From Candidatus Staskawiczbacteria bacterium (GTDB lineage Bacteria; Patescibacteriota; Minisyncoccia; Minisyncoccales; Staskawiczbacteraceae): 64,000 nucleotides of DNA. Below the pieces are notes generated by a model that was given only the letters and a program-made list of their open reading frames with translations, did no database searches and had not been told where the DNA came from. Within the stretch, counting starts at the first letter, position 1; each line of letters begins with the position of its first letter. Below, one piece after another: positions 1-64,000 of this stretch. The translations under genes were made by a program, and so were the position numbers. The stretch is from the NCBI GenBank assembly GCA_903831095.1, contig CAIKWD010000026.1, positions 29,290 to 93,289 of the forward strand, in the 5' to 3' direction.

Positions 1-475
1 GCAAAAAAACTTTAGCTTCCAATCTTACTCCAGTCAAATCTTCTGGCTGTTTAATTCCTTTTTGGTCGTCAATAACATATTCTCTTGGAAAAACATCAAG
101 CACTTCTTCATTTGAAGGAATATTCACAGCTCTGGTTGCCTGCAAAACTCTTTCTATGTCCTCCTTGGAAATTCTGTTGTCTGCTCTTGAAACTGAAATA
201 ATTCCGTCAGACGGAGTAACATACATATGGCTTCCTCCAATATTAACAAATACAGAGCTAATTTTTCTGTTGCAATCTTTCTCAACTCCAGACATTATCA
301 TCTGCACATTTTTTGCTGTTTCTTCAACGCTCACCACAGCTCCCTTTCTCAACCCAAAAGAAGGAACCTCTGCATACGACAAAACTTCCCAGTCTTTTCC
401 TTTTCTTTGGGCAACTAGCGCCTTAATGCTGTGAGTCCCTATGTCTAAACCTGTAACAATATTTCCTCTGGCCAT
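1..475 (-). CDS. ftsA: Cell division protein FtsA, N-terminal part (partial, runs off the window start)
   Basis: My manual reverse-strand translation from ATG at 475 gives MARGNIVTGLDIGTHSIKALVAQRKG..., an actin-like ATPase N-terminus typical of FtsA. There is no stop before the window edge. Confidence 0.8.
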   Translation of the reverse strand, partial: MARGNIVTGLDIGTHSIKALVAQRKGKDWEVLSYAEVPSFGLRKGAVVSVEETAKNVQMIMSGVEKDCNRKISSVFVNIGGSHMYVTPSDGIISVSRADNRISKEDIERVLQATRAVNIPSNEEVLDVFPREYVIDDQKGIKQPEDLTGVRLEAKVFL

Positions 476-478
476 TTA

Positions 479-931
479 CTATTTTACTTTAGATAAATAT
501 TTGTTTTGTAAATTTTCCATTTCCTCTGCTTCTTTTTCTGTTTTCTCGTCCCGGTTTTGCCGAGGATCCTCGACATAGTCGGGATGGTCATATCCGCATA
601 AGTGCAAAATCCCATGGACAAAAACTTTTATCATTTCACTTTTTACGGTCACCTTATATTTCTTGGCGTTTTCCTTAACTACATCCGGGCAAATAATAAT
701 CTCTCCCAAATAACCTTTTTCTGCACTGTCCTTTAACTCAAAAGAAAGCACATCTGTCGGTTTGTCTTTTCCGCGGAATTTTTTATTAAGCTTTTTTATT
801 TCTGCTTTTCCAACAAAAGCCAGAGACAACGTTTCTGTTACTCTATTTTCGCCTTTTAATACAATTTTTGCAACTGTGGAAAAGTTTTTTTTATCCACAC
901 TATATTTTGTAAGGTTGTTTATCTCTATCAT
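479..931 (-). CDS. ybeY: Endoribonuclease YbeY (rRNA maturation factor)
   Basis: 150 aa with the H-x-x-x-H-x-x-x-x-x-H zinc motif HGILHLCGYDH. It carries a GC-rich palindromic insert at 549-585. Confidence 0.9.
   Translation of the reverse strand: MIEINNLTKYSVDKKNFSTVAKIVLKGENRVTETLSLAFVGKAEIKKLNKKFRGKDKPTDVLSFELKDSAEKGYLGEIIICPDVVKENAKKYKVTVKSEMIKVFVHGILHLCGYDHPDYVEDPRQNRDEKTEKEAEEMENLQNKYLSKVK
549..585. repeat. GC-rich palindromic mini-element, family 2, copy C (in-frame in ybeY; encodes DYVEDPRQNRDE)
   Basis: tcccggttttgccgaggatcctcgacatagtcggga shares the core CGAGGATCCTCGAC and the TCCCG/CGGGA flanks with the copy at 47064-47105. It corresponds to a roughly 13-aa insertion relative to E. 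coli YbeY. Confidence 0.75.
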
Positions 932-1500
932 TTAACAAATTTTATGCTTGAAATAATTTTGCTAGCAACTGTAGAAAGATTGTTTTTAACTGCGCTTTCA
1001 GATTTTTGTTTGTCTTTTAGTGAAATATAAATATACTTGCTTATTCTGTATTCAAAATTTCCATGCAATAACAAAACCTGAGAATTTTCTGAAATTGAAC
1101 TTTCAACCTTGCTCTTAATATTTTCTGGGATACAATTTACTGTAAAATCCAAAATTATTCCGCTGGGCATTTTAGGATCTATATTATTAATATCCTGTCC
1201 ATATTTATGGCTCTCAAATCTAAATACTCCAATCTCTTTTACAGAAGCAGAATTTGACTTATCATTTTGGCAATCTGCAAAAATATTGCTTATTTTATCT
1301 GGCGTATAATAAGTCTTCTCTTGTGCGGTCCAACCTTTTGGAGTTTTCAATTCAAACCCATAATAATTATTCTTAATAAGATAAGCGTGAGTTGTGCTAA
1401 AAATATTTCGCAAAAAAATAAATCCACCAAATAACAAAACCAACACCACAATCGCGCCAATAATTTTTACCTGCATATTTTCTATCTTTGCCATAATCAA
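928..1500 (-). CDS. Hypothetical membrane-anchored protein with an N-terminal TM helix
   Basis: ORF of 190 aa. A hydrophobic N-terminus (IIGAIVVLVLLFGGFIFL) precedes a soluble domain. No recognisable motif. Confidence 0.45.
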   Translation of the reverse strand: MIMAKIENMQVKIIGAIVVLVLLFGGFIFLRNIFSTTHAYLIKNNYYGFELKTPKGWTAQEKTYYTPDKISNIFADCQNDKSNSASVKEIGVFRFESHKYGQDINNIDPKMPSGIILDFTVNCIPENIKSKVESSISENSQVLLLHGNFEYRISKYIYISLKDKQKSESAVKNNLSTVASKIISSIKFVK

Positions 1501-1540
1501 TATATTTATTCATTTTACAACATTTTCCCAATAAAACAAA

Positions 1541-1564
1541 AACCCCGCTAAGCGGGGTTTGTTT
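1541..1564 (-). terminator. Intrinsic terminator hairpin CCCCGCT-A-AGCGGGG with flanking T-run (bidirectional geometry)
   Basis: Perfect 7-bp GC stem at 1543-1557 followed by a T-run on the minus strand, immediately after the yqeY stop. Confidence 0.7.
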
Positions 1565-1569
1565 AAATT

Positions 1570-2037
1570 TTATTTGGATAACAGTTCTTTTACAATCTTG
1601 CTGACTTCTCCGCCGTCAGCCTTTCCTTTAACCTTTGGATTCAGGTCGGCCATTACTTTTCCCATGTCGCGCATTTCTTTAGCTCCAGTTGTAGAAATAG
1701 ATTCTTGCACTAATTTTTTGATATCTTCAACAGATAACTGTTCTGGTAAATATTTCTTTAACACTTCAATTTCCTTTGCTTCCCTTTCTGCCAATTCAGG
1801 CCTATTTCCCTGGGTATACAAAACAATAGCATCTTTCCTCTTTTTAATTTCCGAAGATATAACTTCCAATATTTGCTCGTCTGTCAGCTGGGCTTCTCCC
1901 TCAATCTTTTCTTTATATTTCTTATCTTTTTCTTTGGTTTGTATTGAAGCCAACAGCATGCGCAAAACTCCAAGAACAAACTGTTCTCCAGCTTTTAGTG
2001 CTTCGTTTGATTCTTGTTGGATCTTTTGCTTTAGCAT
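1570..2037 (-). CDS. yqeY: GatB/YqeY domain protein
   Basis: 155 aa with the overall YqeY-like pattern (ALKAGE...LPEQLS...GGEVSKIVKELL). Confidence 0.75.
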   Translation of the reverse strand: MLKQKIQQESNEALKAGEQFVLGVLRMLLASIQTKEKDKKYKEKIEGEAQLTDEQILEVISSEIKKRKDAIVLYTQGNRPELAEREAKEIEVLKKYLPEQLSVEDIKKLVQESISTTGAKEMRDMGKVMADLNPKVKGKADGGEVSKIVKELLSK

Positions 2038-2060
2038 AATAATACCAACTAAGTTAATAT

Positions 2061-2279
2061 TTATTTAGGCTTGGCTAATTTGTCTGCCTTCAACTTTTCT
2101 GCCTTGAATTCAACTCTCTTTAAAGCAGATCTTTTCTTAACCAAATCTGACTTGGCCCTGTTAAAAAATCTTCCTTTTCTCAATTCAAGAAGAATTCCCG
2201 ACTGCCTTACAGTCTTTGTAAACCTATGTCCCAAATTCTGGGAGGTCTCTTTTTCTTTTTTGACTACTTGTACTGGCAT
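2061..2279 (-). CDS. rpsU: 30S ribosomal protein S21
   Basis: 72 aa, basic, MPVQVVKKEKE...ALKRVEFKAEKLKADKLAKPK; matches S21 in length and charge pattern. Confidence 0.8.
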   Translation of the reverse strand: MPVQVVKKEKETSQNLGHRFTKTVRQSGILLELRKGRFFNRAKSDLVKKRSALKRVEFKAEKLKADKLAKPK

Positions 2280-2322
2280 AATTTAATGTTTTACTAATTA
2301 ATTATATATTTTATTATAAAAA

Positions 2323-3609
2323 TTACTTTTTTGAAATTTTTTCTTTCATCTCTTCAACTACTTTGTCTAACTTTATTTCCTTCTGGACTCCTGTTTCCAT
2401 GTCTCTTAAAGTAATAAATTCTTCCAAGGCTTCCTTCTGTCCAAATATCAGAACCCACTTTATATTCATTTTGTTTGCGGTTCTTAACTGAGCTTTCAAG
2501 GAATCTTTGGAAAACGACTCTGCTACTGGAATTTTAGCATCTCTAAATTCTTCAAACAACTTCATACTCTTTCTCTTTGCCATTTGTCCAAGCTGGGCCA
2601 AGAATATTTTTGGCTCTTCCTGTTTTGGACCAGTTTTCATTTCCCTGGTTTTCATCAAACTTATTATTCTTTCCATGCCAGCGGCAGCTCCACAACCTGG
2701 AGTTTCCCTTCCACCCAGCATCTTTGATAGGTTATCATATCTTCCTCCACCAATCAATGTCCCAAGCGATTTTCCATCTTCCGAAGTCTCAACAATTTCA
2801 AAAACAGTTTTTGTATAATAATCCAAACCCCTTACTAAATATGGATTCAAAGTAAAAGGCAATTCCAACTCGTCTAAAAATTCCAAAACTTCTTTAAAGT
2901 GTGCATGGCATTTTTCACAAAGGTGTTCTGTTATCTGCGGAGCGCCTGCTTTCACTCTTTGGCACTTTTCTTCCTTGCAGTCTAAAATTCTCAATGGGTT
3001 TTCTTTCAGCCTTCTCTGGCAATCTGGACACAAAGATGATCTCCTTGATTTAAAATAGCTAGACAAAATCTTTTTAAAATATGGCCTGCATTCAGAATCT
3101 CCAATTGAATTGATTTCAATGGATAAATTCTTGAATCCCAATTCTTTCAAAACGTCATAGCTCATTTGTATGACTTGACTGTCTATAGAAGGATTTTGTT
3201 CACCTATAACTTCAAATCCAAACTGGTGAAACTGTCTAAATCTTCCTGCTTGTGGCCTTTCATACCTAAAAAATGGGCCAATATACCAAAGCTTAACTGG
3301 TTGAGGCAAGTTATGCATTCCATGTTCTAAATAACTTCTCATAACTGGAGCTGTACCTTCTGGCCTTAAAGAAACCAGGTCTCCGCCTTTTGTGCGAAAT
3401 GTGTACATTTCCTTCCCAACAATGTCTGTATCATCTCCAACAGCTTTTTGAAAAACTTCAGCATATTCCAAAATTGGAGTTTCAATTTTCTCAAAACTGT
3501 AATAATTAGCAACTGACTCAACTCCCTTTTGGACCTTTTTAAAATATACCTGGTCTTCAGGAAGTACATCGTGCATTCCGGTTAAGTTTTGAAAATTTAA
3601 TTTTGCCAT
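2323..3609 (-). CDS. hisS: Histidyl-tRNA synthetase
   Basis: 428 aa with class II motifs (LRPEGTAPVMRSY, GGGRYD). The insertion domain contains an unusual Cys cluster. Confidence 0.9.
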   Translation of the reverse strand: MAKLNFQNLTGMHDVLPEDQVYFKKVQKGVESVANYYSFEKIETPILEYAEVFQKAVGDDTDIVGKEMYTFRTKGGDLVSLRPEGTAPVMRSYLEHGMHNLPQPVKLWYIGPFFRYERPQAGRFRQFHQFGFEVIGEQNPSIDSQVIQMSYDVLKELGFKNLSIEINSIGDSECRPYFKKILSSYFKSRRSSLCPDCQRRLKENPLRILDCKEEKCQRVKAGAPQITEHLCEKCHAHFKEVLEFLDELELPFTLNPYLVRGLDYYTKTVFEIVETSEDGKSLGTLIGGGRYDNLSKMLGGRETPGCGAAAGMERIISLMKTREMKTGPKQEEPKIFLAQLGQMAKRKSMKLFEEFRDAKIPVAESFSKDSLKAQLRTANKMNIKWVLIFGQKEALEEFITLRDMETGVQKEIKLDKVVEEMKEKISKK

Positions 3610-3618
3610 ATATTTTTT

Positions 3619-4269
3619 TTAATAACTTGGCCTATTAATTGTGGTTAAATGTGTTAAAGGTAAAAGCCTAATTGAAGCTTTGCCTATAATATTACTTTTA
3701 GATACAACTCCCCATGCTCTAGAGTCGTATGAACCCGTCCTATTGTCGCCCATTACAAAATATTGTCCATCTTTTATAACAGTTACTTCTGGAGTTGTCA
3801 GTAACATGCCTGAACTTGTATATACGTATGTTTTCAAATTAGCTGGCAGATATTTTTCATTCAAAACATTTGTCTTTCCATTTTCAGTTATTTTTACCTG
3901 GCCATTAGCTACTTCTACTGTATCTCCTGGAAGCCCAATTACTCTTTTAATAAATCGCTCTCCAGCAAATGTCTTACCAACAAATCCAGCGTTAAAAACA
4001 ACTACGTCGCCCCTTTCTGGAGCGTTAAATCTGTAGGATATTTCGTCAACAATCAAATAGTCATGATTTTCAAAATTTGGAGACATAGATTCTCCACTTA
4101 CAATAAAAGGCTGAAACAAAAAATAGCGTATTGGCAACACTATTACGGCCGCAATAACAATAATTTTGACCAACTCCCAAATAGTTTGCTTAATTCCCTT
4201 GCTTGCCTGTGCAGGCGGGTTATTTTGCTGATTTTCTGCTGATTTTTCTAAGTTGTTGTTAATCTCCAT
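3619..4269 (-). CDS. lepB: Signal peptidase I (S26 family)
   Basis: 216 aa with an N-terminal TM, the GESMSPNF (Ser box) and GDNRTGSYDSRAWG motifs. Confidence 0.85.
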   Translation of the reverse strand: MEINNNLEKSAENQQNNPPAQASKGIKQTIWELVKIIVIAAVIVLPIRYFLFQPFIVSGESMSPNFENHDYLIVDEISYRFNAPERGDVVVFNAGFVGKTFAGERFIKRVIGLPGDTVEVANGQVKITENGKTNVLNEKYLPANLKTYVYTSSGMLLTTPEVTVIKDGQYFVMGDNRTGSYDSRAWGVVSKSNIIGKASIRLLPLTHLTTINRPSY

Positions 4270-4300
4270 TAAAATGCGATTTATCTAAGTTAATAGCCAT

Positions 4301-4329
4301 ATTTTAGCATACTTTTAAACTATTTGCAA
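4301..4329 (-). promoter_or_regulatory. Sigma70-like promoter TTGCAA-17nt-TAAAAT for lepB (minus strand)
   Basis: A -35 TTGCAA (4324-4329) and -10 TAAAAT (revcomp of 4301-4306) with 17-nt spacing, about 30 nt upstream of the lepB start. Confidence 0.5.
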
Positions 4330-4340
4330 CCCCTTATTTT

Positions 4341-4377
4341 GAAGCAAAAAAAGACCGGGCGTTGTTACACACCCGGG
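4341..4377 (-). terminator. Intrinsic terminator (CCGGG...CCCGG stem plus T-run) downstream of the orphan gene 4399-4857
   Basis: A GC stem 4355-4376 followed on the minus strand by TCTTTTTTTGCTTC. Confidence 0.55.
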
Positions 4378-4398
4378 TTATATGTTAGGAAAATATTA

Positions 4399-4857
4399 TT
4401 AGCAGCCGGCAGGACTGCAAACACCAAAAATAATTTGGCCGGTCCGAATGGCTTCTTCCTGAAGCTTGGTAGGATTATGCCGAATATCCGGTTTGGCATC
4501 TCTTTTTGCCGTGACGTTTGTTCTGTAAAAATGTCCAAACGTTACGTCATCAATAAAGACCCCACATTGCTCAGCGATATCTCGCCTGGCTTCAAGAAAG
4601 CCTTTTGTCGGATCACATTCGGTTATTTTTTCAATGATTGTCTCTTGGACTTCGGGTTGTATAACCCTAGGAGTCCTGAGAACCTGGTCCAGCACTTTGT
4701 CGGAAATTTCGACCCGAAATTCATCTTCGAATAATTTACGCAGTTCCCTATAACCGCGCTTTGAGCTTACAACCACCCCGGTTGTTAAAGCCATCCTCAG
4801 AATGAAATTCTTTTGATCGTTGTTCAATCCACTTGCTGAACCAATAACTGTTGCCAT
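4399..4857 (-). CDS. Hypothetical protein encoded by a compositionally atypical (GC-richer) gene
   Basis: ORF of 152 aa with a GGGAGA SD 7 nt upstream. G+C is visibly higher than its neighbours. It has its own terminator. No recognisable motif. Confidence 0.5.
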   Translation of the reverse strand: MATVIGSASGLNNDQKNFILRMALTTGVVVSSKRGYRELRKLFEDEFRVEISDKVLDQVLRTPRVIQPEVQETIIEKITECDPTKGFLEARRDIAEQCGVFIDDVTFGHFYRTNVTAKRDAKPDIRHNPTKLQEEAIRTGQIIFGVCSPAGC

Positions 4858-5015
4858 AAAAAATCTCCCAATTAAATTTTTTTGTTAAAATTTTCCCCTA
4901 AATTTGAAACGAACAAATCTGTTGATTAGTCTCCTTTCAATACTAAACAACAACAAAAATAACTATATCTTTTTTAAGGCTTACTGTCAAGACCTACACT
5001 TATTCACAAAAGAAA

Positions 5016-5024
5016 TGCTATAAT
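5016..5024 (+). promoter_or_regulatory. Extended -10 promoter element TGCTATAAT upstream of pth
   Basis: A perfect TGnTATAAT 20 nt upstream of the pth ATG, with only a weak -35. Confidence 0.45.
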
Positions 5025-5043
5025 TGTTAAAACAATAAATAAT

Positions 5044-5610
5044 ATGATAATTATCACTGGCCTGGGCAACCCAGGTGAACAATATAAAAATACTCGCCAT
5101 AATGTGGGCTTTATGGCAATTGACGCATTTGCAGGAAAAAATGACTTTCCTGAGTTTAAGCTACAAAAAAAATCCCACTCTCTTGTTTCAGAACATGTAG
5201 TTGATGGCAAACCAGTTTTATTGGCAAAGCCCCAGACTTTTATGAATGAATCTGGCAAAGCTATAAAACAGCTTACTGCGCAAAAAGATTCTGAAGTTAT
5301 TGTTATACATGACGACATTGACTTGCCTTTGGGAAAATTAAAAATAATAAAAGAAAGAGGATCAGCCGGACATAAGGGAGTTGAATCAATAATTAAAAGC
5401 GTTGGCAACGATGGTTTGGTACGGTTTCGCATAGGAATAGGTGCTTTAACTGAAACTCCCAAAGACACTAAAGCCATGGAAATTGTTTTAAAAAGCTTTT
5501 CGTCAGAAGACCAAAAAATAATTGACGAGACAATTAATAAAACTGTTGATGCGCTTGTCCTATATATAATAGAAGGACTTGAAAAAGCAATGAATGAATA
5601 CAACAAGTGA
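5044..5610 (+). CDS. pth: Peptidyl-tRNA hydrolase
   Basis: 188 aa, N-terminus MIIITGLGNPGEQYKNTRHNVGF (Pth signature). Confidence 0.9.
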   Translation: MIIITGLGNPGEQYKNTRHNVGFMAIDAFAGKNDFPEFKLQKKSHSLVSEHVVDGKPVLLAKPQTFMNESGKAIKQLTAQKDSEVIVIHDDIDLPLGKLKIIKERGSAGHKGVESIIKSVGNDGLVRFRIGIGALTETPKDTKAMEIVLKSFSSEDQKIIDETINKTVDALVLYIIEGLEKAMNEYNK

Positions 5611-7600
5611 AGATTTAAATCATCTTTTAATAGTTGGCATTACCCCCTACTTTATAGACAAGCAGGGTGTTTGGTATAATGAAAACCTGCAAAAAATACT
5701 CGATGCCAGGCAGTCTCAACCGTTTTTTGAGGACAATGTCATATATTTGCAAAAAGACCACAGCTTTCAGTTTTCCCAGTTTTTAAGAAAGCTCGACGAA
5801 ATGGGTTACGAAAGAGTAGCTAAAGTTTCAGACCCTGGAGAATTTTCCCAGCGTGGCGGAATAGTAGATGTCTTCCCCATCAACATAAAAAATGCTATTA
5901 GATTGGATTTCTTGGGCAACGAAGTAGACGCCATAAAAGTTTTAGATACAAAAATAGAAAACGAGGAAAAGTCCAAAGAAGTTTTAAGAAAAAAATTAAA
6001 GTCGCAAAAACTTTTTTCAGAATTAAAAGGATTAAAAGCTGGAGATTACCTTGTTCACTTAGACCACGGAATAGCAAAATTTGCCGGCATAGAAGATTTC
6101 CAATTTTCTGTTTCCAAATTCCACGACAGCCCGGAAATGGAAGCTCCAAAAGTTGAAAACAAATATTATGTTTTAGAGTATGACAAAGGCGACAAGCTTT
6201 ATGTTCCAGTTGGATTGGAAAGAAAACTTTCAAGGTATGTTGGTTTTCAAGATCCTAAAGTTTCCAGACTTGGATCAGTTATTTGGCAAAATACCAAGCG
6301 CGCCATAAAAGAAGGAGTTGAAAAACTAGCCAAGGAACTTTTACAGCTTTACGCCCAAAAAGAGGTTGTAGAACGCACTCCATATATAGAAGACAGAGAA
6401 ATAGAAGCTCAACTGAGAGATAGTTTTGCCTATCAGGAAACTCCAGACCAAATGCAGGCTATAGAAGATATCAAACAGGATTTACAAAAAACAAAACCAA
6501 TGGACAGAATTATTTGTGGAGATGTTGGTTTTGGAAAAACAGAAGTAGCAATAAGAACAGCTTTATTGGCTTCCATAAATAATAGACAAACAGCTTTGAT
6601 CTGCCCGACTACAATTTTGGCCAACCAGCATTTTAATTCTTTTAAAAACAGGTTTAACAAGATTCCAATAAGAATTTCTTTGCTTTCAGGATTACAGACA
6701 AAAACCGAACAGAAAAAAATCCTCAACAATTTAAAGGAAGGGAAAATAGATATTTTAATTGGCACACACAGGCTCTTATCTAAAGATGTTGAGTATAAAA
6801 ACCTACAACTGCTTATAATAGATGACGAACAAAAATTTGGAGTAAAACAAAAAGAAAGATTAAGGCAGATAAAAACAAGCTTGGATGTTTTGAGCTTGTC
6901 AGCCACTCCTATACCACGCACAATTTATTTGGCTCTTTCTTCACTCAAAAATATTAGCTTGATGCAAACTCCACCTGTTGGCAGACAAGCCATAAAAACT
7001 GAAGTTTTAGAGTACAGTAATAAAAATATTAAGAAAATAATAAATACTGAGTTAGCCAGACACGGCCAAGTTTATTTCCTACACAATAGAGTCCAAACAA
7101 TAGAAACTAAAGCCGAGGAATTGAAAAAACTTTGTCCAAAAGCAAAACTGGGCGTAATCCATGGTCAAATGCCAGAAAAAAAATTAGTGCAGATAATGGA
7201 TGACTTTCAAAAAGAAAAAATAAATGTTTTATTGGCAACTACAATTATTGAAAACGGACTGGACCACGCAAACGTGAACACAATTATAATAGAAGACGCC
7301 ACCCGCCTTGGACTTTCACAAGCCCACCAAATAAGAGGCAGAGTTGGCAGATCTGGGACAAAGAGTTATGCATATTTTATGTACCAAGAAAAATCTATGA
7401 CACCTTTGGTACAGGAAAGACTAAAAGCTTTAGAAGATATTCAAGAATTGGGAGCAGGATACAGAATCGCCATTAGGGATTTGGAATTGCGTGGAGCTGG
7501 AAACATTTTAGGCAAAGAACAGTCAGGAGCCATAAACAAAATTGGTTTGAACTTGTACAGCCAGATGATCTCTGAAGCCATTGAAAAATTCAAGCAATAA
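5594..7600 (+). CDS. mfd: Transcription-repair coupling factor, compact 668-aa form
   Basis: GEFSQRGGIVDVFP...RLDFLGNEVD (UvrB-homology region), a CarD/RID-like segment, SF2 helicase motifs (GDVGFGKTEVA, LSATPIPRT, QIRGRVGRS) and the TRG motif (LRGAGNILGKEQSG). Confidence 0.8.
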   Translation: MNTTSEDLNHLLIVGITPYFIDKQGVWYNENLQKILDARQSQPFFEDNVIYLQKDHSFQFSQFLRKLDEMGYERVAKVSDPGEFSQRGGIVDVFPINIKNAIRLDFLGNEVDAIKVLDTKIENEEKSKEVLRKKLKSQKLFSELKGLKAGDYLVHLDHGIAKFAGIEDFQFSVSKFHDSPEMEAPKVENKYYVLEYDKGDKLYVPVGLERKLSRYVGFQDPKVSRLGSVIWQNTKRAIKEGVEKLAKELLQLYAQKEVVERTPYIEDREIEAQLRDSFAYQETPDQMQAIEDIKQDLQKTKPMDRIICGDVGFGKTEVAIRTALLASINNRQTALICPTTILANQHFNSFKNRFNKIPIRISLLSGLQTKTEQKKILNNLKEGKIDILIGTHRLLSKDVEYKNLQLLIIDDEQKFGVKQKERLRQIKTSLDVLSLSATPIPRTIYLALSSLKNISLMQTPPVGRQAIKTEVLEYSNKNIKKIINTELARHGQVYFLHNRVQTIETKAEELKKLCPKAKLGVIHGQMPEKKLVQIMDDFQKEKINVLLATTIIENGLDHANVNTIIIEDATRLGLSQAHQIRGRVGRSGTKSYAYFMYQEKSMTPLVQERLKALEDIQELGAGYRIAIRDLELRGAGNILGKEQSGAINKIGLNLYSQMISEAIEKFKQ

Positions 7601-7630
7601 AAAAGGTCAGCCTCTGCCAACCCATTTGTT

Positions 7631-8143
7631 TTATTGCTTTTTTATTTTGGAAGGATCAAAGGTCATAATGGTTAAAGAACTAATGACACATTTCTTTTTT
7701 CCTTTGACATAAGCAGTTATAACACCGCTTTCAATTTTCAAAATGCCCATGGATTCTTCAACCATAACTTCTGTTTTGGTTTTCAATTCCAATTCATCTC
7801 CTGGTTTAGCAAAACCATAGAATGTGGTTTTACCAATATCTCTGGCGATACCTGTTTTGCCAACATAAATTGTTTCAAAAACTGAACTCCTTGCAACCAT
7901 AATTGCAAGTAGCTGAAAAGCTGCTTCAATAATTTCTACCCCGCGCATTACAGGTACATTTGGCAAAGGAGAGTGGTCATCATAATTTCCTTCCGGAACT
8001 ACAAATTTCCCAATAGCGATATTCCCTTCAATTATTGCTTGATCTAGCAACAACATCCTCCCCTTATGAAAAAGAATTTTGTACATTTCTTCTTTTGAGA
8101 TCAACATCATCCCATGCAAAGACCAGTTAATAACCTTCTTCAT
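7631..8143 (-). CDS. Hotdog-fold dehydratase, FabZ-like (3-hydroxyacyl-ACP dehydratase family)
   Basis: 170 aa. DDHSPLPNVPVMRGVEIIEAAFQ matches the FabZ HxxxxPxxPG active-site region. Confidence 0.6.
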   Translation of the reverse strand: MKKVINWSLHGMMLISKEEMYKILFHKGRMLLLDQAIIEGNIAIGKFVVPEGNYDDHSPLPNVPVMRGVEIIEAAFQLLAIMVARSSVFETIYVGKTGIARDIGKTTFYGFAKPGDELELKTKTEVMVEESMGILKIESGVITAYVKGKKKCVISSLTIMTFDPSKIKKQ

Positions 8144-8225
8144 TTTATACCTCCGTATATTATGTTAAGTTGCTGGTTTAAATACTACATTAAAAGCAGT
8201 GAATTTCAATAGTTTTAAATTTTTG

Positions 8226-8234
8226 TGCTATTAT
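8226..8234 (+). promoter_or_regulatory. Extended -10 element TGCTATTAT upstream of topA
   Basis: TGnTATTAT about 37 nt upstream of the topA ATG in a divergent intergenic region. Confidence 0.4.
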
Positions 8235-8271
8235 AAACAAACAATCAATAAAAATAAATAAAAAAATACAA

Positions 8272-10299
8272 ATGAAAAGTTTAGTAATAGTTGAAAGCCC
8301 TACTAAAGCCAGAACAATCCAAAAGTTTCTTGGAAGCGATTTTGTAATACGCTCATCTTTTGGCCATGTAAGAGATTTGCCAAAAAGAGAACTGGGAGTT
8401 GATGTAGACAAGGGATTCGAGCCAAAATATGTTATACCAACAAAAGCTAAAAAGGTTGTAGCTGACTTGAAAAAGGAATCTGCCAAAGCCGATATAACAA
8501 TACTCGCTACCGACGAAGACCGCGAAGGAGAATCAATTGCCTGGCACTTGCAGGAAGCTTTAAAATTGAAAGATCCACAAAGAATTGTTTTCCACGAAAT
8601 TACTAAAACAGCAATTGAAGCAGCTTTAAAAAATCCAAGGCACATAGACATAAATTTAGTTGAAGCACAGCAAGCCAGAAGAATATTAGACAGGATTGTG
8701 GGATACAAAATTTCTCCGTTTTTGTGGAAAAAAATTGCCAAAGGTCTTTCAGCTGGAAGAGTCCAGTCTGTAGCTGTAAGATTAATTGTTGAAAGAGAAA
8801 GGGAAATCCAAAAATTTGTTGCCGAAGAATATTGGGGTATAGAAGCACTGCTCAAAAAATCCAACAATGAATTCAGTTCTTCACTGTCAAAAAAAGACGG
8901 CAAAGCAATTGAAAAACTTGAAATAAAAAACAAGGCCGAGGCAGATAAAATTTTAGGAGATCTAAATAGCGCCAATTACATTGTAGAATCCGTAGAAAAA
9001 AAAGAAACAAAAAAACATCCTGCTCCCCCATTTACAACCAGCACATTGCAACAAGCTGCTTGGCAAAGATTCAAGTTTTCTGCAAAAATGACAATGTCTT
9101 TGGCCCAAAGGTTATATGAGGAAGGAAATATAACATACCACAGGACAGATTCTTTAAACCTTTCTGAAATGTCGCTAAACGCTGCCAAGGATTTTATCTC
9201 TGGCAAATACGGACAAAATTATTGGGCTGGCAAAGTTGTAAAATATAAGACAAAAGATGGTTCTGCCCAAGAAGCTCACGAAGCTATAAGGCCAACCTTC
9301 GCTGATAAAAGTCCTGATTCATTGGCGGGAATTGACGCAAGACAATTAAAACTCTACACATTAATTTGGCAAAGGTTTATTGCCAGCCAAATGGCTCCAG
9401 CAGTTTTAGACTCAGTCTCTGCAGATATTAAAGCTAGCAATTATACATTTCGCGCAAATGGCCAAACAGTAAAATTTGATGGTTTCTTAAAAGTTTATCC
9501 TACAAAAACTGAAGAAACATTGTTGCCCGATTTAGAAAAAAACGACAAACTAGACTTATCAGAACTAAAATCCATACAACACTTCACTGAGCCTCCAGCA
9601 AGATATACTGAAGCAAGTTTGGTAAAAACTTTGGAAAAACATGGAATTGGTAGGCCTTCAACTTATGCCCCGATTATTTCAACTATTCAAGACAGAAACT
9701 ACGTAGCTGAAAACGACCAAAAAAGGTTTTTTCCAAGCGAAATGGGAGTCATAGTCAACGATGTCTTGGTTGAAAACTTTCCAGAAATTGTAGATATTGA
9801 TTTTACAGCCAAAATGGAAAAAGAATTAGACGAAGTTGCCGATGGAAAAGACACCTGGGCAAAAACCTGCCAAGACTTTTACACTCCTTTTGCTAAAAAT
9901 CTCAAGGAAAGATATGACAAAGTTATTAAGACAGACTTGACCCAAAAAACAGATAAAATTTGCCCAAAATGTGGTTCACCGTTAATTGAAAGGTTAGGAA
10001 GGTTTGGGAAATTTTATGCTTGTTCAAAATTTCCAGAATGTAAACATACAGAATCAATTGAAGGTGATCCTGATACTTTAGATATAGCCTGCCCAAAATG
10101 CAAAGAAGGAAAAATAACCGGGAAAAGAACTAAAAAAGGCAAAATATTCTACGGATGCAACCGCTTTCCAAAATGCGATTTTGCCTTATGGGATAAACCA
10201 ATAAATGAATTCTGCCCAACATGCAATTCAATACTCATAGAAAAAGGCAAAAAGATCAGATGCTCTAACAAGGAATGCGACTATATAAAAGATAAATAA
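8272..10299 (+). CDS. topA: DNA topoisomerase I with C-terminal Zn ribbons
   Basis: 675 aa with a Toprim N-terminus (VIVESPTKARTIQKFLG), the active-site region, and C-terminal C4 zinc fingers (CPKCGS...C, CPKCKEG...C, CPTCNS...C). Confidence 0.9.
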   Translation: MKSLVIVESPTKARTIQKFLGSDFVIRSSFGHVRDLPKRELGVDVDKGFEPKYVIPTKAKKVVADLKKESAKADITILATDEDREGESIAWHLQEALKLKDPQRIVFHEITKTAIEAALKNPRHIDINLVEAQQARRILDRIVGYKISPFLWKKIAKGLSAGRVQSVAVRLIVEREREIQKFVAEEYWGIEALLKKSNNEFSSSLSKKDGKAIEKLEIKNKAEADKILGDLNSANYIVESVEKKETKKHPAPPFTTSTLQQAAWQRFKFSAKMTMSLAQRLYEEGNITYHRTDSLNLSEMSLNAAKDFISGKYGQNYWAGKVVKYKTKDGSAQEAHEAIRPTFADKSPDSLAGIDARQLKLYTLIWQRFIASQMAPAVLDSVSADIKASNYTFRANGQTVKFDGFLKVYPTKTEETLLPDLEKNDKLDLSELKSIQHFTEPPARYTEASLVKTLEKHGIGRPSTYAPIISTIQDRNYVAENDQKRFFPSEMGVIVNDVLVENFPEIVDIDFTAKMEKELDEVADGKDTWAKTCQDFYTPFAKNLKERYDKVIKTDLTQKTDKICPKCGSPLIERLGRFGKFYACSKFPECKHTESIEGDPDTLDIACPKCKEGKITGKRTKKGKIFYGCNRFPKCDFALWDKPINEFCPTCNSILIEKGKKIRCSNKECDYIKDK

Positions 10300-10321
10300 A
10301 TCATCCTAGTCAGACAGTAAA

Positions 10322-12052
10322 ATGAGCAATGAAATACAAAAAATAATAAGAAGAAGCCCAGACCCTAAACTTATTGAGGATGCTTTTGAATTTGCGACAG
10401 AATCATACAAGGACAGATTTAGATTTTCTGGAGAAAACTATATCATACATGCAGTAAGAGTAGCTCAAGCATTAGATAAGATGGACCTTGATCCAACAAC
10501 AATTGCTTTTGGAATACTGCATGACGTAATGGACGATATTCCAGATTCTGCAAAAAATATTGAAATAAAAGAAATTGAAAAAAAATTTGGCAAAGAAATA
10601 TGTCGACTGCTGGAAAAAATTTCAGCAGTTAGCAGGGTAAGATATTCCTTATCAATTGGAATAAAAGAAAAGAAAACATTCACCAGGGAAAAAATTGAAA
10701 ATCTTCGAAGAATGTTTTTAGCTTTGGCTGGAGATATAAGAGTTGTTTTAGTTGAACTTCTTTCAAGGCTAGATGGATTAAACCATTTAAATCGCCTGCC
10801 AAATGACCAACAAAGGCTTTACGCGCTTGAAACGCTTAAAATTTTTGTCCCAGTTGCCAATAGGCTTGGACTATCTGAAATAAGAAGAAACCTTGAAGAT
10901 GTGGCTTTTTCCTATTTGTTCCCAGAAAAATTCAAATGGATCAAAGAAAATATAAAAGAACAATATGAGGAAAGAGAAAAGTATTTGAAAAAATTCATAC
11001 CTTACCTAAAAAAAATACTCCTAAAGGAAAGAGTAAAAATTGTAGACATAAACTACAGGGCAAAATCATATTGGAGCACCTATCAAAAATTAATCAGGCA
11101 TGAAATGGATTTTAACAAAATTCATGATTTACTGGCCCTACGCATAATAGCTGCTGACGTAGGAAGTTGCTATAAAACTCTTGGCATTATCCACAAGCAT
11201 TTCAAGCCAATTTCTGGGGAAATAAATGACTATATAGCCAAACCAAAACTAAACGGATATAGATCGCTTCATACAACTGTTTTTTCGCAAGAAGGAAAAA
11301 TAACAGAAATACAAATCAGAACTGAAGAAATGCACAAGGAAGCAGAATTTGGAGTTTGCGCTCACTGGTCTTACAAAGAAAGAATTGATTTACAAAAAGA
11401 AGGACAAAATTTTGAATGGCTTAAAAATGTGCCCGACTTTTGGAAAACCTTTAAAATAGACTTTTTCCCAAGCAAGGTTTTTTCCTTCACTCCAAAGGGA
11501 GATGTTATTGTTTTACCAAAAGGATCAACTCCAGTTGATTTTGCATATGCAGTTCATTCAGACATTGGAAACCATTGTGAATTGTCAAAAATAGGCGGTA
11601 GAATCGTACAATTAAACCACATTTTGGAAAATGGAGACGTGGTAGAAGTTACAGTTAATAAAAATAAAAAACCATCAAAAGATTGGCTAAGATTTGTCAA
11701 AACGTCTTTAGCAAAGTCACACATAAAAAAATTAACTGATGAGGACAATTCTGGTTTTAAATTCCCACTTCCTGGGTTTATAAGAAGAAGAATCACTGAA
11801 TTTTCTGAGGCTTCAAAAAAAAGACAGGAAGAAAAACAAAAAGTTGAAGAAGGAAAAATTCGCCATATTTATCTTGCTGGGCAAAAAGGAATGCTTATAC
11901 ATGTGGCAAAATGCTGTAATCCCCAACCTGGAGATAACGTTGGCGCCTATTTAGCCAAAAATAGGTCAGCGGTTTTACATAAAGTTTCCTGCGCTAATTT
12001 CAAAAAAATAGTCGAGAAATTTCCAGAAAAAGTCATTGAGGCTTCTTGGTAA
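10322..12052 (+). CDS. rel: (p)ppGpp synthetase/hydrolase RelA/SpoT family (short form)
   Basis: 576 aa with an HD domain (HDVMDD), a RelA/SpoT synthetase domain and a TGS domain (GDVIVLPKGSTPVDFAYAVHSDIG). Confidence 0.85.
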   Translation: MSNEIQKIIRRSPDPKLIEDAFEFATESYKDRFRFSGENYIIHAVRVAQALDKMDLDPTTIAFGILHDVMDDIPDSAKNIEIKEIEKKFGKEICRLLEKISAVSRVRYSLSIGIKEKKTFTREKIENLRRMFLALAGDIRVVLVELLSRLDGLNHLNRLPNDQQRLYALETLKIFVPVANRLGLSEIRRNLEDVAFSYLFPEKFKWIKENIKEQYEEREKYLKKFIPYLKKILLKERVKIVDINYRAKSYWSTYQKLIRHEMDFNKIHDLLALRIIAADVGSCYKTLGIIHKHFKPISGEINDYIAKPKLNGYRSLHTTVFSQEGKITEIQIRTEEMHKEAEFGVCAHWSYKERIDLQKEGQNFEWLKNVPDFWKTFKIDFFPSKVFSFTPKGDVIVLPKGSTPVDFAYAVHSDIGNHCELSKIGGRIVQLNHILENGDVVEVTVNKNKKPSKDWLRFVKTSLAKSHIKKLTDEDNSGFKFPLPGFIRRRITEFSEASKKRQEEKQKVEEGKIRHIYLAGQKGMLIHVAKCCNPQPGDNVGAYLAKNRSAVLHKVSCANFKKIVEKFPEKVIEASW

Positions 12053-12106
12053 TATGGTAAATAGTTGAAAATTACTTTAAAATAAGCTAAACTAAAACAG
12101 AATTAA

Positions 12107-12190
12107 GCCGAGGTGATGAAATTGGCAAACATGCCAGACTCAAAATCTGGTGCCCTTAAAAGCTTGAGGGTTCAAGTCCCTCCCTCGGCA
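12107..12190 (+). tRNA. tRNA-Leu (anticodon CAA), class II with a long variable arm
   Basis: Acceptor stem GCCGAGG/CCTCGGC. Anticodon stem-loop CCAGA-CTCAAAA-TCTGG gives anticodon CAA. Long variable arm, T-arm GGTTCAAGTCC, discriminator A; CCA is not encoded. Confidence 0.85.
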
Positions 12191-12220
12191 CACTTTACTG
12201 TACTCAGTACAGGCAACTAA

Positions 12221-12245
12221 AACCCCGCTCAGCGGGGCTTTTATT
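12221..12245. terminator. Bidirectional intrinsic terminator CCCCGC-TCA-GCGGGG shared by tRNA-Leu (+) and the minus-strand operon
   Basis: A 6-bp GC stem 12223-12237 with T-runs on both strands, preceded by a second small hairpin CTGTAC-TCA-GTACAG. It lies between the convergent tRNA and the MBL gene. Confidence 0.7.
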
Positions 12246-12990
12246 ATACTTCGTATTCTTCCATAGGTTCGGGCAAGATTATTTTTAAACCAGTTTCTGG
12301 AATAGCTTCCTTAACTTTTTTCCTAGTTTCATCATTAAATACTCTTTTAAAGTGGGCCAGTGCCAGACATTTTACATTTTGTCTTTTAGCCATTTCAAAC
12401 AAATCTACTGCCACAACATGTCCAGGAAGTTTTTTATCATACATATAGCACTCATGCATCAGCAGGTCAGCATTTTTATAAAGATTCTCATTGTCCCCTT
12501 CCATTGGCCCGTCCCCGCTGTAACAAACAACATCTTTTTTATCTTCAATCCTTACAGCTAAGTTATATGCTGTGTGCCCGGTCTTTGCAAAACTTAACTT
12601 TAAATCATTGAATTTTATTTCCTTTCCATCTTCTGCAATTACAAACTTAACTTCAAAACCATAACTGTTTATTCCAAAATAAGCATGCTCCGTTAGTCTT
12701 TCTATATCTGTTTTGATCTGCTCTGAACAAATTATGGTTAATTCTTTTTTCCTACCCTCTTCCAACATTCTGCCTAGAAGTGCAGGAATTCCAAACAAAT
12801 GGTCAGAATGCCTATGAGTTATATATAGAGCATCAACTAAAGAATAATCTTTGGTATATTTCCAAATCTGACGCACAGCTGAATCTCCACAATCTAACAT
12901 TATTGCAGTTTTATCTGATAGTACTAAATGCGAATGATTTGGATACCTTTCATCAAAAGCTTCACCATTTCCTAAAAATACAACTTTCAT
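12244..12990 (-). CDS. MBL-fold metallo-hydrolase (RNase Z-like)
   Basis: 248 aa with an HxHxDH motif (ITHRHSDH). Confidence 0.75.
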   Translation of the reverse strand: MKVVFLGNGEAFDERYPNHSHLVLSDKTAIMLDCGDSAVRQIWKYTKDYSLVDALYITHRHSDHLFGIPALLGRMLEEGRKKELTIICSEQIKTDIERLTEHAYFGINSYGFEVKFVIAEDGKEIKFNDLKLSFAKTGHTAYNLAVRIEDKKDVVCYSGDGPMEGDNENLYKNADLLMHECYMYDKKLPGHVVAVDLFEMAKRQNVKCLALAHFKRVFNDETRKKVKEAIPETGLKIILPEPMEEYEV

Positions 12991-13528
12991 TATTTTTTTT
13001 GATTATGTATTTTTTGAAAACCCAATTAACAAGCCAGCCGGTAATTATACCAACCAAAGCGCCAGCTAACACGTCAGAAGGCCAATGAACTCCCACAAAA
13101 ACTCGGGCAATGGAAATTAATACAGCAAAAATATAAAACCAAATCCCAGCTTTTTTATTATTTAAAAACACTACAGTTGCCAAGGCAAAGAAAAATGATG
13201 CATGGCCAGACGGAAAAGAAGACTCGTTTACTTTGCTCACCAACAAGTTAATATCTGGCATATTGAATGGGCGAAACCTCGGCTTAAACCAGCGGATTAA
13301 TTCCACAATACCGAATCTTGCTAATCCTGCAGCAACAAAAGCCAACAAAACCATAATCCAATTTTTCTTGTACTTTAGCAAAAATAAAAGCAATAACAAA
13401 ACTACAAAATATGGAAAATAATTAGCAATAAATATTCCCATAAAATCCACCCATGTCCATTTAAATGCAAACTGGTTTATTGCCCTAAAAATATTGTGAT
13501 CTAAATTTAATAAAGATTGATAAATCAT
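12962..13528 (-). CDS. PAP2 family phosphatase (undecaprenyl-diphosphatase-like membrane protein)
   Basis: 188 aa with multiple TM helices and the PAP2 motifs KPRFRP, PSGHAS and the third PAP2 motif (SRx5Hx3D) in GVHWPSDV. Confidence 0.75.
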   Translation of the reverse strand: MIYQSLLNLDHNIFRAINQFAFKWTWVDFMGIFIANYFPYFVVLLLLLFLLKYKKNWIMVLLAFVAAGLARFGIVELIRWFKPRFRPFNMPDINLLVSKVNESSFPSGHASFFFALATVVFLNNKKAGIWFYIFAVLISIARVFVGVHWPSDVLAGALVGIITGWLVNWVFKKYIIKKNNESCIFRKW

Positions 13529-14764
13529 TTATCTTGGAAGTGGAAACCTCTTACAAAGTTTTATAACATCTACATGAAGCTTGGCCAATACCTTTTCGTC
13601 AGTGTGGTTTATTATGGCCTGGTTAATCCAATTGGCAATAATTTTAATTTCCTTTTCCTTCATACCTCTGGTTGTTATAGCAGGCACTCCAATACGCACT
13701 CCACTTGGATCAAATGGTTTTCTTGGGTCATCTGGAATCATATTTTTATTTACAGTAATTCCTATTTTATCCAAAGCTTTTTCAGCTTCTTTTCCAGTAA
13801 CTCCCTTACTACCAAAAACATCAACTAAAATCATATGGTTATCAGTCTGTCCAAACATTATCTTATACCCATATTTTTTCATCTCTAGCTCTAAAGTTTT
13901 TGCATTCTTTATTATTTGTTTTGCATAAGCTTTAAAAGACGGCTTTAAGGCTTCACCCAATGCAACAGCTAAAGCTGCAATATTATTCATGTGCGGGCCT
14001 CCTTGAAAACCTGGAAAAAGAGCCTTGTCTATTGCTTCGGCAAACTGCTGTTTGCACATTATCATTCCTCCTCTTGGGCCTCGCAAAGTTTTATGAGTTG
14101 TGGTTGTAACTATGTCAAAATATGGCACAGGATTTGGTATGGCTTTGCCTGCAATTAAACCTGCAATGTGAGCTACATCAAACATACTTACTGCTCCAAC
14201 TTTTTTAGCTATATCGGTAAATTTTTTGTAATCAACTTGTCTGGTGTAAGCTGAAAATCCAGCCAATATTATTTTTGGTTTTTCTTGAATTGCCATTTTT
14301 TCCAATTCATCATAATCAATCTCTCCCAAAGCATTTGTTTTATACCTTACAAACCTGTAAATCTTAGCTCCCAAAGTAACAGGGTGCCCATGGCTTAAAT
14401 GTCCGCCATGAGACAAATCCATACCCAAAACAGTGTCTCCTGGCTGTAAAATAGCGCTATAAACAATCATATTGGCTGGACACCCAGAAAGAGGCTGAAC
14501 GTTAATATGCTCTGCTCCAAATATCATTTTAGCCCTTTCAATAGCCAAATTCTCAACAATATCAGTATAAGCCTGCCCGCCGTAATAACGCTTTCCAGGA
14601 TAACCTTCGGAATACTTGTTGGTAAAAACCGAACCCAACGCTTCCAGTACTGCTGGAGATACATAATTTTCCGAGGCAATAAGTTCCATGCCTTCCTGCT
14701 GGCGTTTTAATTCCCCTTCAATTGCTTTATAAACTTTAGGATCCTGATTTTTTAATTTTGGCAT
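13529..14764 (-). CDS. glyA: Serine hydroxymethyltransferase
   Basis: 411 aa; N-terminus MPKLKNQDPKVYKAIEGELKRQQEGMELIASENYVSPAV is the SHMT signature. Confidence 0.9.
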   Translation of the reverse strand: MPKLKNQDPKVYKAIEGELKRQQEGMELIASENYVSPAVLEALGSVFTNKYSEGYPGKRYYGGQAYTDIVENLAIERAKMIFGAEHINVQPLSGCPANMIVYSAILQPGDTVLGMDLSHGGHLSHGHPVTLGAKIYRFVRYKTNALGEIDYDELEKMAIQEKPKIILAGFSAYTRQVDYKKFTDIAKKVGAVSMFDVAHIAGLIAGKAIPNPVPYFDIVTTTTHKTLRGPRGGMIMCKQQFAEAIDKALFPGFQGGPHMNNIAALAVALGEALKPSFKAYAKQIIKNAKTLELEMKKYGYKIMFGQTDNHMILVDVFGSKGVTGKEAEKALDKIGITVNKNMIPDDPRKPFDPSGVRIGVPAITTRGMKEKEIKIIANWINQAIINHTDEKVLAKLHVDVIKLCKRFPLPR

Positions 14765-14765
14765 G

Positions 14766-15347
14766 TTAGTTTCTTATTATTTTAATATTATCACTTGTTA
14801 AATCCATTATGATTGAAGGCTTGCCTTTTGGCAAATTACCACCGTCAACAATCAAATCTGGTTTCGTTTTACTATTTTCAAAATAAACTATTACATCATT
14901 TATTTTTGTTGAAGCTGGTTGCCCAGAAATATTTGCAGAAGTTTGAGCCAATGGTCCATCAAATTTTCTTAAAATATTGTTCAACAACAGATGTTTGGAA
15001 ATACGCAATGCAATTGTTTTTTTATCTACTCCAAACAGCTTTTGCCCTTTTTTCCTGTTTAAAATAAAAGTATATTTTCCCGGCCATTTTTTCTTTATTA
15101 TTTTACTATTCTCCTTTCCAATAAAAGCCAACTCATTTGCCATTTTCATCTCCTTAACAAAAATTGGAAGCGGATTAAATTTTGGCCTTTGTTTTATTTC
15201 ATATATTTTTGCAACTGCCTTTTTATTTGTTGCATCACAAACTAAGCCATAAACAGTATCTGTGGGCAAGACTAAAACTGCCCCATTTTCCAGAGCAGTA
15301 ATTATTTCTTTTATATCAGACTTATTTTCCTTTGTTATTTTGATCAT
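14766..15347 (-). CDS. tsaC: L-threonylcarbamoyladenylate synthase (YrdC/Sua5 domain)
   Basis: 193 aa; LPTDTVYGLVCDATN is the YrdC signature. Confidence 0.8.
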   Translation of the reverse strand: MIKITKENKSDIKEIITALENGAVLVLPTDTVYGLVCDATNKKAVAKIYEIKQRPKFNPLPIFVKEMKMANELAFIGKENSKIIKKKWPGKYTFILNRKKGQKLFGVDKKTIALRISKHLLLNNILRKFDGPLAQTSANISGQPASTKINDVIVYFENSKTKPDLIVDGGNLPKGKPSIIMDLTSDNIKIIRN

Positions 15348-16068
15348 TTAAAAATTTTGACAATTCTTCAACATCCTCAGGTTTCCCAAAATCCTTCCAA
15401 TAATCCTTTATTATTTTAACTTTCACTTTTTTGTCCTTTGACATTAAAGATATTACATCAGTAATCTCAAATTCCCCTCGAGGCGATTTGTTTATTAATG
15501 GCAATTTAGAAAATACTTCCGGACTGAACTTGTACAATCCTGCATTTATCAAATTTCCCACATATTCTTTTGGCTTTTCAATTATTTTTTCCAAATATTC
15601 GCCATTAGAAATTAAAACTCCATAATTTTCTGGCTTGTCATTCACTAATCCTGCTACATAATTGAAACTGTCATCAACATTCATTTCCTTCAAATCTTCC
15701 ACTGAAAACAAATTATCTCCGCCAATGAATAAAAACTGTTCCTTAATATCATCTTTTATACACATTAATGGACATGCTGTTCCATATATTTTTTCCTTCG
15801 GACCTAAAATTTCAAACTGGTTTACAAAGCTTATTTCAAACTTTTCCTTGCCCGGAGCAGTATAATTACTTTTAAAATCATCCATCAACTCTTTCTTATA
15901 TCCAACAACTAAAATAACGTCTCTATAACCTGCTAAAAAAAGATTGTCTAAAACATAGGCTAAAAATGGCCTGCCATTTACCTCAATCAAGTGTTTTGGC
16001 TTGTCCTTGGACAAATGAAGCATTCTAGTCCCTTGGCCAGCTGCAGCTATGACAACATTAGTTACCAT
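15322..16068 (-). CDS. Sugar-phosphate nucleotidyltransferase (NTP_transferase family)
   Basis: 248 aa; N-terminal VIAAAGQGTRM nucleotide-binding motif. Confidence 0.7.
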   Translation of the reverse strand: MVTNVVIAAAGQGTRMLHLSKDKPKHLIEVNGRPFLAYVLDNLFLAGYRDVILVVGYKKELMDDFKSNYTAPGKEKFEISFVNQFEILGPKEKIYGTACPLMCIKDDIKEQFLFIGGDNLFSVEDLKEMNVDDSFNYVAGLVNDKPENYGVLISNGEYLEKIIEKPKEYVGNLINAGLYKFSPEVFSKLPLINKSPRGEFEITDVISLMSKDKKVKVKIIKDYWKDFGKPEDVEELSKFLNDQNNKGK

Positions 16069-16630
16069 GTCCTAATTCAAAAGCCTTAATATTCAAATCT
16101 AAATACTTTTGGGGAATCATATTTTTCATTGCCTGCATTACCGATTCCTTTTTTAAGGGCATCAATTTTTTGCCAACTGCATATCCTAAAAGATATGCAG
16201 TGCAAACTATTTCATTTTGTAATTTTTCCTTACAATCCTGTGAAGCAGGAATTAAATAAAAATTCTTCTTTGTTTCCTTTAGTTGCTTTAATATTTCTTC
16301 CTTTGGCAAGGAATTCAAAAATGGCAGGAAATATTCATTGACCAAAATTTTAGTTTGTTTGCCAGCTTTTACAGATTCTCTCAAAGCTTCAAGAGCTTCC
16401 ATGGCTATAATTAAATCTGCCTTTCCAGTTGAAACCATTGGAGAAAATACTTTTTTCCCAAACCTTACATGTGCCTCAACACTTCCGCCCCTTTGCGAAA
16501 GCCCGTGAAGTTCAGAAGACTTTACCTCAAGGCCCTCAACCAAAGCTGCTTCGTCTATTATTTGAAGCAAGGTTATTATTCCTTGCCCACCTACTCCAGT
16601 AAGTATTATATTGAATGTTTTTTTGTCCAT
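16058..16630 (-). CDS. iorB: Indolepyruvate/2-oxoacid:ferredoxin oxidoreductase subunit beta (IorB-like)
   Basis: 190 aa; ILTGVGGQGIITL...ELHGLSQRGGSV matches the gamma/IorB domain of OFOR enzymes. Confidence 0.7.
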   Translation of the reverse strand: MDKKTFNIILTGVGGQGIITLLQIIDEAALVEGLEVKSSELHGLSQRGGSVEAHVRFGKKVFSPMVSTGKADLIIAMEALEALRESVKAGKQTKILVNEYFLPFLNSLPKEEILKQLKETKKNFYLIPASQDCKEKLQNEIVCTAYLLGYAVGKKLMPLKKESVMQAMKNMIPQKYLDLNIKAFELGHGN

Positions 16631-16632
16631 AA

Positions 16633-18255
16633 TTATTTTTTTGCTTGTCTCCTAGCTAAAAGAGCGCAAATTCTTTTACAAATTATTACTGAAACTTCCT
16701 CCTTGCCTAAAAATTCTTTCACTGTATTTTCAAACTCCGGCATATTTATAGGATCTAAAACTTTTAAATTCTTTACACCACAAGCTTTTACAATTTCTTC
16801 AATACTTAATTCTGGTGCATCCTTTCCCATTAAATTTTTACCCATTCCAGGATTTGGTTGGTGCCCAGTCATAGCTGTTATTCGGTTGTCCAAAATAATT
16901 ACCAAAGGATTGGATTTATTATAAACAGAATTTATAAGCGGAGCTATTCCCGAATGGAAAAATGTTCCGTCTCCCATTATGGTAATAACTTTCTGACTGG
17001 TAGATTTCTTAACTCCATGTGAAATACCCAATCCCGCTCCCATGTCAAAAAGATAGTCATACAAGTTATGAGGTGGTAAAGCTCCAATCATATTACAACC
17101 TATATCACCTCCAAAAACTGTTCCTTCAGGAGCAATCCTTTTTAAAACTGGAAAAACATGCCAATAAGGGCAACCTTCGCAAAGCCTGGCAGTTCTTCTA
17201 GGAAGATTAATTTGTTTTACCTTAAAGGTTGTAATTTTCTTTCCAATTATTTTTGCTGTAGCAGACAAAATTTTATCTGTATTCAGTTCTCCAATCTCTG
17301 GTAAAATGTCTTTTCCAAAAATCTTAACCTTAATTCCCATGTCGTTTGCAATAGCCTTTATTTCCTTCTCCAAATATGAATTAAGTTCTTCGGCAACTAA
17401 AATATTTTTTTTGCCTTTCATAAACTCAGCAATTTTCTTCCTTGGCAAAGGATAAAAAAATCCAAGCCTCAAAACTGGAAGCTGTATGCCCATTTCTTCA
17501 AAGGCCTCTAAAGTATGCATATAAGAAATTCCTGAAGTAATAACACCAAGTTTTGAGGACGCAGATTTATTTATTATAAAATTTACCTTTGATTTTTCAG
17601 CAAAAATTTCAATTTTCTTTAATTTTTCCAAAAGTTCTCCTTTCATTTCCATTACTCTTGGAGGCATAGTGGAAAATTGATGAGGATTTCTAATAAATTC
17701 TCCTTTTACTTCACTTTTAACCCTTTCTTCAAAATTAACAATTGCCCTTTGATGAGCCACGCGCGTAGTCACTCTTAAAATTACAGGAATATTGAATTTC
17801 TCTGATATTTCAAAACCCAGCTTTGTAAAATCATAACATTCTTGTGGACTAGAAGGTTCTAGAAAAGGTATATGAGACAAATAAGCATAACCCCTTGAAT
17901 CCTGTTCTGATTGAGCAGAACTCCAGCATGAAGGGTCATCTCCCACAAATATTACCATTGGAGCTTTTGTTCCAGTATAAGCCAAGGGTAACAAGCTATC
18001 TGAGCATACATTTATGCCAAAACTCTTCATATTTACCAAGGATTTTAAGCCTGAAAAACTGGCTCCTATGGCAGCTTCCAATGCAACCTTCTCATTTGTT
18101 GAATACTCGGCATAAACTCCGTTTGCTTCGGCAATTTTGCCAAACTCATCTCCAATTTCAGCTGATGGACATCCAGGATACCCAGAAACGAAAGAAACAC
18201 CTGCTGCTAAAGCTCCCCTAACTATTGCCTCGTTCCCCAATAAAACTTTTTTCAT
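16633..18255 (-). CDS. iorA: Indolepyruvate:ferredoxin oxidoreductase subunit alpha (IorA-like; TPP and Fe-S binding)
   Basis: 540 aa. A TPP-binding region (GDGTFFHSG), a Cys cluster CEGCPYW and a C-terminal C-rich tail. Immediately upstream of iorB. Confidence 0.75.
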   Translation of the reverse strand: MKKVLLGNEAIVRGALAAGVSFVSGYPGCPSAEIGDEFGKIAEANGVYAEYSTNEKVALEAAIGASFSGLKSLVNMKSFGINVCSDSLLPLAYTGTKAPMVIFVGDDPSCWSSAQSEQDSRGYAYLSHIPFLEPSSPQECYDFTKLGFEISEKFNIPVILRVTTRVAHQRAIVNFEERVKSEVKGEFIRNPHQFSTMPPRVMEMKGELLEKLKKIEIFAEKSKVNFIINKSASSKLGVITSGISYMHTLEAFEEMGIQLPVLRLGFFYPLPRKKIAEFMKGKKNILVAEELNSYLEKEIKAIANDMGIKVKIFGKDILPEIGELNTDKILSATAKIIGKKITTFKVKQINLPRRTARLCEGCPYWHVFPVLKRIAPEGTVFGGDIGCNMIGALPPHNLYDYLFDMGAGLGISHGVKKSTSQKVITIMGDGTFFHSGIAPLINSVYNKSNPLVIILDNRITAMTGHQPNPGMGKNLMGKDAPELSIEEIVKACGVKNLKVLDPINMPEFENTVKEFLGKEEVSVIICKRICALLARRQAKK

Positions 18256-20735
18256 TAAATTACTATGTTAATTAATTTGTTTGGTACGAAAACTATTTTT
18301 TTAACTTCAACTTCACCTATCAAAGCTTTTATTTTTTCAGACTTCATAACTATTTTTTCAGCTTCCTTTTGAGTCAGCCCAGCCTTTGCATTTATTTTAT
18401 CTCTAACTTTTCCATTTATCTGCACAATTAAAAGTACTTCTTGATCTTCAATTAATTTCTCGTCATATTTTGGCCACTTCTGCAAACTGCACATTTCCTT
18501 CAGTCCAGCGTTGGCCCAAAGTTCTTCAGCTAAATGCGGAGCAAAAGGAGAAAGAATAATTAAAAAGTTTGCCAAGTCCTTTTTATCCAAACCTGTGGCA
18601 GAAACTTGTCCCGCGGAGCGGGATCCCGTTACACGGGACCACTCATTTACAAATTCCATCATCGCACTTACAGAAGTATTAAATTTCATCAATTCAATAT
18701 CTTCTGCAACTTTCTTTACTGTCTTATGCAAAATCTTTTTCAATCCTTCTTCAGTTTTTACTGCAGCAGTTTTTTGCGATGCTAAATTATAAATCTTTTC
18801 CACAAATCTCCTGCATCCAACAACTCCTTTTGTATCCCAAGGAATCATTTGTTCAAATGGACCCATAAACATTTCATAAATTCTCAACGTGTCGGCTCCA
18901 TATTCTTTTACAATTACGTCTGGGTTAATAACATTCCCCTTAGACTTTGACATTTTAATTCCCCCTTCACCCAAAACCATTCCATGTGAGGTCCTCTTTT
19001 TATAGGGCTCAGATCCAATAGACAAAGGTACAGCTTTGATATCCCACAAAAATTTAAAAATAAATCTGGAATATAAAAGATGCAAAGTTGTATGTTCCAT
19101 TCCACCATTATACCAATCAACTGGAAGCCAATATTTGGCTAGAGATTCATCAACTAACTTTTTACTATTTTTAGGATCTATATATCTTAAAAAATACCAG
19201 TTAGAACCTGCCCAATTTGGCATAGTGTCGGTTTCCCTTTGAGCTGGACCTCCACATTTAGGACATTCTGTTTCTACCCAATTTTTAATCAAAGACAAAG
19301 GAGATTCTCCCGTATCTGTTGGCTTATATTTTTTTACATTGGGTAATTTAACCGGTAAATCTTTTTCAAAAACTGACTGCCATCCACACTTCTTACAAAA
19401 AATCATTGGTATTGGCTCACCCCAATAATGCTGTCTAGAAAAAACCCAATCTCTCAGTTTATAGCTTATTTTTGGTTGGGCAAATCCTTTTGAAGAAAGC
19501 CAAGCAATTATCAAGGGTCTCGCCTGAGCAGATTTCATACCGTCAAATTGAACAGAATTATAAAGAATTCCATCTCCTTCAAAACACTCCTCCAAATTCT
19601 TAACTTTCTGAGTAAGCAATTCATCGTCCGGTTTTATGGAAGTTCTTAATGGAATGCCATATTTCTTTGCCATTTTAAAATCTCTCTTGTCATGGGCATC
19701 AGCAAATACTGCTCCGGTTCCATATTGCTCTAAAACAAAGTCAGCAGTCCAAACAGGCATTTCCTCATTTGTTGCAGGATTCCTTACCAAAATACCCTTT
19801 AGCTGAACACCAGTTACATCTTTATCTTGATTGGTCCTATCCATATCAGAAACATTTTTAGCTTCCTCTCGATACTTTAAAACTTCATCAATGTTTTCAA
19901 TTCTGCTTTTATGAGTGTCTATAAAACTACTTCCAGGAGCTACAATTAAAAAAGTCCCAGAAAATATAGTATCTATTCTGGTTGTAAAAACATCTATAGA
20001 TTCTTCAACTCCTTCAATTGGAAACTTAACTAGGGCTCCATGAGATTCTCCAATCCAGTCCTTCTGCTGTGTTTTAATTTTTTCCAAATAATCTACATTT
20101 TCCAAATCTCTAATTAGCCTGTCAGCATAATTTGTAATTTTTATCATCCACTGCTCTTTTTCTCTTTTTTCAACTTTTGTCCCACATCTTTCGCAATTTC
20201 CATTTACCACTTCTTCGTTAGCCAAACCAATCAAACATGACGGACACCAATTTATATTAATTTTACTTTTATATGCCAACCCATTTTTAAACAACTGAAT
20301 AAAAATCCACTGAGTCCATTTATAATACTTTGGATCTGTAGTATCAATTTCTCTTGACCAGTCAAAAGACCACCCCATTCTCTGCATCTGTTCTTTAAAA
20401 TATTCAACATTCTTTTTTGTGACAACAGAAGGATGGACTCCTTTCTTAATTGCATAGTTTTCCGTAGGCAAACCAAAAGCATCCCAACCCATTGGATACA
20501 AAACATTAAACCCCTGCATTCTCTTCTTGCGAGCTATTATATCTAAGGCTGTATAACTCCTACAGTGTCCCACATGAAGCCCATCTCCAGAAGGGTATGG
20601 AAACTCCACCATGGCATAGAATTTCTTCTTCTTAGAGCCGTTTTTAGCCTTAAAAACGCTCGAATTAAACCACTTTTCCTGCCATTTTGCCTCTATTTTT
20701 TTAGGATTGTATTTTACCATATAGTTATCCTCCAT
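18255..20735 (-). CDS. leuS: Leucyl-tRNA synthetase
   Basis: 826 aa with the HIGH-like motif PYPSGDGLHVGH and KMSKS (KMSKSKGN). It contains the GC-rich palindromic element at 18608-18640. Confidence 0.9.
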   Translation of the reverse strand: MEDNYMVKYNPKKIEAKWQEKWFNSSVFKAKNGSKKKKFYAMVEFPYPSGDGLHVGHCRSYTALDIIARKKRMQGFNVLYPMGWDAFGLPTENYAIKKGVHPSVVTKKNVEYFKEQMQRMGWSFDWSREIDTTDPKYYKWTQWIFIQLFKNGLAYKSKININWCPSCLIGLANEEVVNGNCERCGTKVEKREKEQWMIKITNYADRLIRDLENVDYLEKIKTQQKDWIGESHGALVKFPIEGVEESIDVFTTRIDTIFSGTFLIVAPGSSFIDTHKSRIENIDEVLKYREEAKNVSDMDRTNQDKDVTGVQLKGILVRNPATNEEMPVWTADFVLEQYGTGAVFADAHDKRDFKMAKKYGIPLRTSIKPDDELLTQKVKNLEECFEGDGILYNSVQFDGMKSAQARPLIIAWLSSKGFAQPKISYKLRDWVFSRQHYWGEPIPMIFCKKCGWQSVFEKDLPVKLPNVKKYKPTDTGESPLSLIKNWVETECPKCGGPAQRETDTMPNWAGSNWYFLRYIDPKNSKKLVDESLAKYWLPVDWYNGGMEHTTLHLLYSRFIFKFLWDIKAVPLSIGSEPYKKRTSHGMVLGEGGIKMSKSKGNVINPDVIVKEYGADTLRIYEMFMGPFEQMIPWDTKGVVGCRRFVEKIYNLASQKTAAVKTEEGLKKILHKTVKKVAEDIELMKFNTSVSAMMEFVNEWSRVTGSRSAGQVSATGLDKKDLANFLIILSPFAPHLAEELWANAGLKEMCSLQKWPKYDEKLIEDQEVLLIVQINGKVRDKINAKAGLTQKEAEKIVMKSEKIKALIGEVEVKKIVFVPNKLINIVI
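18608..18640. repeat. GC-rich palindromic mini-element, family 1, copy A (in-frame in leuS)
   Basis: tgtcccgcggagcgggatcccgttacacgggac. The first 23 nt are identical to the copy at 37075-37108. It encodes SRVTGSRSAGQ. Confidence 0.8.
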
Positions 20736-20818
20736 AATAGCATAACCGTATAAATTTTAAAGATCTTTAACTGTGAACAAAAAAAATCCGCGCATTGGCG
20801 AATTTTCTAAATTTTAAA

Positions 20819-21640
20819 TTATATATTAAATAATTTTTTGGCGTTTTCAGTAGTTTTACTGGCAATTTCTTCAAAACTTATTCCTTTAAGCTCAGCTATT
20901 TTTTGAATTACATGTTTTACAAAAATCGGTTCATTTCTGGTTTCTTTCGGGCCAGCTTGCGGGGGTGTTAAGTATGGGCAATCTGTCTCAACTAAAATTT
21001 TATCGAGCGTGGTCTGTTTTATAACCTCGTCTATATCGAACTTGAAAATTATTCCATTTATACCCAAGGAAAATCCCAAATTTATATACTTTTTTGCCTC
21101 TTCTAAACTGCCAGTAAAACAATGAATTACTCCCTTATTTTTCCTATTAGCCAAAATTTCCAAAACATCATTATGAGCCATTCTGCAATGAATTATTACT
21201 GGTAAATCTAATTCCTCTGCCAAATCCAACTGTTCAATAAATACTTTCTTTTGTAATTCCTTAAATTGCTCTAATCGTGATGTTGTTTTAGGCCTATAAT
21301 AATAGTCTAAACCAATTTCACCAATGGCTACCACCTTTTTTGACTTAGCCAATTCTCTATATTTTTCTTTATCAAACTCCTCTCCAAGCGGAGCAAAATT
21401 ACCTTCTTCTTCATCTGTCCTTAGCTTCATTAAGTCTGTCTTAATATGAATTGGATGTAAGCCAATAGAAGCATATATTCCTTCATTCTTTTCAGCCAAT
21501 TCAATTGCGTTTTTGGAAGTCTCATATTTTGTCCCAATATCAATACAAATAACACCTTCTTTCTGAGTGCATTTTACAACCTCTTCCCTGTCCTTATCGT
21601 AAGCCTTAAAGCTTAAATGGCTATGTGTATCGATTATCAT
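20819..21640 (-). CDS. tatD: TatD family metal-dependent hydrolase/DNase
   Basis: 273 aa; MIIDTHSHL N-terminal metal-binding motif and downstream H/E/D residues. Confidence 0.85.
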   Translation of the reverse strand: MIIDTHSHLSFKAYDKDREEVVKCTQKEGVICIDIGTKYETSKNAIELAEKNEGIYASIGLHPIHIKTDLMKLRTDEEEGNFAPLGEEFDKEKYRELAKSKKVVAIGEIGLDYYYRPKTTSRLEQFKELQKKVFIEQLDLAEELDLPVIIHCRMAHNDVLEILANRKNKGVIHCFTGSLEEAKKYINLGFSLGINGIIFKFDIDEVIKQTTLDKILVETDCPYLTPPQAGPKETRNEPIFVKHVIQKIAELKGISFEEIASKTTENAKKLFNI

Positions 21641-21646
21641 AATAAT

Positions 21647-22009
21647 TTAAAAAAATGTTGCCGTAAATAGTCCGATGGCCCCCAATATAAAACCGACAAT
21701 CGCCCCAGGGGTAGGAATTTGCTTAAAAAATACCCAGGCTAAAATTGGTTCCATTAATAAAATTGATGTTATTGAAATTACGCTTACTACCCAAATATTT
21801 TTAAAAACATTTATCCCAAGCATATATCCAAACAACACTGTTCCTCCAGCTATAGCGATAATCAAAAAAGCCTTTAAAAAAACATTCCAAAACGGCTGCG
21901 AATTTAAATAGTCCCCTTTTGCTCCAAGCATCTGTCCGTAGATGTATAAAGCTTCTCCTAAAAAAACTAAGGCAATAATAAAAATTTTAGGCCACAATCC
22001 TGCAATCAT
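21647..22009 (-). CDS. Small 4-TM membrane protein (SMR/DMT-like), paralog of the gene at 47506-47859
   Basis: 120 aa with four hydrophobic segments and a Glu in TM1 (GEALYIYG). Conserved FKNIW and MEPILAWxFFKQxPT blocks are shared with 47506-47859. Confidence 0.5.
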   Translation of the reverse strand: MIAGLWPKIFIIALVFLGEALYIYGQMLGAKGDYLNSQPFWNVFLKAFLIIAIAGGTVLFGYMLGINVFKNIWVVSVISITSILLMEPILAWVFFKQIPTPGAIVGFILGAIGLFTATFF

Positions 22010-22015
22010 ATAAAT

Positions 22016-23446
22016 TTATTTAATAATTCTCGGAAACAAATTTTCTGATTTTTTATTTTCGATTGCTTTTATAATCTTCTCAGCTGTTTCAGGAATAAAA
22101 GGTAAAAGCAAATTTCCAATTTCTTTTATAGCATAAAACAGATCGCTTATAACTTTAGGATTTTTTGTCTCCCAAAGCTTTTCCTCATTTATGTATTTGT
22201 CGCAGTGGCTTATTAATTCCCAAATACATATCAAAGCCTCGTTAAATTTAAATTCCTCAAGTAAAGTATTATATTTTTCTTTTGACTCCTCAGCTTTCTT
22301 AATAATTTCCTTTGAAGGTTTAGATTCTTTAAAATCTATTTTAGATGAAATTCCCAATACCCTAGCAACTAAATTTCCAATACCTCCTGCCAAATCTGAA
22401 TTATACCTTTGCTCAAATTTTTCATATGTAAAATCACCATCCTCAGTTGGAAGAATTTCTCTTAGTAAATAATATCTCACAGCATCTACTCCGTATTTTT
22501 TAACTAGCTCAAAAGGATCAATTACATTCCCTAAAGATTTGGACATTTTCTGACCATCAACGTTTAAAAATCCGTGCACAAAAATTGACTTTGGTAGTCT
22601 TAAACCGGCAGACAAAAGCATTGCCGGCCAAAATATTGTATGAAACTTCATTATATCCTTTCCTATGCAATGCACGTCGGCCGGCCAATATTTTTTAAAT
22701 TGTTTGTTTTCTTCTGCATATCCAATGGCAGAAATATAATTTGGTAGAGCATCACACCAAACATACATGACTTGTTCGGAATCACCAGGAACCTCAAAAC
22801 CCCAATATTTGTCCTTTGTCCTGGAAAAACTAACATCTTCCATACCTTGTTTTAGCATGCCTAAAGTCTCGTTCTTTTTCGACTCTGGAATAACTTGTAA
22901 TTCCCCACTAATAATCAACTCCTCTATTTTTTTATTATATTTTGAAAGCTTAAAAAAATAATTCTCCTCTTCCACAATCTCAAGAGGCTTTAAATGTATT
23001 ACACATTTTCCATCAGTTATTTCTTTTTCTGTTTTAAAGGATTCGCAACCAGGACAGTAATAACCTTTATATTTCTTCTTATATATGTCTCCACTAGCAT
23101 CTAACTTTTTCCAAAGCTTCTCAACAGCAGGCTTATGTTTAACTTCATCAGTTGTTCTAATAAAGTCGTCATTGGAAATATTTAAAGCCTTAGTCAAATC
23201 TCTAAACTTACCAGAAACTTCATCAGCAAAATCCTTAGGATCTCGCCCAAGTTCCCTAGCAACTCTCAAAGTCTTAATTCCATGTTCATCTGTGCCAGTC
23301 AAAAAGAAAACATCTTTTCCTAATTGCCTGTTGTATCTTGCCAAAACATCGGCCTGAATTGCCTCTAGCGCAAAACCAACGTGAGGTGAAGCATTTGTAT
23401 AAGGTATGCTGGTTGTTATATAAAACTTTTTCTTTTTTGTAAACAT
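22016..23446 (-). CDS. metG: Methionyl-tRNA synthetase
   Basis: 476 aa with an HIGH-region (PYTNASPHVGF), KMSKS (KMSKSLGN) and a CPGC zinc knuckle. Confidence 0.9.
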   Translation of the reverse strand: MFTKKKKFYITTSIPYTNASPHVGFALEAIQADVLARYNRQLGKDVFFLTGTDEHGIKTLRVARELGRDPKDFADEVSGKFRDLTKALNISNDDFIRTTDEVKHKPAVEKLWKKLDASGDIYKKKYKGYYCPGCESFKTEKEITDGKCVIHLKPLEIVEEENYFFKLSKYNKKIEELIISGELQVIPESKKNETLGMLKQGMEDVSFSRTKDKYWGFEVPGDSEQVMYVWCDALPNYISAIGYAEENKQFKKYWPADVHCIGKDIMKFHTIFWPAMLLSAGLRLPKSIFVHGFLNVDGQKMSKSLGNVIDPFELVKKYGVDAVRYYLLREILPTEDGDFTYEKFEQRYNSDLAGGIGNLVARVLGISSKIDFKESKPSKEIIKKAEESKEKYNTLLEEFKFNEALICIWELISHCDKYINEEKLWETKNPKVISDLFYAIKEIGNLLLPFIPETAEKIIKAIENKKSENLFPRIIK

Positions 23447-23487
23447 AGTATAATTACCTAATTCTATATTATTTTAACTAAAATTCA

Positions 23488-23937
23488 ATGATTTTATTAG
23501 TACATATGCTTTTTGGAGCAGCTATTGGGTATACTGTAGGCAATATTCCACTTGCTATATTACTAGCCTTTTTAAGTCATTACTTTTTGGATTTATTCCC
23601 ACATATTGAATATAATATCGACGCAATTGAAGAAAAAAAAATAAAGGATAAACTACCTGTTATTTTTAAAATAGCATCAGATTTATTATTTGGAATTTTA
23701 TTAGTGTTTGTACTGTCTAACAATCAACTAATTGCATATATAGGCGCATTTTTTGGCATATTACCAGACGGACTTACTATTATGCAAAATCGTTTCCCAA
23801 ATAATTTTTTGTCTTTCCACAAAAAATTCCATACGGAAAAAGTCCACTTTCTTAAAAACAAAAAATTCTCCAATTTTTGGAGAATTTTAAGCCAAATTAC
23901 AGTAATTATAATTTCTATAATTTTATTAAAGTTTTAA
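23488..23937 (+). CDS. Membrane-bound metal-dependent hydrolase-like protein (YdjM/DUF457-like)
   Basis: 149 aa, 3-4 TM, with a conserved SHYFLDLFPH motif. Confidence 0.45.
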   Translation: MILLVHMLFGAAIGYTVGNIPLAILLAFLSHYFLDLFPHIEYNIDAIEEKKIKDKLPVIFKIASDLLFGILLVFVLSNNQLIAYIGAFFGILPDGLTIMQNRFPNNFLSFHKKFHTEKVHFLKNKKFSNFWRILSQITVIIISIILLKF

Positions 23938-24968
23938 TCAATAGATAAAGCTTCTTCTTTTCTCCTCTGTAAGAATTCCTTCACAAACTCATAAATAATT
24001 CCAAAAACCGGAACAGCAAAAATTGTTCCCAAAAATCCGAAAAGTTTGGCTCCAATAAGCAAAGAAATCAAAACTAAGACTGGTGGCACATCCACTAGTC
24101 TTTTCATTAGAATTGGAGTTAAAAGCTTGTTTTCCACTTCCTGAATTATTAAAACAGCTATCATCACATATAAAAGTGTTACCCATGAACCAGATGAAAC
24201 AAGAATAAAAACAACAAGTAAAATAGTTGTTATCCAAGGCCCTATATATGGAATAAAATTCATCACTCCCGATATTAAACCAAGAATAAAAGCATATTTA
24301 ACTCCAAAAGCAAAAAAGACTATATACGAAGCCAAACCAACAAAAATACATGAAAGAATTCTAGCTCCAAACCACCCGGAAATTTTGTTTTGAGCCCTTT
24401 GAAAAAGAGCAACAATTCCTTCCTCATATTTTTTAGGCAAAATTAAGGTTAGAAAGTTTTTAAATGCATCTTCTTCCAAAGAAAGAAAAAATGCAGTAGT
24501 TAAAATAAAAGCTGTAGAATAAAGACCACCAAAAAAAGTTGAAATAGCACTCATAATACCCTTAGAACTTTGAGACAATCCACTGACTAAAATTTGGGTA
24601 AAGTTGTCAAAAGTCGGCGTAATATCAATGCCTATTTGTTGCATAATTGGATTCATTTGGTTCCAATAATCTGGCAAATACTGGGCCAATTGCTTCAATT
24701 CAGAAATAAATATTGGGGCAGTTAAATACATTAATAAGCCTAAAATTCCAAAAATAGAAAAATAAACAATTAAAATAGCTATTATTTTAGGAATCCAAAA
24801 TTTCCTTAAAAAGTTGATGGCTGGAGCCAGCAAAACTGACATTGCCAAAGCAAAGAAAAACCACAAGGCAATTTCCTTAGTCAGATAAATAAAATAAAAA
24901 ATAAAAATCGCAACAAATATCTTCGCTATTGTTTCCCAAGAAATTTCTAAAACTTGTTTTGTTTCCAT
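23934..24968 (-). CDS. AI-2E family transporter (PerM/UPF0118)
   Basis: 344 aa with about 8 TM segments and typical AI-2E topology and length. Confidence 0.75.
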   Translation of the reverse strand: METKQVLEISWETIAKIFVAIFIFYFIYLTKEIALWFFFALAMSVLLAPAINFLRKFWIPKIIAILIVYFSIFGILGLLMYLTAPIFISELKQLAQYLPDYWNQMNPIMQQIGIDITPTFDNFTQILVSGLSQSSKGIMSAISTFFGGLYSTAFILTTAFFLSLEEDAFKNFLTLILPKKYEEGIVALFQRAQNKISGWFGARILSCIFVGLASYIVFFAFGVKYAFILGLISGVMNFIPYIGPWITTILLVVFILVSSGSWVTLLYVMIAVLIIQEVENKLLTPILMKRLVDVPPVLVLISLLIGAKLFGFLGTIFAVPVFGIIYEFVKEFLQRRKEEALSID

Positions 24969-24972
24969 TTTA

Positions 24973-26250
24973 TTAAATTTTTAAAAGTCTTTTTATTTTT
25001 TTGGAATCTTTTTCCTCAACTGGTCCAATAATTGCTAAATTTAACTTTTCTGGCACGAAAATATCTTTTGCTATTTCTTGCACTTCTTCTATTGTTACTT
25101 CATTAATTTTCCTAAACTTCTCCTCAGGAGTAGAAATATCCTTTTCAAGTAATTCCTGCATTCCATAAAAAGATGCCTGGTTATCTGAAGCATCCAAGCT
25201 CAAAGAAGTAGCGCCCTTCAAATAATCTTTAGCTTTTTGTAATTCTTTGACAGAAATTTTCTTGGTTTTCATTTCTGTGTACTCTTTGAGAATAAGCTCA
25301 ATGGATTTTTCTAGATTTTTGTGGTCTATACCAGCTTGAGTCACCAAATATCCGCAATCTGTAGCGTTGTCCACTGAAGTATGGATTGAATATGCTAAGC
25401 CATTTCTTTCTCTAACCTTAATAAAAAGTCTAGAACTCATATTACCCCCCAAAATAACAGCCAATAAAGCTAACGCATTTCTTCTTTTATCAAACAAATC
25501 GTAAGCTCTTACTCCAAGGCAAAAATGTGTCTGGTCAGTTTTTTTATAATGCAATAAAACTTCCGGCTCTGATTGTATTTCCTTTACTATAAGTTTTTGT
25601 TGTTCCGGGCTTTTCTTTACACCTGAAAAATAATCTTTAACTTCGCTTTCAATTTTGTCTGAAGATATGGCTCCGGCAACGCAAACAATTACATTTGATG
25701 GAGAATAATGCGATTTGTAATAATTTACGACTTTTTCCCTGTTAAAACTTAAAATGCTTTCTTTTGTTCCTATGGCGCTCCAGCCTGCAGGTTGATCTCC
25801 ATATAAAAGCTTTTCCCAAAGATCCCCCAAATAAGCTGTAGGAGTATCTAAATACATATTCATTTCCTCTATCACAACCCCTTTTTCTCTTTCCATCTCA
25901 TTGGCATCAAATTTGGAATTCAAAAATATGTCAAAAATCCAGTCAAAGGCAATTTTATAGTGAGATTTGTCTACTTTTGCGTAAAACCCTGTGACCTCTT
26001 TAGAAGTAAAAGCATTGTACTCTCCTCCAACCATGTCTAAAGTTTCTGAAACTTTTAAAGTGCTTGGACGCTTTTTTGTCCCCTTAAAAAACATATGCTC
26101 TAAAAAATGAGAAATTCCATTAATATCTTTTGTCTCATATTTTGACCCAGTTCCAACCAATATCAAAACCGTCACACTGTTGGCGTTTTCCATTGGAACA
26201 GTTATGACTCTCAGCCCATTATCTAATGTTATTTTTTTATATAAATTCAT
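24973..26250 (-). CDS. M16 family zinc peptidase (pitrilysin/insulinase-like)
   Basis: 425 aa with the inverted zinc motif HFLEHMFFKGT (HxxEH). Confidence 0.8.
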   Translation of the reverse strand: MNLYKKITLDNGLRVITVPMENANSVTVLILVGTGSKYETKDINGISHFLEHMFFKGTKKRPSTLKVSETLDMVGGEYNAFTSKEVTGFYAKVDKSHYKIAFDWIFDIFLNSKFDANEMEREKGVVIEEMNMYLDTPTAYLGDLWEKLLYGDQPAGWSAIGTKESILSFNREKVVNYYKSHYSPSNVIVCVAGAISSDKIESEVKDYFSGVKKSPEQQKLIVKEIQSEPEVLLHYKKTDQTHFCLGVRAYDLFDKRRNALALLAVILGGNMSSRLFIKVRERNGLAYSIHTSVDNATDCGYLVTQAGIDHKNLEKSIELILKEYTEMKTKKISVKELQKAKDYLKGATSLSLDASDNQASFYGMQELLEKDISTPEEKFRKINEVTIEEVQEIAKDIFVPEKLNLAIIGPVEEKDSKKIKRLLKI

Positions 26251-26252
26251 TT

Positions 26253-27545
26253 TTATTGAAGCTTATTGTTTAAAAATAATACCAAGTCTTCAATTTTAAT
26301 CCTTTCCTGTTTCATTGTGTCTCTATCTCTAATAGTAACATCATTTTTTTCTAAGGAATCAAAATCAATAGTTACACAAAATGGAGTTCCAATTTCATCC
26401 TGGCTGTAATATCTTTTGCCAATATTACCTCTTTCGTCAAAAATTACAACAAAATCTTTTTTCAGCATTTTATAAACTTCTTTTGCTTTTTCAACCAATT
26501 CTGGCTTGTTCTTCAAAAGAGGAAAAACTGCAATTTTATATGGGGCCAAGCTTGGCTTTAATTTCAAAACAATTCTCTCATCTTCTTCTGCATATGCATT
26601 ACACAATACAGCCAAAACTGACCTGTCTACTCCCCATGTAGGCTCTACAACATGCGGATATAATTTTTCTTTAAGTTCAATATTTTCATATGGCGCCTCT
26701 TTAAAATGGTTCTTTAAATCAAAATCAGTCCTGTAAGCCAAACCATAAAGTTCTTTTCTGCCAAATGGAAAATCATACTCAAAATCAATTGTTTTTTTAG
26801 AATAGTGAGCTCTCTCTCCATCGGGGATATCCAACTCATGTATATCTTTTTCTTTCAACCCCAAAACATCAGTCATCCATAACTGCATTTCTTTTCTCCA
26901 CATTTCAAAAACCTTTTCCCATTCCTCTTCTTTTATAAAATATTCAATTTCCATTTGTTCAAACTCCCTTGTCCTAAAAATAAAGTTTCCCGGAGTTATT
27001 TCGTTCCGGAAAGCTTTACCAATTTGCGCAATTCCAAATGGAAGTTTTCTTCTGGTTGTGTCCAAAACATTCTTAAAATCAACAAACATTGCCTGCGCAG
27101 TTTCTGGCCTAAAATACACTATGCTTTCATCATTTTCTACAGGGCCCAAAAAAGTCTTAAGCATCAAGTTAAATTGCTTAGCTGACATTAATTCTCCTTT
27201 GCAGTCAGGACAATTTTTACTTTCCAATTGATCTTCTCTAAACCTATGATGACATTTTTTACATTCTACTAATGGATCTGAAAAATTTTTCAAATGCCCT
27301 GAAGATTCCCAAACTTTTGGATTCATTATCAAGGCTGCGTCAATTCCAACCATATCATCCCTCTGGTGCACAAACCTTTTCCACCAAGCATTTTTTATAT
27401 TGTTTTTCAATTCAACTCCCAACGGCCCATAATCAAAAGAATTAGCTAATCCTCCATAAATTTCCGAACCAGGGAAAATAAAACCCCTTCTTTTACATAA
27501 AGAAACTATTTTTTCTATTGAATTACCTTCCTCTTTTTTTACCAT
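26253..27545 (-). CDS. glyS: Glycyl-tRNA synthetase, class II (alpha2 archaeal/eukaryal-type)
   Basis: 430 aa; N-terminus CKRRGFIFPGSEIYGGLANSFDYGPLGVELKNNI is diagnostic of the dimeric GlyRS. Confidence 0.85.
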   Translation of the reverse strand: MVKKEEGNSIEKIVSLCKRRGFIFPGSEIYGGLANSFDYGPLGVELKNNIKNAWWKRFVHQRDDMVGIDAALIMNPKVWESSGHLKNFSDPLVECKKCHHRFREDQLESKNCPDCKGELMSAKQFNLMLKTFLGPVENDESIVYFRPETAQAMFVDFKNVLDTTRRKLPFGIAQIGKAFRNEITPGNFIFRTREFEQMEIEYFIKEEEWEKVFEMWRKEMQLWMTDVLGLKEKDIHELDIPDGERAHYSKKTIDFEYDFPFGRKELYGLAYRTDFDLKNHFKEAPYENIELKEKLYPHVVEPTWGVDRSVLAVLCNAYAEEDERIVLKLKPSLAPYKIAVFPLLKNKPELVEKAKEVYKMLKKDFVVIFDERGNIGKRYYSQDEIGTPFCVTIDFDSLEKNDVTIRDRDTMKQERIKIEDLVLFLNNKLQ

Positions 27546-27606
27546 ATAAAATAAAGTTAATTGATTTATACTACCCTTTTGACCCTATTAATTCAATATT
27601 CCCTGA

Positions 27607-29271
27607 TTATTGGACTATGCCGCCGGCTGAATTGGCAAAATCATCAGGCAAATTTGTGTTGACCGCCGAGTCTTCCGAAGTAACAGTAGTATTGGTAAAT
27701 TGGTTTTCCCCTGAAATTTGCGCTGGTCCTATAAGCTGAGCCGTTGATCCTTTTTGAGAAACATTTGGAGTAAAAGAAACTTGAAATGAAAGTTCTACTG
27801 GGTCTCCAGTAACTCCCATACCGGCCTTTATATCTCCAACTGACCAAACAATTTCCCTGCTGGCAGAATCAAATGAAAAATCAGATGCCTCATATTGCGA
27901 AGATATTTGACCAGTTAAACTAACATTATCTGGTAATACTGCCTTTACCTTAACATTTTTTACATCACTGAAATAATTTTTAATACCCCAATTAATTGTA
28001 TACGTAGTTGCCTGACCAACCTTTGGCGGAATGATACCAGAGTTGACAATGTTCGCATCTTTGTAAAAACCTTTTTGGGAAATTATTAATCCCGAACTAA
28101 TTTTAATAGTAAATTTCTGAGTTATTTGCGAAATATTAACTGAATCTGTAATTACTGCACTGTTGGCATCAATTGCAGATGGATTCCAATCACTTCTTAC
28201 TTTTACACTGAAATCAACCTCTCCCTCCTGCTGAACATCCAAATTTCTCAGCTGTGGCGCCTGATTGTAATCCCAAACAATCATATTGTCATTTGGCTGA
28301 GCTTGTCCTCCATCTTCAGCTTGTATTGTTGACATATCTAAAGCTGGGCTGTCAATTTTAGCTACCATAAATAAGTTTTCAAATGGAGTTGAACCTATAT
28401 TCCTGAAAAAAATCTGATAGCGGAGTGTTTCCCCAGGTGAAGCCACATAAGAAGCAGAACCATTAACCTGCTGGGAAATAAACAATAATGGCTGAATAAC
28501 CTGTACATTTACGCTCGTTTGTTTTATCACTACAAAATTACCATTCTGCCACATTCCCAGTGAAGCTGAAAAAACCAAACTTTTATTAGTATCTGCAGAA
28601 ACTTTTCCAGAAATATTAATTCTTCCACCTTGAGCTTTGTTTAAGGTCTCCAATTTCCATTCAGTATTGTCTAAAGATGTCGGATCTGCTGAAACAAAAT
28701 CAAAACCAGGTGTAGGATCTATTTTTATACTTAGGTTTTCCAGTGGATAATCAACATTAGAAAAATAATTTATTGCATATTGCAAACTTTTCCCTTGTTC
28801 TACCTTAGTTGGTAAATCAAAATCCAAAGTTATAGTAGCAGAATCTATTTTAGTTATAAAAGTTGTTCGTGACTCATAAGGAGCAGTAATATTTTTAGGA
28901 ACATAAGATAAAGAAGCCTTGGCAGTTTTAAGATCTCCATCTTTACCCAAAAGACGCACCTTAAATTTTACTGATTCCTGATTACCAGGGTATATGTCAC
29001 TCAAATTTTTAACAAAAAGAGTTTTACCATCTTCAGTCAAAGAATTATCTGGTAATTCAAAAATCAATTTCGCTTTTTCCAAAACAAAATTTCCATTATT
29101 CTTGTATTGCACATTGTATTCTATCTCATCTCCAACCTTGGCATTGTCTGGCCCTAAAATTTCCAGTTTCAAAATTTCTTTGGAAAACACTCCTCCCCTA
29201 TAATAAAAAAACAAAGCAAAGCCTAGTACAACAACTATTAATAAAATAAAATATATTATTTTTTTGTTCAT
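27607..29271 (-). CDS. Large secreted/cell-surface protein (DUF11-like repeat domains)
   Basis: 554 aa with an N-terminal TM/signal anchor, followed by beta-rich T/S/N-rich repeat-like domains. Confidence 0.45.
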   Translation of the reverse strand: MNKKIIYFILLIVVVLGFALFFYYRGGVFSKEILKLEILGPDNAKVGDEIEYNVQYKNNGNFVLEKAKLIFELPDNSLTEDGKTLFVKNLSDIYPGNQESVKFKVRLLGKDGDLKTAKASLSYVPKNITAPYESRTTFITKIDSATITLDFDLPTKVEQGKSLQYAINYFSNVDYPLENLSIKIDPTPGFDFVSADPTSLDNTEWKLETLNKAQGGRINISGKVSADTNKSLVFSASLGMWQNGNFVVIKQTSVNVQVIQPLLFISQQVNGSASYVASPGETLRYQIFFRNIGSTPFENLFMVAKIDSPALDMSTIQAEDGGQAQPNDNMIVWDYNQAPQLRNLDVQQEGEVDFSVKVRSDWNPSAIDANSAVITDSVNISQITQKFTIKISSGLIISQKGFYKDANIVNSGIIPPKVGQATTYTINWGIKNYFSDVKNVKVKAVLPDNVSLTGQISSQYEASDFSFDSASREIVWSVGDIKAGMGVTGDPVELSFQVSFTPNVSQKGSTAQLIGPAQISGENQFTNTTVTSEDSAVNTNLPDDFANSAGGIVQ

Positions 29272-29303
29272 AATTTTTAAAATTAAAACATTACTTAATT
29301 ATA

Positions 29304-30062
29304 TCACTCTGCTTTACGCATTAAAATATTTTTTGAAGAATTGTCTGATAGTGTATAAAAATAGTAACTATCTGATATTTTCTTAAACAACTTCTGACTT
29401 GGTCCACTTATTTTTATTTTACAAAATAACGGCCATTCTTTCTTAAAAATCAAGCGCAATAATTTTACAGCATCAGAATTTATTATTAAAACTTTTAAAT
29501 CATCACTCAAGCATTTTTTACACACTGCGCCTCCTGATTTATTGGAAAAATAAATACTTTCTGGATTTAATTTATTGTTACACACGCTACATTTTTCCAC
29601 TTCTGGACGATACCCTAATAGCGAAATAATATTCCATAAAAAATAATACTCTAATCGCGCACATTGTCTATCTGTTAAATTTTCTTTATCTAACCTATCA
29701 AAAGTTTCCTTTAGCAATTTAAATATGTCTTTATCTCTTTCTTCGCCAATTATAAAACTACTTAAAATTTCTCCAATATTATGACCAATTTTAAATTTTA
29801 AGGGATTTTTTCCAATATTTTTTAACTTTTCAATAATAACAGCATCTGTAAGTGTTTTCCGCCTTTTGCCTTGAATAAACTCAATTTCAGAAAAATAAAA
29901 AGTATCTATTCCACTCCTTAATTTGGAAACACCTTTCCTTATTGCCTTGGCAAAAATATCCAGGCGCCCAAATTCATCTGTAAAAACTGAAAAAATCCTG
30001 TCAAATTCATTTACATCGTTTTTCCCAAAAATAAAAGCTTGAGTCTTATATCTAGTTGTCAT
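29304..30062 (-). CDS. recO: DNA repair protein RecO
   Basis: 252 aa with an OB-fold N-terminus and a C4 zinc motif (CSVCNNK...CKKC). Confidence 0.75.
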   Translation of the reverse strand: MTTRYKTQAFIFGKNDVNEFDRIFSVFTDEFGRLDIFAKAIRKGVSKLRSGIDTFYFSEIEFIQGKRRKTLTDAVIIEKLKNIGKNPLKFKIGHNIGEILSSFIIGEERDKDIFKLLKETFDRLDKENLTDRQCARLEYYFLWNIISLLGYRPEVEKCSVCNNKLNPESIYFSNKSGGAVCKKCLSDDLKVLIINSDAVKLLRLIFKKEWPLFCKIKISGPSQKLFKKISDSYYFYTLSDNSSKNILMRKAE

Positions 30063-30847
30063 TTCATTTTACCAATTTTGTTCAAAAAAATCTTCTCTTT
30101 TCTTAATTTTTCATGTTTAACTTGATCAGTGGTATTAAGTATTTTTTTATTTAAATCTTTAATAGCCAGCTTCACATCACCCCTAGAAATATTTCTCCCA
30201 TAATAAGATTTAGAAAATACCTCTTTTGCTAGTTCCTCTCTCTGTGTAGGGCTTAAAAAAAGACCAGATTGTCTTGCCGCTTGCCAAATTTTAGGATCTT
30301 TTCGAAATTCATGTGCTAATTCTTTTTTAGAAATTTCCCCATCATTGCCAAAAAGACCCTCATTTTTATCACCCTGATGGTTAATTTCTTTCTTATCTTT
30401 TATTGTCGACGATTTGAAAATATCAGCAATAGAACCAGCAGCTTTTTGACCTTCCTGTACTGTTTTCTTAGCAGCCTCTATATCTTCTTTTTCATAAACC
30501 AAAGATTGATTATGTATTTTTGCACTTGTAGGTATTTTTATTTCTTTATGATTATCAATTTCTATACCAGCGAATCTTGAAGGCATTTTTGATTCCAACG
30601 TCCCCTTGCTTCCAGCGCCGTTATGCTTGAATTTTGCAAGACTATCTGCAATTCCTTTTTGTTCTTTTTCATTGAAATTCTGCTTGCGGCCTTTTTCTTT
30701 TTCATCTTTTTCTTTTTCAACTTTTGAACTGTCAACAAACCCGCCTCCACCAGAACTTTTTGGACTTTGTGCCAAAGTACTGTCTCCAGGATTACTGGAA
30801 TGATTTTCAGTTTTTTTTTCTTCCTTAAATTTATCGTAAAGAGACAT
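30059..30847 (-). CDS. Hypothetical K/E-rich protein
   Basis: 262 aa, low complexity, no motif recognised. Confidence 0.4.
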   Translation of the reverse strand: MSLYDKFKEEKKTENHSSNPGDSTLAQSPKSSGGGGFVDSSKVEKEKDEKEKGRKQNFNEKEQKGIADSLAKFKHNGAGSKGTLESKMPSRFAGIEIDNHKEIKIPTSAKIHNQSLVYEKEDIEAAKKTVQEGQKAAGSIADIFKSSTIKDKKEINHQGDKNEGLFGNDGEISKKELAHEFRKDPKIWQAARQSGLFLSPTQREELAKEVFSKSYYGRNISRGDVKLAIKDLNKKILNTTDQVKHEKLRKEKIFLNKIGKMK

Positions 30848-30861
30848 AATTGCTTTTTAAA

Positions 30862-31368
30862 TTAATATTCAGAATTCTCTGCCTTTGAAAGAGCCCAAGA
30901 AAAAAACTCCTGGTCATCTTGCAATTTTTGCAAATCTTCTTGTTGAAAATCTTTCTGCTTTTCAACCCACTCTTTAGTCACCAATTTTTCTACATCTGTT
31001 GCGTTCGCCCAAGATTTTTTATTTTCTACTGATTCTAATAAATCTATTAATTCTTGCTGATTCTTGTCTTCTTGACTATCAGAATCAAAAATCTCTTTAG
31101 AATCAAGATTATTTGCTTTCAATCTCAATTCTGCTTCCCTGTCATAACGCAACTTATATGAAAACCTATTTTGCCCAACAAATTTTTCCTTTTCCTTTTT
31201 CCCCAATAACTTCAAAGCTTCCTTATCAGCCATTTTAATTCCCTTAATTAATAAGAAAACAAAAATAAAAAAAACTGTTAAAAATATTATAAGAATCAAA
31301 GCTAAAAATATTAAGTTATCCTTATTTGTAAAATCAATATTTTTTAGTGCAGAAAAATCAAATTGCAT
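30862..31368 (-). CDS. Hypothetical membrane-anchored coiled-coil protein
   Basis: 168 aa with one N-terminal TM (LIFLALILIIFLTVFFIFVFLLI). Confidence 0.4.
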   Translation of the reverse strand: MQFDFSALKNIDFTNKDNLIFLALILIIFLTVFFIFVFLLIKGIKMADKEALKLLGKKEKEKFVGQNRFSYKLRYDREAELRLKANNLDSKEIFDSDSQEDKNQQELIDLLESVENKKSWANATDVEKLVTKEWVEKQKDFQQEDLQKLQDDQEFFSWALSKAENSEY

Positions 31369-34235
31369 TATGTTTTCTTTATTTCCAATATTAAACTTTT
31401 ACCGTTAATAACTATCTCTTTTTTAATATCACTATTTTCTAATACATCTACAATACTCTTTGATCTTATTTCTTTAGAAACAAAATCTCTATTTTTTCCA
31501 ACAATATTAACAAGTTCACTGTCTCCAATAAAACAAGCTAAAATTTCATCAGATGGTTTTAACCCCGCATCTTTTCTAGTTCCCTGTGCAAACCTGATTA
31601 TTTCCCTTACTGTCCCCTCTTCTTTCAGCTCTTCAGTAATATTCATATCTAACTCTATTTCGCTGGAAATATTGCTGTCAAAAATAATTTCTTTTACATT
31701 AACTTCATCTTTTATTAATTCTAGCAAATCTTTCTCTTTATTTATTTTTACCTTGTCACTTTTGATTTTAAGCAAAGATAAAGGTTGTTTTACTTTTATG
31801 CCTTTTAAAATCCTTTCTGCCAATACTAAGTTAACAACAGACCTAACTTCATTCATTTGAGAAATTAGAATATAATTATTTTTCTGCTTTTTATTTTTTG
31901 GCCACGCAACCAGATGCACGCTTTCTTTGTCATTACTTTCCCTCACGGCATTAAAAAGATAATCGGCAAAAAATGGCATTGAAGGAGCCATAATTACAGA
32001 AAGTAAATAAAGCACATATCTCAAAGTAGCAAGTGCATCAGTTTTGTCAGATTTTTTTTCTGATCCCTCTTCCTTAAACCTTTCCCTGCTTCGCCTCAAA
32101 TACCATACTGAAAAGTCATCAATAAAATCAATTAATGGACGAGTAGCCAAGTCCACCCTGTAATTCTCATAACCATCTGTTACAGTAGAAACCAATTCAT
32201 TCAAACGAGATAAAATCCAAACATCAAGCACATTTTTACTATTGCCTTTAGCTGGAGTTCCGTCCTGGTAAAGTTGATAAAAAGAAAGCACATTGTAAAG
32301 TCGGCTAATATTTTTCTTGGCAATTTCATCAACTCCCTGTTCGGAAAAGGAAAGGTTGTCTGCTTGAACTACTGGAGAACTCATCATATAAAACCTCATG
32401 GCATCGGCCCCATATTTTTCCATAATTTCAACTGGATCAGGATAATTTTTAAGCTTCTTAGACATTTTCTTTCCATCTTCAGCTAATATTATTCCAGTCA
32501 CAACGCAATTTTTAAATGCTTGTTTGCCAAACAAAGCCCCAACCAAAACATGCTGATAGTAGAACCATGCTCTTGTCTGATCTTGAGCTTCTCCAATAAA
32601 ATCAGCTGGCATAGGCCTTTTTGTAGCAAAAGGTACCGAGCCCGAATCAAACCAAGTATCCAACACATCTGGTACACGATAAGCTATTCCACCACAAGTA
32701 CATTTAAAAGATACTTGATCAACTATATCTTTATGTAAATCATTAACTTTTATTCCACTTGCTTTTTCAAGCTCTGTGGCTGATGCAAAAACATTTTCCT
32801 TTTTACAATTTTCACATCTCCATACAGGAATTGTATTTGCCCAAAAACGCTGTCGCGAAATAGACCAGTCGCGTGCTCCCAAAAGCCACTGACCAAACCT
32901 GCCCTCTTTTATGTGTTCTGGAGACCAATTAATTTTTTTTGCTATTTTTAACAGTGCTGGTTTTATTTTTTCTACAGCAACAAACCACGAGCCTGTAGCA
33001 TAATTTAAAAGCGCGGTATCACACCTCCAGCAATGAGGATAGCTGTGCAAATATTTTTCTGAAGCAAACAATAATCCTTTTTGTTCCAAATATTTAACAA
33101 TAGTCAAATCTGCTTCCCTTATTTCTTCTGGTTTATCTTTGGCTCTTGGCTTTAAATCAAGACCAATAAATTCTCCCATTCTCTCATTGAAAGAGCCATC
33201 CATTTTTACATGCTGAACAAATGGTAAATTTTCTTTTTTACCAAGCGCCATGTCGTCAGCTCCAAATGCTGGGGCAATGTGCACAATACCCGTGCCATCT
33301 TCTGTATTTACAAAATCTGCAGCATAAACTTTCCAACCGTTTTTATGATTTTTTAAATTTTCATCAGTAGCATAATTGCCAAACAATGGTTCATATTCCA
33401 AACCAATCAAATCCTTGCCAATAAATTCTTTTTCTATTTTGTATTCTAGTTGTCCTTCTGCATTTTTAAAAATTTCTAATAATCTGTCTTTAGCTAAAAT
33501 ATATTTTTCACCACCTTTAACAACTAAAACATATTTTATTTTTTCTCCTACAGCCAAAGCAACGTTACCTAGCAAAGTCCATGGAGTTGTTGTCCAAGCA
33601 AGTAAATAAGCATCTTTTGTTTTAAACTTTACTGTAGCTGATAAATCTTTCACATCTTTATACCCATCTGCTACTTCTCCCTGACTTAAAGTAGTTTCGC
33701 ATCTTGGGCAAATATGCATAGATCTATAATCCTCATAAATAAGCCCCTTCTTATATAACTCCTTAAACGCCCACCATTCTGACTGCATATACTCAAAATC
33801 CATCGTTTTATACGGATTTTTCATATCTGCCCACCTGCCAAATCTTGGGATAATGGTTTCCCATTCATGCATAAAAGTAAATATTCTCTCTCGACACAAG
33901 TCATTGAATTTCTTCACACCCATAGCCACAATTTCTTTTTTGCTTTTTGTACCAAGTTCCTTTTCAACAATATTTTCTATTGGAAGCCCATGGCAATCCC
34001 AACCCCACTGACGCGCTACATAAAAACCCCGCATAGTTTTATACCTTGGAATTGCATCTTTAATTGCGCTTTGAAGCAAGTGCCCATAGTGTGGAGTTCC
34101 AGTGGCAAAAGGAGGGCCATCGTAAAAAACAAAGGCTTTACCTTTTTTAGTTTGTTCTAAAGATTTCTCAAAAATCTTATTCTCATTCCAAAACTTCAGT
34201 ATTTTATTTTCTTCCTCAGAATAATTGTATGGCAT
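31368..34235 (-). CDS. ileS: Isoleucyl-tRNA synthetase
   Basis: 955 aa with HIGH (PPFATGTPHYGHLL), KMSKS (KMSKKLKN) and a CP1 editing domain. Confidence 0.9.
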   Translation of the reverse strand: MPYNYSEEENKILKFWNENKIFEKSLEQTKKGKAFVFYDGPPFATGTPHYGHLLQSAIKDAIPRYKTMRGFYVARQWGWDCHGLPIENIVEKELGTKSKKEIVAMGVKKFNDLCRERIFTFMHEWETIIPRFGRWADMKNPYKTMDFEYMQSEWWAFKELYKKGLIYEDYRSMHICPRCETTLSQGEVADGYKDVKDLSATVKFKTKDAYLLAWTTTPWTLLGNVALAVGEKIKYVLVVKGGEKYILAKDRLLEIFKNAEGQLEYKIEKEFIGKDLIGLEYEPLFGNYATDENLKNHKNGWKVYAADFVNTEDGTGIVHIAPAFGADDMALGKKENLPFVQHVKMDGSFNERMGEFIGLDLKPRAKDKPEEIREADLTIVKYLEQKGLLFASEKYLHSYPHCWRCDTALLNYATGSWFVAVEKIKPALLKIAKKINWSPEHIKEGRFGQWLLGARDWSISRQRFWANTIPVWRCENCKKENVFASATELEKASGIKVNDLHKDIVDQVSFKCTCGGIAYRVPDVLDTWFDSGSVPFATKRPMPADFIGEAQDQTRAWFYYQHVLVGALFGKQAFKNCVVTGIILAEDGKKMSKKLKNYPDPVEIMEKYGADAMRFYMMSSPVVQADNLSFSEQGVDEIAKKNISRLYNVLSFYQLYQDGTPAKGNSKNVLDVWILSRLNELVSTVTDGYENYRVDLATRPLIDFIDDFSVWYLRRSRERFKEEGSEKKSDKTDALATLRYVLYLLSVIMAPSMPFFADYLFNAVRESNDKESVHLVAWPKNKKQKNNYILISQMNEVRSVVNLVLAERILKGIKVKQPLSLLKIKSDKVKINKEKDLLELIKDEVNVKEIIFDSNISSEIELDMNITEELKEEGTVREIIRFAQGTRKDAGLKPSDEILACFIGDSELVNIVGKNRDFVSKEIRSKSIVDVLENSDIKKEIVINGKSLILEIKKT

Positions 34236-34253
34236 ATAAGGACCAATTTTATT

Positions 34254-34817
34254 TTAATTTAATTTTCTTAATTCAGCTGTACTTATTTTTTCTCTTTTTA
34301 AGAAAAAATCTTTATTAGGTATCTTTTTTACTGCACAATCTAAAAGAAGAAGTGGAAGCTCATGACTGACAAATAATATATTTTTTCCTTTGTATTTTGA
34401 ATCAACTTTCTTTAAAAAATCAACCATTCTTTTTTTAATTTCAATGTAAGTCTCACCATTTTTCGGCAACAATTTGAACCTTCGCAAACCTTTTTCGCCT
34501 AAAAACTCCTGAAGTTTCTCAAATGGTTGTCCATTATAAATCCCGCAATCAACTTCCTTTAACTCCAAAGTAAATTTTGGTTTGACTTTTAGTGCTCTAC
34601 CAACAATCTCAGAAGTCTGCTTTGTTCTCAAGAGTGGAGAAGCAAAAATCATATCAATATCTTTTTCCTTTAATTTTTCAGCTGATTCTTTTACTGCCGT
34701 TCTGCCAATTTTTGTCAGTGGACTGTAAATTTTTTCTGGCCAACAATCACATATTTCTTTCACATTTGAAATAGACTGCCCATGCCGCATTATATAGTAG
34801 GTGTTATTTAGCTTCAT
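34254..34817 (-). CDS. Histidine phosphatase family protein (phosphoglycerate mutase-like)
   Basis: RHG motif (YIMRHGQSISN). The start is placed at the internal Met MKLNNTYY to avoid overlapping argS; the ORF track extends it to 34865. Confidence 0.65.
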   Translation of the reverse strand: MKLNNTYYIMRHGQSISNVKEICDCWPEKIYSPLTKIGRTAVKESAEKLKEKDIDMIFASPLLRTKQTSEIVGRALKVKPKFTLELKEVDCGIYNGQPFEKLQEFLGEKGLRRFKLLPKNGETYIEIKKRMVDFLKKVDSKYKGKNILFVSHELPLLLLDCAVKKIPNKDFFLKREKISTAELRKLN

Positions 34818-34821
34818 ATGT

Positions 34822-36504
34822 TTACATCCTCTCAAGCGACTTAATTCCAAGCAACCACATTCCATTTTTCATAATGACAGAAAACGCATTTACCAAAGCA
34901 ACCTTATATGGAGAAAATTCGTCATTCTTATCTACTATTTTATTTTTAGCGTAATAACCATTAAACAATCCTGCAAGCTCAGTCAAATACAAAGCCAGAT
35001 AATGCGGTTCATATTCTGTTTGTGCTTTCAAAACTACTTCTGGAAAATGATACATTTTTTTCTCCAATTCAGAAACTTCATTGGAAACTTTTTTAAACGA
35101 AAGCTTTATTTTTTCTATTTTGGCTTTTCTCAAAACAGATTGTGCCCTTGTATATGAATACTGCAAATATGGCCCTGAATCTCCTTCAAATGAAATTGAC
35201 TTGTCAAAATCATAAATAATATCAGATCCGGCTGATTGTTTTAGAATAGAATACCTTATGGCTCCAACTGCAACATTTTCTGTTATTTCTGCCTTTTCTT
35301 TTTCAGATAACTCCCTATCTTTAATTTTTTCTTTTACCAATTCCTCAACTTTTTCTATTAAAGATTCTCCTGTTATAACCTTCCCTGTTCTAGAAGACAT
35401 TTTTCCTTCTGGCAAGCGTAACATTCCATGCCCAATATGCTTTGTTTTCTCTGCTAATTTTGGAGCCATTTTATCCAAAGCACAAAGCATAACCTTGAAA
35501 TAGTCATTCTGCTCGCTAGCAGTAATAACCACTGATTGGTCATACTTATATTTTTTATCCTTAAACTCCGCCAACCCTAAATCTTTTGCCTCATAAGTTG
35601 GCAAACCTTCTGAATTTATAAAAACCCTAGTATGGAGGCCATATTTTTCTCCTTTGAAAATTATTGCCCCATTGTCTCCCTTTTCAAATACCCCATTTTT
35701 CAATCCTTTCTCAACAATTTCTTTTCCAATTTTTATAACTTGGCTTTCTGAAATTAATTCATCAAACTTTGTATCTAACTTTTTATATATTTTATCAAAA
35801 TGTTCAAGGCTTATTTTCTTTCCAATAAAATACAGCTTGTTTATTTGCTCATCGCTTTTTGCAAATATATTTTTATTAATTTCTATAATTTCTTTTTTAG
35901 ATTCTTCGTTATTTTCATAATCAGAAGATCCAGTTGCATATGCGCTTCCCAAAGCTTTTATTTTATTTTCCAATTTTGAATTTTCCCAATCCATCTTTTG
36001 CATACCATAAACAGCTTTGGCAACATTTAGTCCTATATCAGATTGGTAGCAAACTCTTTTTACTTTAGCTCCCTGAAATTCAAATATGCGAGACAAAGAT
36101 TCTCCAATGGAATTATTCATCAAATGCCCAACATGAAACTCCTTAAAAAGATTAGGATCTGTATAATCAATGATGATTTTCTTGCCCTTTAAATTATTCC
36201 CTTTTCCAAAATTTTTGTCTATGCTTTTTATAGAATTAATAAAAATCTTGTCTGAAACAAAAAAGTTTATAAACCCAGGACCGGCAATTTCTATCTTACT
36301 GAATAAATTAGGCTTTATTTTGCCTTTTATATCCTCTGCAACTTCCCTCGGGTTCTTCCCAATTTTCTTAGCCAAAATTAAAGCCACATTGGTTGAATAG
36401 TCGCCATGTTCTTTTTCTCCAGGCACTTCAATAGAAAAATTCAAAGCTTCTTCTGTCAGCCCTTTGACTGCGTTTTCAATTATTTTTTTTATTTCACTTT
36501 TCAT
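34822..36504 (-). CDS. argS: Arginyl-tRNA synthetase
   Basis: 560 aa with an HIGH-like motif (HVGHLMN) and class I architecture. Confidence 0.9.
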   Translation of the reverse strand: MKSEIKKIIENAVKGLTEEALNFSIEVPGEKEHGDYSTNVALILAKKIGKNPREVAEDIKGKIKPNLFSKIEIAGPGFINFFVSDKIFINSIKSIDKNFGKGNNLKGKKIIIDYTDPNLFKEFHVGHLMNNSIGESLSRIFEFQGAKVKRVCYQSDIGLNVAKAVYGMQKMDWENSKLENKIKALGSAYATGSSDYENNEESKKEIIEINKNIFAKSDEQINKLYFIGKKISLEHFDKIYKKLDTKFDELISESQVIKIGKEIVEKGLKNGVFEKGDNGAIIFKGEKYGLHTRVFINSEGLPTYEAKDLGLAEFKDKKYKYDQSVVITASEQNDYFKVMLCALDKMAPKLAEKTKHIGHGMLRLPEGKMSSRTGKVITGESLIEKVEELVKEKIKDRELSEKEKAEITENVAVGAIRYSILKQSAGSDIIYDFDKSISFEGDSGPYLQYSYTRAQSVLRKAKIEKIKLSFKKVSNEVSELEKKMYHFPEVVLKAQTEYEPHYLALYLTELAGLFNGYYAKNKIVDKNDEFSPYKVALVNAFSVIMKNGMWLLGIKSLERM

Positions 36505-36506
36505 AT

Positions 36507-37211
36507 CTAATTTATTACTGTTCCTATAAAAGGCTTATTATTTAAAAAGTCTTCCAGCCTTTCCAAGTTTTTACCATTGATCATAGCCACTTTCAATTTT
36601 AAACTGGCAGCTAGTTTGGAAGCCTTAGGATCAAACGGCATTGAAAGCCCAGGTGACCACTTGTCTCCAACAATTCTCAAAAAGCTTTTCCAATCAATTT
36701 CTTTAAATGGTTTGGCATCTGGAAATTCATTGGGATTTTTGTCGTATACATAATCAACATTTGTAAGATTGATTATAGTTTTTATATTATTATTCTTTGC
36801 CATTAAAACAGCATCATAATCTGTTGACCACCCTGGCTTCCACCCTGCCCCAACAATAATATCCTTAGTAGTTTTTACTTTTACATTTGGATCTGTGACA
36901 ACTTTTGGAAAACAATTTCCAGCAAACATTTGTTTTATAACTTCGGCATTCAACCTGGTAATGTTAATTCCCATCCAATCCCTATCTTGGCTTTTTGCGC
37001 CAAACTCCAAAAGCGCCTTTTGATAGTTTCTGGCAACTTTTCCTCCCCCAACTAAAATAAAAAACCTATATTTCTGTCCCGCGGAGCGGGATCCCGTATA
37101 GCGGGACAAAGAATATTTGAAAGTCTTTAAAAAACCTATGTCTATCTCATTTGGAGCCACTAACGACCCGCCCAGAGATATTATTATTGTTTCCTTTATG
37201 TTTTTAGCCAT
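36507..37211 (-). CDS. pyrH: Amino-acid kinase family protein, UMP kinase-like (archaeal-type PyrH)
   Basis: 234 aa with SLGGS and LVGGG motifs. It contains the GC-rich palindromic element at 37075-37108. Confidence 0.6.
   Translation of the reverse strand: MAKNIKETIIISLGGSLVAPNEIDIGFLKTFKYSLSRYTGSRSAGQKYRFFILVGGGKVARNYQKALLEFGAKSQDRDWMGINITRLNAEVIKQMFAGNCFPKVVTDPNVKVKTTKDIIVGAGWKPGWSTDYDAVLMAKNNNIKTIINLTNVDYVYDKNPNEFPDAKPFKEIDWKSFLRIVGDKWSPGLSMPFDPKASKLAASLKLKVAMINGKNLERLEDFLNNKPFIGTVIN
37075..37108. repeat. GC-rich palindromic mini-element, family 1, copy B (in-frame in the pyrH-like gene)
   Basis: tgtcccgcggagcgggatcccgtatagcgggaca. It contains a perfect 7-bp inverted repeat GTCCCGC/GCGGGAC flanking the palindrome CGGGATCCCG, and encodes SRYTGSRSAGQ. 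Confidence 0.8.
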
Positions 37212-37326
37212 ATTATAGTTATTTTTATCACAAACTAAGACAAAAATAAAGCCTTTTTACAACAAGAAATAATAAAAAAGCGGATTCCCTAAAAAGAAAA
37301 ACCCGCTGTTATAAATTCTTATTAAT

Positions 37327-37812
37327 CTATTTTTTTTCACGACAGAGTCGAACACAAGGATATATTTGTCCTTTGGTAAATCTACTATTATTACTAGAAC
37401 AACTGCCTAAGCCCCCAATTTCATCATATGCGTATGTAACAACATTGCCACCTTCTTCTTTTCCGCTCCAAGGCGAAGAAGACCAATAATATTTCCAAAG
37501 TGAAAAACCACTAGGCTTCATAGTCCTTAGCGCCCGATCAAGTTCATCTTCGGTCGGCAACCTCCAACTTTTTCCACACGCAAGATTTTGGACTTCTATG
37601 CACTTCTGCAAAGATAACTCAGGAGTTTCTCCAAAATCTAAACTCCACTCCAATGGAATGTAAATCATGCCTTCTGCCCAAGTCGGCTCTTCCCGAAGAC
37701 ACTTCTTGAATGCAGCTACCCATTTTTCGGGATTTTTACCGAGAAGATGCTTGTCAATCTCTTCACGCAGTCCATGATATTCACGGAGTGCATCACTGAG
37801 CATTTTTTTCAT
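37327..37812 (-). CDS. DUF1566 (Lcl C-terminal domain)-like protein
   Basis: 161 aa. WRLPTEDEL...YWSSS...VRLCR follows the DUF1566 pattern. G+C is higher than its neighbours. Confidence 0.55.
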   Translation of the reverse strand: MKKMLSDALREYHGLREEIDKHLLGKNPEKWVAAFKKCLREEPTWAEGMIYIPLEWSLDFGETPELSLQKCIEVQNLACGKSWRLPTEDELDRALRTMKPSGFSLWKYYWSSSPWSGKEEGGNVVTYAYDEIGGLGSCSSNNSRFTKGQIYPCVRLCREKK

Positions 37813-37978
37813 GGTCAGTTTTCCTTTCTTTGTTGTTTTGCTTGAGTGCCGTGATAGCAGTCATAGCCAAAAATACTCGAGTTTCCAAGAACTTTTGGCT
37901 ACAACTGCTTACAAAAATATTATTTCTTATAAAAGTGCTGTTTTGATTAATGTGTTAATATATAACCTTTGCTATATA

Positions 37979-38007
37979 TTGTCAAGGGTAATTTTTTGTG
38001 CTAATAT
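37979..38007 (+). promoter_or_regulatory. Sigma70-like promoter TTGTCA-17nt-TAATAT upstream of smpB
   Basis: A -35 TTGTCA (37979-37984) and -10 TAATAT (38002-38007), with TGc immediately 5' of the -10. Confidence 0.5.
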
Positions 38008-38010
38008 GAT

Positions 38011-38487
38011 ATGATAATAAAAGATATGAAGATATATTCGGAAAATAAAAAGGCTGGATTTAATTATGAAATATTAGAACGATTTGAGTCGGGGCTGGTT
38101 TTGTTTGGCCAAGAAGTAAAGTCTATAAGAACTGGGCATATAAATTTAGCTGGATCTTTTGTAACTTTAAAGCCACAAACTGGCGGAGGTTATCCAGAGC
38201 CATACTTGGTGGGAGTAAAAATACCTCCCTACCAGCCAAATAATGCTGGGGCAGACTACAATGAAGACCGCCCACGAAAGCTTCTTTTGAACAAAAAAGA
38301 GATAGTTTATCTTGCAGGAAAGTCAAAACAAGCGGGTTTTTCACTTATACCCTTGAAAATTTATGACAACAGTGGTAGAATAAAACTCGAATTCGGATTA
38401 GCTAAAGGAAAGAAGAAATACGACAAAAAAGAGAAAATAAAGAAGCGCGACGTAGAGCGCGAAGTTAATCGTGAATTATCGGCCTAA
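38011..38487 (+). CDS. smpB: SsrA-binding protein SmpB
   Basis: 158 aa; KKAGFNYEILERFESGLVLFGQEVKSIRTG is the SmpB signature. The true start may be the Met at 38026. Confidence 0.9.
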   Translation: MIIKDMKIYSENKKAGFNYEILERFESGLVLFGQEVKSIRTGHINLAGSFVTLKPQTGGGYPEPYLVGVKIPPYQPNNAGADYNEDRPRKLLLNKKEIVYLAGKSKQAGFSLIPLKIYDNSGRIKLEFGLAKGKKKYDKKEKIKKRDVEREVNRELSA

Positions 38488-38497
38488 TCGCCCACAT

Positions 38498-38852
38498 GGG
38501 GATGATTGTTTCGATGGATTGTTCTTTAAAGTAAGGCAAGTTGAGCTTTCTTGGGGCTCATTAATCTCCTGAGAAAAAACATAATTGCTAATTTATTTAA
38601 CTTTAATAAGCAACCAGCTTTAGCTTTTGCTTAAGCTGCATCCTTACCGATGATTCCTAATGGGCGGATCAAGGGTGTTATATTATTAGGATAGGCATCT
38701 TCATTCTCCGGGGAAATGCCAAAACTAAGGAGATAAAGCATTAAAAATTTTGCTAATTTTTTATTTAATGCTCGAAAAACAAAATCAGCTAAACTTGTAG
38801 AATTGCTTTTGAGAATTTTTCAGACGCGGTTTCAATACCGCCATCTCCACCA
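38498..38852 (+). ncRNA. ssrA: tmRNA (ssrA), about 355 nt
   Basis: 5' GGGGAUGAUUGUUUCGAUGG and 3' GACGCGGUUUCAAUACCGCCAUCUCCACCA (T-arm, acceptor, CCA). Acceptor pairing GGGGAUG/CAUCUCC. A candidate tag ORF reads ...GCU AAU UUA UUU AAC UUU AAU AAG CAA CCA GCU UUA GCU UUU GCU UAA (ANLFNFNKQPALAFA). It lies immediately downstream of smpB. Confidence 0.85.
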
Positions 38853-38874
38853 ATAATTAAAATATTCAAATACA

Positions 38875-39381
38875 TTGGATAAAGTATTAATCAACAACTA
38901 TATAAGGGCTAAAGAGGTACGAGTAATTTCAGAAACAGGTGAACAACTTGGAGTAATGAATATTTTTCAAGCAATTGATTTAGCAAAATCAAAAGGTTTG
39001 GATTTAATTCAGGTGACTGAAAAAGTTGAACCTCCAGTCTGTAGAATTGCCAACTACGGAAAATACCTTTACCAGCAACAAAAAAAGGAAAAGAAAATGT
39101 CAAAACCAAAAGGCGGAGACTTGAAAGAAATAAGGCTAACATTTGGCATTTCCCCACACGACATGGAAGTCAGGGCAAATCAAGCAAAGAAATTCTTAGA
39201 TGACGGAGATAAAGTAAAAATAAACATGTCTCTTAGAGGAAGAGAAAAAGCAATGGGACAATTTGCAACAGACAAAGTAAAATTATTTCTAGAAAATTTA
39301 AATACATTAATACCAATTAAAACTGAAAGAGAGCTAAAGCGTGAGCCCAGAGGATTCACAATGATAGTCTCTAAACAGTAA
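38875..39381 (+). CDS. infC: Translation initiation factor IF-3
   Basis: 168 aa, IF3 N- and C-domains (IRAKEVRVISETGEQLGV...). It has a non-AUG (TTG) start, as is common for infC. Confidence 0.85.
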   Translation: MDKVLINNYIRAKEVRVISETGEQLGVMNIFQAIDLAKSKGLDLIQVTEKVEPPVCRIANYGKYLYQQQKKEKKMSKPKGGDLKEIRLTFGISPHDMEVRANQAKKFLDDGDKVKINMSLRGREKAMGQFATDKVKLFLENLNTLIPIKTERELKREPRGFTMIVSKQ

Positions 39382-39388
39382 ACATAAC

Positions 39389-39577
39389 ATGAATAAGACA
39401 AAAAAAGCCTTAGTGAAAAGATTCAAGATAACCAAAAATGGCAAAATCTTGAGAAGAGTAACTGGCCAAAACCACTATAGGTCGAAAAAAACAGGAGAAC
39501 AGAAGAGAAAAGGTCGCAAATGGATCACTCTCTCTGTAAAAGAGGCTGGAAGAATAAAAAAGTTTTTAACCAAATAA
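39389..39577 (+). CDS. rpmI: 50S ribosomal protein L35
   Basis: 62 aa, highly basic, KRFKITKNGKILRRVTGQNHY. Confidence 0.85.
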   Translation: MNKTKKALVKRFKITKNGKILRRVTGQNHYRSKKTGEQKRKGRKWITLSVKEAGRIKKFLTK

Positions 39578-39687
39578 ATTTAAACCGCGACGAATAAAGA
39601 GTTCAGCGTAAATTGGGCCTAGATGTATTAGATTATAATCAGCCCAACTTCCGAAGCAATCTTGTTCGCCTCGCTCACAAGACCGTG
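39578..39687 (+). promoter_or_regulatory. Structured rpmI-rplT spacer / rplT leader with hairpin AATTGGGC(39611-39618)/GCCCAA(39642-39647), including the GTG start
   Basis: A 107-nt spacer unusual for this operon. It is about 95% identical over roughly 90 nt to the inverted copy at 47126-47240. Confidence 0.6.
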
Positions 39688-40032
39688 TCACGAGTAAAAA
39701 GATCAGTACAAGCCCGCAAGCACAGGAAAAACATTTTAAAGCATGCTAAGGGTTTTAGACAAGCAAGAAATTCTAAATTTAAAGCCGCTAAAGATGCCTT
39801 GAGGCATGCTTGGTCTTATGCATTTAGAGACAGGAGAGTGAAAAAGAGAACCTTCAGAAACCTCTGGAACTTACAAATTAATGCTTTGGCCAGGGAAAAC
39901 GGCATAACATACAGCAGGTTCATTGAAGGATTAAAAAAGCACAAGATAGAATTGGACAGAAAAGTTTTATCAGAATTGGCAAACACTTATCCAGAAGTAT
40001 TTATAAAAATAGTGGAAGAAGTAAAAAAATAA
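39685..40032 (+). CDS. rplT: 50S ribosomal protein L20
   Basis: (V)SRVKRSVQARKHRKNILKHAKGFRQ matches the L20 N-terminus from the GTG at 39685. The ORF-track TTG start at 39613 adds a non-homologous extension and is rejected. Confidence 0.85.
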   Translation: MSRVKRSVQARKHRKNILKHAKGFRQARNSKFKAAKDALRHAWSYAFRDRRVKKRTFRNLWNLQINALARENGITYSRFIEGLKKHKIELDRKVLSELANTYPEVFIKIVEEVKK

Positions 40033-40039
40033 TTACAAT

Positions 40040-40076
40040 AAAAGAACCGCTCTCTAAAAGAGGCGGTTTTGTTTTA
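40040..40076. terminator. Bidirectional terminator (ACCGCTCTCT-AAA-AGAGGCGGT plus T-runs) between rplT and the NUDIX gene
   Basis: A hairpin with one mismatch, followed by TTTTGTTTT. Confidence 0.6.
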
Positions 40077-40544
40077 TTATTTTAAAGCAAGCACAAAATC
40101 ATTTGCCTTTTCCAATAGTTTTTTTGAATTTTTGAACGTTGTTTTTTTAACAGCTTCGTTAATTGGGAGCCAAACAAATCCTATGTGTTCATCAGAAATT
40201 TTAACATCCTTTGTTTTAGTTTCTGCCAAGAAAAAAACTACTAATTTAAAAACCCAAGGCGCTTTTTTCTTTGCCTCCCCTTCCAAGCCATAGCTTTTTC
40301 TGAAAAAGTACTTCTCTAATTCCTTAAATCCAGATATTATATTTAAATCTAAAATACCAGTTTCTTCGGCAATTTCTCTTTTTGCTGTTTCAAGTTCTGT
40401 TTCTCCTTCCTCAACATGACCTTTGGCAAAACCCCACTGCCCCTTTTTACCTTCATTGGACGGTGTATAATGCAAAAGCAGATAGTAAGGTATGCTATTT
40501 TCCATTCTATATATTATAGCTCCAGCTGATTTTTCTTTAGGCAT
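40077..40544 (-). CDS. NUDIX hydrolase
   Basis: 155 aa with the Nudix box GHVEEGETELETAKREIAEETGI. Confidence 0.8.
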   Translation of the reverse strand: MPKEKSAGAIIYRMENSIPYYLLLHYTPSNEGKKGQWGFAKGHVEEGETELETAKREIAEETGILDLNIISGFKELEKYFFRKSYGLEGEAKKKAPWVFKLVVFFLAETKTKDVKISDEHIGFVWLPINEAVKKTTFKNSKKLLEKANDFVLALK

Positions 40545-42308
40545 TTATTTAAAATAATCTAATAATTTTTCAACTGACAATGTATTTATTATATCTCCTT
40601 TTTCTGCCCATCCACGTCTGGCTTGCCCCACTCCATATTCCATAAAGCTTAGGTGCTCTTTTTGATGGCTATCTGTGTTAATAATCATTTTTATACCCTT
40701 TGCTTTTGCTCTCCTAATATTAAACCCATTTAAATCTAACCTTTTTGGAGTGGCATTAATTTCTAAAACAGTCCCAGTTTCTTTGGCAACTTCTAAAATC
40801 TTTTCAAAATCCATTTGATACTCTTCCCTCTCGTTAATAAGTCTACCCGTTGGATGAGAAATAATATCAACATTAGGATTCTGCATCGCTTTTACAATCC
40901 TGTCTGTCATTTCCTTTTGTCCCATTTTCATTGAAGAATGTACTCCAGCAATAACATAATCTAACTTTTCCAAAACTTCGTCCTTAATATCAATCGAGCC
41001 GTCATTTAAAATATTCGCCTCACATCCATGCAATATTATAAACTTAATTCCTTGCTTTTTTAATTTATTATTTATTTCTTCTATTATCTCATGTTGTTTC
41101 AAAAGTCCTTTTTCATCTAAACCATCATCAATTTTCAAAAATTTAGTATGGTCTGAAATCCCAATATACTCATATTCTAAATCTATGGCTTTTTGTGCTA
41201 TTTCTTCAATTAATTTTTCAGCATTATTTGAATGACGAGCTTCATCCGGCTTTGAATGGCAATGTAGATCACCCTTTATATCTTTTAACTCTACTAAAAT
41301 TGGTAAAAATCCATTTAAAGCAGCTTTTATTTCTCCGTCATCCTCACGCAGTTCTGGAGCTATATATGACAATCCAAGAACATTATAAACATCTTCTTCT
41401 GTCTTGCCAGCTATTTGTTTATTACCTTTGAAAATTCCATATTCAGAAAGCTTCAGACCTTTTGTAATGGCAATTTTTCTAGTGGCAATATTATGTTCTT
41501 TAGATCCTGTAAAATATTGAAGAGCCGAACCAAAACTTTCTTTCTTTACCATTCTCAAATCAACATCAAAACCCATTTTTAGCCTAACAGAGCATTTTGT
41601 TAGACCCTCGGCCCAAACTTTTTTAACTTCAGGCAAGTTAACAAAAAAATCAGCTGTTTTCTTGGAATTTTCCGATACAACCAAAATATCAATATCCCCT
41701 ATTGTTTCCTTTTGACGCCTAACTGAACCTGCCACGCTTATTTCTTTTATTTCTTTTTGTTTTTTTAAGCTGTTTATTATTTCCTTAACAGTTGGCATAA
41801 TATCTCCCAATAAAAATCTTCCTTTGTTCTGCTTTAGAAATTCCAAACCCTGCACAATATTCTTTTCTGTTTTTTCTCCAAAACCAAATAAAGGAGCTAT
41901 TTTATGTGCTTTAACGGCCTTAGTTAAATCTTTCAAATCCTTAATCCCCAATTTTTGATAAAGAGTTTTTATTTTCTTAGGGCCAATTCCTTCAACTTTC
42001 AGTAACTCGTCTACCTTCAAAGGGAGTTTATTTTTAAGATCTTCAAAATGCTTTATTCTCCCAGTTTTTAAATATTCTTCAATTCCTTTGGCTATTCCTT
42101 CTCCAACTCCCGGGATTTCTTCAAGCGCCTTTAATCCGCCATTTCTATATATCTCCGCTACATCTTCCTTGTAATTTTCCAATAAAAGAGCTACTTTCCT
42201 ATATGCATAAGGTTTAAAACTAACTCCATCTATTTCCAAATAGTCTGCTATTTCAAAAAATATTTTAGCTAATTCCTGATTCTTCATAAAATAATTACGG
42301 CTCAACAA
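40545..42308 (-). CDS. polX: DNA polymerase X family protein with a C-terminal PHP domain
   Basis: 587 aa with HhH motifs, a pol-beta nucleotidyltransferase core (GSVRRQKETIGDIDILV) and a PHP domain (HCHSKPD...). Confidence 0.85.
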   Translation of the reverse strand: MLSRNYFMKNQELAKIFFEIADYLEIDGVSFKPYAYRKVALLLENYKEDVAEIYRNGGLKALEEIPGVGEGIAKGIEEYLKTGRIKHFEDLKNKLPLKVDELLKVEGIGPKKIKTLYQKLGIKDLKDLTKAVKAHKIAPLFGFGEKTEKNIVQGLEFLKQNKGRFLLGDIMPTVKEIINSLKKQKEIKEISVAGSVRRQKETIGDIDILVVSENSKKTADFFVNLPEVKKVWAEGLTKCSVRLKMGFDVDLRMVKKESFGSALQYFTGSKEHNIATRKIAITKGLKLSEYGIFKGNKQIAGKTEEDVYNVLGLSYIAPELREDDGEIKAALNGFLPILVELKDIKGDLHCHSKPDEARHSNNAEKLIEEIAQKAIDLEYEYIGISDHTKFLKIDDGLDEKGLLKQHEIIEEINNKLKKQGIKFIILHGCEANILNDGSIDIKDEVLEKLDYVIAGVHSSMKMGQKEMTDRIVKAMQNPNVDIISHPTGRLINEREEYQMDFEKILEVAKETGTVLEINATPKRLDLNGFNIRRAKAKGIKMIINTDSHQKEHLSFMEYGVGQARRGWAEKGDIINTLSVEKLLDYFK

Positions 42309-42939
42309 CTGGCTTTTCTCCAGAGAAAGTAGCCTTGTGCCTATTTCTAGAAAAAATATTATTTTTAACGAACAAAAATATGAATGCGGATAAAAAAGTA
42401 AAAATACTCACAATTATAAAAAGATTTTCAAATCCGATTTCTTTTACCAATAACCCGCTTAATCCACCAGCTATTCCAGCTCCAGTTCCAATGGCAGTAG
42501 TTTCTAAACTCCATTCAAATGCTTCTCTACCTTTATCTATGTGACGCGTAAATATTGCCAGCCATGACGGGAGAGCCATTGCCATACCAGCTGCATAAAC
42601 TACCTGTAAAATATATATGTGCAATGGCATAGTTGAATAAATATATCCTACAGGTACTAAAGATATAATTAACATTCCTACAAACATAAACCAAAAATCG
42701 TCTTTTTCACCGTGGTTCTTGTCTAAATAAATTGCTACTGGTATTTCAAAAAAAGATTTTGGTATCCAGTAAAAAAGAGCTGCCAAACCTGCTATTTCAG
42801 CAACCTGAACAGCACCAGTATTGGAAATTTTCTGCAATATGAAAATAGCAAATATTGGTGACAAAAGACCCCATCCTAAATTCAAAAACAAATCACTTAT
42901 CACTAATGTTTTTATGACTTTGTTTATAAGTTTTGCCAT
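42295..42939 (-). CDS. Six-TM membrane protein resembling half of an MFS transporter
   Basis: 214 aa with six hydrophobic segments. No N-terminal partner half lies upstream. Confidence 0.45.
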   Translation of the reverse strand: MAKLINKVIKTLVISDLFLNLGWGLLSPIFAIFILQKISNTGAVQVAEIAGLAALFYWIPKSFFEIPVAIYLDKNHGEKDDFWFMFVGMLIISLVPVGYIYSTMPLHIYILQVVYAAGMAMALPSWLAIFTRHIDKGREAFEWSLETTAIGTGAGIAGGLSGLLVKEIGFENLFIIVSIFTFLSAFIFLFVKNNIFSRNRHKATFSGEKPVVEP

Positions 42940-43004
42940 ATTTTCTAATAAAATTAATTACCAATTTATTCATATATTATAGATACAGGAGAAACAAAAG
43001 TAAA

Positions 43005-43075
43005 CCCCGTTAGAAAATATTTCTAACGGGGTAAACAAAAACAGCCCTTTTAAAAGCTGTTCATTGAAGCTTTTA
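43005..43075 (-). terminator. Tandem intrinsic terminators downstream of the HD gene
   Basis: A 12-bp stem CCCCGTTAGAAA/TTTCTAACGGGG and a second hairpin ACAGC.../...GCTGT, each followed by T-runs on the minus strand. Confidence 0.55.
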
Positions 43076-43185
43076 AATACTATCCCCAGTGGGAAATACC
43101 ATTAATTCTTCTTGCAACCAAAATTATTGTGCTTATCCCAAAAATTACCAAGCTTATTCTAGCTAAAATATCCAAAAAAATCATA

Positions 43186-43815
43186 CTATTTTCCTTTATA
43201 AAATTCTTTACTAATATTTTCTATAAACTCAAGCAAAATAGGATCATCATGAAGTTCGTGAGCTCTTATCCAAAAGGAATCCAACGGAGGTTTTTTATAT
43301 GCTCTCCAATATTCAGCAGCCTGCAAAAAACTTTCAATTTTGTCTACATGCTTAAAAAACTTTCCTTCAGGACTGGACTCATTTTCACATTCTAACCAAA
43401 GGCTTCGCATTTCAGATTTCATCTTTGGAGATAAACTACTTATTATTCTTTCCAAGCCTTCGCTCTCTCTATTATACTTTTCCTTTGCTAATCTAATTTT
43501 TTCTTTTGCAGAAAATCTTGGCCATGTTTTCAAAAGCTCCTGTCTTTTCTTTTTGTCCTTTGGCAAAATTGAATCATATGGTGTTGAATCTCCAGCATAA
43601 ACTTCGCATATGTCATGGACCAAAGCAATTTTCAAAAGCTTTTCCAAATTAAGCTTCTTGTGTTTTTTGCTGGCCAAAACCCAAGCCATCATTGCTGACC
43701 TAAATGTATGCTCGGCTATACTTTCAGGATTTTTTATATCCCTAATAACCCAGCCACGCCTTGGCATGCCTTTTAATTTTCCTACTTCTGATAAAAATTT
43801 GATTATTTCTTTCAT
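43186..43815 (-). CDS. HD-domain phosphohydrolase (YfbR-like 5'-deoxynucleotidase family)
   Basis: 209 aa with an HD motif (VHDICEVYAGD). Confidence 0.75.
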   Translation of the reverse strand: MKEIIKFLSEVGKLKGMPRRGWVIRDIKNPESIAEHTFRSAMMAWVLASKKHKKLNLEKLLKIALVHDICEVYAGDSTPYDSILPKDKKKRQELLKTWPRFSAKEKIRLAKEKYNRESEGLERIISSLSPKMKSEMRSLWLECENESSPEGKFFKHVDKIESFLQAAEYWRAYKKPPLDSFWIRAHELHDDPILLEFIENISKEFYKGK

Positions 43816-43897
43816 ACTTGTTTCTTATAACTTTACTTTCTAACAAAGAAAATATTTAGTCAAGCAAAAAGAGCAAAAAATTGCTCTTCTTGAGTTT

Positions 43898-44509
43898 CTA
43901 ACTGACTTCGTACTTTATATTTTTTATTTTGTAGGTTATTTTTATTGGAGAAGAAACAACAACTGCGTCTCCGACCTTGTGCCCTAACAAAGCTTTGCCA
44001 ACAGGCGATTCATTGCTTATCTTTCCCAATGCTGGATTAGCTTCCAAGGTACCCATAATTACAAATTCATCTTTTTGCCCGTCTACAGATATTAAAACTT
44101 TAGCTCCAAGCCCAATAACACCTTTTTGATCTTTAGGTGGATTTTTAATAAGCTGATGACGGTCGATAATATTTTTTAATTCATCAATTCTAGACCTTAA
44201 AAAACCGACATCCTCCTGGAAACTTACAAATTCCGGATTCAAATCTTCAGATTCCAAAATTTTTGGGGCCTCTTGGTCCAAGGATTTCTTGTGCTCTAAA
44301 CTTACAAGATCTTCATACTCTTTTTTTATTTCCTTAAGTTTGCCCTTTGTTATGTAAAAAGTTTTTCCGTCCATTTTTATTACTTTAATTATATGGCTTT
44401 TCCATTTCTGTGGGTAATTAGAATAATATTCCTCTATGCCCAAAATGTCAATCCTTTTTTGAAAATATCTTAATTTTCCCATATACGCCGTCATATCCTG
44501 GTTCGACAA
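43898..44509 (-). CDS. greA: GreA/GreB family transcript cleavage factor-like protein (divergent N-terminus)
   Basis: The C-terminal 80 aa match the GreA FKBP-like domain (ISNESPVGKALLGHKVGDAVVV...). The start overlaps the upstream gene. Confidence 0.6.
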   Translation of the reverse strand: MSNQDMTAYMGKLRYFQKRIDILGIEEYYSNYPQKWKSHIIKVIKMDGKTFYITKGKLKEIKKEYEDLVSLEHKKSLDQEAPKILESEDLNPEFVSFQEDVGFLRSRIDELKNIIDRHQLIKNPPKDQKGVIGLGAKVLISVDGQKDEFVIMGTLEANPALGKISNESPVGKALLGHKVGDAVVVSSPIKITYKIKNIKYEVS

Positions 44510-45686
44510 AAACCTTGCCCTCCCTCATTTTTATCACTCCCTTGGCAATTTTTGACAAAGAATTTACTTTTATTTCCTCTTCTGTGGCCTCTAGAAGTAT
44601 TTTAATTTCCGAACCTAAATTATCTATTAATTTATTATAATATTTTAATACCTCCTTGGAAAGTGCAGAAACTCCTATTGATTCTGCAATTATCTCATTA
44701 AGTGGAATCAGACTCTTAAATGGAACTACATTTTTAGGAACAAACCCCTCTGGTCTATCGGCTAATTCTTCAACTCTGTTTAAAACTCCAATAACTAAGG
44801 GCTTTTTGCACTTTGGACAAATATTGTTGTATTTTTTTGACTGCTGAGGTTTCAAACTTAATTTACAAGATTTATGTCCATCATAATGATATTTGCCACC
44901 TTCAGGAAAAAATTCTATTGTACACAAAAATTTCTTATTATTTTTATTTTTTACAACATCCATGATACCTTTATAACTTAGTTCTGTATCAAAAACATTG
45001 GCTTCTCTACCAATTTTAGAAAGCGAATGGGCATCACTGTTTGAAACCAAATTAATTTTATCCAACTTTGACAGTCTCCAATTCATAGCCGGGTCAGAAC
45101 ATAATCCTGTTTCAATTGCATAAATATTTTTTGTCTGTTCCTCAAAGCATTCCTCCAAAGAATCAAACCCAGATTTTGACCCAAAAATAGCAAACCATGG
45201 CGTCCAAACGTGAGCTGGAATTATTAAGCAATTTTTATCTGCCTTTATAATAATCTTTACTAATTCTTTAGCGTCTAAACCTAAAATTGGCCGGCCATCT
45301 GCTTTTAGATTCCCTATCTGACCTAATCTTTTATTTATTTTTTCTACAGTATTTATAGAGGGTGCTAAAACAATAATATGAATCTTTCTAACTTTGCCTC
45401 CCCCGCCTTGACTCGACGAGGCAGGCTTAGAATAAATACAGCTTATTTCAGAACTTAAAACAAATCTAGTGCCAATATCAGATCCCTTCAGCTTAAAAAG
45501 GCCCCATTCTGCGGGGCGCAATTTACTTTTTATTTCCTTTAGCCATTTGGGGTGTGTAAAATCTCCAGTACCCAAAACATCAATTCCTTTTATTTTCGCC
45601 CACTTATCTAAATTAACCAAATTCATTAAGGGCGAAACTGCCCTGGAATATTTTGAGTGAATGTGAAAATCAGCTGTAAACTTCAT
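44448..45686 (-). CDS. endoQ: Endonuclease Q-like PHP-domain nuclease (COG1379)
   Basis: DFHIHSKYSRAVS, GTGD, PAHVWTPW, SNSDAHS, a CPKC zinc finger and a C-terminal GYDGVYGKIKIF line up with archaeal EndoQ motifs. Confidence 0.75.
   Translation of the reverse strand: MKFTADFHIHSKYSRAVSPLMNLVNLDKWAKIKGIDVLGTGDFTHPKWLKEIKSKLRPAEWGLFKLKGSDIGTRFVLSSEISCIYSKPASSSQGGGGKVRKIHIIVLAPSINTVEKINKRLGQIGNLKADGRPILGLDAKELVKIIIKADKNCLIIPAHVWTPWFAIFGSKSGFDSLEECFEEQTKNIYAIETGLCSDPAMNWRLSKLDKINLVSNSDAHSLSKIGREANVFDTELSYKGIMDVVKNKNNKKFLCTIEFFPEGGKYHYDGHKSCKLSLKPQQSKKYNNICPKCKKPLVIGVLNRVEELADRPEGFVPKNVVPFKSLIPLNEIIAESIGVSALSKEVLKYYNKLIDNLGSEIKILLEATEEEIKVNSLSKIAKGVIKMREGKVFVEPGYDGVYGKIKIFSKKD
45397..45428. repeat. 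Possible third GC-rich in-frame insert (encodes PASSSQGGGG in the EndoQ-like gene)
   Basis: gcctcccccgccttgactcgacgaggcaggc is a roughly 30-nt GC island. It corresponds to an insertion relative to archaeal EndoQ between the conserved C and the HHLLIFP block. Confidence 0.35.
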
Positions 45687-45689
45687 CTT

Positions 45690-46655
45690 TTAAATAAGCC
45701 CTCCTTGATAATTTAACTTATAAATACTCTTTTCATGCACAGATATTTCCTCCTGCCCAAAAAATTCATCCAAATTACCCTGGCCTTTGTCGCTATACAC
45801 CAGCTCTCTCTTTTCATATTTACATTCTCCACCAAACCTGCATTTTTCCGCCAACTTGAAAAGTGATTCCTTCAAAAATTCCGTTTCCAATTTCCCAAGT
45901 TTTTTTCCAACGTAATTCATGCCCCAAATTGGCTTTGACTCAAGATAAATTATTTCCTGACCCATGCGTTTTTCATCTCCAGAAAAATAAACATCTCGAT
46001 AAAAATAATCGCCCTTCTGAAACTCAAACTCATAAGATGCCAAAAGTCTTTGGTTTCCAATACTGGAAGCTCCAGAGGCATAGGTATTTCTACGAGCCTC
46101 GCATAGAAATTCTTTCAAGCTAGATAAATTTATAGATTTTTTTTCATATTCGTTTTCTCCAAAATCAAACTTCCCGCCTTTCTCCAGAGAATCCAATATA
46201 AATTTTCCCAATCCTTTTGTAAGTACAACAAATTTGGAATATTCATTTTTGTTCTTTGTATCTAGTGGAACACCAAATTCCAACATTTTTTCGCCACCTT
46301 CAGATTGCACAATTTTTGCAGTATCTTTAAGGTGCAAAGATGGAACAAGCCATATAGAATCACTTATCTTTTGCCTTATTTCATCAAAATAAACAAACAG
46401 CAAGTAAAAATTTTTATCCGCTTTAAATTTATCCTTTAAAAAATCTTTTATAAAAGTTTCACCTTCAACAGGCCCAACAAGGCTGTTAATCTGAAAATAA
46501 ACTGCTCCTTCCTTGTAATTTCCCCTTCTTTCCACAGCCAAATCAGCGCCAAATTTATTTTTTTCTGGCTTTACAATAATCAACCGTCCATTAACCCCAG
46601 CATTTATACAGTCAATAACCTTGTCTTCAATTTCTTCTTGTATGTTGCTTGTCAT
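45690..46655 (-). CDS. Hypothetical protein (321 aa), operonic with the EndoQ-like gene
   Basis: It abuts its neighbours with 0-3 nt gaps. No motif recognised. Confidence 0.45.
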   Translation of the reverse strand: MTSNIQEEIEDKVIDCINAGVNGRLIIVKPEKNKFGADLAVERRGNYKEGAVYFQINSLVGPVEGETFIKDFLKDKFKADKNFYLLFVYFDEIRQKISDSIWLVPSLHLKDTAKIVQSEGGEKMLEFGVPLDTKNKNEYSKFVVLTKGLGKFILDSLEKGGKFDFGENEYEKKSINLSSLKEFLCEARRNTYASGASSIGNQRLLASYEFEFQKGDYFYRDVYFSGDEKRMGQEIIYLESKPIWGMNYVGKKLGKLETEFLKESLFKLAEKCRFGGECKYEKRELVYSDKGQGNLDEFFGQEEISVHEKSIYKLNYQGGLI

Positions 46656-47129
46656 TTAAGCTTTGTAGACTTTATATCCTTCGTGAACTTTCTTTTCAAT
46701 TTTCATACCTACAGAATCTCCTTTTTTAGCTGAAGCAACTTCCACATGTTCAATTTGCATTGATTTTACTTTCTGCTCAAAATCTGTATCTTGCCCGCCA
46801 ACTACCCTAATTATTTCCCCGTCTTTCAGCGGAGCTTCCAACTCAATAACTGCTACCTCAATATTTGAAAAATAATGAGTTATTCGGCCAATTATTTTAC
46901 CCTCTGGCTCTACCTTGGGCATTATAGATTTTGACGCAATCTTTTTAACTGCTTTTTTGACTGCTTTTTTAGTAGCCTTTTTTACAGTTTTTTTAACTGC
47001 CTTCTTAGTTGTTTTTTTGACTGCCTTTTTTATAATTTTTTTCTTCTTAGAAACTACTTTCTTTCCCGATTTCTTCGAGGATCCTCGACTGCTTTGCAGT
47101 CGGGACTTTTTTGCTTTTGCTTTGGACAC
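46656..47129 (-). CDS. Fusion of a histone H1-like lysine-rich N-terminus (KKAVKK repeats) with an EF-Tu domain-2-like beta-barrel C-terminal domain; GTG start
   Basis: 157 aa. Tandem KKAVKKT repeats precede KIIGRITHYFSNIEVAVIELEAPLKDGEIIRVVG...SMQIEHVEVASAKKGDSVGMKI. The start codon and leader are copied from rplT. Confidence 0.55.
   Translation of the reverse strand: MSKAKAKKSRLQSSRGSSKKSGKKVVSKKKKIIKKAVKKTTKKAVKKTVKKATKKAVKKAVKKIASKSIMPKVEPEGKIIGRITHYFSNIEVAVIELEAPLKDGEIIRVVGGQDTDFEQKVKSMQIEHVEVASAKKGDSVGMKIEKKVHEGYKVYKA
46930..47040. repeat. Tandem approximately 12-21-nt DNA repeats encoding the KKAVKK lysine-rich repeats
   Basis: Repeated units such as tttttgactgcctttttt are visible in the sequence. 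Confidence 0.6.
47064..47105. repeat. GC-rich palindromic mini-element, family 2, copy D (in-frame in the H1-like gene; encodes SRLQSSRGSSKKSG)
   Basis: tcccgatttcttcgaggatcctcgactgctttgcagtcggga. It has a 14-nt perfect palindrome TCGAGGATCCTCGA flanked by TCCCGA/TCGGGA. Confidence 0.75.
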
Positions 47130-47240
47130 GGTCTTGTGAGCGAGGCGAACAAGATTGCTTCGGAAATTGGGCTAATTATAATCTTATACATCTAGGCCCA
47201 ATTTACGCGGAAATACTTTGTTCTGTCGCGGTTATTTACT
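47126..47240 (-). promoter_or_regulatory. Inverted duplicate of the rplT leader (rpmI-rplT spacer, hairpin and GTG start), fused upstream of the H1-like/EndoQ operon
   Basis: The reverse complement of 47126-47238 aligns with 39583-39690. Two 22-nt and 31-nt blocks are identical, and the substitutions cluster in the hairpin loop. The stem AAATTGGGC(47164-47172)/GCCCAATTT(47196-47204) is a perfect 9 bp. Confidence 0.7.
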
Positions 47241-47241
47241 T

Positions 47242-47403
47242 AATAATTTGTACATATGACCTTTGCCTTTATATTATCACTATACGAAAATTTTTCAAAC
47301 AAAAACCGCCTTCGTAAGAAGCCGGGCTTTGAAGAGGGGGATAATAATTTACAGCGATCTCGGTGAACTTCTCGAGCTGAATTCGGACAATGAATCCAGA
47401 CAT
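47242..47403 (-). CDS. Candidate small ORF (53 aa) with a strong AGGAGG SD; not in the ORF track (below its size cutoff)
   Basis: AGGAGG is followed 9 nt later by ATG, giving MSGFIVRIQLEKFTEIAVNYYPPSSKPGFLRRRFLFEKFSYSDNIKAKVICTNY. The ORF runs through a terminator-like hairpin and ends exactly where the L20-leader copy begins, so it may instead be a non-coding region. Confidence 0.25.
47296..47330 (-). terminator. Terminator-like hairpin with a GUAA tetraloop (CCGCCTTC-GUAA-GAAGCCGGG) and a T-run on the minus strand
   Basis: Read from the sequence. It lies about 180 nt downstream of the 47506-47859 gene and upstream of the L20-leader copy. Confidence 0.45.
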
Positions 47404-47505
47404 ATAATTTTTCCTCCTTCGCTAAAAGTTATTATGTCCTTAAGATAAATCTCGCACCCCCTCATAACTGCCATTGTATTCTAAAACCCGTATAAGTCAA
47501 GATAA

Positions 47506-47859
47506 TTACAGCAAAGTAATTATTAAGCCTATAGCACCAAAGATAAATCCTATGGCGATTTTCAGAGTTGGGAGTTGCTTAAAGAAAAACCAGGCCAATA
47601 TTGGTTCCATTATTACTATAGCTGCCACAGACATGACTGCAATTATCCAAATATTCTTAAATATGTGCATTCCAAAATATACGGACCCAAGAAACAACGC
47701 TCCCCCAATTAAAACAATTAAAATAGCCAAAGTAAAAGTTAACATTTTTGAAGAGCTACCAACTGCATTTTTGGCAACAAACATTTCCGAATATAAATAA
47801 AAAGATTCGCCAATAAACAAAAACAAAATTACTAAAAATTTATAAAAAAGAATATTCAT
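47506..47859 (-). CDS. Small 4-TM membrane protein (SMR/DMT-like), paralog of 21647-22009
   Basis: 117 aa with GESFYLY in TM1, FKNIWIIAV, and MEPILAWFFFKQLPT, all shared with the paralog. Confidence 0.5.
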   Translation of the reverse strand: MNILFYKFLVILFLFIGESFYLYSEMFVAKNAVGSSSKMLTFTLAILIVLIGGALFLGSVYFGMHIFKNIWIIAVMSVAAIVIMEPILAWFFFKQLPTLKIAIGFIFGAIGLIITLL

Positions 47860-47860
47860 A

Positions 47861-48766
47861 TTAAAAAAATAGCGTTATAAAGTATCCGATAATAGCGCAG
47901 AGGGCAACTGGAGGCAAAGCTGGAATTGGTTCTGGTTTTCCATTTTTGGCTTTTTGAGAAGTAAAAAGATAATAAGTAAAAAATGATCCTACCAAGGAAA
48001 ACAAAACAATCAACAATGCCCTAAAAAATCCAAAAGGCACAACTGAAACCGCTAATAAACTTGGAAACACCACGTCTCCCCCACCTAAAATCATAAAGTT
48101 TCCTCCTTGCTTTACCTTGTGCAATTTTTCTTTAAAATGCTTTGATTCTTTTGGAATTATAAAACCTAAAATTACTTTCTGGTCTATCATTTCCTTTGCC
48201 ATTAAAATCATATGTTTGGTTTTATAAACTGCCACAAAGTCGTAAACAGAAAATATCATTAACAAAGCTACAACAACTGCTGGTGTAAAACCCAAACCAA
48301 AAAAACTGGCAGCCCCGGCCAACCCCAAAACCATTAAAACATTATGCACCCACACTGAAGGAAATTTCAGCCAAATCGCCAACAAAACACCTATTGTTAA
48401 AATTGTGACAGTTATAGGCAAAAATAAGTTTAAAAGAGTAATTCCTCCCCAAAACACAGTTAACAAGAATATGCCTTTGTAAATTATTCCTTTAAATTTG
48501 TTTATTTTTTTGTTTTTATATACTACAAAAATTAAAACAAAAAAAGTAATAAATATAAAGGAAAAAATAAAATCTTGCAAAGATGTTTTAGGTAGATAAA
48601 CTTCTCTATTCTCAGCCATTCTATTTAATTCAAATCCTCCAACTGCAGCTAAAAGCGAAGTCAACAAAAACAATCCGCCTTCAAAACTAAAAACTTTCCA
48701 AAACTTAATTTGATCTTCTTTTTTAGCTTTTTTTACTTTAACAATTTTTGGCTCTATATATTTCAT
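47861..48766 (-). CDS. Polytopic GxGD intramembrane aspartyl protease, presenilin/signal-peptide-peptidase (A22)-like
   Basis: 301 aa with about 8-9 TM. YD motif in a TM segment (FSVYDFVAV), GxGD (MILGGGDVVFP) and a C-terminal PAL motif (IPALPP). The alternative is a type IV prepilin peptidase (A24), which shares GGGD. Confidence 0.5.
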   Translation of the reverse strand: MKYIEPKIVKVKKAKKEDQIKFWKVFSFEGGLFLLTSLLAAVGGFELNRMAENREVYLPKTSLQDFIFSFIFITFFVLIFVVYKNKKINKFKGIIYKGIFLLTVFWGGITLLNLFLPITVTILTIGVLLAIWLKFPSVWVHNVLMVLGLAGAASFFGLGFTPAVVVALLMIFSVYDFVAVYKTKHMILMAKEMIDQKVILGFIIPKESKHFKEKLHKVKQGGNFMILGGGDVVFPSLLAVSVVPFGFFRALLIVLFSLVGSFFTYYLFTSQKAKNGKPEPIPALPPVALCAIIGYFITLFF

Positions 48767-48804
48767 ATTACAATTCTACCAAGAAATCAGCTTTTTACCA
48801 ACAA

Positions 48805-48836
48805 AAAATCCCGCAGTGGGCGGGATCTTTTAATTT
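48805..48836 (-). terminator. Intrinsic terminator ATCCCGC-AGTG-GGCGGGAT with T-run, downstream of the NIF3 gene
   Basis: A 7-8-bp GC stem followed by a T-run on the minus strand. Confidence 0.65.
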
Positions 48837-48846
48837 AAATTTTTAT

Positions 48847-49791
48847 TTACACTCTGGAAAATCTAGTAAATCCTGAACAGGCAACAATTTCAATACCTTT
48901 CTTTTCTAATTCATCCATCAGCAAGTTAACTCCAAGAGAATCAGATGATATGTGGCCAGCTATTACAATATTAACATGAGCTGATTCTGCATCTTTTCTG
49001 TTGTCCTCAGAAATATGCATTCCAATTACAGTTCCAATACCTGCTTGAGCCATTTTTTCATAAAGTTTCCCAGAACCCTCTGTTCCCCCGGTTATTTCTG
49101 ATAAGGCAATTTTACCGCACCTGTTTTCTGGCGACCCTGTAAAAATCTTTGGTCCTACCCCAATTTTCATTGCTTCTTTATATTCTGGAATTTCTTTTAG
49201 TGCTTCAACTAATTCTCCAACTCTCTCAAAGTTTTTTTTCTCAACAAATTCTTTTAAAAATTTGGCTGCCAAATTATCACATGGAGTATGTGAATTCATC
49301 AAGTTAACTTTCATCAGCCTAGCTGCGTCAACTGTTCTCTGATGGTTTGAAGCATTAACTCCCCTGGCAACTTCAGAAATTCTTTCTTTCATTAGACCTT
49401 CTGCTACGTTAATTGGTACTCCGTAGTAATTACAAACATCTGCCTGAAGTTCCATAACATCAGCCAACTGAGCTAATCCTTTACCAATTGGATGGTGAGC
49501 TATAACTAAATCAATATCTCCCAATTCCCTGGCAATTAAAATTTCATCAGGACCAATATCTATGCCCACTAAAACTTTCTTAATTTCTTTGTCATCTGAA
49601 ACATTATAAACTCCAGAATCTAAAAATGGATTTTCTAAGGCATCCTTGTCAAATTCTACCTTGTCTTTCTCTGATAGCTTGTCAAATCTCTTCTTTTTAT
49701 TGTCCAATAATTTCTGCACGCCCTCTTTTCCCCTGAAATCAGCTTCAGTTCCCATTTTTATCATTAACTTGTAAATATCTTGTATTTTCAT
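48847..49791 (-). CDS. NIF3 family dinuclear-metal-centre protein (YqfO/YbgI-like)
   Basis: 314 aa with DLVIAHHP and a C-terminal metal-binding His/Glu pattern. Confidence 0.8.
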   Translation of the reverse strand: MKIQDIYKLMIKMGTEADFRGKEGVQKLLDNKKKRFDKLSEKDKVEFDKDALENPFLDSGVYNVSDDKEIKKVLVGIDIGPDEILIARELGDIDLVIAHHPIGKGLAQLADVMELQADVCNYYGVPINVAEGLMKERISEVARGVNASNHQRTVDAARLMKVNLMNSHTPCDNLAAKFLKEFVEKKNFERVGELVEALKEIPEYKEAMKIGVGPKIFTGSPENRCGKIALSEITGGTEGSGKLYEKMAQAGIGTVIGMHISEDNRKDAESAHVNIVIAGHISSDSLGVNLLMDELEKKGIEIVACSGFTRFSRV

Positions 49792-49813
49792 GGTATTGAA
49801 GTTATTTTTATAA

Positions 49814-50044
49814 TTAAACTACTGCTTTTGCATTAAGCTTATTATACATCTCTTTTATCATTTCTTCTTGCTTTTTTACGTCCAAAAACTGGCGCCTTAT
49901 CTGCGCTTTTTGAGTCCTGACAAATCTCTTTACTGAATGTGACAACTCTTTAAATTTTTCCATGCTAGTTATATTTTTAATATTATTATATTTTAAAAAG
50001 ACACTATTACATGTCTTTTCTATTTCTCTTATACAGTACCACAC
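49814..50044 (-). CDS. Hypothetical small protein
   Basis: 76-aa ORF between the NIF3 and Mur ligase genes. No motif recognised. Confidence 0.3.
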   Translation of the reverse strand: MWYCIREIEKTCNSVFLKYNNIKNITSMEKFKELSHSVKRFVRTQKAQIRRQFLDVKKQEEMIKEMYNKLNAKAVV

Positions 50045-50062
50045 ATTAAGGAATAATGAAAG

Positions 50063-51244
50063 CTACCTACCTTTTAGTGCCTCACGGGCAATTTGGCGGT
50101 CATCCCAGGGAATTTTCCTGCCATTTTCCAAACACATCCAAGGCTCTGACCCTTTACCAGTTATAATAACAACTTCACCTGGTTTGGCAACACTTATTGC
50201 AGTTTTAATTGCTTCTTTTCTGTCTAATATTTTTTTAGCATTATTACCTGCAGTTGCCATAACCTGATTTACAATTTCCTCAGGATTTTCGTCATATGGA
50301 TCTTCATTAGTAATAATTATTTGCTGGCAATATTTTTTTGCCAACTCTCCAAGCACAGGTCTTTTCCATTTATCCCTGCCTCCCCCACATGAACCCAAAA
50401 CACAAACTAAATTTTTACCAGCAAAAGATTTATAAACTGCTTCAAGTTGATCTGGAGTGTGTGCATAATCTACAACTACCTTGATTGGATTTTCAGCCAC
50501 AACTTCCATCCTACCAGAAATTCCTTTTGCTTTTTCTAAAGCTTTTTTGCAATTTTCCAAATCAACTCCATAAACATTGGCTACAGAAATTGCCGATAAA
50601 GCATTCATAATATTAAAATCTCCCATTAAATTAAGTTTCAAATTAACCTTATCTGCATCTTTTATAGAAAACTTAATTATTTGTTTTGCTTTGATATTTA
50701 AAAAATATTCTGCATTTTTGTCGTCGGCATTTATAATATGTATATTTTTACAAGCTTTGAAAAGTTTCAATTTTTCATTCCTATAATTTTCAAAACCTCC
50801 ATGGCTTTCAATATGTTCTGGAGTTAAGTTAGTAAAAACAACTGTGTCAAAGTTTATAAACTTGTGGCGAAACTGCCTGATTCCCTCTGAAGTAACTTCT
50901 AAAACTGCGTATTTACAACCTGCTTTTACAGCCTGACTTAAAAACTTCTGAATTACAAATCTACCAGGCATTGTCATTTTATATTTGTTATCCCATTCTT
51001 TCTCTCCAACTTTAAACCTTATCGAAGAAGCAGAAGCTACTTTTTCATCAGCTTCTTCCAATATTCTAGTAATTAAATCAACTGTAGTTGATTTACCACT
51101 AGTTCCAGTAACGCCGATTATTTTTATGCTTTTGCTTTTACCTGGAAAACCAAAAACTAAAGCTCCAAAAAAAGCTAGTCCAAAATGATAAGCCCTCAGC
51201 AAAAACTTCGGTATGAATTTTTTGATATTTTCTTTAAATGTCAT
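50063..51244 (-). CDS. Mur ligase family protein (UDP-N-acetylmuramoyl peptide ligase-like)
   Basis: 393 aa with a P-loop (GVTGTSGKSTTVDLI) and Mur ligase middle and C-terminal domains. Confidence 0.7.
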   Translation of the reverse strand: MTFKENIKKFIPKFLLRAYHFGLAFFGALVFGFPGKSKSIKIIGVTGTSGKSTTVDLITRILEEADEKVASASSIRFKVGEKEWDNKYKMTMPGRFVIQKFLSQAVKAGCKYAVLEVTSEGIRQFRHKFINFDTVVFTNLTPEHIESHGGFENYRNEKLKLFKACKNIHIINADDKNAEYFLNIKAKQIIKFSIKDADKVNLKLNLMGDFNIMNALSAISVANVYGVDLENCKKALEKAKGISGRMEVVAENPIKVVVDYAHTPDQLEAVYKSFAGKNLVCVLGSCGGGRDKWKRPVLGELAKKYCQQIIITNEDPYDENPEEIVNQVMATAGNNAKKILDRKEAIKTAISVAKPGEVVIITGKGSEPWMCLENGRKIPWDDRQIAREALKGR

Positions 51245-51325
51245 TATTTATAATTTAGCACAAGTAACAGACAAAAAAAAGCCCGCCTATAGCGAGCATT
51301 AAAGTTATAAAATAAAAAAAGAAAA

Positions 51326-51613
51326 TCATCCAAATGTTGCTCCACGACTAGTTGCCCATACTGCATCACGATGCATTTGTTCGATATGAGCAAACACTGC
51401 AGGATTATATACTCCCATGACACTTATTGATCCATCTCTGGAATAATAAGAGTCACCAACAGGATATGCCCTGTCTTTATAGATCCAGTTTTGGCCATTT
51501 TCACTCAAGGTCACCCCATGAGCTAGCCCTTTAACAACCTCGGTATGAGTTGTGTTTGGCGTCCAAACCAATGTTACCAAGTTTACTTTCCCAACTGTTT
51601 TTTTCTTCTTCAT
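51326..51613 (-). CDS. Hypothetical protein (95 aa), GC-richer than the flanks
   Basis: ORF with an N-terminal KKKK stretch. No motif recognised. Confidence 0.35.
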   Translation of the reverse strand: MKKKKTVGKVNLVTLVWTPNTTHTEVVKGLAHGVTLSENGQNWIYKDRAYPVGDSYYSRDGSISVMGVYNPAVFAHIEQMHRDAVWATSRGATFG

Positions 51614-51681
51614 TTTTTACCCCCTTGCATAAATTTACAACGACCATAAAACAATATTATAAAATTTTAATCTCCTAGTCA

Positions 51682-51709
51682 ATAAAAAAGCCGGCTTATA
51701 AAACCGGCT
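51682..51709 (-). terminator. Intrinsic terminator AGCCGG-TTTTATAA-GCCGGCT plus T-run, downstream of cimA/leuA
   Basis: A 6-bp GC stem directly after the stop codon, followed by TTTTTTATTG on the minus strand. Confidence 0.6.
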
Positions 51710-51715
51710 ATGCGC

Positions 51716-53287
51716 TTAGTGCGCTTTTAAAATCACATATTCTAACCCATCAGTCAGTGCTTGCAAACTTGCTTCAATGGAATCAGTTGAGCAACCGGTT
51801 GTGGTCCAATTTTCTGAACCATCGGAAAAATCAACCAAAACCCTAACCGGTTTTGCAGTTCCTTTTTCACCGGGCAAAACTCTGACTTTATAATCAATCA
51901 GTTTAACCTTTTCAAGATATGAAAAGCTGGGCATTAATGCTTTGCGTAAAGCATTATCTAATGCATTCACCGGCCCGTCGCCATCTGCAACTTGGTAAGC
52001 AATATTATTTACTCCTCCATTTATATCAACCTTAACGATGGCAGAATCTACTGGATCTTCTTGACCATGTTGCTGAGACCTTACGTCGCGGCTTAATATT
52101 TTAAAAGGACGAGCATATCCATCCTGCTGGCGCATCATTATAAGCTTTAACGAGCCGTCAGCTCCTTCAAATTGAAATCCTTTGTTTTCCAGATTTTCAA
52201 CTTGTTTTAAAACCTTTTTTGCCTGCTCAGAATCCAATAATATGCCGAATTCTTTTGCCTTGATTTCTATGTTGCTTCTTCCGGAAAGTTCTGACACTGC
52301 CACTGATGAAACGTTTCCAACCGCTTCAGGTTTTATGTGGTGATAACTGTCAGGATCCTTGGAAATTGCATTAACATGCAACCCGGCTTTATGACGGAAA
52401 GCTGAATTTCCAACATACGGCTGCTGAGAATTCAATGGAAGATTCGCTATTTCCGCAGTGAAACGAGCAAGATTTGTCAGTTGTGTCATATTCTCTTCAA
52501 GCAAACATGGCAACAACATCTTGGCCTTTAAGGCTGGAATAACAGAACAAAGATTCGCATTTCCACAGCGTTCTCCATACCCATTAACAGTCACCTGTAC
52601 TTGATCAGCACCGGCTTTAATAGCAGCCAATGAACTGGCCACTGCCATTTCACCATCATTGTGAACGTGAATGCCAATTGGTATTTCTAACTTGTTTTTC
52701 ACTTCTGCCACAATAGATTCAATTTCCCATGGCAAACTACCTCCATTTGTATCACATAATACAACCCTAGAAACTCCGCCTTCTATGGTGGCTCTTACAC
52801 AATCCAATGAATACTCATCGTCTTGCTTAAAACCGTCAAAAAAGTGCTCGGCATCAAAAAATACAGTACGCTGGTTTTCCACCAAAAATCTACAGCTTTC
52901 CCTTATAAGTCGCAAATTCTCTTCCAGTGGAACGCCCAACACTTTTTCCACATGGCGTCTAGAAGCCTTTCCAACAATGGCGACAACTTCAGTCCCAGAA
53001 TCAATCAGCATGGCTAATTGTTTATCTTCTGCTGGGTTTTTGTACTTTGCGCAAGTCATTCCAAAAGCAACAAATTTTGCATTTTTTAACTTCATCTTTT
53101 TTGCTTCCTGAAAAACTTCACTGTCTTTTTCATTTGCTCCCGGCCAGCCGAGCTCGATATAATCGACCCCTAGCTGGTCCAGTTTTTCTGCAATTCTCAA
53201 TTTGTCATCTTTGGAAAATGAAATTCCCGGCTGTTGTCCCCCGTCCCTTAAAGTCGTGTCATAAATCTCGACCATTTTTGCTTTCAT
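51716..53287 (-). CDS. cimA: (R)-citramalate synthase / 2-isopropylmalate synthase family (CimA-like, with a LeuA-type C-terminal regulatory domain)
   Basis: 523 aa. VEIYDTTLRDGGQQPGISFS, HVHNDGEMAVASSLAAIKAGA and the C-terminal LeuA dimerisation/regulatory domain. There is a strong SD (AAGGAAAGG) upstream. Confidence 0.8.
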   Translation of the reverse strand: MKAKMVEIYDTTLRDGGQQPGISFSKDDKLRIAEKLDQLGVDYIELGWPGANEKDSEVFQEAKKMKLKNAKFVAFGMTCAKYKNPAEDKQLAMLIDSGTEVVAIVGKASRRHVEKVLGVPLEENLRLIRESCRFLVENQRTVFFDAEHFFDGFKQDDEYSLDCVRATIEGGVSRVVLCDTNGGSLPWEIESIVAEVKNKLEIPIGIHVHNDGEMAVASSLAAIKAGADQVQVTVNGYGERCGNANLCSVIPALKAKMLLPCLLEENMTQLTNLARFTAEIANLPLNSQQPYVGNSAFRHKAGLHVNAISKDPDSYHHIKPEAVGNVSSVAVSELSGRSNIEIKAKEFGILLDSEQAKKVLKQVENLENKGFQFEGADGSLKLIMMRQQDGYARPFKILSRDVRSQQHGQEDPVDSAIVKVDINGGVNNIAYQVADGDGPVNALDNALRKALMPSFSYLEKVKLIDYKVRVLPGEKGTAKPVRVLVDFSDGSENWTTTGCSTDSIEASLQALTDGLEYVILKAH

Positions 53288-53357
53288 AATCTTTTCCTTT
53301 CCTTATTAAATTTTCAAGTTGCTGTCAAAAAGAGATTTTTTAGAAGCACCAGCCCCT

Positions 53358-53418
53358 AAAAAACAAAAACCTCTTTTTGAGAAGAGGCGCTTTTTCTTTT
53401 AATGAAAACGCTCCTTCT
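53358..53418 (-). promoter_or_regulatory. Attenuator RNA structures: antiterminator segment AGAAGGAGCG and intrinsic terminator CCTCTTCT-CAAAA-AGAGG plus a T10 run, upstream of cimA
   Basis: The terminator stem lies at 53370-53387 with the T-run (an A-run on the plus strand) at 53358-53369. AGAAGGAGCG can pair with 9 of 10 positions of the terminator 5' arm CGCCUCUUCU. Confidence 0.6.
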
Positions 53419-53466
53419 CTAAGAGAGGTTAATAATAATTATGTTTTGTGAAACTGTATAATTCAT
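53419..53466 (-). CDS. Leader peptide MNYTVSQNIIIINLS (15 aa) with four consecutive Ile codons: Ile/Leu-responsive attenuation leader for cimA
   Basis: A manually translated small ORF 40 nt downstream of the ruvA stop, read ATG AAT TAT ACA GTT TCA CAA AAC ATA ATT ATT ATT AAC CTC TCT TAG, followed directly by alternative hairpins and a terminator. Confidence 0.6.
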   Translation of the reverse strand: MNYTVSQNIIIINLS

Positions 53467-53505
53467 GCTTACTTTTAACTTACGCCAACCCAATATGTTT
53501 GTCAA

Positions 53506-54063
53506 CTATTTCCCTAGGGCTTTTAACGCGATTTTTATACGCTCTTCGCTATTTTTAATATTATCTGGTACATGGTTTAAAGCATCTTTGGCTTGCTGTT
53601 TGGAAAAACCAAGTTGCATTAAAGCTCCTTCTGCCTCGTCGGCATTATCTTTCTTTTGCCCTAGCATTTTTATTTTGCCTGTAAGTTCTAAAATAATTGT
53701 CATAGCTTTTTTAGAACCAATTCCAGGTATGCCTTCAAAAATCTTTTCGTCCTGTTTTAAAATCCTGTCTTTTATCTTATCCAAAGAACCCAAGGCTGAA
53801 ATATCCAAAGCAGACTTTGGACCAACTCCGCGTATGTCCATTAAAGTTTCAAAAAATTCCAAACCTTCGTAAGTTGGAAAACCATAAAGATCCAAAGCTT
53901 CCTCCTTCACATTTTGGTATATAAAAAGCTTGATTGGCTCGCCAATTTCTGGTAAAGTTATCATGCTCTGGCGGGACAAAAAAACCTTGTAGCCAATATT
54001 GGCCACTTCAACTATAATAAATTTGTCACGCTTTAGTATGATTTTTCCGTATAAATAAGATAT
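53506..54063 (-). CDS. ruvA: Holliday junction DNA helicase RuvA
   Basis: MISYLYGKIILK...VEVANIGYKVFL OB domain, HhH motifs (GIGSKKA, IRGVGPKSA) and a C-terminal domain. The start is set at the internal Met; the ORF track gives 54099. Confidence 0.85.
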   Translation of the reverse strand: MSYLYGKIILKRDKFIIVEVANIGYKVFLSRQSMITLPEIGEPIKLFIYQNVKEEALDLYGFPTYEGLEFFETLMDIRGVGPKSALDISALGSLDKIKDRILKQDEKIFEGIPGIGSKKAMTIILELTGKIKMLGQKKDNADEAEGALMQLGFSKQQAKDALNHVPDNIKNSEERIKIALKALGK

Positions 54064-54087
54064 CATAAGTTTATATGCTTTATTACA

Positions 54088-56076
54088 TTGTATATGCAAT
54101 TTGAAGTAAAATCAAAGTTCAAGCCAAAGGGCGACCAGCCTCAGGCAATAAAAAAATTGACTGAGAACTTAAAAGCCGGGGTTAAAGACCAGGTGCTTTT
54201 GGGCGTTACTGGGTCTGGAAAGACTTTTACAATGGCTAAAGTCATAGAAAAAATACAAAAACCCACTTTGGTCATTTCCCCCAACAAAACTTTAGCTGCC
54301 CAGCTTTACCAGGAATTCAAAGAATTTTTCCCAAACAATGCTGTGCACTATTTTGTCTCATATTACGACTACTATCAGCCTGAAGCCTATATTCCCCAGT
54401 CAGACACATATATAGAGAAAGATGCAAAAATAAACGAAGAAATAGACAGGCTAAGGCATGCGGCAGTCCAAGATGTGACTATGAGAAAAGATGTAATTGT
54501 TGTAGCTTCGGTTTCCTGCATTTACAACATTGGCTCACCAGAAAACTATGAAAATGTTTCGCTAGAAATAACAAAAAACCAAAAAATAAAAAGAAAAGAT
54601 TTTTTAATTCTGTTAAACAATTTGCAGTACCAAAGAAATGATATTGATTTTAAACCTGGCATGTTTCGCGTGCGCGGAGACATTGTAGAAATATATATTG
54701 TAACAGGCGAAAAAATAATTCGCGTGGAATTTTTTGGAGATACCATAGACAAAATTTCAGAAACTTTGCCAGGATTTGGACAAAAGTATAAAAGTTCTGG
54801 AGACAAGCTCAGACTCTTCCCCGCTCACTTTTGGGTGACACCTCAAGACAAAGTTAACATTGCCATAAACAATATAAAGCTGGAATTAGAACAAAGATTA
54901 AAAGAATTAAAAAAACAAAATAAATTAGTTGAAGCTCAAAGGCTTGAGCAAAAAACAAATTACGATTTAGAAATGCTTAAGGAAACTGGCTGGTGCAACG
55001 GCATAGAAAACTATTCCAGCCATATGGAATTTAGAAAACCAGGCCAGGCCCCATTTTCCCTGGTTGATTATTTTGATTATTTTAACCCTTCGACGGGCTC
55101 AGAGCAGGCCCAGGGCGGTTCTTTAATGTTTATAGACGAGTCGCATATTTCTATTTCCCAAATTAGGGCCATGGCAATACAAGACAAAATAAGAAAAGGC
55201 ACTTTAATAGACTTTGGATTCCGCCTGCCTTCAGCCATAGATAACCGGCCCTTAACTTTTGCTGAGTTTGAAAAGCGCCAAAAGCAAACAATTTATGTTT
55301 CTGCTACGCCAGCTACTTTTGAAAAACAAAAAGCTGGCAAAAATATTATTGAGCAAATTATTAGACCTACAGGATTATTAGAACCAGTTATTGAAATTAA
55401 AAAAACTGACAACCAAATAAAAGACTTAATAGAAGAAATAAAAAAACAGGTTGAGAAAAAACACAGGACTTTGGTTGTGACAATTACAAAAAGACTAGCT
55501 GAAGAAATAACCAATTATCTTGTTGACCGGGGCATTAAAACCCAATATCTACACTCGGAAGTAAAAACCATGGAACGACCTAAAATACTAAAGGAATTTC
55601 GTGAGGGCAAATATGACGTTTTAGTGGGCATAAACCTTTTAAGAGAAGGCTTAGATTTGCCAGAGGTTTCTTTAGTTGCAATTTTAGATGCCGACAAGGA
55701 GGGTTTTTTAAGAAACGAAACAACCTTAATTCAAACAATGGGCCGAGCTGCCCGTCATCAAAATGGCAGGATAATTTTGTATGCAGACAAAACAACCATG
55801 TCTATGGAGTCTGCAATTAACGAAATAAATAGAAGAAGAAAAATACAACAGGCATACAACAAAAAACACAACATAACTCCCAAAACAATTATTTCTGGCA
55901 TACGCGAATGGGGATTTTCCAAAAAAGAAGACATTGATTCGGAATTCTGGATGATTCAAGACAAAGAAACTCTAGAGAAAGAAATGAAAATAGCTGCCAA
56001 AAATTTAGACTTTGAGCGGGCAGCGGAAATTCGCGATTTGATTAAAAAATTAGAGACAACAAAAAAGCCCGTTTAA
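54088..56076 (+). CDS. uvrB: Excinuclease ABC subunit B
   Basis: 662 aa with a Walker A (GVTGSGKTFTMA), the beta-hairpin region, helicase motifs and a C-terminal UvrC-binding domain (FERAAEIRDLIKKLE). Confidence 0.9.
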   Translation: MYMQFEVKSKFKPKGDQPQAIKKLTENLKAGVKDQVLLGVTGSGKTFTMAKVIEKIQKPTLVISPNKTLAAQLYQEFKEFFPNNAVHYFVSYYDYYQPEAYIPQSDTYIEKDAKINEEIDRLRHAAVQDVTMRKDVIVVASVSCIYNIGSPENYENVSLEITKNQKIKRKDFLILLNNLQYQRNDIDFKPGMFRVRGDIVEIYIVTGEKIIRVEFFGDTIDKISETLPGFGQKYKSSGDKLRLFPAHFWVTPQDKVNIAINNIKLELEQRLKELKKQNKLVEAQRLEQKTNYDLEMLKETGWCNGIENYSSHMEFRKPGQAPFSLVDYFDYFNPSTGSEQAQGGSLMFIDESHISISQIRAMAIQDKIRKGTLIDFGFRLPSAIDNRPLTFAEFEKRQKQTIYVSATPATFEKQKAGKNIIEQIIRPTGLLEPVIEIKKTDNQIKDLIEEIKKQVEKKHRTLVVTITKRLAEEITNYLVDRGIKTQYLHSEVKTMERPKILKEFREGKYDVLVGINLLREGLDLPEVSLVAILDADKEGFLRNETTLIQTMGRAARHQNGRIILYADKTTMSMESAINEINRRRKIQQAYNKKHNITPKTIISGIREWGFSKKEDIDSEFWMIQDKETLEKEMKIAAKNLDFERAAEIRDLIKKLETTKKPV

Positions 56077-56092
56077 CCGGACTTTTTTCTTT

Positions 56093-58387
56093 CTAATTTT
56101 TCTTAATTTTGTCTTTAACCTTAGCAATTTCCTCTTTGAGCTTATCAATCTTCTTTTTAATTTCACTAGCCTCTTTTTTTTGAAAAAACTTTCTCCCATC
56201 TAATAATGTTTTCTCTAAAGAATCCAATGATGACTCCAAATTTTCTTTTGACTTTTTTCTGTTAATATCATTTACAATACGCGCAATCTGTAAATTTATG
56301 TAATCCTCTGTTGCCTCTTTGCGTATTTTTTCCATCTTTTCATCAAGCATTTTTATTTTAGAAAGATCAACCCCACCCTCTTTTGCTTCCTTGATATTTA
56401 GGATTAATTTATCAACCCTGCTAGGCAAAACTGTTTTACCAGATTTTAAATCTAAATTGAACTTAGTTAATTGTTTTTTAACATAAGCTGAATCAATAGA
56501 TTTTTTTTCTTCTTCTTTTTTATTTATCTTTTCGCTTTTTCTTACAGTTTTTTTAACTGGTTTTTCGTCCTCTACTTCTAATTCAACAGTCTCTGTTGTG
56601 CTAATACCTAATTCTCCAAGTGAATTAGCCTTGTTATTTGACTTTGTTAATGCTTTATCATCTTCTAGATTTTCCGCTTTAGATACAATATTTTCTGCAG
56701 TTGTAACTTGGCCATTCTTACTTTCAGGCACCTCACCTGCTTCTTTTTCAGTTGGTTTCTCTAAACTATTATTTTTTAACCGTTCTGACATCATTCTGTT
56801 CGCTTCTTCATTTAAAACCATCAATTTATTCCACTTTTCAGTTGTTGCTACACCATCGCCCTCCATTATCAACTTTTTCCTCTCAGCCATTAATTTTTCG
56901 AAAAGAACATCTCCTAAGGGCATCCTATTATAATCATCATAGTTGAAATTTACATTTGGCGCCATTTTTTCCTCTGGCTTTGGATCTTTTCCCTCACTAT
57001 TTGGTTCTCCAGTCTTTGGCAAAACTGGCTCATCTTGTCTTTTTTCTTCAGATCCCAGAGTTTTCAATATGATTGGTCTCGCTGTTTCTGGCTCAACCGG
57101 GTTAGACTCATCTTTTGATTTTTCATCGGGTGGCAAGTTTGGCACAGCTTCTTCTGTTTTTTTAGGCCTAAAAAATTTAAGCTTAGGGGGTTTTATCGCT
57201 TCAGGTTCAACTGGCGGGATGATTGTCGACTCCTTATTTTCTGTGGGCTTTTTATCTTGCTTATTTTTTATACTTTCGTCAAATTCATTTACAGCTTGCC
57301 AAATTATTTCTTTTGCACAAGCATTTTTAGTATCTACTAATTTTTTCCTTGCTGAAGCAACTTTTTGATTTGCCATCTCTTCTGCTTCTTTACTTGTATC
57401 TTCTACAGCTTCTTTCAAAAATTTTTCAAAAAAATCTTTTTTACTATCATATGTAAAAACTTCACCACTCAATATTTTTTCTACTGATACTTTTTCAATT
57501 TTATTTTTTTTAGAAAACCAAAAATTTGATTTTTTAGCTTCTTTAACAACATATCCACCATTTATTAGCTTATCAAAAACAATAGTCCCTTCACTTCCTT
57601 CCAATCCTAACTTATTTTTCTCTTTTTCCATAAACTCTTCTATTTGTTCTTCTTTTAAGCCTGCATGCGTAAACTCAAAAATCCTTACAGCTCTTTCATG
57701 ATCCCTTTGTTTAATTTCTTCTTTAAATTTTTCTATCTTCCCCTGTCTATATGCCTCTATGGCTTTTTCCCCTCTAATAATATGCAACCCTTCTTCATTT
57801 AATTTTTTTATAGTTGCATATTTCCTCAATTTTCCAAGATTTTCTTCCCCATTTTTTAAATTCCTAAATTCTCGTGCTACTTCTTTAACTGACACTTTTA
57901 TATCTTTGTCTTCTTTATCAAGAATTTCCTTCGTAAGAAAATCTGCTGCATGTTTCTTTTCTTCTTCTGTTTTTTCAACTTTTACCCTCTCTGGTCTTAC
58001 CCATTCCTTGCTCGCTCCAATATTTCCCTCTGCATTATCATTTTTTTTATCTGAAACTTCTGTATTATCTACACCATTTATACTTTTCTTAAGTTTTTCT
58101 ATTTCTTCCTTATCTGCAGGCGAAATTTCTGGCTTATTAATTAAAGGTTTTTCATCACTTTTTCTTTCTGGAAATGGAACGGGTATCGCATTCCCTGCAG
58201 TTTCAACATATGATTTTTTACCATTCAAAATATCCCAAGCATCTTCTGGCTTAAGTTGACTAATATTTTCTTTGTTCAAACCTAACTCTCCCAACTTTTG
58301 TCTCATACCATTAGTAATCATTAAAGGCACTTTGACAGATTCCTCTTTATTATCTTTTTCTCTATTATCTGAATTTATTTCTGACAT
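56093..58387 (-). CDS. Large hypothetical K/E-rich, low-complexity coiled-coil protein
   Basis: 764-aa ORF. No catalytic motif recognised. Confidence 0.4.
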   Translation of the reverse strand: MSEINSDNREKDNKEESVKVPLMITNGMRQKLGELGLNKENISQLKPEDAWDILNGKKSYVETAGNAIPVPFPERKSDEKPLINKPEISPADKEEIEKLKKSINGVDNTEVSDKKNDNAEGNIGASKEWVRPERVKVEKTEEEKKHAADFLTKEILDKEDKDIKVSVKEVAREFRNLKNGEENLGKLRKYATIKKLNEEGLHIIRGEKAIEAYRQGKIEKFKEEIKQRDHERAVRIFEFTHAGLKEEQIEEFMEKEKNKLGLEGSEGTIVFDKLINGGYVVKEAKKSNFWFSKKNKIEKVSVEKILSGEVFTYDSKKDFFEKFLKEAVEDTSKEAEEMANQKVASARKKLVDTKNACAKEIIWQAVNEFDESIKNKQDKKPTENKESTIIPPVEPEAIKPPKLKFFRPKKTEEAVPNLPPDEKSKDESNPVEPETARPIILKTLGSEEKRQDEPVLPKTGEPNSEGKDPKPEEKMAPNVNFNYDDYNRMPLGDVLFEKLMAERKKLIMEGDGVATTEKWNKLMVLNEEANRMMSERLKNNSLEKPTEKEAGEVPESKNGQVTTAENIVSKAENLEDDKALTKSNNKANSLGELGISTTETVELEVEDEKPVKKTVRKSEKINKKEEEKKSIDSAYVKKQLTKFNLDLKSGKTVLPSRVDKLILNIKEAKEGGVDLSKIKMLDEKMEKIRKEATEDYINLQIARIVNDINRKKSKENLESSLDSLEKTLLDGRKFFQKKEASEIKKKIDKLKEEIAKVKDKIKKN

Positions 58388-58451
58388 TTTTTTACAATAA
58401 ATTTATTTTATACTTAATTTTACCATTGCAGAAAAAATCCGTCAAACAATA

Positions 58452-58482
58452 AAAAAGCTGGCATAAAAACCAGCTCATTAGT
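58452..58482 (-). terminator. Intrinsic terminator AGCTGG-TTTTTATG-CCAGCT plus T-run, downstream of the radical SAM gene
   Basis: A 6-bp stem followed by TTTTTTATTG on the minus strand. Confidence 0.55.
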
Positions 58483-58502
58483 AAAATTACATTAATTGCC
58501 AA

Positions 58503-60161
58503 CTAAGGTACGGCATGAGGACATATTGGAATATCTGGGCGGTCTATTACCGCTTTATTGCGCTCATAAAAAGTTGGAGGTTCATAGGTAAAACCTTCGG
58601 CCAGCCTTTTTTCTTCTTTGCGAATTTTGCGTAACAACCAATAGCCTCCAACAAAAGAGAACAAGCGAGACTTCCAGCCGAATTCGGCGTGTAGTCTCTG
58701 TAATAAGTCCTCCATTTTAGCATGCATTACTTTATTATCTTTATAATAAAGTTTAGTTGCTCCAACCAATGCTGAATAACCTGTGGCAAGATCTCTTGCC
58801 TCCCAGGTAAAGCGATTCCTAACACATGAGTCTAGGTGATTTTTGTATTTCAGCCAGCCTTTCAGTGTAGTTTCAGCAATTCTGACAATACTGGGGCCAT
58901 TAACTTCGAAATCTCGGTTAAATGCCCTAATCATTATCTCTGCTGTCTGTTCATCGCTAAAATTTGGATGCTTATATGGAAGAATTGTCTGTCCGGTTAT
59001 TTTATCAGGAGAACATTCACTTCTCCCTTTCATTACACCTGCTTTACTCATTTCTTCATAAAGCTGTGTCCCGGGGTTTGGAGTATAAAGCATAAATTGA
59101 TGGAAATCAGAGTCATGCTTTACTGCATACTCAATAACCCTGTCAATATTTTCTGGCGAATGATCTTCAAGCGCCATAATTGTTGACCCAAGTACGCGAA
59201 TGCCGTTTGACTGTAGCTTCTGCACCAACTCAAATGTATCAACGCCTTTGAGTTTGTCATACCGGCTATCTTTGCCTTCCAAGCCCATCCAAACCCAGGA
59301 AATTCCCAGGCGGACAATTTGGTCCATTGTGTAAGACTGCAAAACTTTTGCAGATGTAAACACATAAATCGACCAGGCTTTGTTGTTTTTTTCCATTAAT
59401 TCCAACAACCTCAATGCACGAGCGCGATGAAAAAGAAAATTCTCATCCATCATGAAAAACGAACGGACTTTTAAACTTTTGGCAACCTGTTCCATAACCG
59501 AAAACAGTTCGTCGCCAGTTTGATAAAAGTCAATCCACTTACCTTTTCCGCCAAACATAGCGGAGGTTGAGCAGAAATTGCATCCAAGAGGACATCCTAC
59601 CGAAGGAATAATCACAGCTGCAACATCTCCACTGACAGGTACACCCGCACTCCGTGGATTTAATCCAGAAATAGTTATTGGATGATTTATTGGACGATTT
59701 ACGTCTTCGCCCAAATAATGTCGAAACCAACGAATACCGTCGCCTTTAACAACATAATCAGCTCCAATTTGCTCTTTCAAGCCCGCAACATTGGCAATGT
59801 GTCCGCCGACAACAATTCCAGTATTTGGCTGATATTGTTTGATAAGCTCGCACATTTTCTGGACTTTAAAGACATTGGAAATAATTGACGAAATGCCAAT
59901 TATGTCATAGTGTTGTGTGCGGATTTCCTCTATAAAACGCTCAAGCGTGGGGAAATCCAATAATATGCATGGCGAATTAATATTCGCCTGAATCATCATT
60001 AAACCCCAACTGCGATGAAACATCCGCAAGGAAAACGGGCCTTGAGTCCGTGTAACTTGGTTTTGATAAAGCTCCATTGGATTTAACTTTCCATACTCGT
60101 TATCTTGACCATATGGACCAAAAACACTACACAAAAGCACTTTTTTTATTTTGTCATTCAT
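58503..60161 (-). CDS. B12-binding-domain radical SAM protein (class B radical SAM family)
   Basis: 552 aa with an N-terminal cobalamin-binding Rossmann-like region (DIIGISSIISNV...IVVGGHIA) and a radical SAM CxxxCxxC (CPLGCNFC). G+C is higher than its neighbours. Confidence 0.8.
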   Translation of the reverse strand: MNDKIKKVLLCSVFGPYGQDNEYGKLNPMELYQNQVTRTQGPFSLRMFHRSWGLMMIQANINSPCILLDFPTLERFIEEIRTQHYDIIGISSIISNVFKVQKMCELIKQYQPNTGIVVGGHIANVAGLKEQIGADYVVKGDGIRWFRHYLGEDVNRPINHPITISGLNPRSAGVPVSGDVAAVIIPSVGCPLGCNFCSTSAMFGGKGKWIDFYQTGDELFSVMEQVAKSLKVRSFFMMDENFLFHRARALRLLELMEKNNKAWSIYVFTSAKVLQSYTMDQIVRLGISWVWMGLEGKDSRYDKLKGVDTFELVQKLQSNGIRVLGSTIMALEDHSPENIDRVIEYAVKHDSDFHQFMLYTPNPGTQLYEEMSKAGVMKGRSECSPDKITGQTILPYKHPNFSDEQTAEIMIRAFNRDFEVNGPSIVRIAETTLKGWLKYKNHLDSCVRNRFTWEARDLATGYSALVGATKLYYKDNKVMHAKMEDLLQRLHAEFGWKSRLFSFVGGYWLLRKIRKEEKRLAEGFTYEPPTFYERNKAVIDRPDIPICPHAVP

Positions 60162-60267
60162 ACCTCTTCCCTCCTTATTAGTGTAAAATTTACTATATTT
60201 TGCTTATTTCAAAGATCAGTAATTACTAGAAAAACTGAGTTTTAACTATATCACAAGGGTAGGCCCA

Positions 60268-60296
60268 TTGCAAAAAAAATAAGAGTGTGGTATCTT
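60268..60296 (+). promoter_or_regulatory. Sigma70-like promoter TTGCAA-17nt-(TGg)TATCTT upstream of rpsT
   Basis: Reasonable spacing and an extended -10. About 20 nt upstream of the rpsT ATG. Confidence 0.4.
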
Positions 60297-60315
60297 TATT
60301 TTATATAAAAAACAT

Positions 60316-60579
60316 ATGGCAATAACAAAATCAGCAAAAAAAGCTATTAGACAGTCTGCAAAAAGAAAAGAGCAGAATTCAGTCTACAAAAATAATATAA
60401 AAAAGGTTGTTAAAGAAGCCCAGGCTTTGGTTACAGCCAAAAAGATGGATGAAGCTAAAAAACTTCTCCCAAAAATCTACGAGGCGCTAGACAAGGCAGC
60501 CAAAGTGGGAGTGATAAAGAAAAACAATGCTTCAAGAAGAAAATCAAGACTTACAAAATTAATAGATAAAAAAGCCTAG
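60316..60579 (+). CDS. rpsT: 30S ribosomal protein S20
   Basis: 87 aa; MAITKSAKKAIRQSAKRKEQN is the S20 N-terminus. Confidence 0.85.
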   Translation: MAITKSAKKAIRQSAKRKEQNSVYKNNIKKVVKEAQALVTAKKMDEAKKLLPKIYEALDKAAKVGVIKKNNASRRKSRLTKLIDKKA

Positions 60580-60600
60580 GTTCTGCCTAGGCTTTTTAGT
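60573..60600. terminator. Intrinsic terminator AAGCCTAGG-TTCTG-CCTAGGCTT plus T-run after rpsT
   Basis: A 9-bp stem followed by TTTTAGTTTGTTTG. Confidence 0.7.
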
Positions 60601-60609
60601 TTGTTTGTT

Positions 60610-61545
60610 TTATATCTCAGCAAGCAGTAAATCTAGCGCCAACTCAGGCTCTATCTTCCCCGTTTTGATGTCAAAATCTACCTGAAAAATCTTTTGGTAG
60701 ATTTTTTTTAGCCTTTCAAAAGTAAATTGATTACACAAATAAAAGCTTTTTTGGACCACAAAAGGGTGTATCCCGCTTTTTTTAGCAATCAAATTGTACG
60801 GCATTTTCATGTCCTGTAGTTCCTTTATAACCAGCAAGTTTCTAAACTGATAAGTAATCATAGAAAGCAGATAAAGTGGAGCGTCACCATTGTCCAAGTG
60901 TTTATGAAGTAAAGACAACGCTAAATTTTTGTCCTTGGAAGCCAAAGCATCAATTGTTTTAAAAATATCGCTTTCAGTATTTGGCCTAACCAATAATTCT
61001 ACATCTTTTTTTTCTACCACTCCCCCAGCCTTATAATTAGATAATTTATTTATTTCGTTTTCCATGGCCCACAAATCTCCTTTTATAGACCAAACCAGCA
61101 TTTCTAAAGCATCTGAATTTATTTTTATTTTATTCTTATCAAATTCCTGGGTTACCCATTTTTTAAGCATGGCAGGCTCCAAAAAACTAAACTCTTGGCA
61201 TTTAACATTTTTTTGAAGAGCTTTAAAAAACTTGGTTCTCTGATCTGGAGCCTCATCTTCGTAAACCACAACTATGTCCTTTAGCTCTTCTAAACTTTTT
61301 AAATTTTCTGTAAACTCTTCCTGAAATTTAGATTCCTTGAAAACATTTTTTAAAATTATAAGTTTCTTTTCAGCAAACATAGAGTTTACTTTAAGGTTGC
61401 TGTAAAAATCTTTAAAATCTTTTTCCTTAGCATCTATGTAAGCCAAACTCAACCCAGACTTGTGGATTTTTTTGTATTCTAAAATTATCTCTTCCAGTTT
61501 CCTTTTTGACCTATATGAATCTTCCCCAAAAATAAAGTAAATCAT
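60610..61545 (-). CDS. holA: DNA polymerase III delta subunit
   Basis: MIYFIFGEDSYRSKRKLEEII... is a HolA-like N-terminus. The start is set at the internal Met to avoid overlapping mutM; the ORF track gives 61593. Confidence 0.65.
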   Translation of the reverse strand: MIYFIFGEDSYRSKRKLEEIILEYKKIHKSGLSLAYIDAKEKDFKDFYSNLKVNSMFAEKKLIILKNVFKESKFQEEFTENLKSLEELKDIVVVYEDEAPDQRTKFFKALQKNVKCQEFSFLEPAMLKKWVTQEFDKNKIKINSDALEMLVWSIKGDLWAMENEINKLSNYKAGGVVEKKDVELLVRPNTESDIFKTIDALASKDKNLALSLLHKHLDNGDAPLYLLSMITYQFRNLLVIKELQDMKMPYNLIAKKSGIHPFVVQKSFYLCNQFTFERLKKIYQKIFQVDFDIKTGKIEPELALDLLLAEI

Positions 61546-61546
61546 A

Positions 61547-62422
61547 TTATAACTTTTGACAGAATGAGCAGAAGAATGAGCTTCTACCACCAATTTTTAT
61601 TCTTTTAATTTCTGCCCCACATCTTTTACATTTTTCTTCTTCTCGACTATAGACTTTTCTTTCAGTGTGAAAATTTCCTTTTGAACCGTCTACTTTTCTA
61701 TAATCAGAAAAACTATCCCCACCAAGCTTAATACCAAGTTCTAAAATCTTTATTATTGTCTGATAAAGTAACTTTAACTCTTTTTCTTTTATGTTTGCAA
61801 CATTTGTTTGCGGATGTATTTTTACCTGCCACAAAATTTCTGAAGCATAAATGTTCCCAATGCCTGCTATCACTTTAGGATCCATTAAAACCTGCTTTAT
61901 TTTTCCTTTCTTATTTTTAAAAACTTCCTTGAATTTTTCAAAAGTAAATTTTTTATCCAGAGGTTCAGGTCCTAAATCTTTCAAATCACTAGAGTCCAAC
62001 AAGTCTTTTGTTTTCCATAATTCTAACTTGGCAAATTTTCTGGCATCAGAAAGCGCTAACATATTTTTGTCATCCAGAAAAAATATTATATGCAAAAATC
62101 TATTATAGGGGTCATTCAACGGACCTACTTTAATTGGCTTCCATTTTCCCTCAATTTGCTTCCACTTGCCTACCAAAAGATGCCCAGTCATTTTTAAGTG
62201 CACCAAAAGAGAATACCCCTCAGACAAATCAAAAATAATATTTTTAGCTCTGCGCCAAACTTTTATTATTTTTTTATTTTTTATTTCTCTTTCAAATTGC
62301 TTGAAGTCTTTCGGTTTTTTTACTAATTTACTCCAGTCTGTCCAAACATCAACAAAGGCCCTTTTAAGGACCTTTGAATTTAAACCGTTTACAGTTGTTT
62401 GAACTTCTGGAAGCTCTGGCAT
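61547..62422 (-). CDS. mutM: Formamidopyrimidine-DNA glycosylase
   Basis: 291 aa. N-terminal MPELPEV (catalytic Pro2, Glu3), H2TH, and a C-terminal zinc finger CKRCGAEI...CSFCQK. Confidence 0.85.
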   Translation of the reverse strand: MPELPEVQTTVNGLNSKVLKRAFVDVWTDWSKLVKKPKDFKQFEREIKNKKIIKVWRRAKNIIFDLSEGYSLLVHLKMTGHLLVGKWKQIEGKWKPIKVGPLNDPYNRFLHIIFFLDDKNMLALSDARKFAKLELWKTKDLLDSSDLKDLGPEPLDKKFTFEKFKEVFKNKKGKIKQVLMDPKVIAGIGNIYASEILWQVKIHPQTNVANIKEKELKLLYQTIIKILELGIKLGGDSFSDYRKVDGSKGNFHTERKVYSREEEKCKRCGAEIKRIKIGGRSSFFCSFCQKL

Positions 62423-62424
62423 AC

Positions 62425-62913
62425 TTATTTATTATTTGAAATTTCTTTCAGCTTATTAGATTCTTCTATTAGCCTTTCCAACTCAATTGTCCTATTTTTA
62501 ACTTTTTGTTCCAAAGCATTTATTATTTCCTCCAAATCATTGGTCTTGGCTTTTACTTTTATCCCAATAGACCTTTCAATATCTTCTTTCTGCACTCTGC
62601 TTTCCTTTAGATCTTCAGCAATTTTATTAAAAGTTTTTGCCAACTCTGCAAGCTCGTCTTTTGTGTCTAAATCAACCCTGCTAGACAGGTTCCCTTGGCT
62701 AAGCTCTACCGCTTTGCTCAATATTTTTTTAACATGCTTAGAAATGCTTTGGCCTATAGCTATACCTGAAAAAAATACAAAAACTACAATAAGCAGAATA
62801 GTAACATAAAAAGACTTGTCTATATTTTGATAACTTATTGAGACAAAAGCCAAAATGGCAAATATGCCGACCAAGATTACAGGTATCGCTATTTTTATTG
62901 TTAATTTTGACAT
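62425..62913 (-). CDS. Membrane protein with two TM helices and a HAMP-like domain
   Basis: 162 aa. TM1 and TM2 are followed by LSQGNLSSRVDLDTKDELAELAKTFNKIAEDL (HAMP signature). Confidence 0.45.
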   Translation of the reverse strand: MSKLTIKIAIPVILVGIFAILAFVSISYQNIDKSFYVTILLIVVFVFFSGIAIGQSISKHVKKILSKAVELSQGNLSSRVDLDTKDELAELAKTFNKIAEDLKESRVQKEDIERSIGIKVKAKTNDLEEIINALEQKVKNRTIELERLIEESNKLKEISNNK

Positions 62914-63779
62914 AATATATCTAAACGATTAATAAGTGAATTAAAATCTAATTTTTTAAATATTTCTATAACTTTATTTTTATCAAAAGTTACAAATTTA
63001 CAATCCTCAATTTTGAAATCTATATCAACGTCGTTTTTCATTTGAGCTAAATCGCGCGACATTAAAGCTGACTCTTTATTTATCTTCAACATCTCCTTAA
63101 CTTTTGGTTTTAAAACTGCGGTATCTGTGGCAAGCTCCTCATATAAGTTTTTTATACTGCCATATTTCTGAATAATTTCTGCAGCGGTTTTTTTGCCAAT
63201 TCCTTCAACTCCAGGAATATTATCTGAAGGGTCACCAGTCAAAGCTTTAAAATCTACCATTTGATTTGGGTTTACTCCAAATCGCTCTACTACCTTATTT
63301 ATATCATAAATTACTGTATCTTTGATACCCTTACCCAAAGTATAAACTTTTATATTCTCATTTATAAGTTGAGTGTTATCCAAATCTCCAGAAACAATAT
63401 ATATTTCCATATCTGAAACTTTTTTGCATATAGTAGCAATTAAATCATCAGCCTCAACTCCTTCCTTGGCAAACACTGGAATTCCAAAAGCTGCCAAAAC
63501 TTCCTTAGCAACTGGTATTTGTGAAATAATTCCAGATGGAGTCACTGGACGTTGAGCCTTGTATTCCAAATACATTTCATGCCTGAATGTTGGAGCTTTA
63601 GTATCAAAACAAGCAACAATATAGTCAGCTTTTAAGTCGCCAATAGCTTTAAACAAAGTCAGCAAATACCCATAAACAGCCCCAGTCTCCTGCCCACTTT
63701 TTGTCATCAAAGGCGGAAGCGCATGAAAAGACCTGTGCAACAGCGCATTAGAATCTATAATGATTAATCTCTTTGCCAT
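62901..63779 (-). CDS. 5'-3' exonuclease (stand-alone Pol I N-terminal / FEN-like domain)
   Basis: 292 aa. LIIIDSNALLHRSFHA..., the metal-binding acidic cluster and an H3TH motif. Confidence 0.85.
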   Translation of the reverse strand: MAKRLIIIDSNALLHRSFHALPPLMTKSGQETGAVYGYLLTLFKAIGDLKADYIVACFDTKAPTFRHEMYLEYKAQRPVTPSGIISQIPVAKEVLAAFGIPVFAKEGVEADDLIATICKKVSDMEIYIVSGDLDNTQLINENIKVYTLGKGIKDTVIYDINKVVERFGVNPNQMVDFKALTGDPSDNIPGVEGIGKKTAAEIIQKYGSIKNLYEELATDTAVLKPKVKEMLKINKESALMSRDLAQMKNDVDIDFKIEDCKFVTFDKNKVIEIFKKLDFNSLINRLDILCQN

Positions 63780-63850
63780 ATTTTATAATATCATATTGAA
63801 GAAACAAAAAAAATAACCCCGCTTGCCGAGGTTATTTAATAATCTAATAA

Positions 63851-64000
63851 TTATTCTGCGCCTCTAACTGGAACAAAATGAAATTTTGGTACATCATGGC
63901 GTTTATCCTTCATAGCGCCTTCTGGCGAATCAGTAGTATTTATGTAATCCTCACCTCCTTCATCTGCAGTCCAATAAAGGGCTTTTTCAAATTTTCTTGC
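63851..64000 (-). CDS. C-terminal 49 aa of an unidentified protein (partial, runs off the window end)
   Basis: Open frame ending ...PKFHFVPVRGAE-stop at 63851. Not identifiable from this fragment. Confidence 0.35.
   Translation of the reverse strand, partial: ARKFEKALYWTADEGGEDYINTTDSPEGAMKDKRHDVPKFHFVPVRGAE

Follow-up and report, generated by a model that had tools for sequence, protein, structure and literature searches.

The window is a 64-kb stretch of DNA from Candidatus Staskawiczbacteria (Parcubacteria/Patescibacteria), a lineage of the candidate phyla radiation (CPR), with a G+C content of 34%. The ybeY gene near its beginning is interrupted by a short double-hairpin element, copy 1 of the type we call family 2, which is translated in frame with the rest of the gene (Table 1). 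The host gene is recognizable as ybeY since the H-x3-H-x5-H zinc motif expected of the UPF0054/YbeY fold is present. Every YbeY homologue listed in our comparison carries a precomputed Pfam PF02130 assignment, and the window protein matches the PDB entries 1tvi, 1oz9, 7y7o, 1xax and 1xm5 with E values from 3e-23 to 6e-16. The AlphaFold model of the protein has a confident core and a mean pLDDT of 84.7.

Table 1. Double-hairpin elements of the window and the genes that carry them
Feature	Coordinates	Strand	Length	Remarks
ybeY, host gene of copy 1	479..931	-	150 aa	Zinc motif HGILHLCGYDH at residues 106-116
Family-2 double-hairpin element, copy 1	549..584		36 nt	Inside ybeY; translated from the minus strand as PDYVEDPRQNRD
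leuS	18255..20735	-		
Family-1 (bulge-less) double-hairpin element	18609..18638		30 nt	In leuS; encodes SRVTGSRSAG
pyrH	36507..37211	-		
Family-1 double-hairpin element	37077..37106		30 nt	In pyrH; encodes SRYTGSRSAG
Host gene of copy 2	46656..47129	-	157 aa	Copy 2 lies near the 5' end, in a frame different from that of copy 1
Family-2 double-hairpin element, copy 2	47064..47105		42 nt	Minus-strand translation SRLQSSRGSSKKSG

On the plus strand, copy 1 reads TCCCGG-TTTTG-CCGAGGA / TCCTCGAC-ATA-GTCGGGA (full string tcccggttttgccgaggatcctcgacatagtcggga). Its 12-residue peptide, PDYVEDPRQNRD, begins right behind HGILHLCGYDH and occupies residues 117-128, which are modelled as coil with block-mean pLDDT values of 53-71 compared to about 90 for the core. 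An earlier reading of this DNA from the sequence alone had noticed a palindromic element at 549-585 and about 13 extra residues between the zinc motif and the C-terminal helix. The element and its position stand, and the correct figures are an end at 584 and 12 residues. The minimum-energy fold of copy 1 is nested for the sense strand, both as RNA and as DNA, and for the plus strand as RNA, while the plus strand as DNA folds into tandem hairpins.

The core of copy 1 recurs in the window. The string CGAGGATCCTCG has exactly two occurrences in the 64 kb, at 561-572 and 47076-47087; when up to 2 mismatches were allowed in shuffled sequence, there was a mean of 0.22 matches, and none of 100 shuffles gave 2. 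The longer pattern TCCCG-N-CGAGGATCCTCGAC-N-TCGGGA matched only 549-584 and 47064-47105 and was never produced by shuffling, confirming the proposed recurrence of the element in another gene and another frame. Copy 2 reads TCCCGA-TTTCT-TCGAGGA / TCCTCGACTGC-TTT-GCAGTCGGGA, and its minimum-energy fold is a pair of tandem hairpins on both strands (z from -3.8 to -5.0). The protein that carries it has a tail rich in Lys at its N terminus and, at its C terminus, a conserved PF03144-like barrel of about 85 aa. The copy-2 segment is unique to the window lineage, as it is found in 0 of 119 homologues.

Two further elements in the window belong to a related type, family 1, which has the core CGGGATCCCG. 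Both are in frame and give the peptide SR(V/Y)TGSRSAG. The leuS element, TCCCGC-GGA-GCGGGA / TCCCG-TTACA-CGGGA, sits in the anticodon-binding domain, in a loop whose length varies. With these, the window has four doublets, which hold 4 of its 7 GGATCC sites, and all four are in frame in four different genes (ybeY, the 46656..47129 ORF, leuS and pyrH). At the pyrH site, UMP kinase relatives mostly read SLQKY where the window reads SL[SRYTGSRSAG]QKY, judged at the protein level, and the element exactly abuts the codons TTG (Leu) and CAG (Gln) with no duplication. Two related genomes carry other combinations at this same site (TTG^CAR). One (L254) has the first hairpin of the window followed by a family-2 second hairpin; the other (L253) has a long family-2-like first hairpin followed by a second hairpin identical to that of L254. 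From these sequences, the hairpin modules at the pyrH site change independently, with a breakpoint at GGA^TCC, and point mutation is an unlikely source of the differences.

The ybeY element is an insertion

A YbeY protein that is 93% identical to that of the window (P0003) does not have the 12-residue block. Its DNA (L129), which comes from the same BUCK21-1 sample series as the window, is the window gene minus exactly 36 nt. The empty site reads GGATACGACC/ACGAAAAATC, and the filled site of the window reads GGATATGACC, then the 36 nt (ATCCCGAC...CCGGG), then ACGAGAAAAC. The boundary of the insertion can be moved by one A only, so there is no target-site duplication. The sequence-only reading had suggested a check for such duplications, and none is present at ybeY, where the ambiguity between the L129 empty allele and the filled allele is at most 1 nt. 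The pair of alleles proves that the 36 nt in ybeY are a true insertion.

The wider comparison agrees with the proposal that the block was inserted relative to YbeY orthologues. In an alignment of 38 YbeY relatives, the 12-column block was present in 12 and missing from 26. Among 120 relatives, 14 were filled, 103 were empty and 3 could not be classified; the 103 empties (of 117 classifiable) run directly from DH into EKS. Filled proteins occupy at least 7 places on a neighbor-joining tree, which is weakly resolved at about 135 aa, and each stands beside empty sisters. No partial remnants of the insert were seen in the 103 empty alleles. The filled allele of the window was identical in all 8 fetched contigs that encode exactly the same YbeY, and these come from several assemblies and projects; therefore, it is not an accident of assembly. 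A metagenome scan for YbeY relatives gave no additional filled alleles among the matches listed.

Exchange between strains has also shaped this locus. A comparison of L129 with the window shows a mosaic: the two are near-identical over about 350 nt on the 5' side of the site but differ far more in the upstream gene and on the 3' side. This mosaicism indicates that homologous exchange between strains contributes to the patchy distribution of the ybeY insert. Host relationships were compared using the neighboring ftsA gene, with nearest-neighbor bootstrap as the measure of support. The element variants partly track the host, since the variants of the window and L249 go together, as do those of L131 and L252, and empty genomes such as L186 are interleaved among filled ones.

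The insert is conserved as DNA

Seven filled ybeY orthologues were compared at the nucleotide level. All have identical feet, and the insert has a G+C content of 0.61-0.67. The insert GC3 is 0.58-0.75, versus 0.19-0.32 for the host genes. Within the insert, the amino acids vary (Y/E/K, V/I and N/G/R/S), and some of this variation comes from compensatory changes in the stems. A change from GAC/GTC to GAT/ATC turns V into I, and a change from CGG/CCG to CGCC/GGCG turns N into G, R or S.

The pairing pattern separates two models of the structure. Under the two-hairpin (tandem) model, 97.6% of cells in the ybeY orthologues are paired and there are 2 compensatory pairs, a result matched by 7 of 500 shuffles. 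The nested single-hairpin model has no compensatory pairs. The constraint acts on the nucleotides and their pairing, not on the peptide. A peptide kept at the amino-acid level over divergent nucleotides had been named as the finding that would speak against a DNA-level element, and the opposite was seen: nucleotides and GC-rich third positions are kept, and amino acids vary. These data support the sequence-only reading of a DNA-level palindromic element that lies in frame in ybeY and recurs elsewhere.

The element belongs to a family found in several phyla

The family was searched for in one genome per species using the pattern TCCCG-N(3-14)-CGAGGATCCTCG-N(3-20)-CGGGA. At least 120 loci were found in Patescibacteria, Bacteroidota, Poribacteria, WOR-3 and Cloacimonadia. 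According to the record labels, the patescibacterial hosts among the matches listed are Saccharibacteria, Paceibacterota and Buchanan-, Lipton-, Magasanik-, Sungii-, Wildermuth-, Yanofsky- and Staskawiczbacteria. The Bacteroidota among the matches listed are Bacteroidales, Rikenellaceae, Saprospiraceae and Cyclobacteriaceae, and some hosts among them are MAGs labelled Gammaproteobacteria. Hairpin arms were missing from 9 of 11 matches in high-GC genomes, whereas they were missing from only 3 of 86 low-GC loci (among the matches listed), so the high-GC matches look like chance. The element family is wider than this genome, recurring in unrelated genes of several phyla and in coding, non-coding and tRNA-like contexts. 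Neither Rfam nor the open-access literature searched yielded a description of such elements in Patescibacteria. At the gathering threshold, Rfam models matched only tmRNA and one tRNA in the window and nothing over the elements, and at E<=1 no family covered the elements in eight element-bearing loci.

The arms of the element vary in sequence but keep their pairing. For the 106 low-GC copies among the matches listed, 183 of the 212 variable arms pair perfectly until a loop of no more than 6 nt is left. In the same listed matches, the mean extra stem of the 212 arms is 3.3 bp compared to 0.4 in shuffles, and there are at least 75 distinct stem sequences. Loops of 3 nt are found in 132 of the 212 arms among the matches listed; in a count of loop sequences, AAA/TTT occurred 47 times and GAA/TTC 25 times. 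A G precedes TCCCG in 140 of 212 flanks (again among the matches listed), and the conserved ends can be written (G)TCCCG and CGGGA(C).

Elements range from 30 to 56 nt and share a 22-nt skeleton, TCC-CG/CG-A-GGA followed by TCC-T-CG/CG-GGA. The unit is a doublet, TCCCG-stem-loop-CGAGGA / TCCTCG-stem-loop-CGGGA, with zero spacer, in which each module is 15-30 nt long and has one bulged base. The first module type, read as its reverse complement, gives the second hairpin; the element is thus one bulged-hairpin module repeated in inverted orientation. GGATCC is the junction of the two module feet, and the ends of the element are adjacent in the folded single strand. The element had been described before as a palindrome centered on GGATCC; the DNA is indeed palindromic and GC-rich, and the family-wide covariation resolves it into this inverted doublet of bulged hairpins. 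Among the matches listed, 205 of 212 modules are arranged as doublets. Lone hairpin modules, which might mark the two ends of an autonomous element (left and right), were also sought, and the search yielded degenerate doublets only. No circularly permuted or mixed-foot forms were present in the 1.76 Mb fetched; a hybrid is known at the pyrH site of L254. The resolved empty sites are CCA^CGA (ybeY) and TTG^CAG (pyrH).

Inside genes, the length of the element is filtered. When copies lie deep in ORFs (at least 40 open codons on both sides), the length is divisible by 3 in 26 of 28 among the matches listed. For the remaining 82 copies listed, the lengths modulo 3 of 0, 1 and 2 are split 43/15/24. 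A multiple of three is therefore not intrinsic to the element but is the result of selection. The conserved parts (TCCCG, CGAGGATCCTCG, CGGGA and their reverse complements) contain no stop codons in any of the six frames. All three reading frames are used, giving peptides of the forms PD..EDPR..RD, SR..RGSS..SGQ and VP..SRILD..GT, and the elements are oriented on either strand relative to genes. Three orthologues use two frames in one and the same Mur-ligase loop: SR..RGSS..SGQ in L009 and L102, and PD..EDPR..RD in L046. This shared Mur-ligase insertion site also came to light when the ORFs of 8-kb loci were clustered.

Other features were noted at individual copies. Some copies lie inside tRNA-like D-loops, and in other CPR genomes 7-nt direct repeats or heptanucleotide arrays flank some of the copies. 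Some intergenic copies precede T runs. Intrinsic terminators were considered as an identity for the element and rejected, as a T run lies within 10 nt at 11 of 58 non-ORF copies among the matches listed, compared to a background of 15%.

Other explanations for the elements

Chance or an artefact, whether contamination with a BamHI linker or misassembly at a palindrome, is scarcely conceivable. It draws on the identity of the family-1 core CGGGATCCCG with a classical synthetic BamHI linker, but shuffles never reproduce the pattern, several projects recovered the identical filled allele in independent assemblies, the copies are in frame in conserved genes, and more than 100 loci have covarying stems. 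Independent assembly and covariation have already refuted this reading. An old and immobile insertion is a more serious candidate, although we consider it unlikely. In this scenario, the element entered ybeY (and pyrH) once, the patchiness arose by recombination between co-occurring strains and by loss, and the hairpins persist by chance or gene conversion. The break in identity between L129 and the window at the site does point to a recombination tract that ends at the element, the pairing of element variants with ftsA (window-L249, L131-L252) fits the same scenario, and so does the weak resolution of the YbeY neighbor-joining tree at about 135 aa. A single old event does not account for copy 2, which is unique to its lineage among 120 homologues, nor for a family with at least 75 stem variants in unrelated genes of many phyla. 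In a gene with a GC3 of about 0.25, a dead insert would also be expected to drift away from GC-rich third positions and to stop pairing; instead, both features persist, with compensatory changes, and the module swaps at pyrH need more than point mutation.

Folded attC sites of integrons have a conserved foot, an extrahelical base and a variable terminal stem-loop, and the element modules share this layout (foot, one extrahelical base and variable stem-loop). A site-specific recombinase that recognizes structure could move the hairpins or exchange them, much as an integron integrase acts on folded attC sites, and the breaks of the module swaps at GGA^TCC and the insertion without duplication are consistent with this. 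We regard this as quite unlikely, since the R'/R'' core GTTRRRY is missing from the elements, no cassette or integrase genes were found near the copies, and the elements are scattered singly rather than in arrays. A host function at the level of RNA, such as an mRNA stabilizer, a processing or pause site, or a terminator, is very unlikely. The stable RNA folds (z from -2.5 to -4.4), the retention of the hairpin structure in orthologues and the T runs after some intergenic copies would suit a non-selfish RNA element; however, most orthologues of every host gene manage without it, copies are found in both orientations relative to genes and in every frame, non-ORF copies have no excess of T runs beside them, and no Rfam family matches. 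Strand-symmetric conservation and loops of mostly 3 nt also fit DNA hairpins better. It is highly improbable that the 12 residues serve a function in YbeY and that selection acts on them as a peptide. The pattern PD-x-(V/I)-EDPRQ-x-RD is similar in all 14 of 14 filled orthologues and the position borders the catalytic zinc site, but at other sites this DNA is translated in different frames. Synonymous positions stay fixed on GC-rich codons of a kind avoided by the host, while several amino acids vary in order to keep pairs. Furthermore, the loop is predicted to be disordered, and the great majority of classifiable relatives (103 of 117) do without the insert.

A possible route of movement

In its general form, the statement that these are non-autonomous mobile double-hairpin DNA elements is very probably correct. 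The fuller reading, in which a REPIN-like and RPE-like non-autonomous mobile element is translated as a disordered loop and moved by an enzyme route of the kind described below, is probable. Copy 1 would have entered ybeY between the A and the C of the His-116 codon (GAC CA^C GAG) without a target-site duplication. It would now be read through as a disordered loop of 12 residues that leads from the zinc-binding HxxxHxxxxxH motif to the C-terminal helix. The mobile module would be a hairpin with the conserved foot TCCCG...CGAGGA and one extrahelical base. As the conserved parts are free of stops in six frames, copies survive inside genes when their length is divisible by 3; those of any other length would be restricted to positions outside ORFs or at gene ends, save for 2 of the 28 deep-ORF copies. 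For YbeY itself, the element probably has no function.

We tentatively propose that the elements may move as folded single-stranded DNA, by means of a hairpin-specific HUH/Y1 transposase (RAYT- or IS200-like) that acts in trans. Hairpin-specific HUH/Y1 single-strand transposases of the IS200/IS605 and RAYT types would produce such features. This route would explain the seamless insertion, the doublet, the 3-nt loops and the exchange of single modules at GGA^TCC, and it is also fitted by the conserved foot with its extrahelical base and by the strand-symmetric conservation. The 7-nt repeats at copies in CPR genomes speak against it, as they would fit a duplication-making transposase better.

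A candidate enzyme of this class is encoded in one related genome (L253), where a 241-aa Y1_Tnp protein with the HUH motif NHIHLL lies directly upstream of pyrH. It matches Pfam Y1_Tnp at 30.5 bits (cutoff 23), and its best NCBIfam match is to the REP-associated tyrosine transposase (REP_Tyr_transpos) at 34.5 bits, which is below the cutoff of 80. The gene bears hairpins of a different family, TTGGAAGG..CCTTCCAA, one within the coding sequence and a second just downstream. There is no transposase within the 64-kb window, and when all ORFs of the 8-kb element loci were clustered against one another, no transposase or other enzyme recurred near the copies. No excision product or transposition event was observed.

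Two other associations were considered and rejected. Viral contigs gave one family-2 match and 35 matches to the family-1 pattern, the latter mostly chance in high-GC contigs, so a link to phages was dropped. A GIY-YIG nuclease lies near ybeY in L131 and L252 and beside an element in L037, and tblastn found it at only 4 of about 250 loci.

Implications

The element is of a known kind, that of coding palindromic or REPIN-like elements, and its phylogenetic spread is unexpectedly wide. CPR bacteria have tiny, streamlined genomes in which mobile elements would not be expected within essential genes. Yet within 64 kb, translated selfish DNA is present in four genes that are essential or conserved, and their orthologues have further types of insert at the same loops. 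Elements of this kind would supply a concrete mechanism for the many short, lineage-specific insertions in CPR proteins, and they would extend the "coding palindrome" phenomenon of Rickettsia to free-living and episymbiotic lineages. They also offer a clean system for the study of minimal hairpin DNA movement, with a 22-nt skeleton, an extrahelical base, seamless sites, and a single sample series that contains both empty and filled alleles. In practice, inserts of this kind can mislead orthology alignments, phylogenies and structure prediction for MAGs.

A more far-reaching reading is possible but doubtful. The elements could be an undescribed, cross-phylum class of minimal mobile DNA, namely a bulged-hairpin doublet whose ends meet, which a hairpin-specific single-strand enzyme inserts and excises seamlessly at G^C-type sites such as TTG^CAA, essential genes included, with exchange of modules at GGA^TCC. 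If this is true, the elements would be a general source of new protein loops in CPR, Bacteroidota, Poribacteria and WOR-3.

Relation to known repeats

Several groups of small repeats resemble the ybeY-type element in part. MITEs such as Correia, ERIC, BOX and Nezha are also small non-autonomous repeats with terminal inverted symmetry, and they give in-frame fusions if they are intragenic. However, the terminal inverted repeats of MITEs derive from a transposase, target-site duplications accompany them, and the usual length is 100-400 bp. A MITE was rejected as an identity for the ybeY-type element, which is much shorter and has no duplication at the best-resolved sites (ybeY and pyrH). An integron attC site was rejected as well: the extrahelical base is present, but the cores are TCCCG/CGAGGA rather than RYYYAAC/GTTRRRY, and no integrase was found nearby.

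Organelles provide another parallel. The GC42 cluster of yeast mitochondria duplicates an AG target dinucleotide (PMC4478555), and double-hairpin elements (DHEs) are known from Allomyces according to Paquin et al. 2000, as cited in PMC4478555. Like the ybeY-type element, GC clusters and DHEs are GC-rich hairpin-formers of about 40 nt that are scattered in a very AT-rich genome. In both cases, substitutions are concentrated in the loops, structure is kept, mobility is deduced from presence and absence, and there is no known enzyme. The mitochondrial elements differ in being organellar, unrelated in sequence and mostly intergenic, whereas the ybeY-type element is bacterial and has no duplication at ybeY or pyrH.

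A REPIN is defined in PMC3337134 as two inverted REP modules, and PMC3733652 gives a conserved GTAG or CGTC tetranucleotide at one end as the tag of a REP. As these sources describe them, REP/REPIN systems are extragenic, mostly vertically inherited and lineage-specific. The likeness to our elements lies in the short, imperfectly palindromic modules (15-30 nt, compared to 20-40 nt for a REP), in the inverted pair as the unit and in the lack of obvious coding capacity. REPs flank a single-copy cognate RAYT gene; the RAYT-like Y1 gene of a related genome (L253) bears another type of hairpin. In contrast, the ybeY-type element has no GTAG/CGTC tag and no spacer, crosses phyla and is often intragenic, with four copies in the window and at least 28 elsewhere inside ORFs.

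Rickettsia palindromic elements (RPEs) are described in PMC10969869, after Ogata et al. 2000, 2002, as elements of about 100-150 bp in roughly ten families that are confined to Rickettsia. They too are palindromic selfish DNA that lies in frame in unrelated genes, is translated and is compatible with the protein fold, and they also occur in non-coding DNA of an AT-rich, reduced genome. The ybeY-type element is three to four times shorter (30-56 nt) and is an inverted doublet of abutting bulged hairpins. It spans several phyla on a 22-nt skeleton and uses all three frames, and so is set apart by length and host. The ybeY-type element comes closest to RPEs in its behavior and to REPINs in its architecture, with a genomic style like that of the mitochondrial GC clusters and double-hairpin elements.

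Family-1 elements and other in-frame insertions

The family-1 elements of the window are bulge-less double hairpins in leuS and pyrH (see the table). The peptide SR(V/Y)TGSRSAG is encoded by both copies alike. Among orthologues, the pyrH insertion site is occupied by family-1, hybrid, or family-2-like versions of the element. The UMP kinases encoded by pyrH homologues (P0244-P0352) also have a second site with short, seemingly GC-rich in-frame inserts: NPSTSLRxR, GPSAGSGF, and DPTSPRLRG. In YbeY relatives, further short in-frame inserts that appear GC-rich are seen at other loops, including PASNASRSDAGW, LGRSTGEA, GGPAFGG, GPFGVAECMD, and KSAQRILTGPSQ (alignment A1). The extra inserts in the two proteins probably represent additional element families.

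Mosaic similarity at ybeY

L129, a near-identical ybeY locus without the insert, was compared with window positions 440-1200. In ybeY, the ~350 nt on the 5' side of the insertion site match almost perfectly, and there is strong divergence in the upstream gene and at the 3' end. This mosaic similarity suggests a recombination tract that terminates at the element site in ybeY.

Surroundings of the second family-2 copy and routine features of the window

The second family-2 copy lies in a 157-aa gene. The 5' leader and initial codons of this gene are an inverted, 92% identical 98-nt duplicate of the stretch immediately 5' of rplT together with the GTG TCC start of rplT. This duplicate, which may be a duplicated promoter or L20 operator, ends 9 nt from the element. 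A tandem repeat with a 12-nt period gives rise to the (A/T)VKK repeats of the protein's Lys-rich tail. Among homologues of the protein, total length lies between 88 and 157 aa, and the tail is highly variable in length. Elsewhere in the window, several GC-rich gene-end hairpins look like terminators; one of them, ATCCCGCAGTGGGCGGGAT, has the TCCCG/CGGGA foot found in the elements.

Coordinates of features in the window and in L253, the pyrH locus of a related genome
Feature	Sequence	Coordinates	Context
Family-1 double hairpin	TCCCG..CGGGATCCCG..CGGGA	18609-18638	in frame in leuS
Family-1 double hairpin	TCCCG..CGGGATCCCG..CGGGA	37077-37106	in frame in pyrH
tmRNA		38498-38852	
tRNA		12107-12190	
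GC-rich hairpin		1540-1560	gene end
GC-rich hairpin		12223-12237	gene end
GC-rich hairpin		43004-43032	gene end
GC-rich hairpin	ATCCCGCAGTGGGCGGGAT	48808-48826	gene end
98-nt duplicate, source		39602-39699	5' of rplT
98-nt duplicate, copy		47115-47212	157-aa gene
12-nt-period repeat		46937-47044	157-aa gene
RAYT-like gene		L253 45-770	adjoins pyrH
Hairpin	TTGGAAGGCCCGTCCTTCCAA	L253 243-263	in frame in RAYT-like gene
Hairpin, inverted copy		L253 790-811	directly 3' of RAYT-like gene

Contexts of the element in other genomes

Many element copies in other candidate-phyla-radiation genomes have tandem 7-nt repeats on both sides (L046, L074, L066, L104, L009, L102, L049, and L043). The heptamer sequence varies from locus to locus, for example CAAATTC, GAAAATT, or GGATTTC. 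Because the element is read in frames that differ from species to species at one Mur-ligase site, the frame may be reset by the number of heptamer copies.

A longer conserved repeat of ~120 nt in Bacteroidales, ..CGAGYTCGCGAG-[element]-CGGnnnGTGATTGTGGCTGGTGGGAGCGAGCAAT.., has the double hairpin at its core (L069, L014, L012, L023, and L047; alignment A3). Bacteroidota elements also occur within the D-loop of tRNA-like sequences (L065, L085, L037, and L101). At L065 4180-4350, tandem ~103-nt units each consist of a tRNA 5' part and an element, and at L037 1520-1940 a GIY-YIG gene separates an element-bearing tRNA 5' half from an intact tRNA-Pro farther downstream. The module TCCCGAC..GTCGGGA forms the apparent anticodon arm in three tandem tRNA-like units of L077 (47-254; loop CTTTAGG) and in one unit of L115 (176-194; loop CTTTTAG).

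The gene adjoining pyrH in L253 is Y1_Tnp/RAYT-like and encodes 241 aa. Its in-frame hairpin encodes LEGPSFQ and, like the inverted copy, belongs to a family distinct from the double-hairpin element studied here.

What the first reader, a model, noticed from the sequence alone, without database searches (positions are those of the whole stretch)
18608..18640. GC-rich palindromic mini-element inserted in-frame in leuS (family 1, copy A)
A 33-nt stretch of roughly 70% G+C (tgtcccgcggagcgggatcccgttacacgggac) sits inside leuS, in a genome that is otherwise about 30-35% G+C. Its first 23 nt are identical to a stretch inside an unrelated kinase gene at 37075-37108. The architecture is an inverted repeat GTCCCGC...GCGGGAC enclosing the perfect palindrome CGGGATCCCG. 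In both genes it is read in the same frame and encodes SR(V/Y)TGSRSAGQ. The neighbouring protein sequence is unrelated, so nucleotide identity driven by coding constraint is implausible. This is the hallmark of a short palindromic mobile or repetitive element that survives inside ORFs by adding a tolerated peptide loop, analogous to Rickettsia palindromic elements. It would be the most novel item in the window if confirmed genome-wide.
Basis: seen in the sequence. Interest (0 to 1): 0.85.

Follow-up and report, generated by a model that had tools for sequence, protein, structure and literature searches.

The report
Tiny double-hairpin DNA insert inside genes
Two essential genes of this small AT-rich bacterium each carry the same 30-base G+C-rich double-hairpin insertion that adds a harmless 10-amino-acid loop; it belongs to a widespread, apparently undescribed family of miniature palindromic repeats that turns up again and again at the very same spots in related genomes.

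Summary
Window 18609-18638 (leuS) and 37077-37106 (archaeal-type UMP kinase, pyrH) hold a 30-nt G+C-rich insert, TCCCG-N5-CGGGA|TCCCG-N5-CGGGA, made of two abutting 15-nt hairpin units. Both are read as S-R-x-x-G-S-R-x-x-G.

Close LeuS orthologs have an empty TGG|CAA site: a clean 30-nt insertion with no target-site duplication. A 96%-identical filled/empty allele pair occurs in one metagenome.

The core GTCCCG-N5-CGGGATCCCG-N5-CGGGAC occurs in 70 species-representative genome loci and more than 120 metagenome loci. These span several Patescibacteria classes, Bacteroidota, Ignavibacteria, Verrucomicrobiota and other phyla.

- In AT-rich, CPR-like genomes it sits in-frame in housekeeping genes, 12 of 14 in the same phase.
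- Elsewhere it is mostly intergenic or embedded in larger palindromic repeats.

Element nucleotides stay 25-29/30 identical where synonymous sites are saturated, and stems change in a compensatory way.

Best reading: a REP/RPE-like, non-autonomous miniature palindromic element. It inserts without duplication at (T/A)TG|CA-like sites and survives as a tolerated surface loop. No mobilising enzyme was found, and the mechanism is inferred.

Verdict: a new variant of a known kind, of moderate-to-high interest.

The parts
18609..18638 (-). 30-nt double-hairpin insert in leuS. On the coding strand it reads TCC CGT GTA ACG GGA TCC CGC TCC GCG GGA = SRVTGSRSAG.
   Evidence: It is absent from the closest orthologs P0001 and P0002 (90% identity) and from L201 DNA, which reads TGG|CAA. 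As ssDNA it folds into two 6-bp triloop hairpins, -12.1 kcal/mol, z -3.3 to -3.8.
18609..18623 (+). Hairpin unit TCCCGC-GGA-GCGGGA, with a GNA triloop on the + strand. It is identical to the unit at 37077-37091.
18624..18638 (-). Hairpin unit TCCCGT-GTA-ACGGGA, read on the - strand. The closing pair is T-A, where the orthologous copy L071 has C-G (a compensatory change).
18255..20735 (-). leuS (leucyl-tRNA synthetase, 826 aa), host gene of copy A. The insert lies after Trp in an inter-helix loop of the anticodon-binding domain.
   Evidence: homologs named leucine--tRNA ligase, Candidatus Staskawiczbacteria. (alignment to 1H3N).
37077..37106 (-). 30-nt double-hairpin insert in pyrH. On the coding strand it reads TCC CGC TAT ACG GGA TCC CGC TCC GCG GGA = SRYTGSRSAG.
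   Evidence: Most of 120 homologs read SLQKYLGxKRFF with no insert. The copy is identical in 7 independent assemblies. As ssDNA it folds at -11.5 to -11.6 kcal/mol, z -3.5 to -4.0.
36507..37211 (-). Archaeal-type UMP kinase (PF00696, 234 aa), host gene of copy B. The insert forms the coil between helix 25-36 and strand 48-54.
   Evidence: 2JI5/2BRI. (AlphaFold: mean pLDDT 83, dipping to about 70 in residues 41-50).
48808..48826 (.). Intergenic terminator-like hairpin ATCCCGC-AGTGG-GCGGGAT, flanked by an A-run and a T-run. It has the same TCCCGC/GCGGGA stem as the element unit and may be an extragenic relative.
1540..1560 (.). Intergenic terminator-like hairpin AAACCCCGC-TAA-GCGGGGTTT with the same CCCGC/GCGGG stem core.
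12223..12237 (.). Hairpin CCCCGC-TCA-GCGGGG, 33 nt downstream of a tRNA gene. It is terminator-like and has the same stem core.

Best explanation
The two copies belong to a family of miniature, non-coding palindromic DNA elements.

**Anatomy.** The unit is a 15-nt G+C-rich hairpin, TCCCG(C)-loop-(G)CGGGA. In CPR-type copies the loop is usually a GNA triloop, giving the very stable GCGNAGC mini-hairpin. The common form is a head-to-head dimer of 30 nt, which creates the central CGGGATCCCG.

**Insertion (inferred steps).** The element is inserted into pre-existing DNA without target-site duplication. It prefers a short palindromic junction, (T/A)TG|CA(A/T). The same junctions in leuS, pyrH and rlmN have been hit or kept in scattered lineages. 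Because the element is 30 nt long, it never shifts the reading frame.

**Survival in ORFs.** In gene-dense CPR genomes the survivors are those that fall in surface loops. They are mostly in the phase that reads Ser-Arg-x-x-Gly-Ser-Arg-x-x-Gly, a small, polar, flexible peptide.

**Mobilisation (not shown).** The element encodes nothing, so it must be mobilised in trans. The most likely agent is an enzyme acting on single-stranded hairpin DNA, in the manner of HUH/Y1 (RAYT, IS200/IS605-type) chemistry. That chemistry gives TSD-less, seamless insertion and excision. No such enzyme was identified here.

**Maintenance.** The stems are held against the genome's AT bias by re-copying or gene conversion between copies, or by selection on the hairpin.
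For: **Insertion**
- Filled and empty alleles differ by a clean 30 nt with no TSD. WIN versus L201: TGG[30]CAA against TGG|CAA. L087 versus L204/L205: 96% aa and 90.8% nt identical, with L087 and L204 from the same metagenome.
- PyrH and RlmN homologs are mostly empty at the site.

**Repetitive and spread**
- The identical 32-mer GTCCCGCGAAGCGGGATCCCGCTCCGCGGGAC lies in valS (L057, Shapirobacteria), leuS (L087), rplJ (L166) and secF (L160).
- Single 15-nt units also occur in-frame: L202 argS and L160.

**DNA-level rather than protein-level origin**
- The element uses rare codons, P about 1e-9.
- It occurs intergenically and inside larger palindromic repeats in Bacteroidota/Ignavibacteria and other phyla.

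**Recurrence at one site**
- Element-bearing LeuS sequences (2 short, 5 long variants) are scattered over a 121-sequence tree. Each has element-free nearest neighbours.
- The same holds for rlmN: P0241, P0319, and a decayed copy in P0298.

**Constraint or renewal**
- The element is 25/30, 26/30 and 29/30 identical between lineages whose 4-fold-type third positions are only 38-46% identical.
- The closing base pair changes C-G to T-A. Long variants carry different but still paired inner stems.
- In low-GC copies 42/50 units have a Watson-Crick closing pair, against 31.8 +/- 1.7 expected.

**Tolerated loop**
- The inserts map to loops.
- 12 of 14 identified host genes use the SRxxGSRxxG phase, P = 8e-5. 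The phase distribution of GC or TGCA junctions in the window's ORFs (0.28-0.40 at the codon boundary) does not explain this.

**Target preference**
- T occupies position -2 in 33/50 symmetrised flanks of low-GC copies.

**Precedent**
- Intragenic REP monomers and dimers and RPEs are documented, including in uvrA/uvrB (PMC3733652).
Against: - No transposase or RAYT-like gene recurs near copies in about 190 loci.
- None is present among 30 ORFs of the window scanned with Pfam.
- No copy was found in IMG/VR viral contigs, phage records or plasmid records.
- Strict-pattern copy number in Patescibacteria genomes is only 1-2 per MAG. That is far below classical REP families.
- The loop of the first unit is locus-specific across lineages: GTA in leuS of WIN and L071, TAY in pyrH of WIN, L101 and L202. 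This fits long residence at a site under selection better than repeated fresh insertion.
- The G and C next to the element were fixed by my search pattern, so the target preference at position -1 is untested.
- Cross-phylum sharing of the stem sequence is unexplained.
Confidence: 0.6

Rival explanations
1. A host-beneficial structured nucleic-acid module. The double hairpin, in mRNA or in DNA as a cruciform or protein-binding site containing GATC, is kept by purifying selection at particular places in particular genes. It might act as a translational or transcriptional pause site, an RNase barrier, or a binding site. The peptide would be a by-product.
For: - Element nucleotides, including third codon positions, are conserved where synonymous sites are saturated.
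- Stem changes are compensatory.
- First-unit loops are locus-specific and shared across diverged lineages.
- The RNA folds at -18.5 and -20.8 kcal/mol, z -2.4 and -4.4.
- The same CCCGC/GCGGG stem is used by terminator-like hairpins in the window.
Against: - Most orthologs lack it, including 90-96% identical ones: 114/121 LeuS, about 108/121 PyrH, 113/120 RlmN.
- It occurs in at least 14 unrelated genes at unrelated positions, and in intergenic repeats in other phyla.
- In 121-131 nt of mRNA context the fold is not exceptional, z about -1.
- No Rfam family matches.
Confidence: 0.17
2. The insert spreads between related genomes by DNA uptake and short-patch homologous recombination, that is, allele transfer or a molecular drive like that of uptake sequences, rather than by transposition. 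This would explain why the same orthologous junction is occupied in scattered lineages.
For: - The same site is occupied in scattered LeuS, PyrH and RlmN lineages.
- The first-unit loop is locus-specific and shared between lineages.
- Filled and empty alleles co-occur in one metagenome.
- From my own knowledge: CPR bacteria are generally thought to depend on DNA uptake.
Against: - There is no co-converted flank. Sequence next to the element shows ordinary or even raised divergence: WIN versus L101, and 6 of 9 nt differ just right of the L087 junction.
- The lineages involved are only about 75% identical in nucleotides, which is poor substrate for homologous recombination.
- It does not explain identical copies in unrelated genes.
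- Copy number is far below that of uptake sequences.
Confidence: 0.1
3. Selection on the protein. A convergent S-R-x-x-G-S-R-x-x-G peptide, such as a flexible linker or a modification or binding motif, was acquired independently. The nucleotide similarity would be secondary.
For: There is a strong bias to one reading phase, 12 of 14 host genes.
Against: - The peptide is encoded by the rarest codons of the genome (TCC 9% of Ser, CGC 10% of Arg, GCG 7% of Ala, ACG 5% of Thr). The joint probability is about 1e-9.
- The same DNA occurs in the other two phases in real proteins: SecF, PanK, IleS, RecJ.
- It also occurs in non-coding DNA.
- Loop residues x-x vary freely.
Confidence: 0.03
4. An assembly, adapter or chimera artefact.
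For: All carriers are metagenome-derived. CGGGATCCCG happens to equal a commercial BamHI linker sequence (my own knowledge).
Against: - The pyrH copy is identical in 7 assemblies from different samples and assemblers.
- The insert is always a multiple of 3 and keeps long ORFs open.
- Variants show compensatory evolution and orthologous conservation.
Confidence: 0.01

Closest known systems
Intragenic REP elements and REP dimers (GTAG- and CGTC-tagged REP superfamilies; Di Nocera et al. 2013, PMC3733652)
   Same: - They are 20-40-nt G+C-rich hairpin units, often paired in inverted orientation 1-5 bp apart.
- They are mostly extragenic, often acting as terminators, but some are inserted in-frame in housekeeping genes, including uvrA/uvrB, where they add short peptides.
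- There is no TSD.
- Mobilisation in trans by RAYT Y1 transposases is hypothesised.
   Different: - There is no GTAG or CGTC tag; the unit starts (G)TCCCG.
- The units abut with no spacer, giving a 30-nt whole.
- Copy number in CPR genomes is very low.
- The same core is shared across distant phyla.
- No RAYT was found nearby.
- Orthologous junctions are occupied recurrently.
Rickettsia palindromic elements (RPE)
   Same: They are palindromic repeats inserted in-frame in ORFs of a reduced, AT-rich genome. They encode tolerated extra peptide segments in otherwise conserved proteins.
   Different: - From my own knowledge, RPE-1-type elements are about 100-150 bp, so this element is three to five times smaller.
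- The host phylum is different.
- No sequence relation was tested.
- Here the peptide is only 10 aa.
IS200/IS605-derived miniature elements (PATEs) and the single-strand 'peel and paste' mechanism
   Same: The ends are hairpins. Insertion and excision are TSD-less and seamless. There is a short sequence preference at the insertion point.
   Different: - This element has no room for guide sequences or subterminal cleavage sites.
- No TnpA or TnpB was found.
- The target preference is palindromic and weak.
GC clusters and double-hairpin elements of AT-rich fungal mitochondrial genomes
   Same: They are short G+C-rich palindromic or double-hairpin mobile repeats in an AT-rich genome. Some lie inside coding regions.
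   Different: They are organellar and eukaryotic, with unrelated sequences. The comparison rests on my own knowledge and was not tested here.
DNA mini-hairpin d(GCGNAGC) (PMC13037366, PMC3201870)
   Same: CPR-type units contain exactly GCGAAGC, GCGGAGC or GCGTAGC at the hairpin tip. In 23 of 42 paired units the triloop is GNA.
   Different: That is a structural motif, not a genetic element. Its relevance to recognition of the element as ssDNA is inferred.

Membership tests
REP (repetitive extragenic palindromes), GTAG/CGTC superfamilies | A 20-40-nt imperfect palindrome forming a G+C-rich stem-loop | tested here: met
   Units are 15 nt with 5-6-bp stems and the dimer is 30 nt. The ssDNA fold is -12 kcal/mol, z -3.3 to -4.0.
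REP (repetitive extragenic palindromes), GTAG/CGTC superfamilies | A conserved GTAG or CGTC tetranucleotide at one end of the unit | tested here: not met
   All 158 non-redundant copies begin GTCCCG. A CGTC tag is seen only on the larger outer palindromes that sometimes enclose the core.
REP (repetitive extragenic palindromes), GTAG/CGTC superfamilies | High copy number per genome, predominantly extragenic | tested here: not met
   Patescibacteria MAGs have 1-2 strict copies each and the window has 2 in 64 kb. Some Bacteroidota and Ignavibacteria MAGs have 5-9. In CPR-type loci most copies are intragenic. The count is limited to the strict pattern.
REP (repetitive extragenic palindromes), GTAG/CGTC superfamilies | Association with a RAYT (Y1 HUH transposase) gene flanked by the repeats | tested here: inconclusive
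   No recurrent transposase-like ORF lies within 3.5 kb of copies in about 190 loci. None is among 30 window ORFs. Whole genomes could not be scanned.
MITE (DDE-transposon-derived miniature inverted-repeat element) | Terminal inverted repeats plus a target-site duplication | tested here: not met
   Filled versus empty sites show no duplication: TGG|CAA and TGG|CAG.
Rickettsia palindromic elements | A palindromic repeat inserted in-frame in ORFs and absent from orthologs | tested here: met
Rickettsia palindromic elements | Sequence or size class of the RPE families, in Rickettsiales hosts | not tested
   No RPE consensus was available for comparison. The size (30 nt) and host (Patescibacteria and others) differ from the description in PMC3733652 and from my own knowledge.
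IS200/IS605-type hairpin elements (PATE) | TSD-less insertion next to a conserved short target sequence | tested here: inconclusive
   No TSD is present. There is a symmetric flank preference, with T at -2 in 66% and A/T at -3 in 82%. Position -1 was fixed by the search pattern.
CRISPR repeat | Regularly spaced arrays of the repeat with unique spacers | tested here: not met
   Every locus has one strict-pattern copy. The only second, non-strict dimer seen (L131) lies about 450 nt away and is intergenic, not spaced as in an array.
Known structured RNA families (Rfam 15) | A match to a curated covariance model | tested here: not met
   The window and 15 representative loci matched only tRNA and tmRNA.

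The most novel reading that the evidence does not exclude
This could be the smallest site-specific mobile DNA described so far. It would be a 15-nt hairpin unit, usually a 30-nt head-to-head dimer, that is pasted seamlessly and repeatedly into the same junctions of essential genes across bacterial phyla. The agent would be an as yet unknown trans-acting, hairpin-recognising enzyme, or a break-repair route that caps both 3' ends with the unit. Copies within a genome would be kept alike by gene conversion: both window copies share one unit, and L071 leuS and L202 pyrH share another.
Probability: 0.2. Interest if true: 0.85.

Novelty: new variant of a known kind. Interest (0 to 1): 0.6.

Why it matters
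**Genome biology.** The element shows that even about 1-Mb CPR genomes with almost no intergenic space carry selfish or semi-selfish palindromic repeats. They hide inside essential proteins as 10-residue loops.

**Practical uses.**
- It explains otherwise puzzling G+C-rich indels in CPR protein alignments.
- It offers a strain-level marker, since filled and empty alleles co-exist in one sample.
- It warns against treating such indels as phylogenetic characters.

**Mechanistic interest.** Insertion is TSD-less and recurs at the same site. The stem is conserved across phyla. Together these point to an unidentified hairpin-specific DNA transaction. If that were found, it could be of interest as a minimal insertion system.

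**Wider pattern.** The same lineage carries further families of short G+C-rich in-frame inserts, such as the NPST... and LSEAEG... peptides. The phenomenon therefore seems general and, within the held PMC/bioRxiv library searched here, undescribed for this group.

Tried and rejected
**Source genome**
- An exact look-up of the window's LeuS found nothing. The source genome was traced only through the identical PyrH, P0121.
- DNA for the closest empty alleles (P0001, P0002, P0123) was not available. L201 and L204 were used instead.

**Databases with no useful hit**
- Rfam, on the window and 15 loci: only tRNA and tmRNA.
- Viral contigs: 0 hits.
- Phage and plasmid BLAST: only chance 19-24-nt matches.
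- Literature searches found no description of such elements in CPR/Patescibacteria.

**Search for a mobilising enzyme**
- Clustering of about 2,000 ORFs near copies revealed no shared transposase.
- A Pfam scan of 30 window ORFs found none.

**Ideas considered and dropped**
- Loop sequences of the first unit are copied from the target flank. Only loose resemblances were seen, and I judged them numerology.
- The first PyrH unit arose by conversion of QKYLG to SRYTG. This would need about 9 substitutions.
- The reading-phase bias comes from stop-codon avoidance. All three phases are stop-free outside the loop.
- The reading-phase bias comes from the phase distribution of the target motif.
- The element is a CRISPR repeat, an intein or intron, or an uptake sequence.

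**Technical**
- The first tree attempt with Biopython timed out. It was redone with my own neighbour-joining code.
Full report
**1. The observation**

The string TGTCCCGCGGAGCGGGATCCCGTTACACGGGAC lies at window 18607-18639. TGTCCCGCGGAGCGGGATCCCGTATAGCGGGAC lies at 37075-37107.

- The first 23 nt are identical, and 29 of 33 match overall.
- The window is 34.2% G+C and the element 70%.
- The shared 21-mer never occurs in 100 dinucleotide-preserving shuffles.
- CCCG-N5-CGGG occurs six times against 0.03 expected.
- Copy A lies in the minus-strand ORF 18255..20735. This is a leucyl-tRNA synthetase whose best relatives are named Candidatus Staskawiczbacteria.
- Copy B lies in ORF 36507..37211, an archaeal-type UMP kinase.
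- Both are read in the same phase, as SRVTGSRSAG and SRYTGSRSAG.
- The pyrH copy is base-for-base identical in seven independent assemblies from ENA and Logan. An assembly artefact is therefore excluded.

**2. Anatomy**

The architecture is GTCCCG-N5-CGGGATCCCG-N5-CGGGAC. It consists of two abutting 15-nt hairpin units, TCCCG(C)-loop-(G)CGGGA, in head-to-head orientation. Their junction creates the central CGGGATCCCG.

- As single-stranded DNA, each strand folds into two 6-bp hairpins with triloops. The energy is -11.5 to -12.1 kcal/mol, against about -5.5 for shuffles (z -3.3 to -4.0).
- As RNA, a long-range pairing of the outer arms is preferred: -18.5 and -20.8 kcal/mol.
- I read each unit outward on its own strand across 158 non-redundant copies collected later. 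Low-GC (CPR-like) copies have a Watson-Crick closing pair in 42 of 50 units, against 31.8 +/- 1.7 expected.
- Their triloops are mostly GAA, GGA or GTA. This is the GCGNAGC 'mini-hairpin' known for extraordinary stability as DNA (PMC13037366, PMC3201870).

**3. It is an insertion**

*LeuS.* In an alignment of 121 LeuS sequences, the two closest homologs (90% identity) read W-QVSA(A/T)GLDK. The window reads W-SRVTGSRSAG-QVSATGLDK.

- At DNA level the empty site is TGG|CAA (L201). The filled site is TGG[TCCCGTGTAACGGGATCCCGCTCCGCGGGA]CAA.
- The insert is therefore 30 nt / 10 aa. The flanking G, C and Gln codon are host sequence, and there is no target-site duplication.
- A second, sharper case comes from a different LeuS clade. 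L087 (filled) and L204/L205 (empty) are 96% identical in protein and 90.8% in DNA, and L087 and L204 come from the same metagenome.
- They differ by exactly the 30 nt at the same TGG|CAG junction. In addition, 6 substitutions cluster in the 9 nt to the right of the junction.

*PyrH.* Most of 120 homologs read SLQKYLGxKRFF. The window reads SL-SRYTGSRSAG-QKY-RFF, so there is also a 4-codon difference beside the insert.

*Location in the protein.* The insert maps to the loop between the first helix and second strand of UMP kinase (alignment to 2JI5). In the AlphaFold model, residues 37-47 are coil between helix 25-36 and strand 48-54, with a pLDDT dip. In LeuRS it maps to an inter-helix loop of the anticodon-binding domain (alignment to 1H3N).

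*Codon usage.* The ten codons are among the rarest in this genome: TCC 9% of Ser, CGC 10% of Arg, GCG 7% of Ala, ACG 5% of Thr. The probability of these choices given the peptide is about 1e-9. The nucleotide identity is therefore not a consequence of coding.

**4. It is a family, and a widespread one**

*Distribution.* Scanning one genome per species with the degenerate core pattern gave 70 loci. They come from:

- Patescibacteria: Staskawicz-, Shapiro-, Kerfeld-, Magasaniki-, Paceibacterota and MAGs labelled Saccharibacteria;
- Bacteroidota/Chitinophagales, Ignavibacteriales and Kryptoniota;
- Acidobacteria, Verrucomicrobiota, Lentisphaeria and some Proteobacteria.

Viral contigs, phage records and plasmid records gave nothing. 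Rfam has no matching family.

*Host genes in AT-rich, CPR-like loci.* There the element sits inside long ORFs of housekeeping genes:

- leuS, pyrH, rlmN, valS, uvrB, rplJ (L10);
- a cupin-type glucose-6-phosphate isomerase, an ABC ATPase and a cytidylyltransferase-HAD fusion.

In higher-GC genomes of other phyla (Kryptoniota, Chitinophagales, Syntrophorhabdaceae) it likewise lies in-frame in leuB, nuoF and a glycosidase-like ORF.

The exact 32-mer GTCCCGCGAAGCGGGATCCCGCTCCGCGGGAC occurs in valS (L057), leuS (L087), rplJ (L166) and secF (L160). Single 15-nt units also occur in-frame: SREAG in argS of L202, plus an extra unit in secF.

*Context elsewhere.* In Bacteroidota and Ignavibacteria the core is embedded in multi-copy intergenic structured repeats of about 100 nt. 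In other organisms it forms the centre of roughly 170-nt nested palindromes with GGCGTCATCCTGA...TCAGAATGACGCC ends. Some of these lie in-frame in ileS, recJ and an M24 peptidase.

*Copy number.* Strict-pattern copies number 5-9 in some Bacteroidota/Ignavibacteria MAGs, but only 1-2 in Patescibacteria MAGs.

**5. Reading phase**

Of 14 stand-alone insertions in identified proteins, 12 are read as SRxxGSRxxG. One is read as VPxxGIPxxG (secF) and one as PxxRDPxxRD (PanK).

- The probability is 8e-5 under equal phases.
- Outside the loops, none of the three phases contains a stop codon.
- In the window's ORFs, GC or TGCA junctions fall at codon boundaries only 28-40% of the time.

The bias is therefore best explained by selection for the least disruptive peptide: small, polar and flexible, without prolines.

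**6. Recurrence at the same junction**

Seven LeuS sequences carry an element at the W|Q junction. Two are the short form. Five are a long form in which both hairpins have longer, different but still paired stems, for example TCCCGATTGCC-CGAA-GGCAATCGAGGA|TCCTCGA-AAAA-TCGGGA.

- On a neighbour-joining tree, each of the seven has element-free nearest neighbours.
- The same PyrH junction holds short and long forms in scattered lineages.
- The rlmN junction GL|H holds the element in P0241 and P0319 and a decayed copy in P0298, while 113 of 120 homologs are empty.
- The L087/L204 pair shows that at least one of these events is recent. L087 carries the 'master' sequence, unlike the window's leuS copy.

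Independent insertion at the same junction is therefore the simplest reading. Symmetrised flanks of low-GC copies show T at -2 in 66% and A/T at -3 in 82%. This gives a palindromic (T/A)TG|CA(A/T) preference. Position -1 was fixed by my search pattern, and such a short motif cannot by itself explain the recurrence.

**7. Conservation**

Between the window and L071 (leuS), L202 and L101 (pyrH), third positions at conserved 4-fold-type codons are only 38-46% identical. That is saturated divergence. Yet the element is 25/30, 26/30 and 29/30 identical, with sharp boundaries.

- The differences are loop changes, or a compensatory C-G to T-A change in a closing pair.
- The first-unit loop is locus-specific: GTA in leuS, TAY in pyrH.
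- The second unit is identical between the two window copies (TCC).
- L071 leuS and L202 pyrH both carry CAA in the second unit. They come from different samples, and whether they are one lineage is unproven.
- The long-form first unit is nearly identical between leuS of L073 and pyrH of L203.

This pattern suggests either purifying selection on the hairpins or partial gene conversion among copies of one genome. I could not separate the two.

**8. Mechanism**

*Shown:*
- a clean 30-nt insertion;
- no target-site duplication;
- a hairpin dimer;
- presence/absence polymorphism between close relatives;
- identical copies in unrelated genes;
- loop location in the proteins;
- phase bias.

*Inferred:*
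- The element is non-autonomous and is pasted in by an activity that handles hairpin ssDNA and leaves no duplication.
- HUH/Y1 (RAYT, IS200/IS605-like) chemistry is the known precedent.
- The absence of a TSD argues against DDE-type MITE transposition.

*Against this inference:*
- No such enzyme recurs near copies.
- None is found among 30 ORFs of the window.
- CPR copy numbers are low.

*Rivals:* a functional RNA/DNA hairpin, spread by transformation and recombination, selection on the peptide, and artefact. They are weighed in the rival list.

**9. Comparison with what is known**

Intragenic REP monomers and dimers, and the Rickettsia palindromic elements, are the closest precedents (PMC3733652).

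This element shares with them the hairpin dimer design, the in-frame survival and the kind of host genes. It differs as follows:

- It fails the defining GTAG/CGTC tag test.
- It is smaller (30 nt).
- It is low-copy in CPR.
- It shares its core across phyla.
- It recurs at orthologous junctions.

Literature searches found no description for CPR/Patescibacteria. I therefore rate it a new variant of a known kind.

**10. Verdict**

The element is part of a broader, apparently undescribed habit of short G+C-rich in-frame inserts in Staskawiczbacteria proteins. How it is mobilised or maintained remains open.

Noticed in passing
window 55085-55123 (uvrB, ORF 54055..56076 +): A different G+C-rich in-frame insert encodes FNPSTGSEQAQGGS. 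It is absent from the Kerfeldbacteria UvrB of L030 and forms an imperfect hairpin (-11.7 kcal/mol as RNA). 'NPST...' peptides recur at variable loops of PyrH homologs (GDNPSTSLRTF, GNNPSTSLRAR) and RlmN homologs (ENPSTSLR). This suggests a second element family.
   Followed up: partly
RlmN homologs P0241-P0360, site RYLKK|VTNVTF (L050 about 2400-2500): This is an insertion hot spot: 58 of 120 Staskawiczbacteria RlmN sequences carry 4-25 extra residues here. The commonest are ITLSEAEGS.. and ITPSGVEGLFHG, which look like translated CTGAGCGAAGCGAAGG-type palindromic repeats.
   Followed up: partly
L202 1640-1690 (argS downstream of pyrH): argS of a related lineage carries the hairpin GCCTCGC-AGG-GCGAGGC directly followed by a single unit TCCCGCGAAGCGGGA, read as ..SQGEAVSREAGQ... 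The window's argS (34822..36504) has neither.
   Followed up: partly
window 1540-1560, 12223-12237, 48808-48826: Intergenic terminator-like hairpins flanked by A/T runs use the same CCCGC/GCGGG stem as the element unit. L131 has a full double unit in terminator position after its GPI gene.
   Followed up: partly
L012, L014, L029, L036, L043, L054, L059, L069 and others (Bacteroidota/Ignavibacteriaceae MAGs): A multi-copy structured repeat of about 100 nt..GCGCACCAGTCCCGCTTTACGGGATCCCGAAAAGCGGGACCCGCTACGCAGTCTGGCGGGTCCGCC.., has covarying flanking hairpins. It matches no Rfam family.
   Followed up: partly
L114, L180, L190, L157, L118, L134, L097: Nested palindromic elements of about 170 nt have GGCGTCATCCTGA...TCAGAATGACGCC ends (CGTC-tagged, REP-like) and the double-hairpin core at their centre. 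Some lie in-frame in ileS (L190) and recJ (L180).
   Followed up: partly
L053, L075, L084, L143, L156, L165, L186 (Verrucomicrobiota-like, 57-63% G+C): Here the core is flanked on both sides by the same CAGCCTTCA heptad-like tandem repeat. It is unclear whether this is a duplication or an insertion into a microsatellite.
   Followed up: no
window 39602-39699 and 47115-47212: A 98-nt inverted repeat, 92% complementary. One arm covers the start of rplT (L20). The other lies at the start of an unannotated 157-aa ORF, 46659-47129.
   Followed up: no
window 21711-21819 and 47567-47675: A 109-nt direct repeat (71% identity) lies inside two small ORFs with no Pfam match, 21650-22009 and 47509-47859. 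They are probably paralogs.
   Followed up: no
window 38498-38852: A tmRNA gene (Rfam RF00023, 110 bits) lies next to smpB. A tRNA gene lies at 12107-12190.
   Followed up: no
L087 2190-2200 versus L204; L071 leuS; window pyrH: The sequence immediately 3' of the insert, in coding sense, is perturbed in several filled alleles. L087 has 6 of 9 nt substituted, L071 has about 4 codons missing, and pyrH lacks LGxK. The 5' side is intact. This could be a one-sided scar of insertion or a later adjustment of loop length.
   Followed up: partly

Follow-up and report, generated by a model that had tools for sequence, protein, structure and literature searches.

An in-frame 30-nucleotide double-hairpin repeat in the pyrH and leuS genes of a Staskawiczbacteria genome and its dispersed relatives in Patescibacteria

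What is a GC-rich palindrome doing in the reading frame of a UMP kinase gene of Candidatus Staskawiczbacteria, and is it one copy of a larger repeat family? The window, i.e., the whole 64,000-nucleotide stretch of contig CAIKWD010000026.1 that was analyzed, carries the 34-mer tgtcccgcggagcgggatcccgtatagcgggaca at positions 37075–37108, and this 34-mer was absent from all 100 dinucleotide shuffles. According to the original prediction, the arms GTCCCGC (37076–37082) and GCGGGAC (37101–37107) pair around CGGGATCCCG (37087–37096); both the 34-mer and the pairing of its arms were found as described. The sequence CGGGATCCCG is also that of a commercial BamHI linker, and a linker artefact was ruled out by the in-frame variation among orthologues from independent assemblies.

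The open reading frame at 36507–37211 matched two models, TIGR02076 of NCBIfam (archaeal-type UMP kinase, 1e-55) and AA_kinase of Pfam (9e-22). Its best PDB relatives were UMP kinases of Pyrococcus and Sulfolobus, and the UMP kinase entries 2JI5/2BRI matched at 6e-26. The names given to near-identical proteins likewise point to Staskawiczbacteria, within Patescibacteria (CPR). These matches bear out the claim that the palindrome encodes SRYTGSRSAGQ in frame between the SLGGS and LVGGG motifs of an amino-acid-kinase fold; the peptide stretch across the insert reads ...YSLSRYTGSRSAGQKY... in the UMP kinase. The features of the window that are discussed in the text are the following.

36507..37211, minus strand: host gene, archaeal-type UMP kinase (pyrH), 234 aa; identified by TIGR02076, PDB relatives and an AF2 model
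37077..37106, minus strand: 30-nt double-hairpin element; filled versus empty orthologous sites, GC content, folding as RNA and ssDNA
37092..37106, minus strand: hairpin 1 (locus-specific), coding strand TCCCGC TAT ACGGGA; folding and pyrH orthologues
37077..37091, minus strand: hairpin 2 (family core), coding strand TCCCGC TCC GCGGGA; identical in the leuS copy and at 25 loci
37107..37109, minus strand: host codon Leu35 (TTG), bordering the insertion point TTG^CAR on the left; TCT TTG CAA AAA TAT in empty orthologues
37074..37076, minus strand: host codon Gln46 (CAG), right edge of the pyrH insertion point; empty-site comparison
18609..18638, minus strand: second element copy, leuS codons 700–709 (SRVTGSRSAG); exact 30-nt insertion relative to orthologues
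48808..48826, plus strand: intergenic single hairpin ATCCCGC AGTGG GCGGGAT followed by a T-run; same stem, terminator-like

The extent of the inserted DNA was defined by comparing filled and empty orthologous sites. Among 120 orthologous UMP kinase proteins (73–83% identical), about 94 read SLQKYLGxKRFF and have no insert, 11 carry the element or its variants (type A) and in 15 the loop holds GC-rich inserts of other kinds (type B), so that the claim of an in-frame insertion is upheld. The DNA of the site was taken from 49 orthologous metagenome loci and from targeted look-ups. Empty sites read TCT TTG CAA AAA TAT TTA GGN NNN AAG MGN TTT, and the filled site reads TCT TTG [TCCCGCTATACGGGATCCCGCTCCGCGGGA] CAG AAA TAT AGG TTT. 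The insert is exactly 30 nt (37077–37106, codons 36–45, SRYTGSRSAG), and the outer TG and CA of the stem as originally drawn belong to the host codons TTG and CAG, outside the inserted DNA. The GC content of the 30-nt element is 70%, against 34% for the window. The filled alleles also lack the four codons LGxK found in empty sites, and therefore the history of the site involved more than one step, not a single clean event. The type-A alleles were not monophyletic in a neighbor-joining tree of the 120 orthologues that is star-like and poorly resolved, so that one old insertion, repeated insertion or allele transfer may equally have produced them. Altogether, the pyrH loop has been struck by at least three kinds of GC-rich insert.

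The second copy, in leuS, shares 23 identical bases with the pyrH copy over its 34-nt extent (18607–18640), reads SRVTGSRSAGQ and has the same codon phase and orientation, just as had been proposed. The leuS orthologues read ...MEFVNAW^QVSKDGLDKKDL, and the window gene has W[SRVTGSRSAG]Q; the insertion is exactly 30 nt at TGG^CAA (orthologues NAW^QVS), in the loop equivalent to residues 756–766 of E. coli LeuRS, after the helix FNTAIAAIMELMNKL. As judged from these alignments, leuS is the cleaner case of insertion, and the two targets in the window, TTG^CAA in pyrH and TGG^CAA in leuS, look alike. A larger duplicated gene segment is excluded as the source of the identity, since the flanks and the host genes are unrelated. 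In the whole window, four TC-stem-GA modules were counted, compared with 0.16 in shuffles. The separate hairpin at 48808–48826 has the appearance of a terminator; it has the same stem and is a candidate relative of the family. Of these hairpins, it alone fits a GC-rich hairpin with a T-run, and an intrinsic terminator reading was rejected for the pyrH and leuS copies, as neither hairpin is followed by a T-run.

The original description of a palindromic repeat element thus stands with regard to its repeated and palindromic nature, but the single 7-bp stem around a palindrome gives way to two abutting 15-nt stem-loops, TCCCGC-NNN-GCGGGA, which meet at GGATCC, as hairpins 1 and 2 of pyrH do. Both strands of the 30-mer fold as two hairpins, as RNA (−16 to −17 kcal/mol) and as ssDNA (−11.5 to −12.1 kcal/mol; z of about −3.3 to −4.0 relative to shuffles); on the opposite strand, hairpin 1 of the pyrH copy has a T.G closing pair. 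In 13 distinct 30-nt copies, the two-hairpin model was 96.8% paired and included four pairs in which both partners had changed; none of 500 shuffles reached this level. A single long hairpin was rejected, with 81% paired versus 97% for two hairpins. Among independent copies, changes fell on 22 of 48 loop sites and on 6 of 112 stem sites (Fisher P=5e-9), and all six stem changes concern the loop-closing pair, which varies between C-G, T.G, T-A and A-T.

The orthologous pyrH copies give the same picture even more strongly. TCCCGC-TAY-ACGGGA is preserved in five of them (L026, L077, L078, L079 and L082), one of which, L077, has a G.U pair. In L080, which reads TCTCGC TAT GCGAGA / TCTGGC GAA GCCAGA, all stem changes relative to the window copy are compensated. 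L078 and L082 have TCCTCGAC GAA GTCGGGA and TCCTCGGC AAA GCCGGGA; hairpin 1 is extended to 10 bp in L081 and L084, and hairpin 2 of L084 measures 9 bp. In L078, L081 and L084 the stems differ or are longer, with pairing retained. Two further copies, L083 and L085, are decaying. The encoded peptide varies among the orthologues (SRYTGSRSAG, SRYARSGEAR, SRLLEGNRGSSTKSG and others). Between the window and L026, the elements are identical at 29 of 30 positions, compared with 72% for the genes and 47% for third positions. The orthologous copies keep both hairpins by compensatory change while the peptide changes.

The perfect palindrome has no stop codon in any frame, and intragenic copies measure 30, 48 or 51 nt, all multiples of three; intergenic copies measure 32, 50, 50, 53 and 55 nt. 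In 13 of 16 intragenic copies, the frame is the TCC/CGC phase (P=1e-4), which encodes S-R-G-A-G-S-R-S-A-G, the alternative phases being proline-rich. Without synthesis of the peptide, no such bias would be expected, which argues that the element is translated with its host gene and not removed. In the AF2 model of the UMP kinase (pLDDT 83.9), helix 25–39 is followed by a coil at 40–47 and a strand at 48–54, with lower local confidence at insert residues 36–45. According to this model, the insert prolongs helix A and forms a surface link to strand 2, and the gap in the alignment with the Pyrococcus UMP kinase agrees with this position. The expected loop location between the kinase motifs is therefore supported, as the link between helix A and strand 2.

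Two copies in 64 kb had suggested a multi-copy family, and such a family does exist, mostly inside genes and with a modest number of copies per genome. In a search of 185,579 species genomes, the 21-mer core GTCCCGCGGAGCGGGATCCCG was found in 25 other genomes (25 loci), mostly of Patescibacteria, against a chance expectation of about one locus (a rough calculation from the size of the collection and the length of the motif). By record titles, the loci belong to Saccharibacteria, Kerfeldbacteria, Shapirobacteria, Doudnabacteria and unclassified Patescibacteria; a few MAGs are titled Gammaproteobacteria, Kryptoniota or Syntrophorhabdaceae, labels that come from the record titles only. The double-hairpin form is present at all 25 loci except L006 (contig end) and L018 (truncated copy), and the second hairpin has the loop GGA, GAA, AAA, GAT or others, or a loop of 20–27 nt. 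About 15 of the 25 loci lie inside long ORFs of unrelated conserved genes, and the others include intergenic DNA. The intragenic hosts encode a FAD-linked oxidase, CcmF, a GH2 protein, two class-I aminoacyl-tRNA synthetases, UvrB, a CofD-like protein, Pol X and GluRS; judging by the translations, a copy immediately follows the ATG in enolase and two other genes, and a DnaJ gene also carries one. Beyond pyrH and leuS, the host genes include valS, gltX, uvrB, eno, dnaJ and polX, and a diverged variant lies inside argS of L055. The copy number is modest, with two in the 64-kb window and one to three exact-core copies per genome elsewhere.

Searches beyond these genomes gave no further relatives. 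A degenerate 30-mer pattern had no matches in viral contigs, the plasmid search returned chance partial matches only, and the element was not found in the phage search. At the gathering score, Rfam 15 had no match at the element and recovered only tmRNA and tRNAs in the window, L002, L024 and L017. In the literature, we found no account of such elements in CPR/Patescibacteria, and the exact 12-mer GCGGGATCCCGC appeared only in unrelated primer contexts. An uptake signal sequence was rejected, as the copies are much too sparse and were inserted, unlike motifs formed by point mutation; a CRISPR repeat was rejected as well, there being no array.

Some observations point to exchange between loci. 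Relatives have leuS-site variants ending ...GSSTKSGQ or ...GSSAKSGQ, or reading SRYAGSREAR; the DNA of the latter in L086 is TCCCGC TAC GCGGGA / TCTCGC GAA GCGAGA. Across relatives, the hairpin-2 variants of the SSTKSG type and with TCTCGC/GCGAGA are common to the pyrH and leuS sites. Point mutation could not have produced the same derived 15–18-nt hairpin twice, at loci separated by 18 kb, which argues that copies were either homogenized or replaced by the currently active variant. Marks of insertion are also seen, as 7-nt direct repeats matching at 6 or more of 7 positions flank 7 of 26 copies, compared with 0.25% of control positions. The flanking repeat of L013 matches at 7 of 7 positions (CAAGTTA), and such repeats also flank L020, L015 and L016 as well as three copies from one genome. 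The signal is real; microhomology-mediated copying may lie behind it, or else a staggered cut. For the window copies, the match is 0/7 and 3/7, with no target duplication. Some flanks, such as that of L016, are themselves heptad-repetitive.

In the way it works, the element may be compared with the Rickettsia palindromic elements (RPEs) and the GC clusters of yeast mitochondria. The former were reportedly described by Ogata et al. in 2000 (Science 290:347) and by Claverie & Ogata in 2003. Like an RPE, the element is a palindromic repeat carried by a host-dependent bacterium whose genome is small and AT-rich; its insertions into conserved protein genes are in frame and would be translated as surface segments, and it also occurs in non-coding DNA and has no known transposase. 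From RPE-1 to RPE-8 of Rickettsia it is set apart by length (about 100–150 bp for an RPE, 30 nt for the element) and lineage (Patescibacteria), and it is probably unrelated to them in sequence. RPEs are reported to lose repeat identity over time (PMC6649704), whereas the stems of the element are kept through compensatory change.

The GC clusters are GC-rich palindromes of ~40 nt in very AT-rich DNA, with subunits that merge or shuffle, putative target duplications in some copies, interspecies transfer and an unknown mechanism of mobilization (PMC4478555); the GC42 clusters in particular are likewise built of subunits that merge, and their stems are under the same constraint (Wu & Hao 2015, PMC4478555). 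The element likewise is a GC-rich palindrome in AT-rich DNA with constrained stems and variable loops, an analogy of function in which no homology is claimed. The GC clusters are organellar, mostly intergenic and unrelated in sequence, whereas most copies of the element lie inside essential genes, in one preferred phase. Coding inverted repeats in the mitochondria of Nematomorpha are actively kept perfect, and arm-to-arm template switching has been proposed to explain this; they consist of locally duplicated gene sequence and are up to 284 bp long (PMC6649704). The element is similarly an inverted repeat maintained inside coding sequence, but it is dispersed, with a shared sequence. Some features recall MITEs, e.g., the Correia elements of Neisseria, which are also non-autonomous and have terminal inverted repeats: the 15-nt halves of the element are inverted copies of each other (perfect in L012, L014, L022 and L025), and a subset of copies has the 7-nt flanking direct repeats. 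Unlike MITEs, it has no internal region beyond the two 15-nt arms, the window copies have no target duplications, and we know of no parent IS.

Based on these results, we favor, with a probability of about 60%, a selfish, mobile or converting mini-palindrome that is carried as a translated passenger loop. Two abutting 15-nt modules, TCC-stem-loop-stem-GGA, joined at GGATCC, would constitute a very small selfish repeat, which would spread, or be copied, from site to site in the genomes of Patescibacteria. Its entry point was exactly the Leu-TTG/Gln-CAA junction in pyrH and the Trp-TGG/Gln-CAA junction in leuS; having no stop in the frame used and a length divisible by three, it would add a 10-residue Ser/Arg/Gly/Ala loop. 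Insertions would persist only where such a loop is harmless, that is, in loops, at termini and in intergenic DNA. After insertion, the hairpins would stay self-complementary while their loops and the encoded peptide drift, either through arm-to-arm templated correction in a DNA hairpin or cruciform or through selection for elements that remain copyable. Hairpin modules might also be swapped between copies at different loci, resulting in concerted evolution. We count against the selfish reading that no mobilizing gene was found, that the copy number is low and that the window copies have no target duplication; compensatory change is equally expected of a selected RNA or DNA structure.

The latter is the main rival, and we regard it as rather unlikely. 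The two hairpins would then be a selected functional structure and the peptide a by-product: at the mRNA level, they could tune the expression of housekeeping genes through pausing, cleavage or the binding of a protein; at the DNA level, they could form a cruciform or hairpin with a role in replication or nucleoid biology. Compensatory substitutions that keep both stems over about 25% protein divergence, conserved stems with free loops, the conservation of synonymous positions of the element between the window and L026, and the over-representation of aminoacyl-tRNA synthetase genes and tRNA neighborhoods among the hosts are all consistent with this explanation. However, the copies lie at N-termini, in mid-gene, at C-termini, in 5′ regions and in intergenic DNA, in both orientations, and for each host gene the majority of orthologues have no copy. 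Some of the orthologous copies, L083 and L085, are in decay, G.U or C.A states favor neither strand consistently, and no Rfam family matches. The lack of conservation in the sequence of the stems speaks against a binding site of defined sequence. We consider it improbable that the element is of the REP/REPIN type, with a RAYT (REP-associated Y1 tyrosine transposase) or IS200/IS605-like enzyme recognizing the hairpins in ssDNA and mobilizing it in trans. REPs are extragenic by definition, have a high copy number and a GTAG head, and flank a RAYT gene. The size and the hairpin-doublet design recall REP/REPINs, which are hairpin repeats of 20–40 nt and often doublets, and RAYT-like Y1 transposase genes do adjoin pyrH in L081, L062, L043, L038, L044 and L046 and lie 1.4 kb from the element copy in L018. 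Nevertheless, the RAYT-like genes near pyrH are flanked by a different, AT-rich palindrome, TAGATAGACATC.GATGTCTATCTA, and accompany pyrH genes with empty sites, on which grounds the association was rejected. Neither a RAYT-like gene nor the TAGATAGACATC palindrome was found in the 64-kb window, and no IS with the ends of the element was found among the 25 loci. Moreover, the element has no GTAG head and no flanking cognate RAYT gene, and long ORFs enclose both window copies and about 15 of the 25 loci. REP/REPINs number tens to hundreds per genome; for the element, two copies were counted in 64 kb and one to three exact-core hits per genome. Flanking 7-nt repeats, finally, are not expected of Y1 (IS200/IS605) transposition.

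Two further explanations would do without a selfish element. The palindromes could have been made locally and independently by replication template switching at quasi-palindromes, with nothing moving between sites; the empty pyrH site is itself a quasi-palindrome centered on the insertion point (ATATTCTTTG^CAAAAATAT), and stems seem to grow symmetrically (L081 TCGAC AAA GTCG versus L084 TCGACGGC TTC GCCGTCG). This is very improbable, as identical stretches of 21–30 nt occur in unrelated genes, at 25 loci and at two sites of the window, which makes an independent origin impossible; local templating may explain how hairpins are maintained, but not their origin. Translational bypass is the function of the byp elements of Magnusiomyces mitochondria, and the segment might in the same manner be skipped by the ribosome, or removed from the message as a mini-intron, leaving a protein without the 10 residues. 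Such an event would be in keeping with the stable local fold of the RNA (−16 to −22 kcal/mol), and bypass elements derived from GC clusters exist in yeast mitochondria (cited in PMC4478555). We find this scarcely credible, the least so of the explanations considered, given that intragenic copies are all in frame, in multiples of three and with one preferred codon phase, that variants with local frame changes restore the frame, and that neither a take-off/landing codon pair nor splice-like conserved ends were seen.

Beyond the selfish, mobile or converting mini-palindrome as such, we tentatively raise a bolder possibility. The 15-nt TCC-stem-loop-stem-GGA might be a self-maintaining module without a dedicated transposase, passing from locus to locus and between distant lineages when templated repair or replication switching, guided by structure, copies it at TKG^CAA-like sites, its pairing being kept by arm-to-arm conversion, and it might possibly have been put to use by Patescibacteria. 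The use that could be named is DNA or RNA structural punctuation in essential genes.

In conclusion, the genomes of Patescibacteria are tiny and streamlined, yet pyrH, leuS, argS, valS, gltX, eno, dnaJ and uvrB carry a hairpin repeat that appears to be translated. The element would be, to our knowledge, the smallest protein-coding palindromic repeat, and it would be a bacterial counterpart of the mitochondrial GC clusters. It offers a clear case of compensatory hairpin maintenance in coding DNA, and the tolerance and gain of loops by proteins can be followed in it as in a natural experiment. Because the pyrH loop alone has received at least three kinds of GC-rich insert, caution is advisable in the annotation, alignment and phylogeny of CPR proteins. 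Should the mobilizing process prove to be host-encoded or enzyme-free, it would represent new biology. If the self-maintaining module is real, it would define a new class of mobile coding elements, ultra-small in size, and would keep supplying the proteins of these ultrasmall bacteria with new surface loops.

The helix A-strand 2 loop of the archaeal-type UMP kinase encoded by pyrH is an insertion hot spot, and in relatives it harbors at least three further kinds of GC-rich insert besides the 30-nt element. The loci carrying these other inserts and the features of the transposase system found near pyrH are as follows.

Other pyrH-loop inserts: orthologue loci L030, L037, L039, L040-L042 and L056; AACCCTTCGACTGGGCTCAGGGC, GACCCCACTTCGCCAAGGCTTCGCGGGG and, as the third kind, a nested form
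RAYT-like gene: locus L081, 45-770
AT-rich palindrome: locus L038, 146-170 and 942-966; locus L062, 1454-1480

The insert in L040-L042 is a form of GACCCCACTTCGCCAAGGCTTCGCGGGG with an extra hairpin nested within it. The region upstream of pyrH seems prone to the insertion of mobile genes; in two genomes with type A alleles, that is, pyrH with the element or its variants (L077 and L082), genes for a DDE_Tnp_1 transposase and an RVT_1 reverse transcriptase were observed immediately 5' of pyrH. In the window, a tmRNA gene (38498-38852; Rfam RF00023, 110 bits) lies two genes away from pyrH, directly after smpB (38011-38487).

Compared with the orthologues, the sister copy of the element in leuS (window 18609-18638) adds exactly 30 nt at TGG^CAA, and at this point the relatives present a series of variants, some of which are locally frame-shifted (SRLSGIPPEAGH...). 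In the leuS orthologue L086, located on a low-coverage contig, the conserved motif YGADTL(R)IYEMFMGP is broken at about 160-170 by a TGA, and the gene was therefore called from a downstream start; this TGA could be a sequencing error, the mark of a pseudogene or a case of recoding. Within the coding sequence of the GluRS gene of L016 (about 7470-7560), the element lies inside a run of five 7-nt tandem repeats (CAAAAYT), which may be traces of repeated insertion or slippage. The N-terminal domain of argS in L055 (733-766) contains a diverged member, GTCCCGC CACA GCGGGA TCCCGCC CTG GCGGA, read as GPATAGSRPGG; the argS of the window is without it.

Copies were also found at tRNA genes. In L002 (6557-6660) and L024 (290-392), a complete tRNA-Glu is directly followed by a tRNA 3'-fragment comprising the anticodon stem, T arm and acceptor strand, with a long-loop copy of the element within the anticodon loop (TTTT^CAA); the stem enclosing this copy covaries between these two Kerfeldbacteria (TCGGC/GCCGG vs TCAGC/GCTGA). 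In L017, a GIY-YIG gene separates a duplicated 5' half of tRNA-Ser, which terminates in the element (4633-4720), from the intact tRNA-Ser after it; the arrangement has the appearance of a small cassette that entered a tRNA anticodon loop. The copy in L020 lies 75 nt upstream of tRNA-Glu.

Three other GC-rich segments were revealed in the window. The intergenic hairpin at 48808-48826 (ATCCCGC AGTGG GCGGGAT) has a stem identical to that of the element, A6 and a T-run on its flanks, and the score of an intrinsic terminator; it may be a single element module serving as a terminator, or the origin of the element's stem. A distinct in-frame segment of the UvrB-like ORF 54088-56076, located at 55084-55124 ahead of the DESH motif (AACCCTTCGACGGGCTCAGAGCAGGCCCAGGGCGG; NPSTGSEQAQGGSL), is similar to the type B inserts of pyrH orthologues, such as NPSTGLRA. 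The island at 45392-45430 in ORF 44448-45686, coding for SKPASSSQGGGGKV, could represent an additional in-frame insert from a different family.

In Staskawiczbacteria, pyrH is often adjoined by the gene for a RAYT-like Y1 transposase of 241 aa (Pfam Y1_Tnp, 4e-7; NCBIfam score under the cut-off). This gene has an AT-rich palindrome of its own, TAGATAGACATC.GATGTCTATCTA, at its flanks, which suggests the existence of a separate REP/RAYT-like system in CPR.
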